The notes: generated from the letters alone by a model not told the origin. DNA of 50,542 nucleotides from DRR723986_6288; one strand, 5' to 3'; positions 1 through 50,542 are shown, counted from the stretch's first letter. Numbers and translations: made by a program.

Positions 1-1121
1 CGGATTTCATGGCTCATGTTGGCCAGAAACTGGCTTTTCGCTTTGCTTGCACTTTGCCGCCTGCGCTGTTGCACCAAGGAGTAGATGGTGAGAAAAAGCA
101 TCACGTCAATCGCACCGCCGGCAAACAGAATGAGATTCGGCAGGGAATTGTGAACGTCCCGATCAAAATCAGGCGTACTTTCAAAATGGACAGTCCAGGT
201 TCGTCCAGACAGCTCCACAGGCACAGTCACCGCATGCGAGTGGCCGAACAAACGAGATTCGACCTGACTTTCAACACCCCCAGCAGAATCGTAAATCAGC
301 GATTCGGGCGCCATATTCTCGCTGTCGTACAATTCAAAGTGAAGGGATATTTTTTCGTTGCCTAATACGTTTTGCATCAAATCAGACGCAAAAAAGGGGC
401 TGAACACAAAGCCTCGAATCGCCTGGCGGCGGGAATCCACGGAGTTCAAATCCACGCCAGTTTTATACACTGGCAGATAAATCAGGAAACCCGCTGCCGG
501 GCTTTTTCCATCACCCTGCTTTAACTGCACCAAACCCGATACAGTGGCTTGACCCGTCTCCATGGCACGCTGCATGGCCTCGCGGCGTATGGGTTCGGAA
601 AACATGTCAAAACCAAAAGCCCGCTGATTGCGTTCATCAAACGGCTCGATCAGGGTGATGGGAAAATAAACCTCGCGTTCACCAGGAGGGCTGACTGAAT
701 AATCTGGAAATCCCTCAGCACGAATGCGGTTTTCGTATTGCGCTAAAGCATCTGGTGACACATGTTCGGCAAAAGCAAAGCCTTGCACTCCAGGCAGCTC
801 ACGCTGCAAGTTCAGCGACGCCACATACACGCGCCAGTGATCACGATTGACCATGGTGTGCGCATCAAAGAACGCGACGCCACCACGCAACAACTGTTGA
901 TACTGTTGGATGCGGCTCTGGATACGTTCTTGGGCATCTCGAACCTCGAATGAAAAACGATCATTGGCGCGTTTCTCAATGGCTTCGCTGGACAGCCACC
1001 AGCCAAGTGCCGTGATGACAACCGACAAGGCCAAAACCAGCCAGGCCGTGACCTCGTTGTGAAACAGATCGGCAAAATTCTTTTTGTTGATTTGGGTGGT
1101 CACACCGCTGGGTTTTGACAT
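1..1121 (-). CDS. CHASE-domain sensor histidine kinase (5' part; runs off left edge)
   Basis: Not in the ORF track because there is no stop in the window. Manual translation from ATG 1121 (alternative 1151): MSKPSG...TAWLVLALSVVITALGWW (TM), CHASE-like segment QQLLRGGVAFF...WRVYVASLNLQRELPGVQGFAF, ending at the window edge in the HisKA H-box AKSQFLANMSHEIR. Confidence 0.88.
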   Translation of the reverse strand, partial: MSKPSGVTTQINKKNFADLFHNEVTAWLVLALSVVITALGWWLSSEAIEKRANDRFSFEVRDAQERIQSRIQQYQQLLRGGVAFFDAHTMVNRDHWRVYVASLNLQRELPGVQGFAFAEHVSPDALAQYENRIRAEGFPDYSVSPPGEREVYFPITLIEPFDERNQRAFGFDMFSEPIRREAMQRAMETGQATVSGLVQLKQGDGKSPAAGFLIYLPVYKTGVDLNSVDSRRQAIRGFVFSPFFASDLMQNVLGNEKISLHFELYDSENMAPESLIYDSAGGVESQVESRLFGHSHAVTVPVELSGRTWTVHFESTPDFDRDVHNSLPNLILFAGGAIDVMLFLTIYSLVQQRRRQSASKAKSQFLANMSHEI

Positions 1122-1209
1122 GTTCGCTACGCTTCTGCGGCTAATGCTCATGGCTCATGCCACACAGCATGCGGATCCAGTATGCGCTTAAATAAGAATT
1201 CCAGTGTGG

Positions 1210-2214
1210 TTAAAAATAAACCATCTCCCATGAATTCAACACATGAAGTGACACACCATCACGTTCTGAAAACATCTTTAACAATTCAAAAGATCTCGGA
1301 AAGTCATCCAGCAACTTGGGCATGGGTTTCAAGGCCAACGGCTCGCCCTGTTTCATCAAGGGTTGGGTGAAATCATCCCAGTGAATCAGGTACACATGTG
1401 TGGCCCCGGGAACCAACACCATTTCACGCCAATAGTTCTCGATGTACGCATGGCTTAACTTGCCCAAACCCCCCATTCCCAAAAACACATGTTTTACCGA
1501 GAAGCCTTTATTTTGACCTTCGACAAAACCTGCACTGGGTTGAATGAGTGCAAACGGGCCAGGCCCCAGGCCAGGGTGGGATACCACGAAGGAGTAACTG
1601 ATTCCCTCTTTGAACTGCAGGGCATGGGCCGGAAGAAACACCGGCTTCGTGTTGAACCCACCCGTAAAACCTGTGGGTGCATGGGCTGACTGAATCAGCC
1701 GAACTTCAAATTCGCCAAACTTTACCTGGCCACCACCTTGCAACACCTCAATCTGAGTCGACGGCAGATCTTGACCTTTGGCAATCTGCGAAGTGGATTC
1801 GGAACCCACTACCTTTGCACCGTATTCTTTGGCCAGAAACGGCGCGTCCATGGAATGGTCGTAATGAGAGTGCGCTACGACGATGCCGCCCAGTACGCTG
1901 GGCATGTTCAGACGCTTGAACATGGCTGCAGCAACCGCCCTCACCTGCGAATTATCAACGTTCAAGCGAGTCAATGCGACCTTGGACAAAGGTTGACGCG
2001 AGAAGAAACCGTCCACCAGCCAGGTGGTTTGCCCATCGGTCCATGCCATGGATGACGTTCCCAGGAACAAGGTTCGCACCCCGTTGGCAGACTTTTGTTG
2101 CAGCGGCTGCGGAAATTCAACTGTGGGGTGCGACTTCAACATGAAAACCAGTGCGCCTATGCCTACCAATGCAGATGCACACAAGGCATACAAAATGAAA
2201 CGGACAGTACGCAT
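1210..2214 (-). CDS. MBL-fold metallo-hydrolase, N-terminally anchored
   Basis: HSHYDH (HxHxDH) motif, later SAH and IHWD motifs, N-terminal hydrophobic helix. Start MRTV (2214) preferred because the longer start overlaps a terminator. Confidence 0.85.
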   Translation of the reverse strand: MRTVRFILYALCASALVGIGALVFMLKSHPTVEFPQPLQQKSANGVRTLFLGTSSMAWTDGQTTWLVDGFFSRQPLSKVALTRLNVDNSQVRAVAAAMFKRLNMPSVLGGIVVAHSHYDHSMDAPFLAKEYGAKVVGSESTSQIAKGQDLPSTQIEVLQGGGQVKFGEFEVRLIQSAHAPTGFTGGFNTKPVFLPAHALQFKEGISYSFVVSHPGLGPGPFALIQPSAGFVEGQNKGFSVKHVFLGMGGLGKLSHAYIENYWREMVLVPGATHVYLIHWDDFTQPLMKQGEPLALKPMPKLLDDFPRSFELLKMFSERDGVSLHVLNSWEMVYF

Positions 2215-2227
2215 TGGATATCCCAAC

Positions 2228-2260
2228 AAAAAAGCCACCCAAAATCGGGTGGCTTTTATT
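2228..2260 (-). terminator. Rho-independent terminator of the cytochrome gene (possibly bidirectional)
   Basis: aaaaaaGCCACCC-aaaatc-GGGTGGCtttt. Confidence 0.8.
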
Positions 2261-2280
2261 GTACGAAAAGTGCTGTTGAA

Positions 2281-2862
2281 TTACTTGGTAACCACGGCGG
2301 CCAAGTGGGCTTCTTCAACGGACATGGCTACTTTGCCAGCATGACCGTCCAGAATCTGGGCGCTCTTGCGTGTGTCAAAATATTTGTCGTAGTGGAAAAT
2401 GTAGTCTTTGTCGGCCAGCGGCAGGTGGCAACCGCGGCAGGTGGCGTAATCCACCTTGGCAGGCTGACCATTGGGTTCAAACGCTGCATATACCCAATCG
2501 CCGGTCTTCATGCCTTCCGGAGCAGTGCTGCCCCAGTTGTTGCCCTTGTACATGACAAACACTTTTTCAAGGCCAGCTTTGGTCATTTTGTCGCCGGTTT
2601 TGGTGGCTTTGTAAATTTCCATCACGCTCACTGTACCGTTGGCAAAGGCTTCGCCCTTTTTAGCAGCAGCGCCAGTAGGGTTGATGTAAATGTCACGAAT
2701 GTGGCCAGTGGGCTTTTCAATACCGGCCAGGAATACAGGCCAGGATTTGTAATCAGTGGGCTGAGCCAGTTCACCGTCTTTCGGAGCTGGGCCAAACATA
2801 CCACCAGCAGCACAACCGGCCAATACAACAGCTGCAGAAGCAGCAAGCATCAATTTTTTCAT
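2281..2862 (-). CDS. Cytochrome P460/c'-beta family c-type cytochrome, lipoprotein
   Basis: Lipobox LAGC; P460-family segments PTDYKSW, IYINP, GTVSVMEIY, VFVMYK, GDWVYAAF; C-terminal CxxCH (CRGCH). Confidence 0.8.
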   Translation of the reverse strand: MKKLMLAASAAVVLAGCAAGGMFGPAPKDGELAQPTDYKSWPVFLAGIEKPTGHIRDIYINPTGAAAKKGEAFANGTVSVMEIYKATKTGDKMTKAGLEKVFVMYKGNNWGSTAPEGMKTGDWVYAAFEPNGQPAKVDYATCRGCHLPLADKDYIFHYDKYFDTRKSAQILDGHAGKVAMSVEEAHLAAVVTK

Positions 2863-2881
2863 TTTTTCCCCTTTTTTGTTT

Positions 2882-2942
2882 GCGCAACAGTTGTTACCAA
2901 GCTAAACATAGCGCCAACCCTTGTTCTACGCAACTGTTGCGT
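2882..2942. promoter_or_regulatory. Paired palindromic operator-like sites GCAAC-W-GTTG upstream of the cytochrome gene
   Basis: Perfect palindrome ACGCAAC-T-GTTGCGT at 2928-2942 and a second copy CGCAACAGTTG at 2883-2893. Confidence 0.5.
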
Positions 2943-3143
2943 CAAGCCTTGAACAGATGCAAGGGTTTACCCTAACATCCCCCTCCAAATAGACCAACGA
3001 ATTTTAGTAAGGCCTATTCCCACTGCTTATTAACTAATTGCATTGAGAATCAAATCCTTAACCTAGATACATCCCCCGTATGGAGGAAAAAATTTAACAA
3101 TCAACCGATTGAGACCCACGCTCAATCTCATGGAGCACAGCAC

Positions 3144-3695
3144 ATGAAACGATTCCAGTCTCTCGCAAAGGCCAGCTTGGCCGCTTTCATTCTGACCACA
3201 GGCAGCAGTGTTTTTGCGGGCACCGCCAACGATGTACTGCCCGAAATCAAGGCAATCGCCGCCAAACCCGAGGTAATCGCAGCTGTCAAAGCCCAAAACG
3301 GAAAAGGCCTGACACTGGACGCGATCAAGGCCATGGACAGCAAATGGATTGCTGCATCGGGCGGTTTGCCGGAGGCCAAAGCGATGATGGAAAGCCCGGT
3401 GTCGAAAGCCCTGCTGGCCGCAGAAAAAGCGAAACCCTATTTCACTGAAACCATCTTGACCGACAACCAGGGTGCCAACGTGGCCATCAGCTCGATGACT
3501 TCGGACTATTGGCAGGGTGATGAGCCCAAATTTGTGAAAGCCTGGGCCGACGGCAAAGGCGACGACTATGTTGCCCGTGCCAAGAAAGACGAGAGCTCCG
3601 GTGCAGTGGTTTCGCAGGTTTCAGTGCCCGTCATGGATGGTGGCAAGGCGATTGGTACCTTGACCATTGGCGTGAACATTCAAGCCCTACCATGA
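3144..3695 (+). CDS. Secreted stand-alone PDC/Cache-like sensor domain protein
   Basis: Sec signal (..SVFA/G); Cache-like C-terminus [42 protein letters not shown]; no TM or output domain; paralog at 36771-37370. Confidence 0.75.
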
Positions 3696-3705
3696 GCAGG
3701 CAATT

Positions 3706-5352
3706 ATGGCTTCCACTTTTATGAACAAAATCATCAATACCAGCCTGAATGTTCGGCTCGGTATTGTCATGGGCATACCCATTGCGGCCTTGCTCGCATT
3801 GAGCGTGTTTGCGGTTTATCAAATTCATGCCCTGAACCAGTTCAATCAGGAAAACACAGATAAACAGGTTTCTCTGTTAAGCCAAGTGTCCAATCTGGGC
3901 AGTAAATCTGCCTTGTTGGCACGTGAGGCCCGCAATGTGATTCTTGCCGATGAGCAGGAGCGGTTCGATCTGGCCAAATCACGCATGCTGGCGCTGGATT
4001 CTGAAATTGATTCACTGGGTCAAAGCATGCTGGCCAGCGCACACGTGGGTGAAACTCGCGGCTTGATCGAAACGATCAACACCGACAATACGGCCTTACA
4101 CGCGGTGTACCAAAAAGTGATTGAACAATCCGAGTTGGGCGAAGTACAGGCCGCCACTTTGATGTTGCTGGGCGAAGGAGACCCCCTGGAACAGAAGATT
4201 GACAACACCATGAATGCCTTGAACTCAAGCGTGAAAAGCACCATGGAGGCTGCAGTGGTCCAAGGCGATTCCGTATTCCAGAATGCCCTGATCACCATCG
4301 GAATCGTGTGTATCGCTATTGTGCTGTTGTGCGGTATCACCGTGGGCTTGGTGGCTGCATCGCTGCGCAAGCAAATCGGTGGCGAACCCGCCAAGGCGCT
4401 CAATGTTGTGGCCACCATGGCGCAAGGTAACCTGACTCAGTCTGTTCCGAAATGCGAAAGTGGCTCACTGATGGACGGCATGCAACAGTTGCAAGTGCGT
4501 CTGCGGGAGATCATCAACCAGGTGTCTCAGGCCTGCAGCACGTTCAAAACCGCTTCAAGCGAACTGGTGAATGTGGCGTCAGGTTTGTCAGGTTCAGCTG
4601 AAAAACAAGCGGACAGTTCCAATGCCACGGCAGTCAGCGTAGAACAGATGAGCACCAGCGCCAAGTCAATTTCAGATTACGCCCACAAAACCGAGGTTCA
4701 GGCCAAGTTGTCAGCGGATACAGCCAAAAGTGGCATGGCTTTGATGCAAACCCTGCAAGGCAAAATGAATGACATGGCAAGTCAAATGCAAACCACCACA
4801 CAGGAAATTGCCGGGCTTGTAGAACGCTCTGACCGAATCAATGGCATCGTGTCCGTGATACAGGGCATTGCCCAGCAAACCAACCTGTTGGCCTTGAATG
4901 CCGCCATTGAAGCAGCCCGCGCCGGAGAACAGGGGCGTGGCTTTGCCGTGGTCGCGGATGAAGTACGTACCCTGGCACAAAACACCGCCACGGCGACCGA
5001 TGAAATTCGCACACTGATCGGTGAAATTTGTACCTACTCCGAACGTTCCAACAAGTCGGTAGAGCAGGTGGGTGAACACATGAGCGAAAACATGCAGTAC
5101 GCCGACAAGCTCATGGGTGGCCTTCAGGAAATTGTTCATCACTTTGAGCAATCTGTTGAATATGCGCTGGCCGTGGCCAACTCGACCAAAGAACAAGAGG
5201 CCGCCAGTGCGGATATCTCTGAGCGGGTTAGCGACATCTCGGCATTGTCGGAACAACTGAAATTGGCCAGCATGCAACTGGAGGGGCAATCCCGCCAGGT
5301 GGAGAGCATGTCTGAAGACTTGCATCGGGCCGTGTCTTATTTCAAAACCTGA
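3706..5352 (+). CDS. Methyl-accepting chemotaxis protein
   Basis: Two TM helices flanking a helical periplasmic domain; MCP hairpin [34 protein letters not shown]. Confidence 0.95.
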
Positions 5353-5368
5353 AGGGCTGCAATTCAGT

Positions 5369-5386
5369 GTGACAGATCAATGACGC
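5369..5386 (-). promoter_or_regulatory. Pho-box-like site upstream of phoX-phoD
   Basis: Minus strand reads gcGTCATtgatCTGTCAC (GTCAY at 11-bp period). It lies within an 11-bp inverted repeat TTCAGTGTGAC/GTCACACTGAA (5363-5397). Confidence 0.55.
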
Positions 5387-5459
5387 GTCACACTGAAGAT
5401 GGCTTCGGAAACCAAAATTCGGTTTGGCGGGTATTACATCTTGATGTTGTTCAATCTGG

Positions 5460-6860
5460 ATGCCCACCATGTCGTTTTCACCCGCCTTGCCTTCCAGCGT
5501 TCGCCGACGCAATCTGCTTAAAACATTTTTGTATGGCGCCAGCGCCAGTGTACTGCCTTGGATGGCCGGCTGCGGCAGTTCCGACAATCCACTGGGGTCG
5601 ACTGGGGGGCGTGTGGGAGCTTCTGAAACCAATCGGTTTGGCGGCACTGCGCTCAGCAATAACCAGTTTCGATTCCGAAACATAGGACCCTTGGGTGAAC
5701 CCGATGCCAATGGAGTTCGCACTGCGGCCGGTTTTTCAACCCGCGTAGTGGCCATCAACAGTTTGCCGCCAGCGGCCGGCGCAACACCCTGGCATATCTT
5801 CAACGACGGCGGCGGCGTGGTTCCCCGTGAAGATGGTGGCTGGATTTACTGCTCCAACAGCGAGGTTCCCGGTGTGGGCACGATTGGATTTCAGGTTCCG
5901 CAGCTGGCCCCGCTGACCAATCCGATCGAAACGCTGGTGCCCGGCCTCGGTGGCGCCAGTGCGCTGGTGTTTGGGCCAGATGGTACTGTTGAAGACAGCT
6001 ACCGCATTTTGCGAAACACCACATTCAACTGCGCGGGCGTGGTAACCCCTTGGAAGACCTGGCTCAGCTGCGAAGAAATCCCGACCGGTCTGGTGTGGGA
6101 ATGCGATCCATTTGGCATACAAGCCGCACGCCCGCTTCCGGCGCTGGGTGTATTCAGCCATGAGGCGGTGGCTATCGACAGCGAACGTCGTGTGTTTTAC
6201 ATGACTGAGGACATGCCGGATGGGCGCTTTTACCGCTGGGTTCCCACCGCAGGCGATTGGCCAGCCGGAGCCGCGCGCGCCAACATGAACCAGGGGCTGC
6301 TGCAAGTATTGAAAGTGGAGGGCGATGTGGCCGATGCATTGAATGGCCCCGTTCGCTATAGCTGGGTGAACGCAGCCAATCCGAATGCACCCCAAATGGA
6401 AAACCGCTTGCCTGAAACCACAGCATTTGATGGTGGTGAAGGCGTCTGGTACCAAAATGACCGCGTGTTTTTCACCACCAAGGGCGACGAACGACTTTGG
6501 ATGCTGAATACCACCAATCAGACCATTGAAGTGGCTTACGACTTAACGACTGCCAAAGCACCCAACAACATACTGTCAGGCGTGGACAACATCACGATGA
6601 CGCCATTTGGTGAAGTGTTGGTGGCCGAGGACGGCGGTGACATGCAAGTGGTGGTGGTGTACCCGGATGGCGTGCTGGTTCCCCTGTTGCAAATCGTTGG
6701 TCAAGACCAGTCCGAAATTGCGGGGATTGCATTCAGTCCGGATGGCCGGCGCATGTACTTCACCAGCGACCGAGGCGGCCCCAACCTGCAAGGCGGCTAT
6801 GGCCTCGGCTTGGGCATGCTCTATGAACTAATGATCCCCAATACACTGCCCAACGCATAA
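5460..6860 (+). CDS. phoX: PhoX-family alkaline phosphatase, Tat lipoprotein
   Basis: Twin-arginine RRRNLLK and MAGC lipobox; PhoX-type motifs NCAG..TPWKTWLSCEE, HEAVA, DGGEG, DN, AEDG, EIAG..FSPDG. Confidence 0.8.
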   Translation: MPTMSFSPALPSSVRRRNLLKTFLYGASASVLPWMAGCGSSDNPLGSTGGRVGASETNRFGGTALSNNQFRFRNIGPLGEPDANGVRTAAGFSTRVVAINSLPPAAGATPWHIFNDGGGVVPREDGGWIYCSNSEVPGVGTIGFQVPQLAPLTNPIETLVPGLGGASALVFGPDGTVEDSYRILRNTTFNCAGVVTPWKTWLSCEEIPTGLVWECDPFGIQAARPLPALGVFSHEAVAIDSERRVFYMTEDMPDGRFYRWVPTAGDWPAGAARANMNQGLLQVLKVEGDVADALNGPVRYSWVNAANPNAPQMENRLPETTAFDGGEGVWYQNDRVFFTTKGDERLWMLNTTNQTIEVAYDLTTAKAPNNILSGVDNITMTPFGEVLVAEDGGDMQVVVVYPDGVLVPLLQIVGQDQSEIAGIAFSPDGRRMYFTSDRGGPNLQGGYGLGLGMLYELMIPNTLPNA

Positions 6861-6893
6861 GCAGCAAATTCAAAACTTTCAGGAATACTCGCC

Positions 6894-8633
6894 ATGTCAG
6901 GTCCACGCCGCAAACGCAGTCGAATTCAAAAACGCCCGGGCATTACCCGCCGCTCATTCCTGAAAGGTTTGGGTCTTGGCACCGCCAGTGTCGGCGGCCT
7001 GGGCCTTTTACAGGGCTGCGGAAGCGACAATACCAGTGCTCTGACCGATGGTCGCACCAATCCCAACGAAGAAACCCCCACGCAGAATGTGCAGTTCTTG
7101 CACAGCGTAGCCAGTGGCGACCCCGCTTTCGACAGTGTGGTGCTGTGGACCCGCATTACACCTGAAAACACCAACCGCACCGTGGCTGGTCGCGTGGATG
7201 TGTTCAAGGACGAAGCGCTGACCATGTTTGTCAAGTCGATGGACTTTCAAACCACCGCCGCGCAAGACTTCACCGTGAAGCTGATTTGCAACGGGCTTGA
7301 CCAAGACACGGTGTACTTCTATCAATTCCGCAGCAACGGCAAAACCAGCCCGGTGGGCCGCACGCGTACCACGCCAGCCGCTGGCAACAAGCGCCCGCTG
7401 AATTTTGGTGTGGTGAGTTGCTCCAGCCTGGCGCATGGTTTTTTCAATGCGTATGCCAAACTGGCTGAACGGGATGACATCGACGCCATCATCCACTTGG
7501 GCGACTACATTTACGAGTATGGCAACGGCCAGTACGGCAATGTCCGCGAGTATGAACCGGCGACGGAAATTATCACGCTATCCGACTATCGCACCCGTCA
7601 CGCCCAATACAAGCGAGACGAAGACCTGCAAAAGCTTCACGAGCGCTTCCCGTTCATCACCATTTGGGACGACCACGAATCCACCAACAACTCCTACCGC
7701 GATGGTGCAGAAAACCACACCGAGGGAGCTGAAGGTGTGTGGGAAGAACGCAAGGCTTTTGCACAACGTGCCTACGACGAATGGATGCCGATTCGCCTGC
7801 CTGAACCCGGCAACCAAGCCAAAATTTTCCGCCGTGTTCAGTTTGGCGACATGGTTGATCTGTTCTTGCTCGACACGCGCCTGTTTGACCGCGACGTGGA
7901 AGCCGCCACACCGGTCAACCCCACCGATGGCGTGGCCAGCCAGCCCGACCGCACCATGATCGGGGAGGAGCAATACAACTTTTTGATCAACGGCATGCGG
8001 GGATCACAAGCCCAGTGGAAACTGATCGGCAACCAGGTGGTGTTTCACCAGTGGATCATCAAACCCGGTTTAAACAACCCGGCCCCCGCACAACTCGGTG
8101 AGTTGCTTGCGCCATCGGGCCTGAACGGCGACGCTTGGGACGGCTACAGCGCCGAGCGCCAGCGCATCATCAACGCCTTGCGAGGCGACGACGGTGGTGA
8201 TGCAATCAACAATGTGGTGATTTTGACTGGCGATGTGCACACCGCCTGGGTGGCCGATATCACCGACAATCCCAATCAGCCGATTGATGCGGTGGGTGGC
8301 TACAATCCCGTCACCGGGCAGGGTAGCGTGGCCACGGAATTCGTGGTCACCTCTGTGACATCGCCGGGCCTTGATCTGCCCAACCAGATCATTCAGGCCA
8401 TTCGCCTGACCAGCCCACACATTAAACACGTGAACGTGACCGAGCGCGGCTACAGCATATTGCGCGTGGCGGAGGATAAAACCACTTGCGAATACTGGGC
8501 TGTCAGCACCATTCTCGAGCGTGGTGGCTCCGAAAGACTGTCCGCCACATTCGAGGTGGCAGATGGTGCCAACCGCATTACACCGCAAGGAATATACCCC
8601 GTGGATGTGGTCACCGGCCTATTGGGTGTTTAA
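6894..8633 (+). CDS. phoD: PhoD-family alkaline phosphatase, Tat lipoprotein
   Basis: TRRSFLK Tat motif and LQGC lipobox; HSVASGDP, HLGDYIYEY, WDDHE, LDTR, DAWDGY, LTGDVH. Confidence 0.92.
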   Translation: MSGPRRKRSRIQKRPGITRRSFLKGLGLGTASVGGLGLLQGCGSDNTSALTDGRTNPNEETPTQNVQFLHSVASGDPAFDSVVLWTRITPENTNRTVAGRVDVFKDEALTMFVKSMDFQTTAAQDFTVKLICNGLDQDTVYFYQFRSNGKTSPVGRTRTTPAAGNKRPLNFGVVSCSSLAHGFFNAYAKLAERDDIDAIIHLGDYIYEYGNGQYGNVREYEPATEIITLSDYRTRHAQYKRDEDLQKLHERFPFITIWDDHESTNNSYRDGAENHTEGAEGVWEERKAFAQRAYDEWMPIRLPEPGNQAKIFRRVQFGDMVDLFLLDTRLFDRDVEAATPVNPTDGVASQPDRTMIGEEQYNFLINGMRGSQAQWKLIGNQVVFHQWIIKPGLNNPAPAQLGELLAPSGLNGDAWDGYSAERQRIINALRGDDGGDAINNVVILTGDVHTAWVADITDNPNQPIDAVGGYNPVTGQGSVATEFVVTSVTSPGLDLPNQIIQAIRLTSPHIKHVNVTERGYSILRVAEDKTTCEYWAVSTILERGGSERLSATFEVADGANRITPQGIYPVDVVTGLLGV

Positions 8634-8664
8634 GGGTTTCTGGGGTAAGATCCGGGCTGTTTGA

Positions 8665-9612
8665 TTGAACAGCCCGCAAAGCTACCCGCCCTGGATTCCC
8701 AAAGTGCCTCTGTCCAAAATTCTTCCAGCACCCGTCGTTGGTGTGCTCACTGTCACCATGATGAGCCTTTGCATCACTTTCTGGTTCATCGTGATGTTTC
8801 CCTTCATCGTGCTGCGCCTTGTGCCGGTGTACCGGGTGCAACGCGTTGCATCCAATTGCTGCGTGCAAATTGCCACCTGGTGGGTTGGCTCAGACAAGCA
8901 ACTGTACAAACTGCTGCATGGCCAACAAGGACAGGTCGAAATTCATGGCGAGTTCAAACCGCACAGCAGCTATTTGGTGATCAGCAACCACACCGCCTGG
9001 GCCGACATTGTGGTGTTGTTTGACGTACTGCATGGCCATGCGCCTTTTGGTCGGTTCTTTCTGAAGAAAGAACTGATCTGGGTCCCGATTGTGGGTGTCG
9101 TGTGTTGGGCCATGGATTTCCCATTCATGAAGCGCCACAGCCGCGCTGCCATCGCGCGCAACCCGGCCTTGGCCAGCCAGGATCTGGAAACCACCCGCAA
9201 AGCCTGCGCCGTGTATAAGGAAAGCCCGGTCACCGTGATCAACTTTCTGGAAGGTACCCGCTTCACACCCGCCAAAAAAGCCAAAACAAAATCACCTTAC
9301 ACCCACCTGCTGGGCCCCAAGTATGGCGGCTTGTCCGCCTCATTGAACGCCATGGGCGAACAGTTCGCAGGCATGGTGAATGTCACCATTGCGTATGGGC
9401 CCAGCCAGGGAAACATCACCTGGAGCTGGTTGTGCGGAAAGCAACCCCGTATGCAAGTGCATGTCGAAATTCTGCCCATTCCAGCCGACATGATCGCGGG
9501 CGACTTCCGCAACGATCTGGAGTTCAAGAACCGTTTCAAAGCCTGGATCGGTGACATCTGGACCTTGAAAGACCAACGTCTGGAGAATATGCGCCGCAAA
9601 GCCGGGCACTGA
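8665..9612 (+). CDS. PlsC/YihG-like acyltransferase
   Basis: NHTAWAD (HxxxxD), FFLKKEL, FPFMKR, FLEGTRF; TTG start. Confidence 0.88.
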   Translation: MNSPQSYPPWIPKVPLSKILPAPVVGVLTVTMMSLCITFWFIVMFPFIVLRLVPVYRVQRVASNCCVQIATWWVGSDKQLYKLLHGQQGQVEIHGEFKPHSSYLVISNHTAWADIVVLFDVLHGHAPFGRFFLKKELIWVPIVGVVCWAMDFPFMKRHSRAAIARNPALASQDLETTRKACAVYKESPVTVINFLEGTRFTPAKKAKTKSPYTHLLGPKYGGLSASLNAMGEQFAGMVNVTIAYGPSQGNITWSWLCGKQPRMQVHVEILPIPADMIAGDFRNDLEFKNRFKAWIGDIWTLKDQRLENMRRKAGH

Positions 9613-9678
9613 TTGCTGGCCCCGCTTGACAGGTTTGTTAAACTACACTTATTGCAGTTAATCGAATTGATCTCCCCA

Positions 9679-10020
9679 ATGCGTACCCGCTGGTTCCAAC
9701 ACATGCTGATCGCGCTGGCCGTTTTGGCCACGCAATGGGCAGGGCTTGCCCACAGCATTGAGCACCGGGACTCACTGCAGGCCGAGTCGCAATACGGCCA
9801 TTCACACGCACATGGGCACAGCGCTTCCAGCGATATTCTCCATTCTTGCTTGCTGTTCGATGGGCTTGCCAATGCGCAGGCTGCGGTTTCCAATCCACCA
9901 ACAGGCTGCGCTTTGCCGGTGCTGGTCGAATTGGGCAAGCCACATATTGCGACTGAAACACCTCGCAACACACTGTTTGCACAGCGTGTGCGTGTACGCG
10001 ATCCGCCCAGTTTTTCCTGA
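9679..10020 (+). CDS. His-rich secreted leader ORF (DUF2946/CruR-like) with C-terminal RDPP motif
   Basis: Signal-like N-terminus MRTRWFQHMLIALAVLATQWAGLA/H; HSIEH, HSHAHGH and HSCLLFD; ends RVRDPPSFS*; directly upstream of a TonB receptor. Confidence 0.7.
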   Translation: MRTRWFQHMLIALAVLATQWAGLAHSIEHRDSLQAESQYGHSHAHGHSASSDILHSCLLFDGLANAQAAVSNPPTGCALPVLVELGKPHIATETPRNTLFAQRVRVRDPPSFS

Positions 10021-10110
10021 AGTAAACAATCCCCTTTATTTTTTTGTCGCTTTCCGAGCCCTTGTGTGGTCAAAACAGGGCTGGGAGGCGGCGTGCTGTA
10101 TTTCAGGAAA
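10013..10110 (+). promoter_or_regulatory. Long mRNA hairpin sequestering the receptor Shine-Dalgarno
   Basis: UUUCCUGAAGUA (10013-10024) pairs with UAUUUCAGGAAA (10099-10110): 12 bp including one GU. Inner stem 10046-10062 pairs with 10077-10092. Confidence 0.7.
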
Positions 10111-10114
10111 CAAC

Positions 10115-12172
10115 ATGAACAAATCCCAATTTCAGCGCCGTGCCGTGGCGCTGGCCAGCGTGCTTTTCATCGCCCAAACCCAAGCCCTGGCCCAAGAAGC
10201 CCTCCTTGAATCCGTTGTGGTCACCGGCACAGCCGAGCAACCCGAATCCATCACCAAACCTTTTTCCGTGATCACAGCCGATGAGCTGAATGCCAGTGGC
10301 GCCAGCACCTTGGGTGAGGCATTGCGTTACGAGCCCGGCGTTTCCGCCACCGGCTTTGGCCCCAACTCAAGCCGCCCTATCGTGCGCGGCCAAGACTCTG
10401 ACCGCATCAAGATTCTGCGCAATTCTGCTGCCACCATCGACGTGTCTGCACTTAGCTTCGATCACGCTTTACCAGTCGATCCATTTTCCTTGCACCAGGT
10501 TGAAATCCTCCGTGGTCCCGCTGCGCTGGCGTATGGTGGCAATGCGGTCGGCGGTGTAGTCAATCTGGTCGACCAACGCATTGCACGCACGCCCGTTCAA
10601 GGCCTTCAGGGTGAGGTTAACTTGCTGGGCGGTGGCGCTGCGGATCAAACAGCGGGTGGCTTTAAGCTGGATGCCGGTTTGGGGCAGGGGGTTAGCATTC
10701 ACCTCGATGGATTCAAGCGCACCACGCGCGACCTTGAAACCCCCACCTTCACCGACCCCGACGGTGTCACGGGCAGCCGGGTTCAAAACTCCTCCTCGAA
10801 ATCCGATGGTGCAGCCATCGGAGCCTCGTTCCAAACCGGCAATGGCTACATAGGCGTGTCGGCTGAACGTTACAACAACGAATACGGTGTGCCGAAATCG
10901 CTGGATGTACGCATTGGCATGGAAAGCGAGCGCTACGCACTGGAAGGCGAGCAAAACTTCAACAACGCCGCCTTCAAGCAAGTGAAATACAGGCTGGCCA
11001 AAACCGATTATCAACACCAGGAATTTGAAGATGGTGCACCCGCCACCCTGTTTGTAAACGATGGCGTAGACGGCCGCGTGGAAGTGGCCCTGCAGCCATT
11101 TTCCATTGCCGGTTTGAATTTCAACACCAGCACTGGCGTACAGTTTGAACGCACCGACTTTTCAGCCATCGGTGATGAGGCCTTTGTGCCCAGCACCAGC
11201 ACCGACCAGACAGGCATCTTCACCATCTTCCGCGCCAGCCGCGGACAGGAAAATAGCGGAGTGTTCGAATTCGGTCTGCGTGGTGACCAAGTGGATGTGA
11301 ATGCAGCCACCAGTGGCTTATCGCCCTTGAATGGCCCGGTGGCGGGTGCCGGTGTAGATGCGGGTCCTGCCATCAACCGCAGTTTTACTCCCAGCTCTTT
11401 CTCACTGGGTTACACTGCGCCCATAGGCAATGGCTGGTCGCTGGGTGGTTCGGTGTCTCGGGTGGAGCGTGCGCCCTCTAGCTTCGAGTTGTATGCCGAC
11501 GGCGTGCATGTGGCCACAGACGCTTACGAGAAAGGCAATCCGAATTTGCAGGAAGAACGTGGTCGTCACCTCGAATTAACCAGCACTTGGGCACGGGGCG
11601 AATCCAAGTTCAACGCCACAGCGTTTGCAAGCCGGTACAACAATTACATCGCCCTGATTGGGCGTACAGGTGCCAATTCCCAGTTCATTGAACCGGGCGA
11701 GCCTCCCATTCAGGTATTTGATTTCACAGCGGTACCTGCTGAGTTTCAAGGCATTGAGCTCGGTTATCAAACTGCCTACGCAGTGGGTTCTGGCAAATTG
11801 CAGCCCGCAGTTCAGTACGACTTGATCCGTGGAAAACGCACCGATGGGGGAGGCAATTTGCCGCGCATCAGCCCGCAACGTGTGGTCGCCAGTGCAGCCT
11901 ACACACAGGCCGGCTGGACCATCACGCCGGAGCTGATCTGGGTCAGCGACAGCAAAGCTGGTGCAGGTGATACCAAAGTGGAAGGTTACGAACTCGTGAA
12001 CTTGAGAATCGGCAAGGCGTTCACTTGGGGCCGCACAGGTGGTGAAGTGTTTGCCAACCTGCAAAACCTGACCGACGAGCTGGCGTTTTCAGCCACCACG
12101 CTAAACACCGTGCGCGGCTACACTCCGCTGGGCGGGCGCTCCGCGCTGGTGGGTGTGAAACTGGCTTTCTAA
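10115..12172 (+). CDS. TonB-dependent outer-membrane receptor (ZnuD-like metal transporter)
   Basis: Start MNKSQ after AGGA; signal peptide; TonB box ESVVVTG; plug TLGEAL..PGVS..FGP..SRPIVRG, EILRGPAALAYGGNAVGGVVN; ELYADGVHVAT; C-terminal F. Confidence 0.9.
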   Translation: MNKSQFQRRAVALASVLFIAQTQALAQEALLESVVVTGTAEQPESITKPFSVITADELNASGASTLGEALRYEPGVSATGFGPNSSRPIVRGQDSDRIKILRNSAATIDVSALSFDHALPVDPFSLHQVEILRGPAALAYGGNAVGGVVNLVDQRIARTPVQGLQGEVNLLGGGAADQTAGGFKLDAGLGQGVSIHLDGFKRTTRDLETPTFTDPDGVTGSRVQNSSSKSDGAAIGASFQTGNGYIGVSAERYNNEYGVPKSLDVRIGMESERYALEGEQNFNNAAFKQVKYRLAKTDYQHQEFEDGAPATLFVNDGVDGRVEVALQPFSIAGLNFNTSTGVQFERTDFSAIGDEAFVPSTSTDQTGIFTIFRASRGQENSGVFEFGLRGDQVDVNAATSGLSPLNGPVAGAGVDAGPAINRSFTPSSFSLGYTAPIGNGWSLGGSVSRVERAPSSFELYADGVHVATDAYEKGNPNLQEERGRHLELTSTWARGESKFNATAFASRYNNYIALIGRTGANSQFIEPGEPPIQVFDFTAVPAEFQGIELGYQTAYAVGSGKLQPAVQYDLIRGKRTDGGGNLPRISPQRVVASAAYTQAGWTITPELIWVSDSKAGAGDTKVEGYELVNLRIGKAFTWGRTGGEVFANLQNLTDELAFSATTLNTVRGYTPLGGRSALVGVKLAF

Positions 12173-12187
12173 ATCTGCTGGATGACC

Positions 12188-12751
12188 TTAGTGCTTGTGA
12201 TCACCACCGCCGCCATGGCTGTGGTGATCACCTGCCGCGTTTTGACCCGCCAAGGCTTTCACGGGCATTTCAACTTTGCTGCCATCTGCTTTTTCAAATT
12301 GCAGGCTCAATTCAATTTCCTGACCTGCCTCTATCGGTGAAGTCAAAGCCATCAACATCACATGGTAGCCACCCGGCTTCAGTTCCAGCGGCTCACCGGC
12401 TTTCATTTCAATGCGTTCGGCCATACGCATGCGCATGATGTCGCCATCCATTTTCATTTCATGCACTTCGGCAATTTCAGCAGCGGGCGTGGCCACACCC
12501 ACCAAAGCAATCGGTTCCTGACTGGTAATGGTCAGATACGCACCGGTTGCATCCTGCTCACCCACAGTGGGGCGCACCCAGGCGTTTTGAACCGTGATGC
12601 CATCCTGAACTTGTGAGGGCGTTGCCGCCTGCTCCACAGCGGAAGGCGAATCATGCACATGCCCAGCCTCGTCACCATGATCATGGTGTTCTGAACAGGC
12701 CACCAAGGCAAACACCGCAGACACTACGGCCAATTGAGTCATTCTTTTCAC
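12188..12751 (-). CDS. PCu(A)C-family copper chaperone, His-rich lipoprotein
   Basis: Lipobox LVAC; AWVR..GAYLTI; HEM..MRM..LKPGGYHVM; His-rich N- and C-termini. Confidence 0.9.
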   Translation of the reverse strand: MKRMTQLAVVSAVFALVACSEHHDHGDEAGHVHDSPSAVEQAATPSQVQDGITVQNAWVRPTVGEQDATGAYLTITSQEPIALVGVATPAAEIAEVHEMKMDGDIMRMRMAERIEMKAGEPLELKPGGYHVMLMALTSPIEAGQEIELSLQFEKADGSKVEMPVKALAGQNAAGDHHSHGGGGDHKH

Positions 12752-13449
12752 TTCAAACTCCCAAACACTTTCTTAAGCACAGCACTGCCAGCCGCAACGG
12801 GATTGGCACGAATCGCTTTCTCTTCTTCGGCCACCATCAAAAACAACGCATCAAGCGCCTTGTTGGTGATATAGCCTTCCAAGTTGGCGTCTTCAGCCTT
12901 CACCAAGCCAAAGCGGCTGCCCTTTTCGGCCAAGGCATTGTATTGCTGGGCCAAACCCACCTGTGCGGTTTTGCCTTTCACAATCGGCAGCAGCTGAGTG
13001 TACAAATCGGCTTGTGTCTTGCTGCGAAAAAAATCTGTCACTGCGGTGTCACCACCACTCAGTACCTGTTTGGCGTCTTCAACCGTCATGTTTTGGATCG
13101 TTTTCTTCAACACGGCTTTCGCTTGAGGCACTGCGGCTTCTGCAGCACGGTTCATGCTGACCTCCATCTGGTCCAGCTGTGAACCCATGCCCACCATTTT
13201 CAACAAGCCTCTGCTGTTTTCCAGGTACTCCGGCAGCTTGATTCTCACCGCCGGGTTGCCCAAAAAACCATCGGTTTTGCCCAAACTGCCCACCGCTGAA
13301 TCGGCCCCTTTGCTCAGGGTGGTGCGCAACGCAGTCACAGCCTCTTTGCTGGTAATGCCGCTTAAATCCGCGGCGGCCACCGTACCCGCGAAAACCAGGA
13401 CAAGTGAAGCCACAAACAGGGCATGTAAGGAACGCATCAAATAGATCAT
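12748..13449 (-). CDS. DUF4197-family secreted protein
   Basis: Start MIYL after GGAGG; signal peptide; LGKTDGFLGNPAVRIKLP, MNRAAEAA, ALDALF..EEEKAIRANP..LKKVFG. Confidence 0.8.
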   Translation of the reverse strand: MIYLMRSLHALFVASLVLVFAGTVAAADLSGITSKEAVTALRTTLSKGADSAVGSLGKTDGFLGNPAVRIKLPEYLENSRGLLKMVGMGSQLDQMEVSMNRAAEAAVPQAKAVLKKTIQNMTVEDAKQVLSGGDTAVTDFFRSKTQADLYTQLLPIVKGKTAQVGLAQQYNALAEKGSRFGLVKAEDANLEGYITNKALDALFLMVAEEEKAIRANPVAAGSAVLKKVFGSLK

Positions 13450-13474
13450 TTTGGCCTCCCAGCCATCGCGGTGT

Positions 13475-14170
13475 TCAAGAATCGAGTAAACGCGCCTTGC
13501 GTTCCGCCCGAATGAAAATATCAACAGCCTGACCTTTGTTTTTGGCGCCAAGCCGCAAGAATATCTCTTTGATGTGCCCACGCACCGTGTCTGGGCTAAT
13601 GTCCATTTCCCGCGCAACCTCTTTGGCTGACAAACCTTCTGCCGTTTTGCGCATGATTTCCACCTGTTTCCAAGTCAGCGGTTTATCCGACCCCGGGGCA
13701 TAAATGTTGGAATGATATTCGTTGGCAGCCTTTTCCGTGCCTTTGGGTACGTCGTCGAGTACACCGGCCTGTATCAACAGGTTTTGAAGGGCACGGAGCA
13801 GCTCGGGGTAGGTGCTGGCCTTGTTCACATAAAAGTAGCCAGCTCGCTCGGCCTCGCGCGCCAGATGTTTGTCCAGCACACCGGAGCAAATCAGTTTTGG
13901 GCACTGGGGAAACAACACAGCGAAAGTGTTGATGGTGCTTACACCTTTGGAGTCGGGTAGATCCAGGTCAGCGATTACCAAATCTGGGGTGACCTGAACC
14001 CCTCTGGCTTTTTCCATGCTCTCCACCACAATGATCTCGCTTTGATTGACCAGCTGATCAATCATGTCGGCCAACATGATTGAAATCATCGGGTGGTCTT
14101 CAGCGATCAAAATCGTGGGTTTGTCCGTCTGCGAACCCATGTCTGAATGCCCTGTTTTTTCTTGTGTCAT
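13475..14170 (-). CDS. NarL/LuxR-family response regulator (paralog 1)
   Basis: REC (AEDHP, DLDLPD, conserved K) and LuxR HTH (LTWKQVEIM..GLSAKEVA..SPDTVRGH). Confidence 0.9.
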   Translation of the reverse strand: MTQEKTGHSDMGSQTDKPTILIAEDHPMISIMLADMIDQLVNQSEIIVVESMEKARGVQVTPDLVIADLDLPDSKGVSTINTFAVLFPQCPKLICSGVLDKHLAREAERAGYFYVNKASTYPELLRALQNLLIQAGVLDDVPKGTEKAANEYHSNIYAPGSDKPLTWKQVEIMRKTAEGLSAKEVAREMDISPDTVRGHIKEIFLRLGAKNKGQAVDIFIRAERKARLLDS

Positions 14171-14192
14171 CAGGGCATTGTACTGCGAAAAA

Positions 14193-15152
14193 TTACAGCC
14201 GTGCCTGTGGGTTTGCCTGTGCCATCAGCCGTTCGCGGCTTCCCTGTATGGCCGCTTGAATTTTCGGGACCAGCTTCTGCGCCACTTTTTCGCCCTCCAG
14301 CAAAAACTCGTGGCGCTGGTCCAGGTTCAATGCATCCGCATGCTGCACACTGGGTTGTATCACCACATCGGCGCGGGCCAGCTCGGCACGAATGGCCTGT
14401 TGGCTCAGAATATTGATGCTCTGGTCGAGCAACCCCCACCATCCCATGGCACCAGCCCCAGTGCGGGGTTTGGCAGAAATATCCACCGCAATCACCACAT
14501 CAGCACCCATTTCACGGGCCGTGAGCACCGGCACAGGGCTGACCAATCCACCGTCCACAAACTGACGCTTCCCAATTCGAGTGGGTAAAAATACGTTGGG
14601 GATGCTGCACGATGCACGCACAGCCTGACCGGCGTTGCCGTAGTTAAAGGCCACTTTTTCTCCGCTTTCAAGGTCTGTGGCCACTGCTGCAAAACGAATC
14701 GGGAACTGATGAATGGCTTTATTCTTCACTTGCGTATTCACATACTGCTGCAATTTGTCGCCTATCAGAAACCCCTGACTGCTCAAGGTCAGGTCGCGAA
14801 TATCGGCTTCCTGCATGCCCAAAGCAACGCTTTGCAAGGTGTAAGCATTCATGCCGCTGGCATACAAAGCGCCTACAAAGCTGCCCGCGCTGGTACCCAC
14901 CACAATGCTGGGTTTGATACCGTGGCTTTCCAGCACCTTGATCACACCCACATGGGCAAAACCCTTCACACCGCCGCCCCCCAGCACCAAAGCGACCACT
15001 GGCTCGCGGGTTTTTGGTGCAATTGGGTCTTGCGCCTGGGCAGCAGGTACAGGTTCAGGCAAGGGCGCCACTGGCGGTGCAACCGTGGCACAGGCCGACA
15101 ACACCAAGGTCAACATGGACGCCAGGAAAATGCCAAAAGGCTTGTTTTTCAT
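14193..15152 (-). CDS. Patatin-like phospholipase, lipoprotein
   Basis: LSAC lipobox; GGGGVKG, GTSAG and DGG motifs. Confidence 0.92.
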   Translation of the reverse strand: MKNKPFGIFLASMLTLVLSACATVAPPVAPLPEPVPAAQAQDPIAPKTREPVVALVLGGGGVKGFAHVGVIKVLESHGIKPSIVVGTSAGSFVGALYASGMNAYTLQSVALGMQEADIRDLTLSSQGFLIGDKLQQYVNTQVKNKAIHQFPIRFAAVATDLESGEKVAFNYGNAGQAVRASCSIPNVFLPTRIGKRQFVDGGLVSPVPVLTAREMGADVVIAVDISAKPRTGAGAMGWWGLLDQSINILSQQAIRAELARADVVIQPSVQHADALNLDQRHEFLLEGEKVAQKLVPKIQAAIQGSRERLMAQANPQARL

Positions 15153-15343
15153 ACACATTTTTCGAAAACTGATTCAAGAACAGGATGCTACCGCAGCGCA
15201 GCAAACTTGGGTTGACAGAATGCACTAACGGCAATTGGATAGACAGGTTTACGATGAACTTCAGCACAAGCCCTTGGTCCTAGAAAGGGCTGTGTAAGTT
15301 CAGTCACGGCCTAATAGGGCGAACAACAGAAGGCGGAGAAAAG

Positions 15344-17065
15344 ATGAACCCAGCAATCATACCGATTGCAACTGCTGTTGACTTTGCGCAACAACACCGC
15401 AAAAAGCCCAAAGGTCGACAAATTGATTCGCGCAGCATGTCCGAAGTCCTAGCCGTTCTGGGCGGGGAAACATTGCGTCGCGACCTGCTGATTGAATACC
15501 TCCACCTGCTGCAGGACCACCTCGGCTGCCTGCCAAAAACTCACCTCGCTGCGCTGGCTGAATGCCTGAAGCTGTCACAGACCGAAGTGTTTGAAGTGGC
15601 TACTTTTTATCACCACTTTGATGTGGTCGATTCGAAAAGCTCGGTGAACCACACCCTGACTGTGCGCCTTTGCAATGGCCCGGCTTGCTGTATGGCAGGT
15701 GCACAGGGCCTGATCGACCAATTGCCGGCCTTGCTGGGCAGCACAGTGCGGGTTCAAGCGGTACCCTGCATTGGGCGTTGCGAGCAGGCCCCGGCTGCGG
15801 CTGTGGGCCAGCATGAAATGGGCTGGGCCAATCATCATGACATCATGGAAGCAGCGTTCGGTCAACACACCAAGCCCTTGCCAACGCGCCACACTGGTTT
15901 GGCCCAATACAAAGCCGCAGGGGGTTATCAACTTTTGCACGAATGTGTAACTGGGACACGCACAGTTGAATCGGTCATCGACACGCTCTCGAATTCAGGC
16001 CTGCGCGGCCTGGGTGGCGCGGGTTTTCCAGCCGGTAAGAAGTGGGCCATTGTGCGCGAGCAACACGCACCCCGTTTGATGGCTGTGAACATTGATGAAG
16101 GCGAACCCGGTACTTTCAAAGACCGAAGCTACCTTGAACACAACCCACATCAATTTTTGGAGGGCATGCTGATTGCCGCTTGGGCCGTTCAAGCCAGCGC
16201 CATTTACATTTACCTGCGCGACGAATACCACGCCTGCCGGGCCATGCTGCAAAACGAACTGGCCCTTCTGAAAGCCAAACCGCCGATAAGCAACATGCCC
16301 GCCATTGAACTTCGTCGTGGTGCAGGCGCCTACATTTGCGGTGAAGAATCGGCCATGCTGGAGTCGATTGAAGGCAAACGTGGATTACCAAGACTACGCC
16401 CGCCTTACGTGGCTCAAGTGGGTTTGTTCAACAAACCCACACTGGTTCACAACTTTGAAACCTTGTACTGGGTACCCACCATCCTTGAAAAAGGGGCCGG
16501 CTGGTTCTCCAAACAGGGTCGCCACGGGCGAAGTGGTCTACGGTCATATTCTGTGTCAGGACGCGTGAAAAAACCCGGCGTTCACCTGGCCCCAACAGGT
16601 ATTACCCTGAACGAGCTGATTTCCGAGTACTGCGATGGCATGCAACCCGGCCATACACTTTACGGCTATTTGCCAGGCGGCGCGTCTGGCGGAATATTGC
16701 CAGCGGCACTGGCCGATGTGCCACTTGATTTCGACACCCTGCAACCCCACGGCTGCTTTATCGGCTCCGCGGCCGTTGTGGTGTTCTCTCAAGCTGACAG
16801 CGCCGTGAACATGGCCCGCAATCTGATGCGGTTTTTCGTGCATGAAAGCTGTGGGCAATGCACGCCCTGCCGCACCGGTACCGCCAAAGCCCTGGCCTTG
16901 ATCAATCAGCCCCGATGGAATGTACCGTTGTTGCGGGAGCTTTCTGCCGTCATGCGCGATGCCTCCATTTGCGGCTTGGGCCAGGCCGCCCCCAATCCGA
17001 TTGACTGCGTTATTCGCTACTTTCCTCAGGAATTGGAATCCGGGGCCAGAGGCAGCCAATCATGA
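15344..17065 (+). CDS. NAD-dependent formate dehydrogenase beta (diaphorase) subunit, NuoE+NuoF-like fusion
   Basis: 2Fe-2S Cys pattern (C..GPAC, CIGRC); GLRGLGGAGFP, DEGEPGTFKD, GAYICGEE, ESCGQCTPCR, SICGLG. Confidence 0.9.
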   Translation: MNPAIIPIATAVDFAQQHRKKPKGRQIDSRSMSEVLAVLGGETLRRDLLIEYLHLLQDHLGCLPKTHLAALAECLKLSQTEVFEVATFYHHFDVVDSKSSVNHTLTVRLCNGPACCMAGAQGLIDQLPALLGSTVRVQAVPCIGRCEQAPAAAVGQHEMGWANHHDIMEAAFGQHTKPLPTRHTGLAQYKAAGGYQLLHECVTGTRTVESVIDTLSNSGLRGLGGAGFPAGKKWAIVREQHAPRLMAVNIDEGEPGTFKDRSYLEHNPHQFLEGMLIAAWAVQASAIYIYLRDEYHACRAMLQNELALLKAKPPISNMPAIELRRGAGAYICGEESAMLESIEGKRGLPRLRPPYVAQVGLFNKPTLVHNFETLYWVPTILEKGAGWFSKQGRHGRSGLRSYSVSGRVKKPGVHLAPTGITLNELISEYCDGMQPGHTLYGYLPGGASGGILPAALADVPLDFDTLQPHGCFIGSAAVVVFSQADSAVNMARNLMRFFVHESCGQCTPCRTGTAKALALINQPRWNVPLLRELSAVMRDASICGLGQAAPNPIDCVIRYFPQELESGARGSQS

Positions 17066-19800
17066 ACGCCTCGCAAATGATCCGCTTACAGCTCAACGGA
17101 CAAACTGTTGAAGCCCTGCCCGGTGAGACCCTTCTGCAGCTTGCCCAGCGCGAGGGCATCGACGTACCTCACCTTTGTTACAAGGCCGGCCTTGAGGCTG
17201 CGGGTAACTGCCGCGCCTGCGTGGTCGAAGTGGAGGGCGAACGTACCCTGGCCGCCTCGTGTTGCAGACAGGCCGCAGCTGGCATGGTGGTACAGACCAA
17301 TTCAAACAAAGCCATCGCCGCGCAAAAAATGGTTCTGGAACTGTTGCTGGCTGACATGCCCAGGCAAGTGAACCCAAACAAGTTGAAGGCCGACAATGAA
17401 TTAACCCACTGGTGCCAGCAAATGGGCATTCAAAGCACCCGGTTTGAGGCGCGAGCATCCGTGTCCGCCGACCTGTCGCACCCTGCAATTGCAGTGAACA
17501 TGGACCAATGCATCCAGTGCACCCGCTGCGTACGCGCCTGCCGCGAGGTGCAAGTGAACGATGTCATTGGCCTGGCTTTTCGCGGTGAACATGCCACCGT
17601 TGTGTTCGATCAAGGTGACGCTTTGGCCCACTCCACCTGCGTGGCCTGTGGCGAATGCGTGCAAGCCTGCCCCACCGGTGCGCTGAGCCCAGCCAGAGCC
17701 GCAGCACACCAGCCCGCGGATAAGACTGTGGATTCGGTATGCCCTTATTGCGGTGTCGGCTGTCAGGTCACCTACCACGTGAAGGGCAATACCATTTTGC
17801 ATGTCGAAGGTCGCAAGGGACCCGCCAATGAAGGCCGCCTGTGTGTCAAGGGGCGCTATGGCTTTGACTATGTTCACCATGAACAACGGCTCACCCAACC
17901 GCTTATTCGCCGTGAAGGTGTTGCCAAGAATCCGGTCAACCTACTGAATCCTGAAGAGGTGAACCATGCGTTTCGCACCGCCACCTGGGACGAAGCACTG
18001 GCCTTGATTGCTGATCGGTTCAAGCAGATAAAAACAACCCATGGCGGCCACGCACTGGCTGGGTTTGGCTCCGCCAAATGCAGCAACGAGGAAGCCTATC
18101 TGTTTCAAAAACTGGTTCGCACCGGTTTTGGTACGCACAATGTTGACCACTGTACCCGCCTGTGCCATGCCTCGTCGGTGGCTGCATTGCTGGAGGGCAT
18201 TGGGTCGGGAGCCGTGTCCAACCCGGTGATGGATGTAAACCAGGCCGAAGTGATCTTCGTAATTGGTGCCAACCCCACAGTGAATCATCCTGTGGGCGCC
18301 ACCTGGATTAAAAACGCGGTTAAAAACGGCGCCAAACTGATTGTGGCTGACCCCAGGCGTTCAGACCTGGCACGGCACGCCACCCACTTTCTGCAATTTA
18401 AAGCCGACAGTGACGTCGCACTGCTCAATGCCTTGCTTCACGTCATCATCAACGAAAATCTGATTGATCGGGAATTCATCGAACAACGTACCGAAGGCTT
18501 TGATGAACTGAAAGCAAATGTCAGCGCCTGCACACCCGAGGCCATGTCATCCATCTGTGGCATATCACCGGCTGAATTACGTGCAGTGGCCCGCCTGTAT
18601 GCCACATCCAGTGCATCCATCATTTTGTGGGGCATGGGCATTTCACAGCACACCCACGGCACCGACAATGCACGCTGCCTGATATCACTGTCACTGATCA
18701 CCGGGCAAATTGGTCGACCTGGCACGGGCCTTCACCCCCTGCGCGGCCAAAACAATGTGCAGGGCGCATCAGACGCCGGGCTGATCCCCATGATGTACCC
18801 GGATTACCAACGGGTGTGCAATCCCGAAGCACAACAACGGTTCGAGGCCCTTTGGAACACACCGCTTTCCAACACCCCCGGGCTGACCGTGGTCGAAACC
18901 ATGCAAGCCATTCTCGCCGGTGCTGTAAAAGGCATGTACATCCTCGGTGAAAACCCCGCCATGTCTGACCCCGACTTAAACCATGCCCGAAAAGCACTGG
19001 CCGCACTCGATTTTCTGTTGGTGCAAGATATTTTCCTGACCGAAACGGCAAGCCTTGCAGATGTGGTTTTACCCGCCAGCGCTTTTCCTGAAAAAACCGG
19101 CACCTTCACCAATACCGATCGCCTGGTGCAACTTGGGCAACAAGCCATCGACCCGCCCGGTGAAGCACGGCAAGACCTTTGGATTATTCAAAGTATTGCT
19201 CAAGGACTGGGGCTGGACTGGCGGTATAACAGTGTGGAAGACGTGTTTGATGAAATGCGCCGCGCCATGCACAGCATTGAGGGCATCACCTGGCAACGCC
19301 TGCAACGCGAGCACGCAGTGGTCTACCCCTGCGCCCATGAAGGGGATATTGGTCAAGCCGTGGTGTTTACCGAACACTTCCCGACACCCAATGGAAAAGC
19401 CCGCCTGGTGCCAACCCAATACCGTGAGGCTGCTGAAACACCTGATTCCGAGTTTCCCTTTGTATTGATCACCGGACGACAACTCGAACACTGGCACACT
19501 GGCAGCATGACCCGTCGCGCCAGCATTCTGGATGCCATTGAACCCGAACCCACCGCATTGCTTCATCCCGAAGATTTAAAAGCCTTGAACATTGAAGCCG
19601 GCAACACAATTCAGCTTCGATCCCGCCGCGGTGAGGTACAACTGTTTGCGCGCGCCGACATGGGCACACCACCGGGCCATGTGTTTGTGCCTTTTTGTTA
19701 TGCCGAGGCAGCCATCAACAAACTGACCCATGCAGCACTCGACCCTGACGGCAAAATTCCAGAATTCAAGTACTGCGCTATTGCGGTGCACAAGAAATAG
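17062..19800 (+). CDS. Formate dehydrogenase alpha subunit (Mo/W-bisPGD, Cys ligand)
   Basis: N-terminal Fe-S motifs (CRAC, CIQCTRCVRAC, CVACGECVQACP, CPYCGVGC); active site DHCTRLCH; LRGQNNVQG; ATGA overlap with the beta subunit. Confidence 0.93.
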   Translation: MNASQMIRLQLNGQTVEALPGETLLQLAQREGIDVPHLCYKAGLEAAGNCRACVVEVEGERTLAASCCRQAAAGMVVQTNSNKAIAAQKMVLELLLADMPRQVNPNKLKADNELTHWCQQMGIQSTRFEARASVSADLSHPAIAVNMDQCIQCTRCVRACREVQVNDVIGLAFRGEHATVVFDQGDALAHSTCVACGECVQACPTGALSPARAAAHQPADKTVDSVCPYCGVGCQVTYHVKGNTILHVEGRKGPANEGRLCVKGRYGFDYVHHEQRLTQPLIRREGVAKNPVNLLNPEEVNHAFRTATWDEALALIADRFKQIKTTHGGHALAGFGSAKCSNEEAYLFQKLVRTGFGTHNVDHCTRLCHASSVAALLEGIGSGAVSNPVMDVNQAEVIFVIGANPTVNHPVGATWIKNAVKNGAKLIVADPRRSDLARHATHFLQFKADSDVALLNALLHVIINENLIDREFIEQRTEGFDELKANVSACTPEAMSSICGISPAELRAVARLYATSSASIILWGMGISQHTHGTDNARCLISLSLITGQIGRPGTGLHPLRGQNNVQGASDAGLIPMMYPDYQRVCNPEAQQRFEALWNTPLSNTPGLTVVETMQAILAGAVKGMYILGENPAMSDPDLNHARKALAALDFLLVQDIFLTETASLADVVLPASAFPEKTGTFTNTDRLVQLGQQAIDPPGEARQDLWIIQSIAQGLGLDWRYNSVEDVFDEMRRAMHSIEGITWQRLQREHAVVYPCAHEGDIGQAVVFTEHFPTPNGKARLVPTQYREAAETPDSEFPFVLITGRQLEHWHTGSMTRRASILDAIEPEPTALLHPEDLKALNIEAGNTIQLRSRRGEVQLFARADMGTPPGHVFVPFCYAEAAINKLTHAALDPDGKIPEFKYCAIAVHKK

Positions 19801-19954
19801 GGGAAACCCTAGGTTTGTCAAACTTTAATGAATAAAGTGACACACAAAGGGTGATGACTTTGTGCCCGCTTTTGGACAAATTCACAGTTTGTGACATCTT
19901 TAGGGTCAAAGAAAAAATGAAATGCACTTGAACTGTGCGTTCTGGAGACCTGTC

Positions 19955-21823
19955 GTGGCCTTGCAAATTTCCTCCTCACCCAACTTGATCACGCCTGCGC
20001 TTGACCGCAGCATCAAGAACAACATTGCCCGCAAATCAGGCAACAAACATGTGCACGGTGACACCTACAAACAGCGGACCATGTGGAAAAAAATTTGCGA
20101 CTTTGTGGGTTCAACACGTGCCGTCAACGTCGTCGGCAAAGCGCATTTTGAATCCAAACAATACTCCGAAGCAGCCATTCTGCGAAAAGACTACCGAGCC
20201 AAACAAAAATCAAACGCGCTGGGCCGCGACCTGACCGATGAGGAATACGACGAGGCCGTGTGGAATTCCAGTGGTGTTCAAAACCGCTTGATGCGTGAAG
20301 ACTATATTCGCTACAGCCCAAATTATTACAACAAGGACAATGGCCATACGTCACGCAATCTGTGGGCTCGGCGTTTCTCCAAGCTGAGCCATATTTTGCA
20401 CGGATTGTGTGAAATAAATGCAGCACCCACAGGCATGACTTACAACGTGATGCGCAATACTGCTGCCAGTGGTGTGGATGAAAAAAGCACCAAAAACAAA
20501 TTTCTCATGTTCGGCATGCTTGGGTTCATCGGTGTAGCCACCACCGAATTGTTGACCGCAATACGCGGCCTTTCAGGCAACACGGCCACTTTCCTGGGGC
20601 AAGGTATCTTGAACTTGCTCATTGCATTTCCAGTGGCCTCTTCAGCCTTGGGTTTGCTGGGCTTCTGCGCAGGCTTGGCCAGTCAAATTGCGGTTCAAAA
20701 ACACAAGGTCAACCCAAAACAACAGCAGGAATTGTCGAAAGACGTCAGCGACAATCTTCAAAAATTACTGTCGCAACTCAAAGCCATCAAAAACAAACCC
20801 GAACTGATTCAAATCATGGCCAAGGCCATGCAAGGCAAGCACCATCTGCTGAAGAAAATCAAATCGGATAGCCTTGATACCCAAGGTATTCCACACATTC
20901 TGAATTCTGCCCTGGCCGCAATCGACCCAGCCAAAACCGAGCTTGAAAACATGCAAGCCCTTAGAAATGCTTTGGGGCAATACATGCAAGTTGACAAGCC
21001 AACCGGCGACGCGGCAACCCTCTGGGCACGCTATCGTTATGCCAAAGCAGTCACCACCAAAGAAAGCCATTATGTGGCGCTGGTCAGTACAGTTGACCAC
21101 ATGGAGATTGCCAACCCCCATGCAAAAGCGATGAAAGATGCACGCCGGCAAACCGAAGAAATTGCAGCGCCCGCCATCCACAATTTTGCCCTCAAAACAC
21201 TTGCCTACCCTGCGGCATTGCTTGATCGCGTGGCCAACACCCACATCGCACCCACCTTGCGAAAATGGGCCAGTGAAAGTTATCAAAAAGCACATGCCAA
21301 GAAAATGAGCGACCCTGTCAGGGCCTCAAAAAACTGTTTCAAAGGTGAATACATGGCCAAGAATATCCACCAATATGGACCAGTGACCCGCGCATGCATA
21401 AAAATTGCTGAAGGCATGCGTTTGTTCAACATGAACGTGGTTTTGGCATCCAACGCAAACCTGTCACGAATCTTTAACAACATTGCCCTTCTTGCACACA
21501 ACGCTGTGGGCACCAGCCCGGCTTCACGCTCCATGTGCAACAGTCTGGGGCGTTTTTTCGGTGGCGCAGTGCTGACGATCATCTTTGGCACTTTTATTCC
21601 TATGGCTGCCGACGCCACGGGCAGTCCCTCAACAGTCAGCACCGAAGGAAATTTTCCTGTGAACTTCTCCATGACCAACATTGGTATTCTGATGTTCCTG
21701 CTGTCCACACCCACCTTGCTGGTTCAAGGCCTTGCGCACATGGCTGCACGGGTAGAAGGCTGGAAAGGCAACATCAACAAAACCGTTCCAAACGGTGTGC
21801 CTGCATTCCAGTTTTCACGTTGA
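19955..21823 (+). CDS. Orphan membrane-associated protein (~622 aa)
   Basis: Long ORF; GTG start 6 nt after GGAGA; two pairs of hydrophobic helices; no family recognised. Confidence 0.75.
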   Translation: MALQISSSPNLITPALDRSIKNNIARKSGNKHVHGDTYKQRTMWKKICDFVGSTRAVNVVGKAHFESKQYSEAAILRKDYRAKQKSNALGRDLTDEEYDEAVWNSSGVQNRLMREDYIRYSPNYYNKDNGHTSRNLWARRFSKLSHILHGLCEINAAPTGMTYNVMRNTAASGVDEKSTKNKFLMFGMLGFIGVATTELLTAIRGLSGNTATFLGQGILNLLIAFPVASSALGLLGFCAGLASQIAVQKHKVNPKQQQELSKDVSDNLQKLLSQLKAIKNKPELIQIMAKAMQGKHHLLKKIKSDSLDTQGIPHILNSALAAIDPAKTELENMQALRNALGQYMQVDKPTGDAATLWARYRYAKAVTTKESHYVALVSTVDHMEIANPHAKAMKDARRQTEEIAAPAIHNFALKTLAYPAALLDRVANTHIAPTLRKWASESYQKAHAKKMSDPVRASKNCFKGEYMAKNIHQYGPVTRACIKIAEGMRLFNMNVVLASNANLSRIFNNIALLAHNAVGTSPASRSMCNSLGRFFGGAVLTIIFGTFIPMAADATGSPSTVSTEGNFPVNFSMTNIGILMFLLSTPTLLVQGLAHMAARVEGWKGNINKTVPNGVPAFQFSR

Positions 21824-21906
21824 ATTTCCTCGTCAAGAAGCTGTTTGGCAAGCACCTTTCAAGTCTGCAATAATCAGTGTGTCGTCATAGTCACTTCACA
21901 GGTCCT

Positions 21907-23067
21907 ATGAAAACAAACTCGCATGATTTGGTCGATACCCAAAAGGTACCCAAGCCGATTGCCGGCCTTTTGCAAGGCGCGGGCGTACGCGTCAACGGCC
22001 CTGAACCCCACGATATTCAAATACTCGACGAACGCCTGTTCGGTGCAGTGCTCGGCCATGGCTCTCTGGGTTTGGGTGAAGCCTACATGAACGGATGGTG
22101 GACGGTAAAACGGCTTGATGAAATGATGTATCGCCTGATGCGCAACAACGCTGATGAGCACACCAAGGCCTGGACCAAAATGCAATGGCTGATGTTGGCT
22201 TTGCGTGAAAAAGTCATCAACCTGCAAGCACCCACGCGCGCATTTCAAGTCGGGGAACATCATTACGACACAGGCAACGACCTGTTCGAGGCGATGCTTG
22301 ATCCGCTCATGATTTATTCATGTGGTTATTGGGAACAAGCTCAAACGCTTGAACAGGCTCAGTTACACAAACTCAACATGATTTGCCAAAAATTGCAGTT
22401 GCAACCAGGTGAGAAATTGCTGGATATCGGTTGTGGCTGGGGTGGGTTGGCTTGGTACGCTGCAACACATTTTAACGTGCAAGTACTGGGCATTACAGTA
22501 TCAACCCAGCAACAACAATATGCCCGGGCACGTTGCGCCGGGTTGCCTGTAGAAATTGAATTGATTGATTACCGCGACCTTCAGGGTCAGTTTGACAAAA
22601 TAGTTTCTGTGGGTATGTTCGAACACGTAGGTTTGAAAAATTACCCAGCCTACTTTGACGCCATACACCGTCTTCTGAAGAAAGACGGGCTTTTTTTATT
22701 GCACACCATTGGTGGATTCAATAAAACCGAGGCCACCGATCCCTGGATCGACAAATACATTTTTCCGAACGGAAAAATCCCGTCGCCCAGCGAGATTGCC
22801 GAACATGTTGACGGCAAACTGGTGCTGGAAGACTGGCACAACTTTGGCACGGATTACGACAAAACACTGATGGCATGGCATGCCAATGTTGAAAAGGCTT
22901 GGTCCACACTTCAAGCCAATTACGATGAACGTTTTCATCGCATGTGGACCTATTACCTGATGACCTGCGCAGCTTACTTCCGTGCCCGCAAAGGCATGCT
23001 GTGGCAACTGGTTTTCAGTCACCGCGAGAACGCTCAGGTCTATCGCAGTAAAAGACCCCGGTTCTGA
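21907..23067 (+). CDS. cfa: Cyclopropane-fatty-acyl-phospholipid synthase
   Basis: GSLGLGEAYM.GWW, HYDTGNDLF, YSCGYW, LDIGCGWGG, VSVGMFEHVG, WIDKYIFP. Confidence 0.95.
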   Translation: MKTNSHDLVDTQKVPKPIAGLLQGAGVRVNGPEPHDIQILDERLFGAVLGHGSLGLGEAYMNGWWTVKRLDEMMYRLMRNNADEHTKAWTKMQWLMLALREKVINLQAPTRAFQVGEHHYDTGNDLFEAMLDPLMIYSCGYWEQAQTLEQAQLHKLNMICQKLQLQPGEKLLDIGCGWGGLAWYAATHFNVQVLGITVSTQQQQYARARCAGLPVEIELIDYRDLQGQFDKIVSVGMFEHVGLKNYPAYFDAIHRLLKKDGLFLLHTIGGFNKTEATDPWIDKYIFPNGKIPSPSEIAEHVDGKLVLEDWHNFGTDYDKTLMAWHANVEKAWSTLQANYDERFHRMWTYYLMTCAAYFRARKGMLWQLVFSHRENAQVYRSKRPRF

Positions 23068-23115
23068 CTTCACTGAATTTATTACACACACGTATTAATT
23101 GACTGATCTGTCTGA

Positions 23116-23149
23116 GTTCCATATATTACGCATACGTAATATATGGAAC
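23116..23149. promoter_or_regulatory. Perfect inverted repeat, probable MarR operator
   Basis: GTTCCATATATTACG-cata-CGTAATATATGGAAC, ending 4 nt before the MarR ATG. Confidence 0.7.
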
Positions 23150-23153
23150 GCAC

Positions 23154-23591
23154 ATGGATCGTCGTCTTTTCTTCATGCTCAACCGCGCGCGTGCTGTACT
23201 TTATCGCCACGCCGACAGTGGCGTTGAACAAGCCATTGGTGTGCCGGCCGCGCAGGTCAGTTTGTTGTTTGCACTGGATAAATTTCCACACGCTTCCATG
23301 CAAGAGCTTGGCGAAGTGCTTGGTTTGAACAGCTCTGCCATGACCGGTCTGGTGCAACGCATGAAAACCGCCAAACTGATTGAACGGGTGGTTTCAAGAG
23401 AAGATGCCCGCGTGGCTCACCTGAGAATGACCAACAAAGGCAGGGACAAAATGCAGGCCGCCAAACCCCTGTTGGTCAAATTGAATAAACAACTGGTCGA
23501 AGGTTTTACCACGGAGGAAATTGACACCGTGCTGAAGTTTTTGAATGCCATACACACGCGTTTCTCGCAACCCAAAGGAGACCCCGAATGA
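23154..23591 (+). CDS. MarR-family transcriptional regulator
   Basis: wHTH ELGEVLGLNSSAMTGLVQRM..LIER..EDAR..LRMTNKG. Confidence 0.92.
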   Translation: MDRRLFFMLNRARAVLYRHADSGVEQAIGVPAAQVSLLFALDKFPHASMQELGEVLGLNSSAMTGLVQRMKTAKLIERVVSREDARVAHLRMTNKGRDKMQAAKPLLVKLNKQLVEGFTTEEIDTVLKFLNAIHTRFSQPKGDPE

Positions 23592-24004
23592 ACGCCATGC
23601 GCCTGGCCCAAACACTGGCCAGCAATCCATTTTTCCAGTTTGCCAAACTGGGCTCTGTGAATAAAAACTCAGAAGAACACGTTCAACTGGGTTTTGATTC
23701 TTTTCTGAAAAACCACATTGGAACCCTCCATGCTGGCGCCTTGTTCACCGCCGCTCAAGCAGATGCAAAAGTGCGACTTCTACAAGCATTGGCACTGCAC
23801 AGCCATGGCTGGAAAATCGCGGCTTATACCAGCAGAATCGCTTACAAACGACCCGCGAAAGGGCCTGTTTGGATCCACACCGCAGCGCCCACAATTGATT
23901 TCGACAACAGACTTGCGCAGACGGTGAGCACCTTGAACAACGAAGCCAACGAACCTCTGGCTGAGCTTCACATTCAGTTCACACTGCTTCAAGGAGAACA
24001 ATAA
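23588..24004 (+). CDS. Hotdog-fold (PaaI/DUF4442-like) thioesterase
   Basis: KNHIGTLHAGALFT..IAYKRPAKG; translationally coupled to marR. Confidence 0.75.
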   Translation: MNAMRLAQTLASNPFFQFAKLGSVNKNSEEHVQLGFDSFLKNHIGTLHAGALFTAAQADAKVRLLQALALHSHGWKIAAYTSRIAYKRPAKGPVWIHTAAPTIDFDNRLAQTVSTLNNEANEPLAELHIQFTLLQGEQ

Positions 24005-24471
24005 TGTTGGACACACTACTTACCCTGATCATGCGACCCCTGGTCAAGATGCAAATGAATGGCAAAGTGCCTTTTGCCAAAGCCTGTGGTGTTCGGTTAA
24101 GCAGCATGGGCGAGGGCGTGGCTCGGTGTGAAATGGCACAGAGGCCCGAACTGCTGGACGACACTGGCAAGCTTGCTGACGGTGCTCTGTTTACCCTGGC
24201 CGAGACCTGCTCGGGCGCAGCCATGGCGGGTGGCTTTGCCTCCGTTATTTTGGGAGTGCGGCCAGTAGCCGCTCAGGTTGAGTTTGAAGTGCTGCAACCT
24301 GCCCTTGGCCTTGTCAATGCCCAGGCCAAGGTGGCGCAAGCCATTTCGCCGCTGAAGAAGACGCTTCGTACTACTGGAAAAATCAATTTTCCAGTTGAAG
24401 TGGAGGTTAGCGATGCGAGCGGGCAAAGCGTGGCCCGCATGCGTGTGACCTGGAACCTGAAGAAAAATTAA
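24004..24471 (+). CDS. Hotdog-fold (PaaI/DUF4442-like) protein, degenerate paralog
   Basis: VPFA..GV..GALFTLAETCSGAA..PALG; the NH..H motif is replaced by DDTGKLAD. Confidence 0.72.
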   Translation: MLDTLLTLIMRPLVKMQMNGKVPFAKACGVRLSSMGEGVARCEMAQRPELLDDTGKLADGALFTLAETCSGAAMAGGFASVILGVRPVAAQVEFEVLQPALGLVNAQAKVAQAISPLKKTLRTTGKINFPVEVEVSDASGQSVARMRVTWNLKKN

Positions 24472-24480
24472 AGAGTCCGC

Positions 24481-25983
24481 TTAGTGCGCAGTGCGCAGGT
24501 GCTTCAGACTTTTATAGGCCAGTACACTGGCCAGCAACATAAGTACCGCGCCAGCAATTGAAGTCAGTTGCATGCCTTCCATAAAGGCATGCCTGGCGGC
24601 TTGCAACAAACTGATTTGTTCCATTGCCGGCAATTGCACAGCAGAAGCCACGGCCCCACCCAAGGTATCTTGGGCGGCACGCTGAATCTCGCTTGGCCAG
24701 GCTGGGTTCAACAAACTCTCCATGCGATCCCGGTAAATGGCCACACCGATGCTGCCGAATACTGCAATACCCACTGCACCGCCGAATTCAGCACCCGTTT
24801 CTGCCAATGCAGATGCAGAACCGGCCTTCTCCGGTGGTGCACTGCTGATGATCAATTCTGTTCCCAAAGTAAACATCGGAGACAAACCCAAGGCAAGTAC
24901 CACTGTGGCCAACACCAGCAATCCCATGTCGGCTTTAATGCTCAACAAAGCCAGGCCGGCAAAACCAATTGCTGTACCCAACAATCCAAACACAACCAAT
25001 TTCGCTTGTCCCAATTGTCTGGCCAGCCAAGGCGTGATGTTCGTGCCCACCACAAAAGCGAGTGCCCAGGGCACTGTCCAGGCCCCTGCCACCAAAGGAG
25101 TCAAACCCAGCACCAGTTGCAGGTATTGGGCAATGTAAACGTAGACACCAAACATGGTCAGGCAACTCAACAGGTAAGTGCCCAGCACCGCCTTGAAGCC
25201 GGGTGCCTTGAACAGGTTTAGATCAATCAGTGGATCCTTCAAGCCCGCTTGCCGACGCACAAACCACACGCCAAGCGCCAAACCCCCCACTAAACACAAA
25301 GCTCCGGTGATGTTCAAACCCTGTTCCGCAGTGTTTTTCAGTGCATAAATAAGGAGAAGTACAGCACTGAGTGAAAGCGCTGCACTGGGCAGATCCATGC
25401 GACCTGCAGATTCATCCTTGTATTCAGGCAACAGGCGTGGCGCGAGTACCAACAATAAAATCATCACCGGTACATTGATCAAAAAAACCGAGCCCCACCA
25501 GAAATATTCCAGCAATACCCCGCCGACCAAAGGCCCCATCACTGCGCCAATTGAAAAACTGCTGATCCAGATACCAATGGCCTTCATGCGCTCGGCGGGG
25601 TCATCGAACATGTTTCTAATCAACGAAAGCGTAGAAGGCGCAATCGTGGCACCAGCCAAACCGTGCAAAGCGCGCGTCACGATCAACATTTCTGCGCTGT
25701 TTGAAAAAGCCGCCAACACTGAGGCCACGCCAAATGCCGCCGCACCAATCATCAGCAAACGCCTGCGACCAATCCGGTCACCCAGTGTGCCCATGGTGAT
25801 CAAGGCACCAGCTACCATGAATCCATAAATATCAACAATCCAAAGCAGCTGCGCGCTGCTGGGCTGGAGGTCAGCACTAATGGCGGGTATTGCGAGATTC
25901 AATACCGTCAAGTCCATGGAGTAAAGTACACAAGCCAATGCAATGACCGAAAGGCCGATCCACCTTGCTTTGCTGGATTCCAT
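24481..25983 (-). CDS. MFS drug:H+ antiporter (DHA2, SmvA/QacA-like)
   Basis: MDLTVLNLAIP, LLWIVDIYGF, GTLGDRIGRRRLL, WGSVFLINVP; about 14 hydrophobic segments. Confidence 0.92.
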   Translation of the reverse strand: MESSKARWIGLSVIALACVLYSMDLTVLNLAIPAISADLQPSSAQLLWIVDIYGFMVAGALITMGTLGDRIGRRRLLMIGAAAFGVASVLAAFSNSAEMLIVTRALHGLAGATIAPSTLSLIRNMFDDPAERMKAIGIWISSFSIGAVMGPLVGGVLLEYFWWGSVFLINVPVMILLLVLAPRLLPEYKDESAGRMDLPSAALSLSAVLLLIYALKNTAEQGLNITGALCLVGGLALGVWFVRRQAGLKDPLIDLNLFKAPGFKAVLGTYLLSCLTMFGVYVYIAQYLQLVLGLTPLVAGAWTVPWALAFVVGTNITPWLARQLGQAKLVVFGLLGTAIGFAGLALLSIKADMGLLVLATVVLALGLSPMFTLGTELIISSAPPEKAGSASALAETGAEFGGAVGIAVFGSIGVAIYRDRMESLLNPAWPSEIQRAAQDTLGGAVASAVQLPAMEQISLLQAARHAFMEGMQLTSIAGAVLMLLASVLAYKSLKHLRTAH

Positions 25984-25999
25984 GAAGTTGCATCCCCAA

Positions 26000-26031
26000 T
26001 AAAAAACCCCACGACGGAGTGTGTGGGGTTT
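26000..26031 (-). terminator. Rho-independent terminator after gyrB
   Basis: Minus strand AAACCCCAC-loop-GTGGGGTTT followed by a T-run. Confidence 0.7.
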
Positions 26032-26075
26032 GAGCTTAATCGAAGATTGTGATTATCTGATCAAGGACGTTGTTC

Positions 26076-28622
<2,547 letters not shown>

Positions 28623-28633
28623 TTATTGTCGTT

Positions 28634-29740
28634 TTAAATACGCATGGGCATCACGACATACTTGAAATCGTCTTTGCCAGGGGTGGTCACCAATGCACTG
28701 CTGTTCCCGTCTTGCAACGTAAACTGCACGGTTTCCGACTTGAGGTTGTTCAACACATCCAACAAGTAGTTTACGTTAAAACCCACGTCAATCTCGGGAC
28801 CTTGGTATTCGACTTCCATTTCATCCCGGGCTTCTTCCTGATCCGAGTTGTTGGCCACAATGGTCAAACCATTGGCGCTTAACACCCAGCGAATGCCGCG
28901 GAATTTGTCGCTGGTCAAAATCGAGGCCCGCTGCAGCGAATGCAACAAGGCATCACGGGAAATGACCACATGGTGCTGGTGGGTTTTCGGAATCACCCGT
29001 TGATAATCAGGAAACTTGCCTTCAACCAGCTTGGTGATCAGGGTAATGTCCGAGAAAGTGAACTTGGCCTGGTTGCTGGCCAAATCAATAGTCACGGTGT
29101 CATCCGTATCATTCAACAAACGCGACAGTTCAAGCACGGTTTTACGCGGAATAATCACCTCATGCTTGGCGGTACCGCCTTGGCCAGGCGCGTCAGCGTA
29201 GGCCAAACGGTGTCCGTCGGTGGCGACAGCTCGAACGCAAGCACTTTCAATGACCAGCAACACGCCATTCAGGTAATAACGCAAATCTTGCTGAGCCATG
29301 GAAAAGTGAACCATGCCCAACAAATTCTTTAACATTTTTTGGGGCAAACTGATCTGAGTGACCCATTCTTTGGGTTCCTGTACCAGTGGAAAGTCTTCTG
29401 CTGGCAAGGTTTGCAATGCAAAACGGCTTTTCTTGGCCTGCACGGACATCTTCTTGCCGTCCAGTTTAACCATCACATCCGAGTCTTCAGGTAGTGATCT
29501 CAAAATATCCAGGAATTTTCTAGCAGCCACAGTGGTTGCAGTGTCTTCGCCACCAGCACCCACTTCCGCACTGGTTTGAATCTGCATTTCAATGTCTGAA
29601 GACAGCAGAGTCAGCAGGCCTCCCTGTTTCTTCAACAGAATGTTGGCCAACACCGGCAAGGTGTTTCGACGTTCGACGATGTTGCTGACGATTTGCAGTT
29701 TTCGAACCAATGCATCGCGCGAGCTATGAATTAATTCCAT
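28634..29740 (-). CDS. dnaN: DNA polymerase III beta clamp
   Basis: RNTLPVLAN, ATDGHRL, GKFPDY, GFNVNYL, VVMPMRI. Confidence 0.99.
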   Translation of the reverse strand: MELIHSSRDALVRKLQIVSNIVERRNTLPVLANILLKKQGGLLTLLSSDIEMQIQTSAEVGAGGEDTATTVAARKFLDILRSLPEDSDVMVKLDGKKMSVQAKKSRFALQTLPAEDFPLVQEPKEWVTQISLPQKMLKNLLGMVHFSMAQQDLRYYLNGVLLVIESACVRAVATDGHRLAYADAPGQGGTAKHEVIIPRKTVLELSRLLNDTDDTVTIDLASNQAKFTFSDITLITKLVEGKFPDYQRVIPKTHQHHVVISRDALLHSLQRASILTSDKFRGIRWVLSANGLTIVANNSDQEEARDEMEVEYQGPEIDVGFNVNYLLDVLNNLKSETVQFTLQDGNSSALVTTPGKDDFKYVVMPMRI

Positions 29741-29968
29741 TTAATATTTCCTTATAGGATTAGTTAATAGAGTTGATTCAATTCTGTGGACAACTCTATT
29801 TTTTCCTTTGAATTGAGCTTCTTAGGTTCTTTCGAAATTGGTGTAGAACTTCCGGGACTCGATCTGCATACTGTGGATAACTTTTTTCGAATTTTTCAGG
29901 TTCTTTTTTTTCTGTGGATAACTCGTATTGTTGTGCACGTTTGTTACACAGTTATCCACAATTCTAAA
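29741..29968. other. Probable replication origin oriC (DnaA-box cluster and AT-rich DUE candidate)
   Basis: TGTGGACAA 29785-93, TGTGGATAA 29872-80 and 29913-21, TGTTACACA 29942-50, TTATCCACA 29952-60; AT-rich tract 29741-29784. The + strand appears C-rich to the left and G/T-rich to the right (qualitative). Confidence 0.8.
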
Positions 29969-31360
29969 TCAACCCTTCAAGGTTTGGTCCAGCACATGCA
30001 GCGCATGGTTCAACTCTGAGGATTGATTTCGCAATTCCGATATTTTGTTCACAGCGTGCAGCACCGTAGTGTGGTCTCTTCCACCAAACAACTCACCAAT
30101 TTCCACATAGCTTTTTTCAGTCAATTCCTTGGCCAAATACATGGCCACCTGGCGTGGCAACACAATTTGTGCTTGCCTGCGCTTGGAGAACATGTCTGCG
30201 ACCTTGATTTTGTAGTAATCGGCCACTGTTTTTTGAATGCTCTCCACGGACACCTGACCATGGTGTACCGAGATCATGTCGCGCAAAGCTTCCCGCACCA
30301 GATCCATTGTTACTGGTTTGTTGTGAAAGCTGGCAAAAGCCATGATTCGGCGCAAGGCACCTTCCAGTTCACGAATATTGCTTCGCATGTGCTTGGCCAC
30401 GAAAAAGGCCACGTCTTCTGAAAACAGGATTTTTTGCTGTTCAGCTTTTTTCAGCAAAATGGCAACCCGCATTTCAAGCTCGGGAGGCTCAATGGCCACG
30501 GTCAAACCGCTATTGAAACGGGAGATCAGCCGGTCGTCCATGCCCTGAATGTCTTTGGGATAGGTGTCACTGGTGATGATAATTTGCTTTTTGGCAGCAA
30601 TTAACTGCTCGAATGCGTAGAAAAATTCTTCCTGGGTGCGGCTTTTGCCCCCGAAAAACTGAATATCGTCAATCAAGAGCAAGTCGAGTGAGTAATAAGA
30701 GCGCTTGAATTCTTCGAATGCCTTTTTTTGGTAGGCCTTGACCACATCGCTTACATACTGTTCGGCGTGAATGTAACGAATTTGAGTGTTTGGGTTTTGT
30801 TCCAGCAGGCGGTTGCCGATGGAATGAATCAAGTGGGTTTTGCCCAAACCAACACCGCCGTATAAAAACAGCGGGTTATAGCTCACACCCGGGTTGGATG
30901 CCACTTGTTCTGCGGCAGCTCGGGCCAGCTGGTTGGCACGACCCGACACAAAATTGGAAAAACAAAGGTCTCGGTTCAAACGGCTACGTTCATAGACCGT
31001 GGCCGCAATTTCGTCGCGCTTCACGGAGGCAACTTTGGGTGCACCTTGCGCGGCGGCATCACTGTTGTTCTTGGCTGGCGCTGCGGGGGGCGCTACGAGG
31101 GGACTCGCCTGTTTCGCGGCTACTTGCCACTGAATGGCCATATCGCAGCCAAAAAACTCGGTGGCCAGTTCATTGAAACGGCCACCATAATTATTCAGCA
31201 CCCAATCAAGCTTGAAGCGGTTTGGGGCGGCCATGCTCAGGCTCGCGGTGTTTTCATCAAATTCAACCACAGTCAGTGGTTCGATCCACAGTTTGATTTG
31301 TTGGGCTGGAATTTCCTTCCGAAGCGCTTCAACACAGTGGTTCCAGAATTGATCAATCAC
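29969..31360 (-). CDS. dnaA: Chromosomal replication initiator DnaA
   Basis: GTG start at [43 protein letters not shown]. Confidence 0.98.
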
Positions 31361-31661
31361 GTTATGAACAGCCTTATTATTCGGATGAACTGCTTTGCAG
31401 GAATTAAAACTCAGCGCTCCATTGTATCCAAACCCCCACGGATTGAGTGAGTGATTGGCTGCCTTCACGCGAACTTGCAGATTTTTCTAGGTTTTTCCCG
31501 AATTTGCCTCTATAATTTTGGGTTCCCTTGGTCTGAGCGTCGATCCATGTCGGCTCTGCCTGACCGATAAGTACCGGTTAGTAACAGGCTAACCCAGGGG
31601 CCAAACCAGTTTTAATTAATTTTTCGCCAAATTTTAAGCCCATGTGGGCCAGAGGCTTGCC

Positions 31662-31796
31662 ATGAAACGCACTTATCAACCTTCTAAAGTTCGCCGTCAA
31701 AGAACACACGGCTTTTTGGTACGTTCACGCACCCGTGGTGGTCGTGCCGTGCTGCGCGCACGTCGCTCCAAGGGCCGTGCACGTTTGTCCGTATAA
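31662..31796 (+). CDS. rpmH: 50S ribosomal protein L34
   Basis: Manual translation [44 protein letters not shown] (44 aa, below the ORF-track cutoff). Confidence 0.98.
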
Positions 31797-31820
31797 GCCT
31801 GGCGCTTTGAACATTCTGAA

Positions 31821-32189
31821 TTGCACAGGGTGGGTTCCGGGTCGCATGCGACAAAAATCACTCGATCTGAAACATTTGGTGGTCTGTTAAAAACCAGGCC
31901 AGTGGCCAAAACAGATCGGTTGATGCTTCACGCACTGTTCGAAGACACCCCGCCGCAATTCGGAATACTGATTCCCAAGCGCTTGGCCAAACGGGCCGTG
32001 GATCGCAATACGCTAAAACGTTTAATCCGCCATGCCTGCCAAGACTCGCTGGGTAACTACCAAGGCAGATTTCTGGTTCGCTTGAGCAAGCCAGTGTGTG
32101 CAGTAGGTCATTCAGATCGAGCAGCGTGGTGGATAGAACTCCAACAACTTTTCAACGATCTCTCACGGCGCGTGCCATCACAGCACTGA
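31821..32189 (+). CDS. rnpA: Ribonuclease P protein component
   Basis: FGILIPKRLAKRAVDRNTLKRLIR (RNR motif); canonical synteny; start uncertain. Confidence 0.9.
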   Translation: MHRVGSGSHATKITRSETFGGLLKTRPVAKTDRLMLHALFEDTPPQFGILIPKRLAKRAVDRNTLKRLIRHACQDSLGNYQGRFLVRLSKPVCAVGHSDRAAWWIELQQLFNDLSRRVPSQH

Positions 32190-32401
32190 TCCGAGGCTAT
32201 CAGCTTGCTGTTAGCCCTCTTTTCCCGCCTTCTTGCCGTTTTTACCCCAGTTGCTCGGAATACGCCCTTGAAGCAGTTAAAATTCATGGCGCATGGAAAG
32301 GAGCGGCTTTGTCTTTTGGCCGCATTTGTCGATGCAATCCCTGGAATGCTGGCGGTTTGGACCCTGTTCCTGAAGCTCGCCACACCAGTCACGACTCTTA
32401 G
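32126..32401 (+). CDS. yidD: Membrane protein insertion efficiency factor YidD
   Basis: LIRGYQ..SP..CRFYPSCSEYALEA..HG..RICRCNPW..GGLDPVP; start uncertain. Confidence 0.93.
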   Translation: MVDRTPTTFQRSLTARAITALIRGYQLAVSPLFPPSCRFYPSCSEYALEAVKIHGAWKGAALSFGRICRCNPWNAGGLDPVPEARHTSHDS

Positions 32402-32429
32402 TCATTAAGCTCAGTAATTAAGGATTTAA

Positions 32430-34127
32430 ATGGAAACGCGCAGGCTAGTCCTTTTGATGATATTCAGCTTGTCTCTCATCATGCTTTGGGACAATTATCA
32501 GGCTTCTATTGGCAAGCCCACCTTGTTTGGCCTTAGCACTGGCGCTCAAACCAGCGACCAAGGCGATGTCGCCAAGGCTGGTGGTTCAACTGCTGCCAAT
32601 GCAGCGAATGACTTGCCTCAGCCAGTGGCCCCGACTGCCGGTGATGTGCCTGCAGATCCGAACGCGATTGCATCGAGCGTTGCTGAAGCAGCGCCTGCAG
32701 CGCAAACCATTACTGTCAAAACCGATGTACTTGAACTACAGTTTTCAAGCCAAGGCGCACAGCTGATTACTTCAAAATTGCTCAATCACCCTGCTGCCGA
32801 GAATCCGGAATTGCCGGTTCAGTTGTTTGAGCAAACAGCCAACCGTACTTATGTTGGCCAGGCTGGCTTGGTGGGTGTGCCTGATGCACCCAATCATCGT
32901 ACCTTGTTTGAGCTGGTGTCGGGTTCTACTGAATTTGCACCTGGTCAGGATGAGCTGAAGCTCGTTTTTAAAGCCACAAGCGGTGGTGTTGAAAACACAA
33001 CCACCTACACAATTTTCAAGAATCGCTACGACATTGACCTCGTGATCAATGCACGCAACATAAGCACAGAGCCCGTATCACCCAGTGCATATGTGCAAAT
33101 TACGCGTGACGGCAACCCGCTTGAAAGTGACTCTTCCCTGTATGCAACATTCACAGGGCCGGCTGTTTATACACCTGAGAAGAAGTACCAGAAGATCGAC
33201 TTTGAAGACATCGCCGATCGCAGTGCAGACTATGTAAAAACCGCTGATTCCGGATGGTTGGCGATGATTCAGCATTACTTTGTGTCAGCCATTATTGGTC
33301 AGGATGGTCCTCGCGAGAATTACACCCGTCAGGTAGATTCCAACTTGTACTCCATTGGCCTCGTGAGTAGCCTGGGTACTTTGGCGCCTGAGCAGACTGG
33401 CACCTATACGGCCAAACTGTACACAGGCCCGCAAGATCAAAGTGTGCTGGAAGCCTTGTCCCCCGGACTGGATTTGGTCGTGGACTACGGTTGGCTTACC
33501 GTGATTGCCCAGCCTATTTATTGGTTGCTGGAGAAAATTCACAGCTACATCGGCAATTGGGGTTGGGCCATTGTGGTACTGACCATTTTGATCAAGCTGG
33601 TGTTTTTCCCGCTGTCAGCCGCCAGTTACAAATCGATGGCAAAAATGCGCAAGGTTGGCCCGCGCATGCAAAAGCTGAAAGAACAATATGGCGATGACAA
33701 AATGGGTTTCCAGCGCGCCATGATGGAAATGTACAAGCGCGAGAAAATCAATCCCTTGGGCGGTTGTATGCCCATTCTGATTCAGATCCCAGTGTTCATT
33801 GCTTTGTACTGGGTGTTGCTGGCCAGTGTTGAAATGCGCAATGCACCTTGGTTGGGTTGGGTAACCGATTTGGCTGCGCCGGATCCCTTCTACATTTTGC
33901 CTGTGATCATGGCGGTAACCATGTTCATCCAGACCAAGTTGAATCCAACGCCCCCCGATCCTGTTCAGGCCAAAATCATGATGATCATGCCGTTGGTGTT
34001 CTCGGTCATGTTCATTTTCTTCCCGGCTGGTTTGGTGCTGTACTGGGTTGTTAACAATATTTTGTCGATTGCCCAACAGTGGGTAATTACACGTCAAATT
34101 GAGTCTGCACCAGCCACTGCACGGTGA
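32430..34127 (+). CDS. yidC: Membrane protein insertase YidC
   Basis: N-terminal TM, periplasmic domain, VDYGWL, GNWGWAI, NPLGGCMP, PAGLVLYW. Confidence 0.98.
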   Translation: METRRLVLLMIFSLSLIMLWDNYQASIGKPTLFGLSTGAQTSDQGDVAKAGGSTAANAANDLPQPVAPTAGDVPADPNAIASSVAEAAPAAQTITVKTDVLELQFSSQGAQLITSKLLNHPAAENPELPVQLFEQTANRTYVGQAGLVGVPDAPNHRTLFELVSGSTEFAPGQDELKLVFKATSGGVENTTTYTIFKNRYDIDLVINARNISTEPVSPSAYVQITRDGNPLESDSSLYATFTGPAVYTPEKKYQKIDFEDIADRSADYVKTADSGWLAMIQHYFVSAIIGQDGPRENYTRQVDSNLYSIGLVSSLGTLAPEQTGTYTAKLYTGPQDQSVLEALSPGLDLVVDYGWLTVIAQPIYWLLEKIHSYIGNWGWAIVVLTILIKLVFFPLSAASYKSMAKMRKVGPRMQKLKEQYGDDKMGFQRAMMEMYKREKINPLGGCMPILIQIPVFIALYWVLLASVEMRNAPWLGWVTDLAAPDPFYILPVIMAVTMFIQTKLNPTPPDPVQAKIMMIMPLVFSVMFIFFPAGLVLYWVVNNILSIAQQWVITRQIESAPATAR

Positions 34128-35478
34128 TCCCATCGTCGCCATCGCCACCGCGCCCGGTAAGGGCGGGGTGGGGGTGGTGCGGTTTTCTTTTCCTTCTTCT
34201 TCCAGTTTTCAGACCTTTTGCATGGCGTTTTGTGGCAAGTTGCCCAAACCGCGCCTGGCAACTCTTTTAACGCTTCGTGATTTTGATAAGCACGCCATTG
34301 ATGAGGGCATTGCCCTGTTGTTTAACGCGCCTGCATCATTCACCGGCGAAAATGTGCTTGAGTTCCAGGGCCATGGTGGTCAGGCAGTGTTGCAAGGTGT
34401 TGTGGCGCATGCCCTTTCCCTTGCCCGGCAGTTGAATATTCCGTTGCGCCATGCCATGCCAGGTGAGTTTACGCAGCGTGCGTTCTTGAATGACAAACTT
34501 GATCTGGCGCAGGCTGAAGCGGTGGCCGATTTGATCGATGCTGGCTCTATAGCGACAGCCAAAGCCGCCGCGGCGTCGCTCAGTGGTGTGTTTTCGAAGC
34601 AGGTCAATGATCTGGCCGACCGGATTATACATTTGCGTTTGCTGCTCGAAGCCACACTTGATTTCCCTGAAGAGGAAATCGAATTTCTCGAGAAGGCAGA
34701 TGCCAAAGGTCAACTTGCGGATATCTTGAATGCACATCGACAGTTGCTCGGTGCAGCGCAGGAAGGAGTGAAGTTTCGTGATGGCTTGCAAATTGTGCTG
34801 GTGGGCGAGCCCAATGTGGGTAAGTCGAGTTTGTTAAACGCGCTTGCCGGCGAGGAAATTGCGATCGTATCGTCCATTGCGGGCACCACGCGGGATCGAA
34901 TCAAACAGGAGCTGAATATTCGTGGCATTCCGTTGGTGTTGGTTGACACGGCCGGTTTGCGTGAAACAGCGGATGAGGTGGAAAGAATTGGCATTGAGCG
35001 GACTCGAAAATCAGTGGAGGAGGCCGATCTGTTGCTGATCCTGAAAGATGCAACTCAGGACTCACCGAGTGCGTTGAACACCCACCTTGAACTGCCGGTG
35101 CATTTGCCTACCATTACCGTGATGAACAAGGTCGATTTGCTGCCTGAGATGCCACAATTACCGCTCGACATACTGCCAGTGTCCGCAAAAAATGGTCAGG
35201 GCTTGGAGCTGTTAAAAGACGCCATATTGGCCAAGGTGGGGATCGCCCACACGCCCGACCATGGTTTCATGGCGCGACAGCGCCACGTTGATGCTTTGAT
35301 GGTGTGCGGTCAGCATCTTGCGGCCGCACATGAGTTCGCACAACAGGATGATCGAATCCTAGATTTGTTTGCAGAAGAGTTGCGCTTGGCGCACGATGCT
35401 TTGGGCGAAATCACCGGGCGTATGTTGCCCGATGATTTGCTGGGCTTGATTTTCAGTCGGTTTTGTATCGGCAAGTAA
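34099..35478 (+). CDS. mnmE: tRNA modification GTPase MnmE
   Basis: IVAIATAPG.GGVGVVR, GEPNVGKSS, DTAG, NKVD, C-terminal FCIGK. Confidence 0.98.
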   Translation: MSLHQPLHGDPIVAIATAPGKGGVGVVRFSFPSSSSFQTFCMAFCGKLPKPRLATLLTLRDFDKHAIDEGIALLFNAPASFTGENVLEFQGHGGQAVLQGVVAHALSLARQLNIPLRHAMPGEFTQRAFLNDKLDLAQAEAVADLIDAGSIATAKAAAASLSGVFSKQVNDLADRIIHLRLLLEATLDFPEEEIEFLEKADAKGQLADILNAHRQLLGAAQEGVKFRDGLQIVLVGEPNVGKSSLLNALAGEEIAIVSSIAGTTRDRIKQELNIRGIPLVLVDTAGLRETADEVERIGIERTRKSVEEADLLLILKDATQDSPSALNTHLELPVHLPTITVMNKVDLLPEMPQLPLDILPVSAKNGQGLELLKDAILAKVGIAHTPDHGFMARQRHVDALMVCGQHLAAAHEFAQQDDRILDLFAEELRLAHDALGEITGRMLPDDLLGLIFSRFCIGK

Positions 35479-35481
35479 TTT

Positions 35482-35883
35482 CTAGTCGCACAACATCAGT
35501 TGGGGATCGGCAAATGCCATTTGATCGATCAGTTCAGATTCCTGCTCAAACACAGCACTTAAAAACACCAGCTGCTCGCACAGCGATTCAATGGATTCGT
35601 TATGACTTTCAGGGTCCAGGTGCACGACTTGTTGGGTGCGCTCAACCTCATCCAGGTATTGCGTCATCAGGGTTTGCAGGGTGGGTTTGTTCAGCGTCCA
35701 GGTTTTCAGCTGAACCACCAAGGCAAAGCGTGCCTGTGCTGAAGCAGTTTTACGCAGTTGTTGAGCAAAATGTTTTAGCCCGTGTGCCACGTTGTCCAGC
35801 TCCATGGTGACTCTGGCTTCGGACTGGCGAAAATAAAGCGGTTCGCAGTCGTGTTGGTGATGTTGGACCAGTGCGATTGTCAT
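35482..35883 (-). CDS. Hypothetical alpha-helical protein (~133 aa)
   Basis: ORF fills the gap between mnmE and the regulator. Start MTIAL at 35883 after GGAG is preferred. No family recognised. Confidence 0.55.
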   Translation of the reverse strand: MTIALVQHHQHDCEPLYFRQSEARVTMELDNVAHGLKHFAQQLRKTASAQARFALVVQLKTWTLNKPTLQTLMTQYLDEVERTQQVVHLDPESHNESIESLCEQLVFLSAVFEQESELIDQMAFADPQLMLCD

Positions 35884-36107
35884 GATGGCTTGCTCCGCAA
35901 AGAATTCGGTATGAATCCATCTTACTGACTTGAATTTTCTTGCCCATTCCGTGAAATGAGGATGCTTGTTTCTGATGCCCCCCCGAAAAGCGGAACCCTT
36001 TGTAAAAAAAGGCAAAATGCAGGCTTAATTGTTACCGTGAATTCATGTACTCTTTGGGTGGAAGAAGAGACCCAAAGGTCCTGTGTGCCTGACTTAGCCT
36101 GCGAACA

Positions 36108-36764
36108 ATGAAAAATCAAAAAATCTTGGTGCTCGAAGATCACCCCCTGATTTCAATGGTGATTGAGGACGTCTGCAAAGACATGGCTCCCCACGCCCAA
36201 ATTCATGTGGCGACCAGTCTGGTTCAAGCCCGTGAACACCTGTTTGAAAAACCGGACCTGATTATTTTTGATCTGACCCTGGTGGATTCCAAAGGACAGG
36301 AAACGATTGAATGGCTTGATTCCATGTTTCCCAAAGTTTGCGGATTAATTTATACGGGTTTTGTGAGTGAAGGTATCCGGGCCCGTGCCGCGCAGTCTGG
36401 CTATTCTGTTGTGGAGAAAACCTGCAGCCAATCGGCTTTGGCCCATGAAATAGAAGCTGTGCTGTTTAAATCCGGTATCTTGAACGGCAGCTCATCCGAC
36501 AGTGTGCCAGCGAATGAACATCAATCAAATATCGTGGCCTACCCCGGCGCAAAGCCGTTGACGTGGCGGCAGGTTGAAATCATGCGAATGACGGCGGAAG
36601 GTTTGTCAGCAAAAATGGTCGCTCAGCGCATTGGGCTTAGTCCCGAGACCGTGCGCGGACACATTCGGGAGATTTTCAAGCGGCTGGAAGTCTCCAATAA
36701 GGCGCAGGCGGTAAACGTATTCCTGAAGGCCGAGCGCAGCGTAAAAATGAAGTTGAACGACTAA
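36108..36764 (+). CDS. NarL/LuxR-family response regulator (paralog 2)
   Basis: LEDHP, DLTLVD, KPLTWRQVEIMR, SPETVRGH. Confidence 0.9.
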   Translation: MKNQKILVLEDHPLISMVIEDVCKDMAPHAQIHVATSLVQAREHLFEKPDLIIFDLTLVDSKGQETIEWLDSMFPKVCGLIYTGFVSEGIRARAAQSGYSVVEKTCSQSALAHEIEAVLFKSGILNGSSSDSVPANEHQSNIVAYPGAKPLTWRQVEIMRMTAEGLSAKMVAQRIGLSPETVRGHIREIFKRLEVSNKAQAVNVFLKAERSVKMKLND

Positions 36765-36770
36765 TCCGTG

Positions 36771-37370
36771 TCAATGGTTCGGGTGGGGTACACGTTTCAA
36801 GTCGACGCCCACCGTCAAGGTCCCGATCATGTAATCCCCGTCGTACACTGGCACGCTCACCTGGGCAATCATGGCTTTCGTGCTGTCGTCCCAGCGGGCT
36901 CTTGATATGTGTGAATCGGGCTTCCGTGATGGCAGGTTGGTGTCGAAAATAGCGGTGAATTTTTCTTCATCACCTTGCCAATAATCGGTGGTCACAATAT
37001 TCATCGCGACGGTTTCACCTTGGTTGCCGGTCAAAATTGCTTCCTTGAAATAGCTTTGTTTATTCATTTCTGCGGCGAGAAAAGCGGAAACCTTGGAGCT
37101 TTTGATTTGATCGGCTTCTGGCAAGCGGCCTTTGAGTCTGATCCATTTTTCGTCAAGCGCAATGACCTGTTCTTTGGCCAGTTGGCGTGCGTTCGATGCC
37201 TTGACGGCTTCAATGACCTCAGGCTTGGACGCGATGGACTTGATTTCTTTGATCAATGTTCCAGCACAAAATGCATAGGCGTTGGTGCTCGCGAAAAACA
37301 AGGCCATGAACAAGAGGCCTAAGCATGCAAAAGGCCCCTTGCATTCGAACTGTAGACTGGGCTTTTTCAT
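36771..37370 (-). CDS. Secreted stand-alone PDC/Cache-like protein (paralog of 3144-3695)
   Basis: Signal ..AYA/F; EIKSIASKPEVI, DEKW, ILTGNQG, TTDYWQGDE, QVSVPV..IGTLTVGVD. Confidence 0.78.
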   Translation of the reverse strand: MKKPSLQFECKGPFACLGLLFMALFFASTNAYAFCAGTLIKEIKSIASKPEVIEAVKASNARQLAKEQVIALDEKWIRLKGRLPEADQIKSSKVSAFLAAEMNKQSYFKEAILTGNQGETVAMNIVTTDYWQGDEEKFTAIFDTNLPSRKPDSHISRARWDDSTKAMIAQVSVPVYDGDYMIGTLTVGVDLKRVPHPNH

Positions 37371-37388
37371 TTCTCGCTTGTTGACCGC

Positions 37389-37841
37389 TTACTCGGCCAA
37401 AACCTTGATGAGTTTTAATTTAGATCTCGTGGGATTACCCTGCAACTCTTTTCGGGTGAGGTAGCCCAATGCATTTGGATTGTTGGCCAGCAGCTCAACC
37501 ATGTGTTGGCTGTTGCGTGCAACAGTGGGGGCTTTGCTGATGCCAATGCATTCCAGAAGTCGCTGCACCGTGCGGAATTCCTCGGTGGTGAAACCAAGGG
37601 TGCCCGAAATGAAGCGGCTGCGCTCACCGAATTCATCGTCGCGGTCGATGACCAACACTGTTGAATCTCCAACGGCTTGGCTTTGACCGGTGTACAAATC
37701 GCGCAGTTTTGTTTTCGAAATTTCGCTGAAATGGATATTGCTGGAGCCCACCAGTACCACTTCGGCTTGAGCCACGCCGGGGGCTCCGACCATCGTTAAC
37801 AACGCGAGGCTGGTAATTACTGAATGCAAAAAATGTTTCAC
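37389..37841 (-). CDS. Small periplasmic PBP/PstS-like substrate-binding protein
   Basis: GTG start; signal ..AQA/E; ISKTKLRDLYTG..R..F..LG..NPNALGYL pattern of short PBP-like proteins. Confidence 0.65.
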   Translation of the reverse strand: MKHFLHSVITSLALLTMVGAPGVAQAEVVLVGSSNIHFSEISKTKLRDLYTGQSQAVGDSTVLVIDRDDEFGERSRFISGTLGFTTEEFRTVQRLLECIGISKAPTVARNSQHMVELLANNPNALGYLTRKELQGNPTRSKLKLIKVLAE

Positions 37842-37982
37842 GTCAAACCCTTGAAAATACTTTGACTACTTTGGGTAAGTTCTTGACACTACAAATACTA
37901 GGAACTTTTTATTTTGTTAAATCTTGTGAACCCAGTGTAAGACATGCTGTAAGCGAACACAATTGTTTGCGAGCAGCTTTGC

Positions 37983-40982
<3,000 letters not shown>

Positions 40983-41018
40983 GGGCCAGCCTTGTTATTG
41001 GAATTGTTCGGCCCTGGT

Positions 41019-41693
41019 TCAGTGACTTTGCGATTCTTCAAGTAAACGCGATTGTCGCTCTGCCTTGGTAAAAATTGACACGGCATGGGCGCGATTCTGT
41101 GCGCCTAGTCTAACAAGGACTTCACGCATGTGGGCGCGAACTGTCTCAGGACTCAAGTTCATGTCGCGGGCAGCTTCTTTTGCAGTCATGCCGACAGCAA
41201 TGCGGCGCATGATCTCAACCTGTCGCCAGGTCAGCGGCTTTTTTGAACCCGGCGCAATAATGTTGGACTGAAACTCGTTTTTGGACTTCATTTTGTCCGC
41301 ATTCATTCCTTCCTGGCAGCTTACGCCAGTGGCCATCAGACCTTTCATGACCGCGTCCAGCAGTTCATGGTAGTCAGCAGATTTGCGAACACAGGGAATT
41401 TCCATCTCGTCCAGTTCCTGGAGGATGTCATTGTGTGTCGTACCCGTAAATGCCAGCAGTTGCGAGAACGGAAACAGATCGCGCACGCGCTGGGCAGAAT
41501 TTACCCCTTCGCAGTCAGGCAGGTTCAGATCAAATATGACAAGACGTGGGTTCTCATGGATGTGTTGCTCACTCGCTTGGATGGTGGGCACTTTGAGCAC
41601 GCTCAGGTCTGGTGCATGCTCGGTCAGCATGTCAGCCAGCATCATGGACACCAGTGGATGATCTTCAATCAAAAGTACAGCGTTGGGGTTCAT
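41019..41693 (-). CDS. NarL/LuxR-family response regulator (paralog 3)
   Basis: Start MNPN after GGGAGG; IEDHP, DLNLPD, KPLTWRQVEIMR, SPETVRAH; immediately upstream of the hybrid kinase. Confidence 0.9.
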   Translation of the reverse strand: MNPNAVLLIEDHPLVSMMLADMLTEHAPDLSVLKVPTIQASEQHIHENPRLVIFDLNLPDCEGVNSAQRVRDLFPFSQLLAFTGTTHNDILQELDEMEIPCVRKSADYHELLDAVMKGLMATGVSCQEGMNADKMKSKNEFQSNIIAPGSKKPLTWRQVEIMRRIAVGMTAKEAARDMNLSPETVRAHMREVLVRLGAQNRAHAVSIFTKAERQSRLLEESQSH

Positions 41694-41914
41694 TCGGCAA
41701 CCTCCCAATTCGTTTGCCAGAAATAAAAACCGGTATTACCGATATGCTCAAATCATGTTACGTGTGAACCCTCGAAGCGATGCCCCTTCATTTGGAGGAT
41801 GGCTTCATTTGAAGCGTGCGGGTACGAAATGATTTCTCCCTCAAATAGGGGGGGGTCTCTTTGTGTTGATAGCGGCATCCCGGCGATCCACTAACCTTAT
41901 GGCATTGAGTCTAA

Positions 41915-42427
41915 ATGCCGTTTGGCCGGGTGAATGTTGTGAGTGAGTCGGAATCAAAACCACTGGAAGTCTGGGTCGCTGAGGATTCACCGTTCTACCG
42001 GCTTGTGGTGGAAGAGGCCATTGAGGAAATCGCCAAGGTGACCTACCTGTCCATTTCGCTGACCGTGTTTGAACGCTTTGGTGATATTCGTGCCGCATTT
42101 GATCAGGCGGAACGTGGCTTAAGACCTTTGCCTTCCGCTGTGTTGTCCGACCTTCATTTCCCGGATAATGCACACGACGATTTGCAAGATATCCTGGTGT
42201 TTTACAGCAGGTATGTGAACGCAGTGCCTGTGTCCTACATGTCTTGCAATCTCGAAAGCCTCGAGCTGGCAGAAAGCCTCGCGGAGCATCGCTCAGACGC
42301 TTTGCAACCAGCCCGGTTTTTGCGCAAAGACACTGCCGAAACCATGACCAATCTGGTAAAAACCATTCACGCCATGGTGTTCGCACCTCGCACTCAGCAT
42401 TCCCGTCTCGGCGCCACACTGGCCTGA
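41915..42427 (+). CDS. Stand-alone receiver (REC) domain protein
   Basis: VWVAEDS, VLSDLHFPD, YMS and FLRK place the D-D-S-K receiver residues in order; no output domain. Confidence 0.7.
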   Translation: MPFGRVNVVSESESKPLEVWVAEDSPFYRLVVEEAIEEIAKVTYLSISLTVFERFGDIRAAFDQAERGLRPLPSAVLSDLHFPDNAHDDLQDILVFYSRYVNAVPVSYMSCNLESLELAESLAEHRSDALQPARFLRKDTAETMTNLVKTIHAMVFAPRTQHSRLGATLA

Positions 42428-42440
42428 CTTCATTTCTAGA

Positions 42441-44819
42441 TCAGTTTTCAAAAACCCGAAATACAATCAGAAAACAGGGCGCGTTGCGTGCAGTGTCCAG
42501 AAACGGTGAAATCAAAATGTCGCAAGGCACCTTGTTGTCAGGGCTGATCTCATATTCGGTTTTCACGAGAATTTTTTGATGGCTTAAGAACCCGACAAGC
42601 AACTGACGATAGTGTCTGGTTGGTATGCGGCCATGAATCAAATGGTAGGGGTTGCGTCCTAACCATTTGTCCCGTGCCTGGCCGACGAAGGTCTCGAATG
42701 CAGAGTTCACGTACAACAGGCCAAAGGGATCTTTGGTGTTGCGAATGTCATTCGTGACCATGATGACTTCGCGAATTTGCTCAATCGCTGAGTTCAACAT
42801 GTACAAATCGCTGCTTTGGTTTTTTCGTTTGGTGATGTCTTTGATCAGGATGGTATACCCCGTGCCTGATTTGAAAACACGCAGCGAGATCCAGCGCTTG
42901 ATGAACCCTACAAACTGTTCGACTGACTTCGAGAAACCCACCTGATTGACACCTTCCAGCAATGTTGCAAACTGGTTTTTGTCGAGATCAGGAATCAATT
43001 CAGTCAAAGGCGTTGCGTGTACAAAAAGTTCTTTGTCTTTTTGCAGCAAGGTTTTTGCGTTTCGGTTTACAAAGCTGACGTTCAGGCTGGAATCGATTTC
43101 AACCAAACCGTCGGTGAGGTTGTCGACAATCAGGTTGTAGGTCAGAAGATTTTTTTCCAGCGCCTGTTCAACCTGTCGAGTCTCGGAGATGTCGACGATT
43201 GAGCCGTAAAGGCCCATGGGTACACCCTCATCGCTGATGGATGGGCGGATCATCATGCGAAACCACTTCTTCTTCTCCTGCGTTCCAAGTGCGTCAAATT
43301 CAAGGCTGGCGGGTTTGCGGTTATTGATGCATTCGATGAAAAGCACCGCGATGTTGCGACCTGACAATCGGGAGAGTATTGAGCTGAGATGAAAGATTGA
43401 ATTGAGTGAGTCTTTGCTGGCGCCCAGTACTTCGCGAAGTATTTCCGTGGTTTTGAGCGAACCGCTTTCGAGGTGATAGTACCAGCCACCTACTTTGGCC
43501 AATGTGCCTGTCAAACTCAAAAGACTTTCATCAAAAATTGATTTCTGGACCGAAGATGACTTGTTGATCATCGCCGTAAAGTTCGCGATCACCGATGGTT
43601 TTTTGAACGCGGTGAATCCTTTTTTCGGGCAAAGCTCCATGCGTAGCCAAGTCCCGTTTTCCCCCTGAAAATTCAGACGCACCCACGCCTCTGAAGGCAA
43701 ATTGCTTTTCAGGCATTGATTCAGAATCTTCGAGAATGTTTCCTGATCTTCACCATGAAGCAGATCTACAAAACTTTCCTTGTGTTTTATCTTCGTAAAC
43801 TCTTCGTCACCGGAGTTGGACAATCCAGTGATCAAGCCCTGATGGTCGAGTGTGAGTCGGCCTTTCACCGTCTCTCTTAAAAAAGCTTTGGGAAACTTTT
43901 TCAAGTCTTGGTTGGGCTCCATGCGGGGCATGTTTTCGCGATCGCTTGGTGCTTCTGTGTGAATATTTTCCAGAGCAGGTTCGCTGATCTTTTTCACCAA
44001 ACCAAACAAACGGGTATCACCTGCATTGCCGCTGTCGTAGACCTGTTCTTCAAAACGCACAATGTCGCCGCTGGGCAAGCGAACACGATAGACGAAGGCA
44101 TTTCCATCGCGCTCAAGTCTCGCTTTCTCGACCATCTCGCGGTCTTCGTCGATCGGTAAGTTGTTGAACCAGCTGGCCAGCACCACACGGGTTTGCGACA
44201 GGTTCAACCATTTCTCCATGGAAGGCGACAGCTCAATCAAGTCGCCATGGTCGGTGTTCTTCCAGCTACCCAAACCTTGATTGTTGTAGTTGTGTTGTTG
44301 TTTGGAATTCAATTCGTTTGATTCTTTGGCTTTCAGGGCACGCTCAACAAGGCTGTGTTCAACCAGTTTGGCCAGGGCTGTTGCAACGGTCGTCTCTGAT
44401 TTGGTCCAGGTTCGCGCGGCGTTGTCGAGCAGGCAAAACGTACCAATATTATTGCCACTCACCGAGCGGATCGGGATGCCCAAATAGGCACGAATCCAGG
44501 GGCTGCCAAGCACCAAGGGGTTGGTCTTGAACACAGGGTGTTCAAGGCAATCGTTGATGACATGCGGTTGATCGTGTTGAATGGTGTGAGAACAAATGGA
44601 GAGATCGCGTGGGACTTCCTTGACCTCAAATCCGCGTTTGGCTTTGAACCAAAGTCGATCAGAATCAACAAATGCAATAAAACAGAATGCGCAATTGAAC
44701 GCTGACAAACCCAGGTCCACTAGCGCTTCAAAGTACTCTTCTTTTTCCGTGTCCAGAATATCGAGTTGGTAAAGCTCCGTAAGCCTCACCGCCTCGTCGA
44801 TTTCCTTTGGACTGCTCAT
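42441..44819 (-). CDS. GAF plus multiple PAS domain protein with no recognisable output domain
   Basis: N-terminal GAF (RL..L..LDILDT..E..F, RLWFKA, SICSHTI, IRAYLGIPI, IGTFCLLD); several PAS/PAC-like repeats (GGWYY, YGSIVDISE, FVNRNA, IKDITKRK, YVNSAFE); stops right after the last PAS. Confidence 0.82.
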   Translation of the reverse strand: MSSPKEIDEAVRLTELYQLDILDTEKEEYFEALVDLGLSAFNCAFCFIAFVDSDRLWFKAKRGFEVKEVPRDLSICSHTIQHDQPHVINDCLEHPVFKTNPLVLGSPWIRAYLGIPIRSVSGNNIGTFCLLDNAARTWTKSETTVATALAKLVEHSLVERALKAKESNELNSKQQHNYNNQGLGSWKNTDHGDLIELSPSMEKWLNLSQTRVVLASWFNNLPIDEDREMVEKARLERDGNAFVYRVRLPSGDIVRFEEQVYDSGNAGDTRLFGLVKKISEPALENIHTEAPSDRENMPRMEPNQDLKKFPKAFLRETVKGRLTLDHQGLITGLSNSGDEEFTKIKHKESFVDLLHGEDQETFSKILNQCLKSNLPSEAWVRLNFQGENGTWLRMELCPKKGFTAFKKPSVIANFTAMINKSSSVQKSIFDESLLSLTGTLAKVGGWYYHLESGSLKTTEILREVLGASKDSLNSIFHLSSILSRLSGRNIAVLFIECINNRKPASLEFDALGTQEKKKWFRMMIRPSISDEGVPMGLYGSIVDISETRQVEQALEKNLLTYNLIVDNLTDGLVEIDSSLNVSFVNRNAKTLLQKDKELFVHATPLTELIPDLDKNQFATLLEGVNQVGFSKSVEQFVGFIKRWISLRVFKSGTGYTILIKDITKRKNQSSDLYMLNSAIEQIREVIMVTNDIRNTKDPFGLLYVNSAFETFVGQARDKWLGRNPYHLIHGRIPTRHYRQLLVGFLSHQKILVKTEYEISPDNKVPCDILISPFLDTARNAPCFLIVFRVFEN

Positions 44820-44939
44820 TGTGGAAGTGTCTCCGTCCCTTTTTCCTCTCGGTACTCACTTTACACTTTGTCACCCGTACGAGGGACTACACTTTTGAAC
44901 TACCCAATAAAAAATAGGAAAGTTTCGTGAGTAATTACC

Positions 44940-45401
44940 CTAGTTCGTGTTTAAAAGCAGTCGTAATTGCTCCACACGTTTGCGGTTGGCATCCAGATCA
45001 CTGTAACCAACCCGGGATGCAGACCGAACATGAAGCAAACCACTGCCCTGATCGACACGAAATTCCACATCGTCGACAAAGCCGAAAAGGTCACTGGTGA
45101 AAGTACTGGCCATGTATTGATCGTTGGAGAAGTTGACATCACCACCCAACAGTTCAATGGCCTCTTTCACTTTCAGCAAAGGTTCCTCTCCCATGCTGGG
45201 TGTAATCGGTAGAGCGGCAATTGAGTGATCGTCGGAGGGTGAACTTTCGCTACTCACGCAGTTCGGTTTGTTTGGGCACGGTGCCAATTGACCATTGGCC
45301 AGTCCCGGGGGGGCACCGGTTTCGGAGTACAGGCCCAAGCCAAAGAAGACAACGATTACCAATGTGATCAAGACGATCAAGCTGAGCAATGCTCTTTTCA
45401 C
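44940..45401 (-). CDS. DUF1499-family protein
   Basis: GTG start, N-terminal TM; LAPCPNKPNCVSS, FGFVDDVEF, RSASRVGYSDLDANRKR. Confidence 0.85.
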   Translation of the reverse strand: MKRALLSLIVLITLVIVVFFGLGLYSETGAPPGLANGQLAPCPNKPNCVSSESSPSDDHSIAALPITPSMGEEPLLKVKEAIELLGGDVNFSNDQYMASTFTSDLFGFVDDVEFRVDQGSGLLHVRSASRVGYSDLDANRKRVEQLRLLLNTN

Positions 45402-45467
45402 CTGTAAGCCCCTTCTGTCATATACTGAATGTTGAATTTTCTCCAGTGTAGCGGTCAGTGAGATCAG

Positions 45468-45737
45468 ATGTCCAAATCTTTGAAGTTTAAGTTGTCCGAA
45501 GAGGATGTTTCCCGCATTGTCGAGATGGCGTGGGAAGACAGGACCCCATTTGAAGCCATAGAACTCCAGTTTGGTTTGAACGAGTCTCAGACCATTGAAC
45601 TGATGCGCACCAGCATGAAAGCCAGCAGTTTCAAGATGTGGCGCGAACGTGTTACGGGCCGCAAAACGAAACACCTGAAGTTGCGTGGCTTTGTTCGCAC
45701 CAAGGCGTATGCGCCCGGCCATTACAAAATCCGCTGA
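45468..45737 (+). CDS. TIGR03643/DUF2805-family protein
   Basis: SRIVEMAWEDRTPFEAI..FGL.E..SSFKMWRERVTGRKTKH. Confidence 0.85.
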   Translation: MSKSLKFKLSEEDVSRIVEMAWEDRTPFEAIELQFGLNESQTIELMRTSMKASSFKMWRERVTGRKTKHLKLRGFVRTKAYAPGHYKIR

Positions 45738-45789
45738 TGATATTTGTTCAGTGAGTGATTCAGCCGCTGTTCCAAAAGGGAGGTCTGGA

Positions 45790-46818
45790 ATGCTAAAAGA
45801 GCAGCAAAACTCCCCATTGGCCACGCGCAGTGGACAGGAATGGATGCTCTGGTTCGGGCGGGCTTCGCAGCATCTACCCGATCTTCATCGGGCATTTCAG
45901 TTTTTGGAAAGCAGTTGTGAGCTTCTCGATTCCAAAGATGATGCCGACCAGAAGGTCAGGCCGCGCAAACTCAAACAATTGATCAACCGATTTATCGGAC
46001 AGGCGCGTTGCCCCTCGGCGTCATCGTGTGAGCGAATCGCGATTCGCACGCAAGTTCTCGATGGCTGGTTGCAGTCAGAGTTACAGCGCCAGCAAGATCC
46101 AAATTTGTTGGTTGAGCTGGGCGCACATGGGCTTCAAAAGTTACTGGCCATTTGTGAAGGGGCTGATGACAAACATGGTCTGTTGCTCAAGGCGGTGCGA
46201 GAGTTCACACGCGATTGGTTGAACATTGTTTCGGCCCGGATTGAGAATCCGATTGAGCGAGCCCACCTGGTCTATCCGGTGGCCATGTTGGATCAGGCTG
46301 GTCTGGTAGACCCTTCCTGGTGGTGGAAGCAAATCGCCCTGTGTGATCGTCACACCGTGTTAGGCCTGATTGAGCTCGAGATCAATGAGATGAATGAAAT
46401 GCAGCCCACCAGCAATGTAAGTTGGCGCTCTTTCGACAAGCGGTGGAGAAGGTTGCGCGTTCGTGCGCTTTTAGATCATCTGGGTGAAAAGCGTTTGCTG
46501 GCTGAGTTGCTTCGGAAATCTGCAGTGGATGACTTTGAGGCCGTGTTGGCTGTTCGTATGTTGCGTGAGGCGGGTCGTTCACGCGATGCAATTGTGCAAG
46601 CCGAGCAATGGTTGCGTGCCTTGCCCAGAAGCCCGGTGTTGGCTGAAGCCTTGTTCGACTTGTATCGCGAAGACGGTTGGGATGAAGAAGCCTTGGCTCT
46701 GGCGGTGACCCATTACGGTTACGACCCCAACCCCGTGTGGATCGAGCGATTGGACCGCCTGGCGTTGCCTGCTGCTTCACAGCAGGCCAGGGTGTGGAGA
46801 AAGCAGCAAAACACCTAG
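45790..46818 (+). CDS. Hypothetical alpha-helical (TPR-like C-terminus) protein
   Basis: Long ORF; ATG 45790 after GGGAGG; Leu/Ala/Trp-rich helical pattern; no family recognised. Confidence 0.65.
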   Translation: MLKEQQNSPLATRSGQEWMLWFGRASQHLPDLHRAFQFLESSCELLDSKDDADQKVRPRKLKQLINRFIGQARCPSASSCERIAIRTQVLDGWLQSELQRQQDPNLLVELGAHGLQKLLAICEGADDKHGLLLKAVREFTRDWLNIVSARIENPIERAHLVYPVAMLDQAGLVDPSWWWKQIALCDRHTVLGLIELEINEMNEMQPTSNVSWRSFDKRWRRLRVRALLDHLGEKRLLAELLRKSAVDDFEAVLAVRMLREAGRSRDAIVQAEQWLRALPRSPVLAEALFDLYREDGWDEEALALAVTHYGYDPNPVWIERLDRLALPAASQQARVWRKQQNT

Positions 46819-46823
46819 GCTTG

Positions 46824-47429
46824 TTACAACAGGTCCATTTGTCCCTTTCGGGTTTTGTATCGAAAAGATTCAAGCACTGTTTTGCCCTGTGGGTTGGCGA
46901 AATGCTTTAACTCGATTCCCGCCTTCAAATGCCCTGCTTGGATCACACGCAAGTACCAGCCGCAGTTGCCTTGCTGGATCATTTGTTTCGGGGCCGCGCC
47001 GTAACCCATCCGAATGGCAAATTTGTGGCATGGCTCGCGAGGGTCGGTTACACGAAGTCTTACCTCGCCCAATTCAAATTCATCCCCGATCCGAACCTGG
47101 TTTTCATCCAGGCCTTTCACCACCAGGTTTTCGCCCAAAAACCCCCAAGGCAGATCCGTGTCCAGATTCTTTTCCTGGCGACGAGCTTTCCAGAATTCAT
47201 AATGCTCAGCCGGCATCATGTACACCGCCTTGTCCAGCCCGCCATGCACCGATAAATTGCATTGTTCGTCGCCTTCCAGTCCCAGCTTTTTGATTTCAAT
47301 GGACATCGGGTTTTGTTCGGTGCTGACAGCCTGTTTTTTGATTCCGCTTGCTTCGGTTTTGATGTCACCTGACGCCGTTCGATAAACCAGTGGGGCAACC
47401 AGTCCGGTACAAATTGCAATCAGCTTCAT
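46824..47429 (-). CDS. MOSC-domain protein (YiiM-like)
   Basis: GLEGDEQ..HGG.DKAV, GENL, IGD, PREPCHKF, GWYLRV..G. Confidence 0.9.
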   Translation of the reverse strand: MKLIAICTGLVAPLVYRTASGDIKTEASGIKKQAVSTEQNPMSIEIKKLGLEGDEQCNLSVHGGLDKAVYMMPAEHYEFWKARRQEKNLDTDLPWGFLGENLVVKGLDENQVRIGDEFELGEVRLRVTDPREPCHKFAIRMGYGAAPKQMIQQGNCGWYLRVIQAGHLKAGIELKHFANPQGKTVLESFRYKTRKGQMDLL

Positions 47430-47687
47430 AGGGCTTCCATCGTCGTGCAGTTTCGCCACTTTACATGGCCTGTGTCGGAAAGCAAACACCGTATGCGATT
47501 AGGTGATAATGCCTATAGGAAAAACTTATTTCCGTTTGCTTACAACATGTTAAACTCGAGGGCTAAGTTTGCGGATAAGCGACAAATCGATCGCCCGTGT
47601 GCTTGGTGTCATGTTCCGGTCACACTGTAGAGCAACGCCAAAGCCCCCGCACAAAAGAATTACATTTGTCTATCTGGAGGTTTTAGC

Positions 47688-49529
47688 ATGAGTGCAGTGC
47701 TGTCTATGGTCAGCCAGACCGTGCCATCGTATGTCAAGCACAAGAAGCTTGTGGCTTGGGTGCAAGAAATTGCTGCCCTGACCGAGCCCAAGAACATTGT
47801 GTGGTGCGACGGTTCACAAGAAGAGTACGATCGCCTTTGCGCAGAAATGGTTGAAGCAGGTACGCTTCGCAAACTCAACCCTGAGAAGCGCCCCAATTCT
47901 TACCTGGCTTGGTCTGATCCCTCAGACGTTGCCCGAGTGGAAGATCGAACCTACATCTGTTCTGAAAAGAAAGAAGATGCCGGCCCCACCAACAACTGGG
48001 AAGACCCCGCCAAAATGCGCGCCACATTGAACGGTTTGTTCAAAGGTTCCATGCGCGGTCGCACCTTGTATGTGGTGCCGTTTTCCATGGGCCCACTGGG
48101 TAGCCCCATTGCCCACATCGGCGTTGAGTTGTCTGATTCCGCCTACGTGGTTGTGAACATGCGCATGATGACGCGCATGGGCAAAGCCGTTTACGACGTG
48201 TTGGGCGAAAACGGCGAGTTTGTACCTTGCGTGCACACTGTGGGCGCACCTTTGGAAGCAGGCCAGAAGGATGTTGCATGGCCTTGCAACCCAACCACCA
48301 AGTACATTGTTCACTACCCTGAAACCCGTGAAATCTGGTCTTATGGTTCCGGGTATGGTGGTAACGCCTTGTTGGGCAAAAAATGTCTGGCTTTGCGCAT
48401 TGCGTCTACCATGGGTCGTGACCAAGGCTGGCTGGCTGAGCACATGCTAATTCTGGGTGTTACAAATCCTCAAGGGAAGAAGTACCATGTGGCGGCCGCG
48501 TTCCCATCGGCATGCGGCAAAACCAACTTCGCCATGTTGATTCCACCTGCCTCAATGAAGGGCTGGAAGGTAACCACCATTGGTGATGACATTGCCTGGA
48601 TCAAACCTGATGCCAATGGCAAATTGCGCGCGATCAATCCCGAGGCAGGTTATTTTGGCGTCGCCCCCGGCACCAATACAAAGACCAACTCCAATTGCAT
48701 GGCCTCTTTGAATGCCAATGTGATTTTCACCAACGTGGCCCTGACAGACGATGGCGATGTGTGGTGGGAAGGCCTGTCGAAAGAAGCGCCTGCGCACTTG
48801 GTTGACTGGACTGGTCAGGACTGGACCCCGGATTGTGGTCGCAAGGCCTCTCACCCCAACGCCCGCTTTACCGTGGCTGCAGAGCAGAACCCCGTGATCG
48901 ACAACAACTGGGACAATCCAGCTGGTGTTGAAATTGACGCCTTCATTTTCGGTGGGCGCCGTTCAACCACTGTGCCGCTGGTTACTGAAGCTCGCAATTG
49001 GGTGGAAGGCGTATACATGGCAGCCACTATGGGCTCGGAAACCACTGCTGCGGCTTTTGGCCAGCAAGGTGTAGTTCGCCGTGATCCGTTTGCCATGTTG
49101 CCATTCTGCGGTTACAACATGTCTGATTACTTCCAGCACTGGCTGGATTTGGGCAAGAAGCTGGAATCTTCCGGCGCGAAATTGCCCAGTATTTTCTGCG
49201 TAAACTGGTTCCGTACCGATGCCGAAGGTAAATTCATTTGGCCTGGTTTTGGCGAAAACATGCGGGTTTTGGCATGGGCCTTGGAGCGAGTAGAGGGCAA
49301 GGGCAAGGGTGTTGACCATGTATTTGGCACCTCACCGAGCTACGACGATATTTCCTGGGATGGTCTGGAGTTCAGCAAAGAGCAGTTCGATTCCATCACC
49401 GCGATTGACAAAGCAGCCTGGCTTGAAGAGTTGAACCTGCATGCTGAGTTGTTTGAAAAACTGAAACACAACCTGCCAGCACAGCTGGAAGAAACCAAAG
49501 CGCAAATCGCCAGCCGTTTGGCGGCCTGA
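47688..49529 (+). CDS. pckG: Phosphoenolpyruvate carboxykinase (GTP)
   Basis: [55 protein letters not shown]. Confidence 0.97.
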
Positions 49530-49579
49530 TTTGGCTTGAACGTTTTGACTTTATTCTGATACTCCGGAATTAGTCCTAT

Positions 49580-49611
49580 GGCGGGCGCCCACAAGGCGCC
49601 CGTTTTCTTTT
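49580..49611 (+). terminator. Rho-independent terminator after pckG
   Basis: GCGGGCGCC-cacaa-GGCGCCCGT followed by TTTCTTTT. Confidence 0.8.
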
Positions 49612-49626
49612 CAGCGGAATTTTTTC

Positions 49627-50427
49627 ATGTTTGAAAACATTGAGTTGTGGGTGTTGCTGGCTTTGTGTGCGGCGGCTTTTGGTGCGGGTCTGATCGATGC
49701 CATGGTCGGGGGTGGAGGATTAATCCAGATTCCGGCCTTATTCGGCTTGATGCCTTCCCACGGGCATGCCACCTTGCTGGGCACCAACAAAATATCCAGT
49801 GTGGTCGGTACGAGCTTTGCCGCTTATAAATATGCCAAGGCCATTCAGGTTCCCTGGAACGCAGTGCTTCCTGCGACCGTCATGGCATTGCTGGGTGCTT
49901 ATTGTGGTGCGTACATCGTCACGCAAATTTCGACAGAGGTGCTGCGTTTGATGTTGCCCTTGCTGTTGATTGCGGTGGCGGTTTACACCTTTTTGCGCAA
50001 GGACCTGGGTAGTGTGCATGCGCCCAAGTTAGACAAAAACCGTGAACGTTTCTTCGGAGCTTGCGTCGGGTTGGCGATTGGTTTTTATGATGGGTTTTTC
50101 GGTCCGGGCACCGGTTCGTTCTTGATGGTCGCTTTCGTGGTGTTTTTCGGCTTTGATTTTTTGGCTGCTACTGCGGGTGCAAAAATGGTGAACATCGCCT
50201 GCAACTTGGCGTCGCTTGCCTGGTTTGCACCAGCAGGGCATGTGATTGTCGCTTTGGGTTTGCTGATGGCGGTCTTTAATTTGGCCGGTGCGAGGGTGGG
50301 TGCGAGTTTGGCCATTCGCAAGGGTGCCGGGTTTGTGCGCAAGGCGTTGTTGGCGGTTGTGTTTTTATTAATACTGCGGACCAGTTATGACAGTTATTGG
50401 CCATACTTGAAAGCGTGGCTTGCGTGA
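49627..50427 (+). CDS. TSUP (TauE/SafE) family membrane transporter
   Basis: AGLIDAMVGGGGLI, LGTNK, GFYDGFFGPGTGSF. Confidence 0.92.
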   Translation: MFENIELWVLLALCAAAFGAGLIDAMVGGGGLIQIPALFGLMPSHGHATLLGTNKISSVVGTSFAAYKYAKAIQVPWNAVLPATVMALLGAYCGAYIVTQISTEVLRLMLPLLLIAVAVYTFLRKDLGSVHAPKLDKNRERFFGACVGLAIGFYDGFFGPGTGSFLMVAFVVFFGFDFLAATAGAKMVNIACNLASLAWFAPAGHVIVALGLLMAVFNLAGARVGASLAIRKGAGFVRKALLAVVFLLILRTSYDSYWPYLKAWLA

Positions 50428-50428
50428 T

Positions 50429-50444
50429 TGTTCCACGTGGAACA
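50429..50444. promoter_or_regulatory. parS centromere site
   Basis: Perfect 16-bp palindrome TGTTCCACGTGGAACA matching the chromosomal parS consensus, about 20 kb from oriC. Confidence 0.88.
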
Positions 50445-50542
50445 TGATGGGTTTGGTCGGCTTTTTTTGGCGTGGGTGAGGCTCCGGTGCTGGCCACCTT
50501 GCCTAAGCAAGTCTTCTGATCCGGCTTGATGCTTCTGGCTTG

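Follow-up and report, generated by a model that had tools for sequence, protein, structure and literature searches.

The window, by which the whole stretch of DNA analysed is meant (50,542 nucleotides, DRR723986_6288), contains a small leader open reading frame (ORF) followed on the same strand by a gene for a TonB-dependent receptor. The features on which the following discussion is built are these:

9626 to 9644, plus strand: promoter-like element, TTGACA (9626-9631), 7 nt, then extended -10 TGtTAAACT (9636-9644)
9679 to 10020, plus strand: leader ORF (uORF), 113 codons and UGA (ATG at 9679, TGA at 10018-10020)
9679 to 9750, plus strand: export-like N-terminus of the leader, residues 1-24, with a positive n-region and a hydrophobic stretch; Q19, W20 and G22 conserved
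9751 to 9765, plus strand: HSIEH, residues 25-29 (H25-x3-H29), candidate metal ligands, from conservation in alignments A1 and A2
9841 to 9861, plus strand: HSCLLFD, residues 55-61 (H55, C57, D61), at the place of the family's CxxC, from conservation in A1 and A2
9985 to 10008, plus strand: putative arrest segment R-V-R-V-R-D-P-P, residues 103-110, with invariant R105, R107, P109 and P110
10013 to 10024, plus strand: 5' arm (anti-SD), last two codons, UGA and 4 nt, UUUCCUGAAGUA, from fold and conservation
10046 to 10092, plus strand: inner hairpin, inside the loop that the SD-masking helix closes, 10046-10062 with 10077-10092
10099 to 10110, plus strand: 3' arm with the receptor Shine-Dalgarno (SD) sequence, AGGA at 10105-10108, UAUUUCAGGAAA; UUCAGGA invariant in alignment A4
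10115 to 12172, plus strand: TonB-dependent receptor, 685 aa, with Plug and TonB_dep_Rec barrel domains; the proposed regulated gene

The 113-aa ORF, its His clusters, RDPP, the 12-bp helix, the SD and the inner stem had all been named in a preliminary description of this DNA, and each was found exactly where that description had placed it.

The N-terminus of the leader is signal-like, R2 and R4 being followed by hydrophobic MLIALAVLATQWAGLA; positive residues and then a hydrophobic stretch of 16 residues can be read from the sequence. Conservation was followed in alignment A1, which holds 25 leader homologues, and in A2, which holds 44 relatives of the wider family. HSIEH is invariant in 25/25 sequences of A1, and in A2 H29 is invariant and H25 at least 90% conserved. 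Another His cluster, HSHAHGH, occupies residues 42-48. H55, C57 and D61 are invariant in A1, and in A2 C57 is invariant with H55 and D61 conserved to at least 90%; the surrounding motif L-H-S-C-L-L-F-D thus holds a single invariant Cys, with a Phe at the place of the second Cys and the invariant Asp adjoining it. At the other end, R-D-P-P (9997-10008) is followed by S-F-S-stop, three codons before UGA, and the tail after RxPP has 3 residues in 24/25 sequences of A1. Position 108 is Asp in 23 of the 25, the remaining two having Glu or Gly (RDPP 23, REPP 1, RGPP 1), and the wider family (n = 44) is distributed over RAPP (25), RDPP (10), RGPP (8) and HGPP (1).

Over the 25 aligned homologues the invariant residues are H25, S26, I27, E28, H29, H55, S56, C57, D61, R105, R107, P109 and P110, and the stretches between them vary. 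For the leader protein, 50 database relatives were found. The leader ORF is a real, selected gene: 18 of 26 Limnobacter genomes carry an intact copy, and its invariant residues are kept amid variable stretches. An AlphaFold2 model of low confidence (mean pLDDT 66.8) gave two helices, one over residues 2-38, and a disordered C-terminal half, with no folded metal site visible.

The relationship to DUF2946 that had been suggested for the leader was not recovered by the family's own model, as PF11162 (gathering score 23.7 bits) gave no match to the leader protein even at E <= 10 and matched none of the 18 leader-bearing Limnobacter loci in a genome search. The same model weakly matched 17 of the 44 relatives (best E = 6.4e-4), and L032, a Limnobacter paralogue of the same architecture, reached 29.5 bits, above the cut-off. 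When A2 was compared by hhalign with 24 canonical DUF2946 proteins, only the 17-column RxPP tail aligned (probability 7.3%, E = 0.0048), and in the protein atlas a DUF2946 cluster was among the top three for the leader (0.96). A profile of the wider family matched 96 of 401 genomes of the order, a tally that includes the unpublished G062 and G411, and also retrieved CxxC-bearing members, e.g. L074, L076 and L078-L089. The leader's branch appears to grade into DUF2946, the CruR/CutF family, though the Pfam model misses the leader protein.

The spacing between metal motif and RxPP is that of the family. C57 and R107 are 49 residues apart in 25/25 sequences of A1 and 46-49 apart in the 44 sequences of A2; among canonical DUF2946 proteins from the same order, the first Cys of CxxC precedes the Arg by 46-51 residues, mostly 49, and the Arg lies 43-48 residues past the second Cys (16 CxxC-bearing proteins of 24). 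For the CruR family RxPP is described at 45 +/- 2 residues past the second Cys, and in CruR itself 3 residues from the C-terminus (PMC9426467). Having neither CxxC nor CxxxC, the leader departs from the metal motif of CruR and CutF. Because the invariant C57 is as far from the Arg as the first Cys of CxxC most often is, the putative sensor is best described as a modified CxxC site and not a pure His site; of the earlier view of His ligands without CxxC, the absence of CxxC holds and the exclusive role of His does not.

A weak N-terminal match to the NCBIfam CzcI model (NF045614) was obtained as well, with E = 0.0073 and 16.9 bits versus a cut-off of 100. The published CutF-like SSN is described as having 29 clusters, among which CzcI forms cluster 20, listed there as lacking a Pro motif (PMC9973294). 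Behind the CxxC-type leaders a gene of ~450 aa is found, which gave only sub-threshold coiled-coil Pfam matches.

In the RNA, the outer helix between 10013-10024 and 10099-10110 comprises 12 bp, 11 Watson-Crick and 1 G-U, and the inner stem (10046-10062 with 10077-10092) is present in both the MFE and the centroid folds of 9985-10135. This segment folds with -47.1 kcal/mol (z = -2.78), and 1 of 200 shuffles was as stable. When 24-mers were sampled from both strands of the whole window, only 75 of 14,434 (0.5%) equalled the real arm in the strength of pairing with the SD window (-14.7 kcal/mol). A search of 9500-10300 against Rfam gave no family match at E <= 1.

Across 19 distinct Limnobacter loci, 86.3% of the cells of the 12-bp helix pair in register, versus 34-58% with the partner slid by 1-3 columns. 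The core CCUGA:UCAGG is invariant in 19/19 distinct loci, and in 18 of these 19 it begins 13 nt past the first Pro codon. In alignment A4 synonymous changes are absent from the last codons of the ORF, which read UUU UCC (or NCC), and UGA is the stop throughout, whereas third positions vary in the R, V, D and P codons immediately upstream of the arm. In L009 a 1-nt deletion shifts the stop 7 codons downstream, and the letters of the RNA arm are kept.

Within the genus the helix is conserved and not covarying, as 5 of the 12 pairs never vary and 2 pairs show a double change; RNAalifold on the Limnobacter loci reduced the helix to its invariant core of 6 bp and counted 0 compensatory pairs. The core consists of the stop codon and the SD, each of which is constrained for other reasons. 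Beyond the genus, 10 receptor-linked loci of other lineages were folded; in the MFE structures of 9 of them, different sequences join the SD window to nt +2 to +20 past the first Pro codon, the exception being L072 (G024), whose MFE fold has no pairing between SD and leader end. Duplexes between arm and SD across genera averaged -11.3 kcal/mol for cognate versus -7.3 kcal/mol for swapped partners, a difference that 0 of 20,000 permutations reached. Arm and SD are co-conserved within Limnobacter and co-vary across genera; the covariation is seen in the comparison of cognate with swapped partners across genera and not as compensatory pairs within the genus.

A hairpin immediately upstream of the SD arm was found in 15 of 18 MFE folds, formed by unrelated sequences in different clades; the three remaining folds (L012, L014 and L018), in which the arrangement is absent, had been cut at a wrong upstream ATG. 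The inner hairpin is not alignable across clades, and pair counts are accordingly given for the outer helix only.

The nearest solved structure to the receptor is ZnuD 4rdr (159 bits, E = 1.3e-45). The receptor scored 285.8 bits with the NCBIfam ZnuD model (NF038289; cut-off 950) and 33.1 bits with the TonB-copper model OprC/NosA (TIGR01778; cut-off 472), and its database labels are generic only ('TonB-dependent receptor', 'iron complex outermembrane receptor protein'). By these scores it is ZnuD-like, not a ZnuD equivalog. As in operons of the CruR/CutF family, the leader is the first gene, on the same strand as the TonB receptor and with a long spacer, here 94 nt and 77-96 nt in 18/19 distinct loci; of 29 loci in other genomes of the order, 11 have a homologue of the receptor as their next gene. 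The leader had been proposed to be a conserved CruR/CutF-like protein, and its export-like N-terminus, the fixed distance of its metal-ligand motif from RxPP and its place ahead of a TonB receptor agree with that proposal.

Upstream of the leader, the promoter-like element is conserved across the Limnobacter loci in a MAFFT alignment; a simple sigma-70 scan called no consensus promoter there, and the start of a contig at 9666 in one RNA library is a weak hint in its favour. No inverted repeat (seed 6) and no palindromic operator were found in 9560-9700. Control by a regulator of the Zur, Fur or MerR type was considered and is unsupported, since the inverted-repeat search of that interval and the sigma-70 scan both came out negative. 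The junction of leader and receptor is spanned by contigs from three RNA libraries (X10 record 1, X14 record 15 and X13 record 10), which is compatible with a single leader-receptor transcript without proving one; the four RNA runs consist of contigs only, which cannot show transcript ends, strand or level, and gaps in X14 carry no weight. A gene for a PCuAC copper chaperone, adjacent and convergent throughout Limnobacter, is the sole metal gene nearby, and the neighbours at 8 loci of other genera are unrelated (tRNA synthetase, Fic, STAS, chromate transporter, Sel1, MIP, TPR and Mem_trans). The gene neighbours were thus set aside as a clue to the metal, with PCuAC in Limnobacter and unrelated neighbours at the other 8 loci.

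The reading that we favour, with a probability of about 0.68, is that the leader ORF acts as a regulatory leader of the CruR/CutF (DUF2946-related) kind, in which arrest at RDPP frees the receptor SD in a metal-responsive manner. Leader and receptor would be co-transcribed from a promoter just upstream of 9679, and in the default state 10013-10024 would pair with 10099-10110, the arms being held by the inner hairpin, so that the receptor would stay untranslated. Toeprinting of the in vitro arrest of CruR placed its Pro-Pro codons in the P and A sites (PMC12992588), and by analogy a ribosome translating the leader is expected to arrest at R-D-P-P when Pro109 (10003-10005) occupies the P site and Pro110 (10006-10008) the A site. 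The mRNA channel of the stalled ribosome would cover ~+1 to +15 nt from the P-site codon, including UUUCCU of the anti-SD, which starts at +10, and the SD would be exposed for as long as the stall lasts. The anti-SD as a whole occupies +10 to +19 from the P-site codon, within reach of a stalled ribosome as in CutF-type systems. Since the anti-SD lies 13 nt from the first Pro codon, with the 5' arm inside the stalled ribosome, a stall at Pro-Pro would free the SD, and the stall geometry put forward at the outset fits a ribosome positioned as in the CruR toeprint (PMC12992588).

On the same model, H25/H29 and H55/C57/D61 of the nascent chain would sense metal outside the ribosome, the latter site 49 residues before the arrest Arg. 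With a metal-free chain the arrest would persist and the receptor would be made; a metal-bound chain would fold or be pulled, releasing the arrest, whereupon the helix would re-form and the receptor be turned off. Because the target is an uptake receptor, such CruR logic (stall = ON, metal = OFF) is the most likely direction. Cu and Zn are the candidates for the metal, and the earlier preference for Zn/Ni/Co over Cu is unsupported: ZnuD is the closest solved structure to the receptor but the ZnuD model scores it far below the cut-off, the promoter region gave no palindromic operator, and the one metal gene in the neighbourhood encodes a copper chaperone. Plain translational coupling would use the same RNA, as any ribosome reaching the stop also opens the helix briefly.

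A more far-reaching version, which we regard as possible though on the doubtful side, would have HxxxH plus HxCxxxD as the mark of a large DUF2946 superfamily branch, for the most part unannotated, whose members sense a non-copper metal, most plausibly zinc, and gate ZnuD-like receptors purely at translation initiation. The anti-SD would then be built into the stop region, its distance from the stall codons fixed as by a ruler, and the weakened RDPP arrest of Limnobacter would be tuned by the Arg-rich RVRVR segment in the tunnel.

The arrest may instead act on transcription. CruR, the sole characterised leader before a TonB receptor, is described as acting via Rho (PMC9426467), and here too a stalled ribosome might shield the transcript from Rho, or the inner hairpin might serve as a pause site or attenuator, with SD masking secondary. 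In keeping with this, 10009-10045 (~35 nt after the stop) is rich in pyrimidines and poor in G (2-3 per 30 nt), the divergent loci L015-L018 have U-rich tracts ~6 nt past the hairpin, and in one RNA library the contig 9666-10376 is deeper than contigs further into the receptor, a weak hint since contig depth is a poor measure. The intergenic region, however, is mostly folded and with 77-96 nt in 18/19 distinct loci shorter than the 162 nt of CruR, it has no long C-rich, G-poor tract of rut size, and a terminator scan made no call at the inner hairpin. Control through Rho would also leave unexplained why the anti-SD keeps its 13-nt offset and why arm and SD match across genera, both of which SD masking explains. 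Control of transcription is considered unlikely as the main mechanism, and could also work beside a translational switch. As for the inner hairpin being a terminator, this was rejected, the only site called by the scan being an unrelated one inside the receptor gene.

It is distinctly improbable that the leader is instead a working exported metal-binding protein, such as a CzcI-like periplasmic sensor or a receptor chaperone, with the helix as ordinary coupling and RDPP as a slow spot of no regulatory meaning. The export-like N-terminus, the conserved His, Cys and Asp, the weak match to the CzcI model and the counting of CzcI among CutF-like proteins without a Pro motif (PMC9973294) would suit such a protein. 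It would not account for an RxPP with invariant Arg kept three residues from the end through the whole family, RxPP-type motifs being described as strongly avoided in proteomes (PMC12992588), and the fixed Cys-to-Arg distance suits a nascent-chain sensor, not a folded protein. The two helices and disordered C-terminal half given by AlphaFold2 also speak against it, and CutF and CruR are reported to be undetectable as stable proteins (PMC9973294, PMC9426467). That a chance ORF and a chance pairing without function lie here can hardly be entertained: the helix core of stop and SD would be conserved anyway and shows no compensatory changes, but the ORF is intact, with its motifs invariant, in 18 genomes and has relatives elsewhere in the order, synonymous variation is missing from the codons beneath the arm and free in those next to it, 0/20,000 permutations reached the difference between cognate and swapped duplexes, and only 0.5% of random 24-mers from the window pair equally well. 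The conservation data already contradict it.

To our knowledge, nascent-chain metal sensing has been worked out for CruR and CutF only, both of them copper sensors. CruR is Bp2923 of Bordetella pertussis, a DUF2946/PF11162 protein and the leader of cruR-bfrG-bp2921 (PMC9426467), and like it the Limnobacter leader is a small first gene before a TonB-dependent receptor, has an export-like N-terminus and would follow the logic expected for an uptake gene, with stalling as ON and metal as OFF. Unlike CruR, it is missed by PF11162 and has HxxxH and HxCxxxD in place of CxxC and RDPP in place of RAPP; its intergenic region is 94 nt instead of 162 nt, there is no PepSY_TM gene downstream, and the leader's own stop region serves as anti-SD, whereas Rho-dependent termination was shown for CruR.

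With CutF (Rhodobacter capsulatus, cutFOG) the leader shares a metal motif, probably a Sec-type N-terminus, and an SD-masking stem-loop; in the case of cutO this stem-loop is described as opened through CutF stalling on its C-terminal Pro motif (PMC9973294, bioRxiv 10.1101/2025.02.05.636593), as is proposed here. The differences are that CutF controls a detoxifying multicopper oxidase and stalls with Cu present, whereas the Limnobacter target is an importer; that CutF has CxxxC and a PPP-type motif, whereas the Limnobacter leader has HxCxxxD and RDPP; and that in Limnobacter the final codons and stop of the leader form part of the anti-SD, at a constant 13 nt from the first Pro codon. CzcI of Cupriavidus metallidurans (NF045614) is likewise a small, His-bearing, export-like protein ahead of a metal transport operon, weakly similar in its N-terminus, but according to PMC9973294 it lacks a Pro motif, unlike the Limnobacter leader with its C-terminal one.

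ApdA, ApdP and ApcA resemble the leader in having Arg-x-Pro-Pro near the C-terminus of a small, upstream-encoded protein with an export-like N-terminus, and the Arg described as essential in arrest peptides is invariant here (PMC10951233, PMC12992588). A survey of small ORFs with RxPP reports TonB-related targets as common in Gram-negative bacteria (PMC10951233, PMC12992588). RDPP variants of ApdA and ApdP are described as partially active in arrest, and RDPP as strongly avoided in proteomes (PMC12992588). The natural motif of Limnobacter is thus one that the arrest-peptide studies, as described, knew as a partly permissive mutant and an avoided tetrapeptide, and a RAPP/RGPP survey as described would miss RDPP ORFs. 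A whole-word literature search for 'RDPP' gave no arrest-peptide paper among the matches listed. The novelty at first claimed for the locus was overrated, as His/Cys variants, TonB targets, SD-shielding stem-loops and a partly permissive RDPP are found in the published accounts (PMC9973294, PMC9426467, PMC12992588).

The locus is most likely a variant of the described metal-sensing CruR/CutF switch with an unusual sensor motif. It is a compact two-gene cassette, found in a genus that is harmless and culturable, whose target is of the CruR type (an importer) and whose RNA switch is of the CutF type; its ligand set differs, and its natural arrest motif is RDPP. It raises the questions of which metals such leaders can read, how strong an arrest is needed and whether the 13-nt offset is a design rule; the anti-SD offset and the cognate matching of arm and SD recur in other genera. 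As PF11162 misses a branch that roughly one in four of the genomes sampled from the order carries, such leaders are under-annotated, and if the switch works as proposed, pipelines could call them from an RxPP near the stop, the Cys ruler and an anti-SD. Should the non-copper (zinc) version prove true, it would extend nascent-chain metal sensing to a second metal and add an RNA geometry that is hard-wired. A search for related loci with A1 returned 11 Limnobacter loci, 9 of which duplicate loci already in the set.

The leader upstream of the TonB-dependent receptor gene is real and conserved, and is well explained as a ribosome-arrest leader that would unmask the Shine-Dalgarno (SD) sequence of the receptor. 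The positions proposed for the open reading frame, its RDPP motif and the two helices in the preliminary description were borne out by the sequence and by the fold of 9985-10135. The features concerned are as follows.

9679-10020, + strand: leader ORF of 113 residues, from ATG 9679 to TGA 10018-10020
10013-10024 with 10099-10110, + strand: outer helix of 11 Watson-Crick pairs and one G-U, covering the AGGA at 10105-10108
10046-10062 with 10077-10092, + strand: inner helix in the fold of 9985-10135
10115-12172, + strand: TonB-dependent receptor of 685 residues with Plug and barrel domains, its ATG 94 nt past the leader
12188-12751, - strand: PCuAC copper chaperone, convergent with the receptor and ending 16 nt from it
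12748-13617, - strand: DUF4197 gene, after which PCuAC is the last gene, an arrangement conserved in the genus

The leader protein begins with two Arg residues and a 16-residue hydrophobic stretch, followed by HSIEH (residues 25-29), a variable His-rich patch (42-48) and HSCLLFD (55-61), and terminates in R-V-R-V-R-D-P-P-S-F-S with RDPP encoded at 9997-10008. The DNA of the window belongs to a Limnobacter genome, this being the genus named for its database relatives, and the nearest genome compared has 92% of sampled words in common with it. Of 26 Limnobacter genomes, 18 yielded an intact copy free of internal stops in a single-protein search, as against none of the 35 genomes from other genera. 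A database search added 50 relatives with 45-98% identity. Across an alignment of 25 of these relatives, the blocks A-H-S-I-E-H-R, L-H-S-C-L-L-F-D-G and R-x-R-x-P-P-x-F are invariant and the segments between them differ in both sequence and length; the arrest motif is RDPP in 23, REPP in one and RGPP in one, with exactly three residues after it in 24. The conserved mid-leader S-N-P-P is encoded by a C-rich, G-poor patch at 9889-9905 (UCCAAUCCACCAACA); in CruR, a C/U-rich patch with Pro codons serves as the intra-leader rut site.

A profile search of 1.84 billion representatives returned 93 proteins at E <= 0.001, of which 40 were combined with the window protein and three closer relatives in one alignment. 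Three features are common to all 44 members: a hydrophobic N-terminal segment that closes with Q-W-x-G-x-x-H-x-x-x-H, an H-x-C-x-x-F/L-D in the middle, and an R-A/G/D-P-P one to six residues short of the C-terminus. No variation occurs at H29, C57 and both Pro residues, and conservation is 90% or more at Q19, G22, H25, H55, D61 and R107. With this profile, matches were obtained in 96 of the 401 genomes sampled from the order (including the unpublished G062 and G411), spread over 54 of 167 genera; the 29 best loci outside the nearest genome also include canonical CxxC leaders such as L074 (H-S-S-C-L-L-C). The comparison with DUF2946 (PF11162) suggested in the preliminary description came out negative for the window protein, for which Pfam gave no match at E <= 10; PF11162 matches 17 of the 44 members weakly (best E = 6.4e-4), and a Limnobacter paralogue with HxxxH, C-S-L-F-D and RAPP (L032) reaches 29.5 bits, above the Pfam cut-off. 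A direct comparison of profiles, set against 24 canonical DUF2946 proteins also from this order, aligned the RxPP tail alone, with a probability of 7%. The leader is therefore assigned to a peripheral branch of the CruR/CutF superfamily rather than to DUF2946 as Pfam defines it. One of the three best hits in a protein atlas (0.96) was a cluster named DUF2946, in which 33% of the members carry the family. The only NCBIfam match, to CzcI, was weak: 16.9 bits (E = 0.0073), where the cut-off is 100.

The most telling feature common to the leader and DUF2946 is a fixed distance between Cys and Arg. Roy et al. reported a CxxC-RAPP spacing of 45 residues, within one or two, across more than 2000 DUF2946 proteins, and a five-residue change of this spacing impaired copper control (PMC9426467). 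From C57 to R107 the distance is 49 residues in all 25 leaders and 46-49 in the 44 wider relatives, and from the first Cys to the Arg of canonical DUF2946 proteins it is 46-51, most often 49 (in the 16 of 24 with CxxC). C57 is thus found at the commonest first-Cys distance, with Phe replacing the second Cys and the invariant Asp adjoining. AlphaFold2, supplied with the 44-sequence alignment, predicted two helices, residues 2-38 and 50-64, with the C-terminal half disordered (mean pLDDT 66.8), similar to the structure reported for CruR. The canonical DUF2946 protein at L020:1471-1833 (+) (CGYC; PF11162 score 62 bits), encoded in G033, a genome from another genus of the same family, likewise terminates in R-D-P-P, so RDPP has arisen naturally more than once.

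The region 9985-10135 folds at -47.1 kcal/mol (z = -2.78), a value equalled by 1 of 200 shuffles. The leader end and spacer were compared in 19 distinct Limnobacter versions. All have CCUGA in the leader arm and UCAGG in the receptor arm, most retain the helix UUUCCUGAA:UUCAGGAAA, and the anti-SD starts 13 nt past the first Pro codon in 18. The 12-bp helix has 86.3% of its cells paired in register, compared with 34-58% in slid controls. Since five of its pairs never vary, only two show a double change, and RNAalifold retains the invariant core alone, the evidence within the genus is co-conservation, not covariation. The third positions of the R, V, R, D, P and P codons just before the arm vary freely, whereas the last two leader codons are invariably UUU UCC (or NCC) and UGA is the only stop used. 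The RNA and coding constraints are separated by a natural variant, L009:1804-1958 (+) (Limnobacter parvus, L055), in which the U-run before UCCUGA has lost one base. Through the resulting frameshift the leader ends seven codons later (RVRDPPAFPEANNTLF, then stop), and UUUUCCUGAAG is still kept opposite the SD. The fixed codons beside varying ones, together with the retained string in L009, argue that the letters of the arm are selected as RNA. An inner hairpin lies just 5' of the SD arm in 15 of 18 minimum free energy (MFE) folds, the arrangement being absent from L012, L014 and L018, whose segments were cut at a wrong upstream ATG; its sequences are unrelated between clades, which speaks for selection for shape.

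Covariation, proposed as a test across orthologous loci in the preliminary description, was thus lacking within the genus, where the arms are conserved, and was found across genera, where arm and SD change together. Ten loci with a leader of the wider family before a receptor homologue were folded, comprising nine from other genera and the Limnobacter locus L072 (G024). In nine of them the SD window pairs with nucleotides +2 to +20 past the first Pro codon in the MFE fold, the sole exception being L072, where no SD pairing to the leader end was found. The pairing letters differ each time, as in CUCCUUGA:UCAAGGG, CCUUCUUU:AAAGAAGG and CCUGGAC...CUGAAA:UUUCAAGUCCAG. In a 13 x 13 duplex matrix, cognate arms averaged -11.3 kcal/mol against -7.3 for swapped arms (sd 3.0), a contrast lowered by three Limnobacter loci that share arms, and the cognate mean was reached in none of 20,000 permutations; in the window, random 24-mers equalled the observed -14.7 kcal/mol in 75 of 14,434 cases. 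SD masking by the last leader codons is therefore conserved and co-varying in its design.

A ribosome covers about 15 nt downstream of its P-site codon. With Pro109 in the P site (10003-10005), a stalled ribosome would cover UUUCCU (10013-10018), leaving four weak pairs, and the SD would be free while the stall lasts. The metal-free chain would stay arrested and the receptor would be made, whereas metal binding would release the arrest and let the helix close; this CruR polarity is taken as most likely because the target is an importer. Arrest, polarity and metal sensing at the leader are what we infer, and the earlier proposal that a stall unmasks the receptor SD is supported as far as sequence analysis goes. 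For CruR, arrest in the PURE system was reported with both RAPP Pro codons in the P and A sites; arrest of this type is EF-P-resistant with an irreplaceable Arg, ApdA and ApdP remain partly active when Ala is changed to Asp (RDPP), and few tetrapeptides are avoided as strongly in bacterial proteomes as RDPP (PMC12992588). The Arg-rich RVRVR that precedes D-P-P may make up for Asp being the weaker variant.

CutF-like proteins have been divided by sequence into 29 clusters, whose motifs contain Cys, His or both; their commonest neighbours include TonB-like proteins and PCuAC, and some were proposed to sense Ni or Co (PMC9973294). Small ORFs with RAPP/RGPP were described ahead of TonB-related genes across the Gram-negative bacteria (PMC12992588). 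The leader is accordingly a variant within the known CruR/CutF-type principle, particular in its ligand set (HxxxH/HxCxxxD), in the natural use of RDPP by an entire clade, in joining a CutF-type RNA switch to a CruR-type target, and in the fixed 13-nt offset from the first Pro codon to the anti-SD. A congener has RAPP at the syntenic locus L094:2600-5200 (G024; also L072), where PhoD-acyltransferase-...-PCuAC-DUF4197-patatin surround a leader with HRVVH, HPCALLD and ARAPPSA before the stop; its receptor is just 55% identical and the flanking genes 71-74%, reflecting either fast divergence or replacement of the cassette.

Two readings of the sensed metal can be weighed. Zinc or another non-copper metal would be favoured by the receptor, whose nearest solved relative is ZnuD (4rdr, E = 1.3e-45) and whose best NCBIfam match is the ZnuD model, at 285.8 bits far under the cut-off of 950, against 33 bits for the copper-receptor model; its database names are generic. 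A His/His/His/Cys/Asp ligand set would suit Zn. Copper would be favoured by the only characterised relatives, which sense Cu, and by the adjoining PCuAC. This gene has been reported as common next to such leaders (PMC9426467, PMC9973294), and it is present at each of the 13 Limnobacter loci that extend far enough. Little can be read from this neighbourhood, because PhoD, acyltransferase, DUF4197, a LuxR-type regulator and patatin are as syntenic in the genus as PCuAC, and in eight other-genus loci the receptor neighbours are unrelated to metals. The PCuAC protein of the window has His-rich N- and C-terminal tails (HHDHGDEAGHVHD; GDHHSHGGGGDHKH).

At 9626-9679 a conserved TTGACA lies only 7 nt before an extended -10 (TGnTAnAnT), which is too close for a -35 role, and no palindromic operator was found in the promoter region. 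The leader ATG follows the -10 by 34 nt, with no visible SD; at the divergent loci L099, L100 and L101 (near 2490-2640) it follows by 6-7 nt, and these mRNAs may be leaderless. Contigs of three RNA libraries span the leader-receptor junction, and one starts at 9666, 3' of the conserved TGnTAAACT element; contigs are no proof of a transcript, nor of where it starts or stops or how abundant it is. In run X14, one RNA library, a contig at 9666-10376 covers the leader and spacer into the receptor at depth 44, with depth 3-7 upstream and further into the receptor, a pattern that attenuation and a transcript start near 9660 might explain, contig depth being an unreliable measure.

In other Limnobacter species, CxxC-type RAPP leaders (L103, L104 and L105, from G007, G002 and G025) precede a secreted protein of ~450 residues with an N-terminal coiled coil, for which Pfam gave only a sub-threshold Sugarporin_N match and no identification. 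There too, the last leader codons and UGA (CUCGCUUGA) are complementary to the stretch before the next ATG (UUAAGCGAG).
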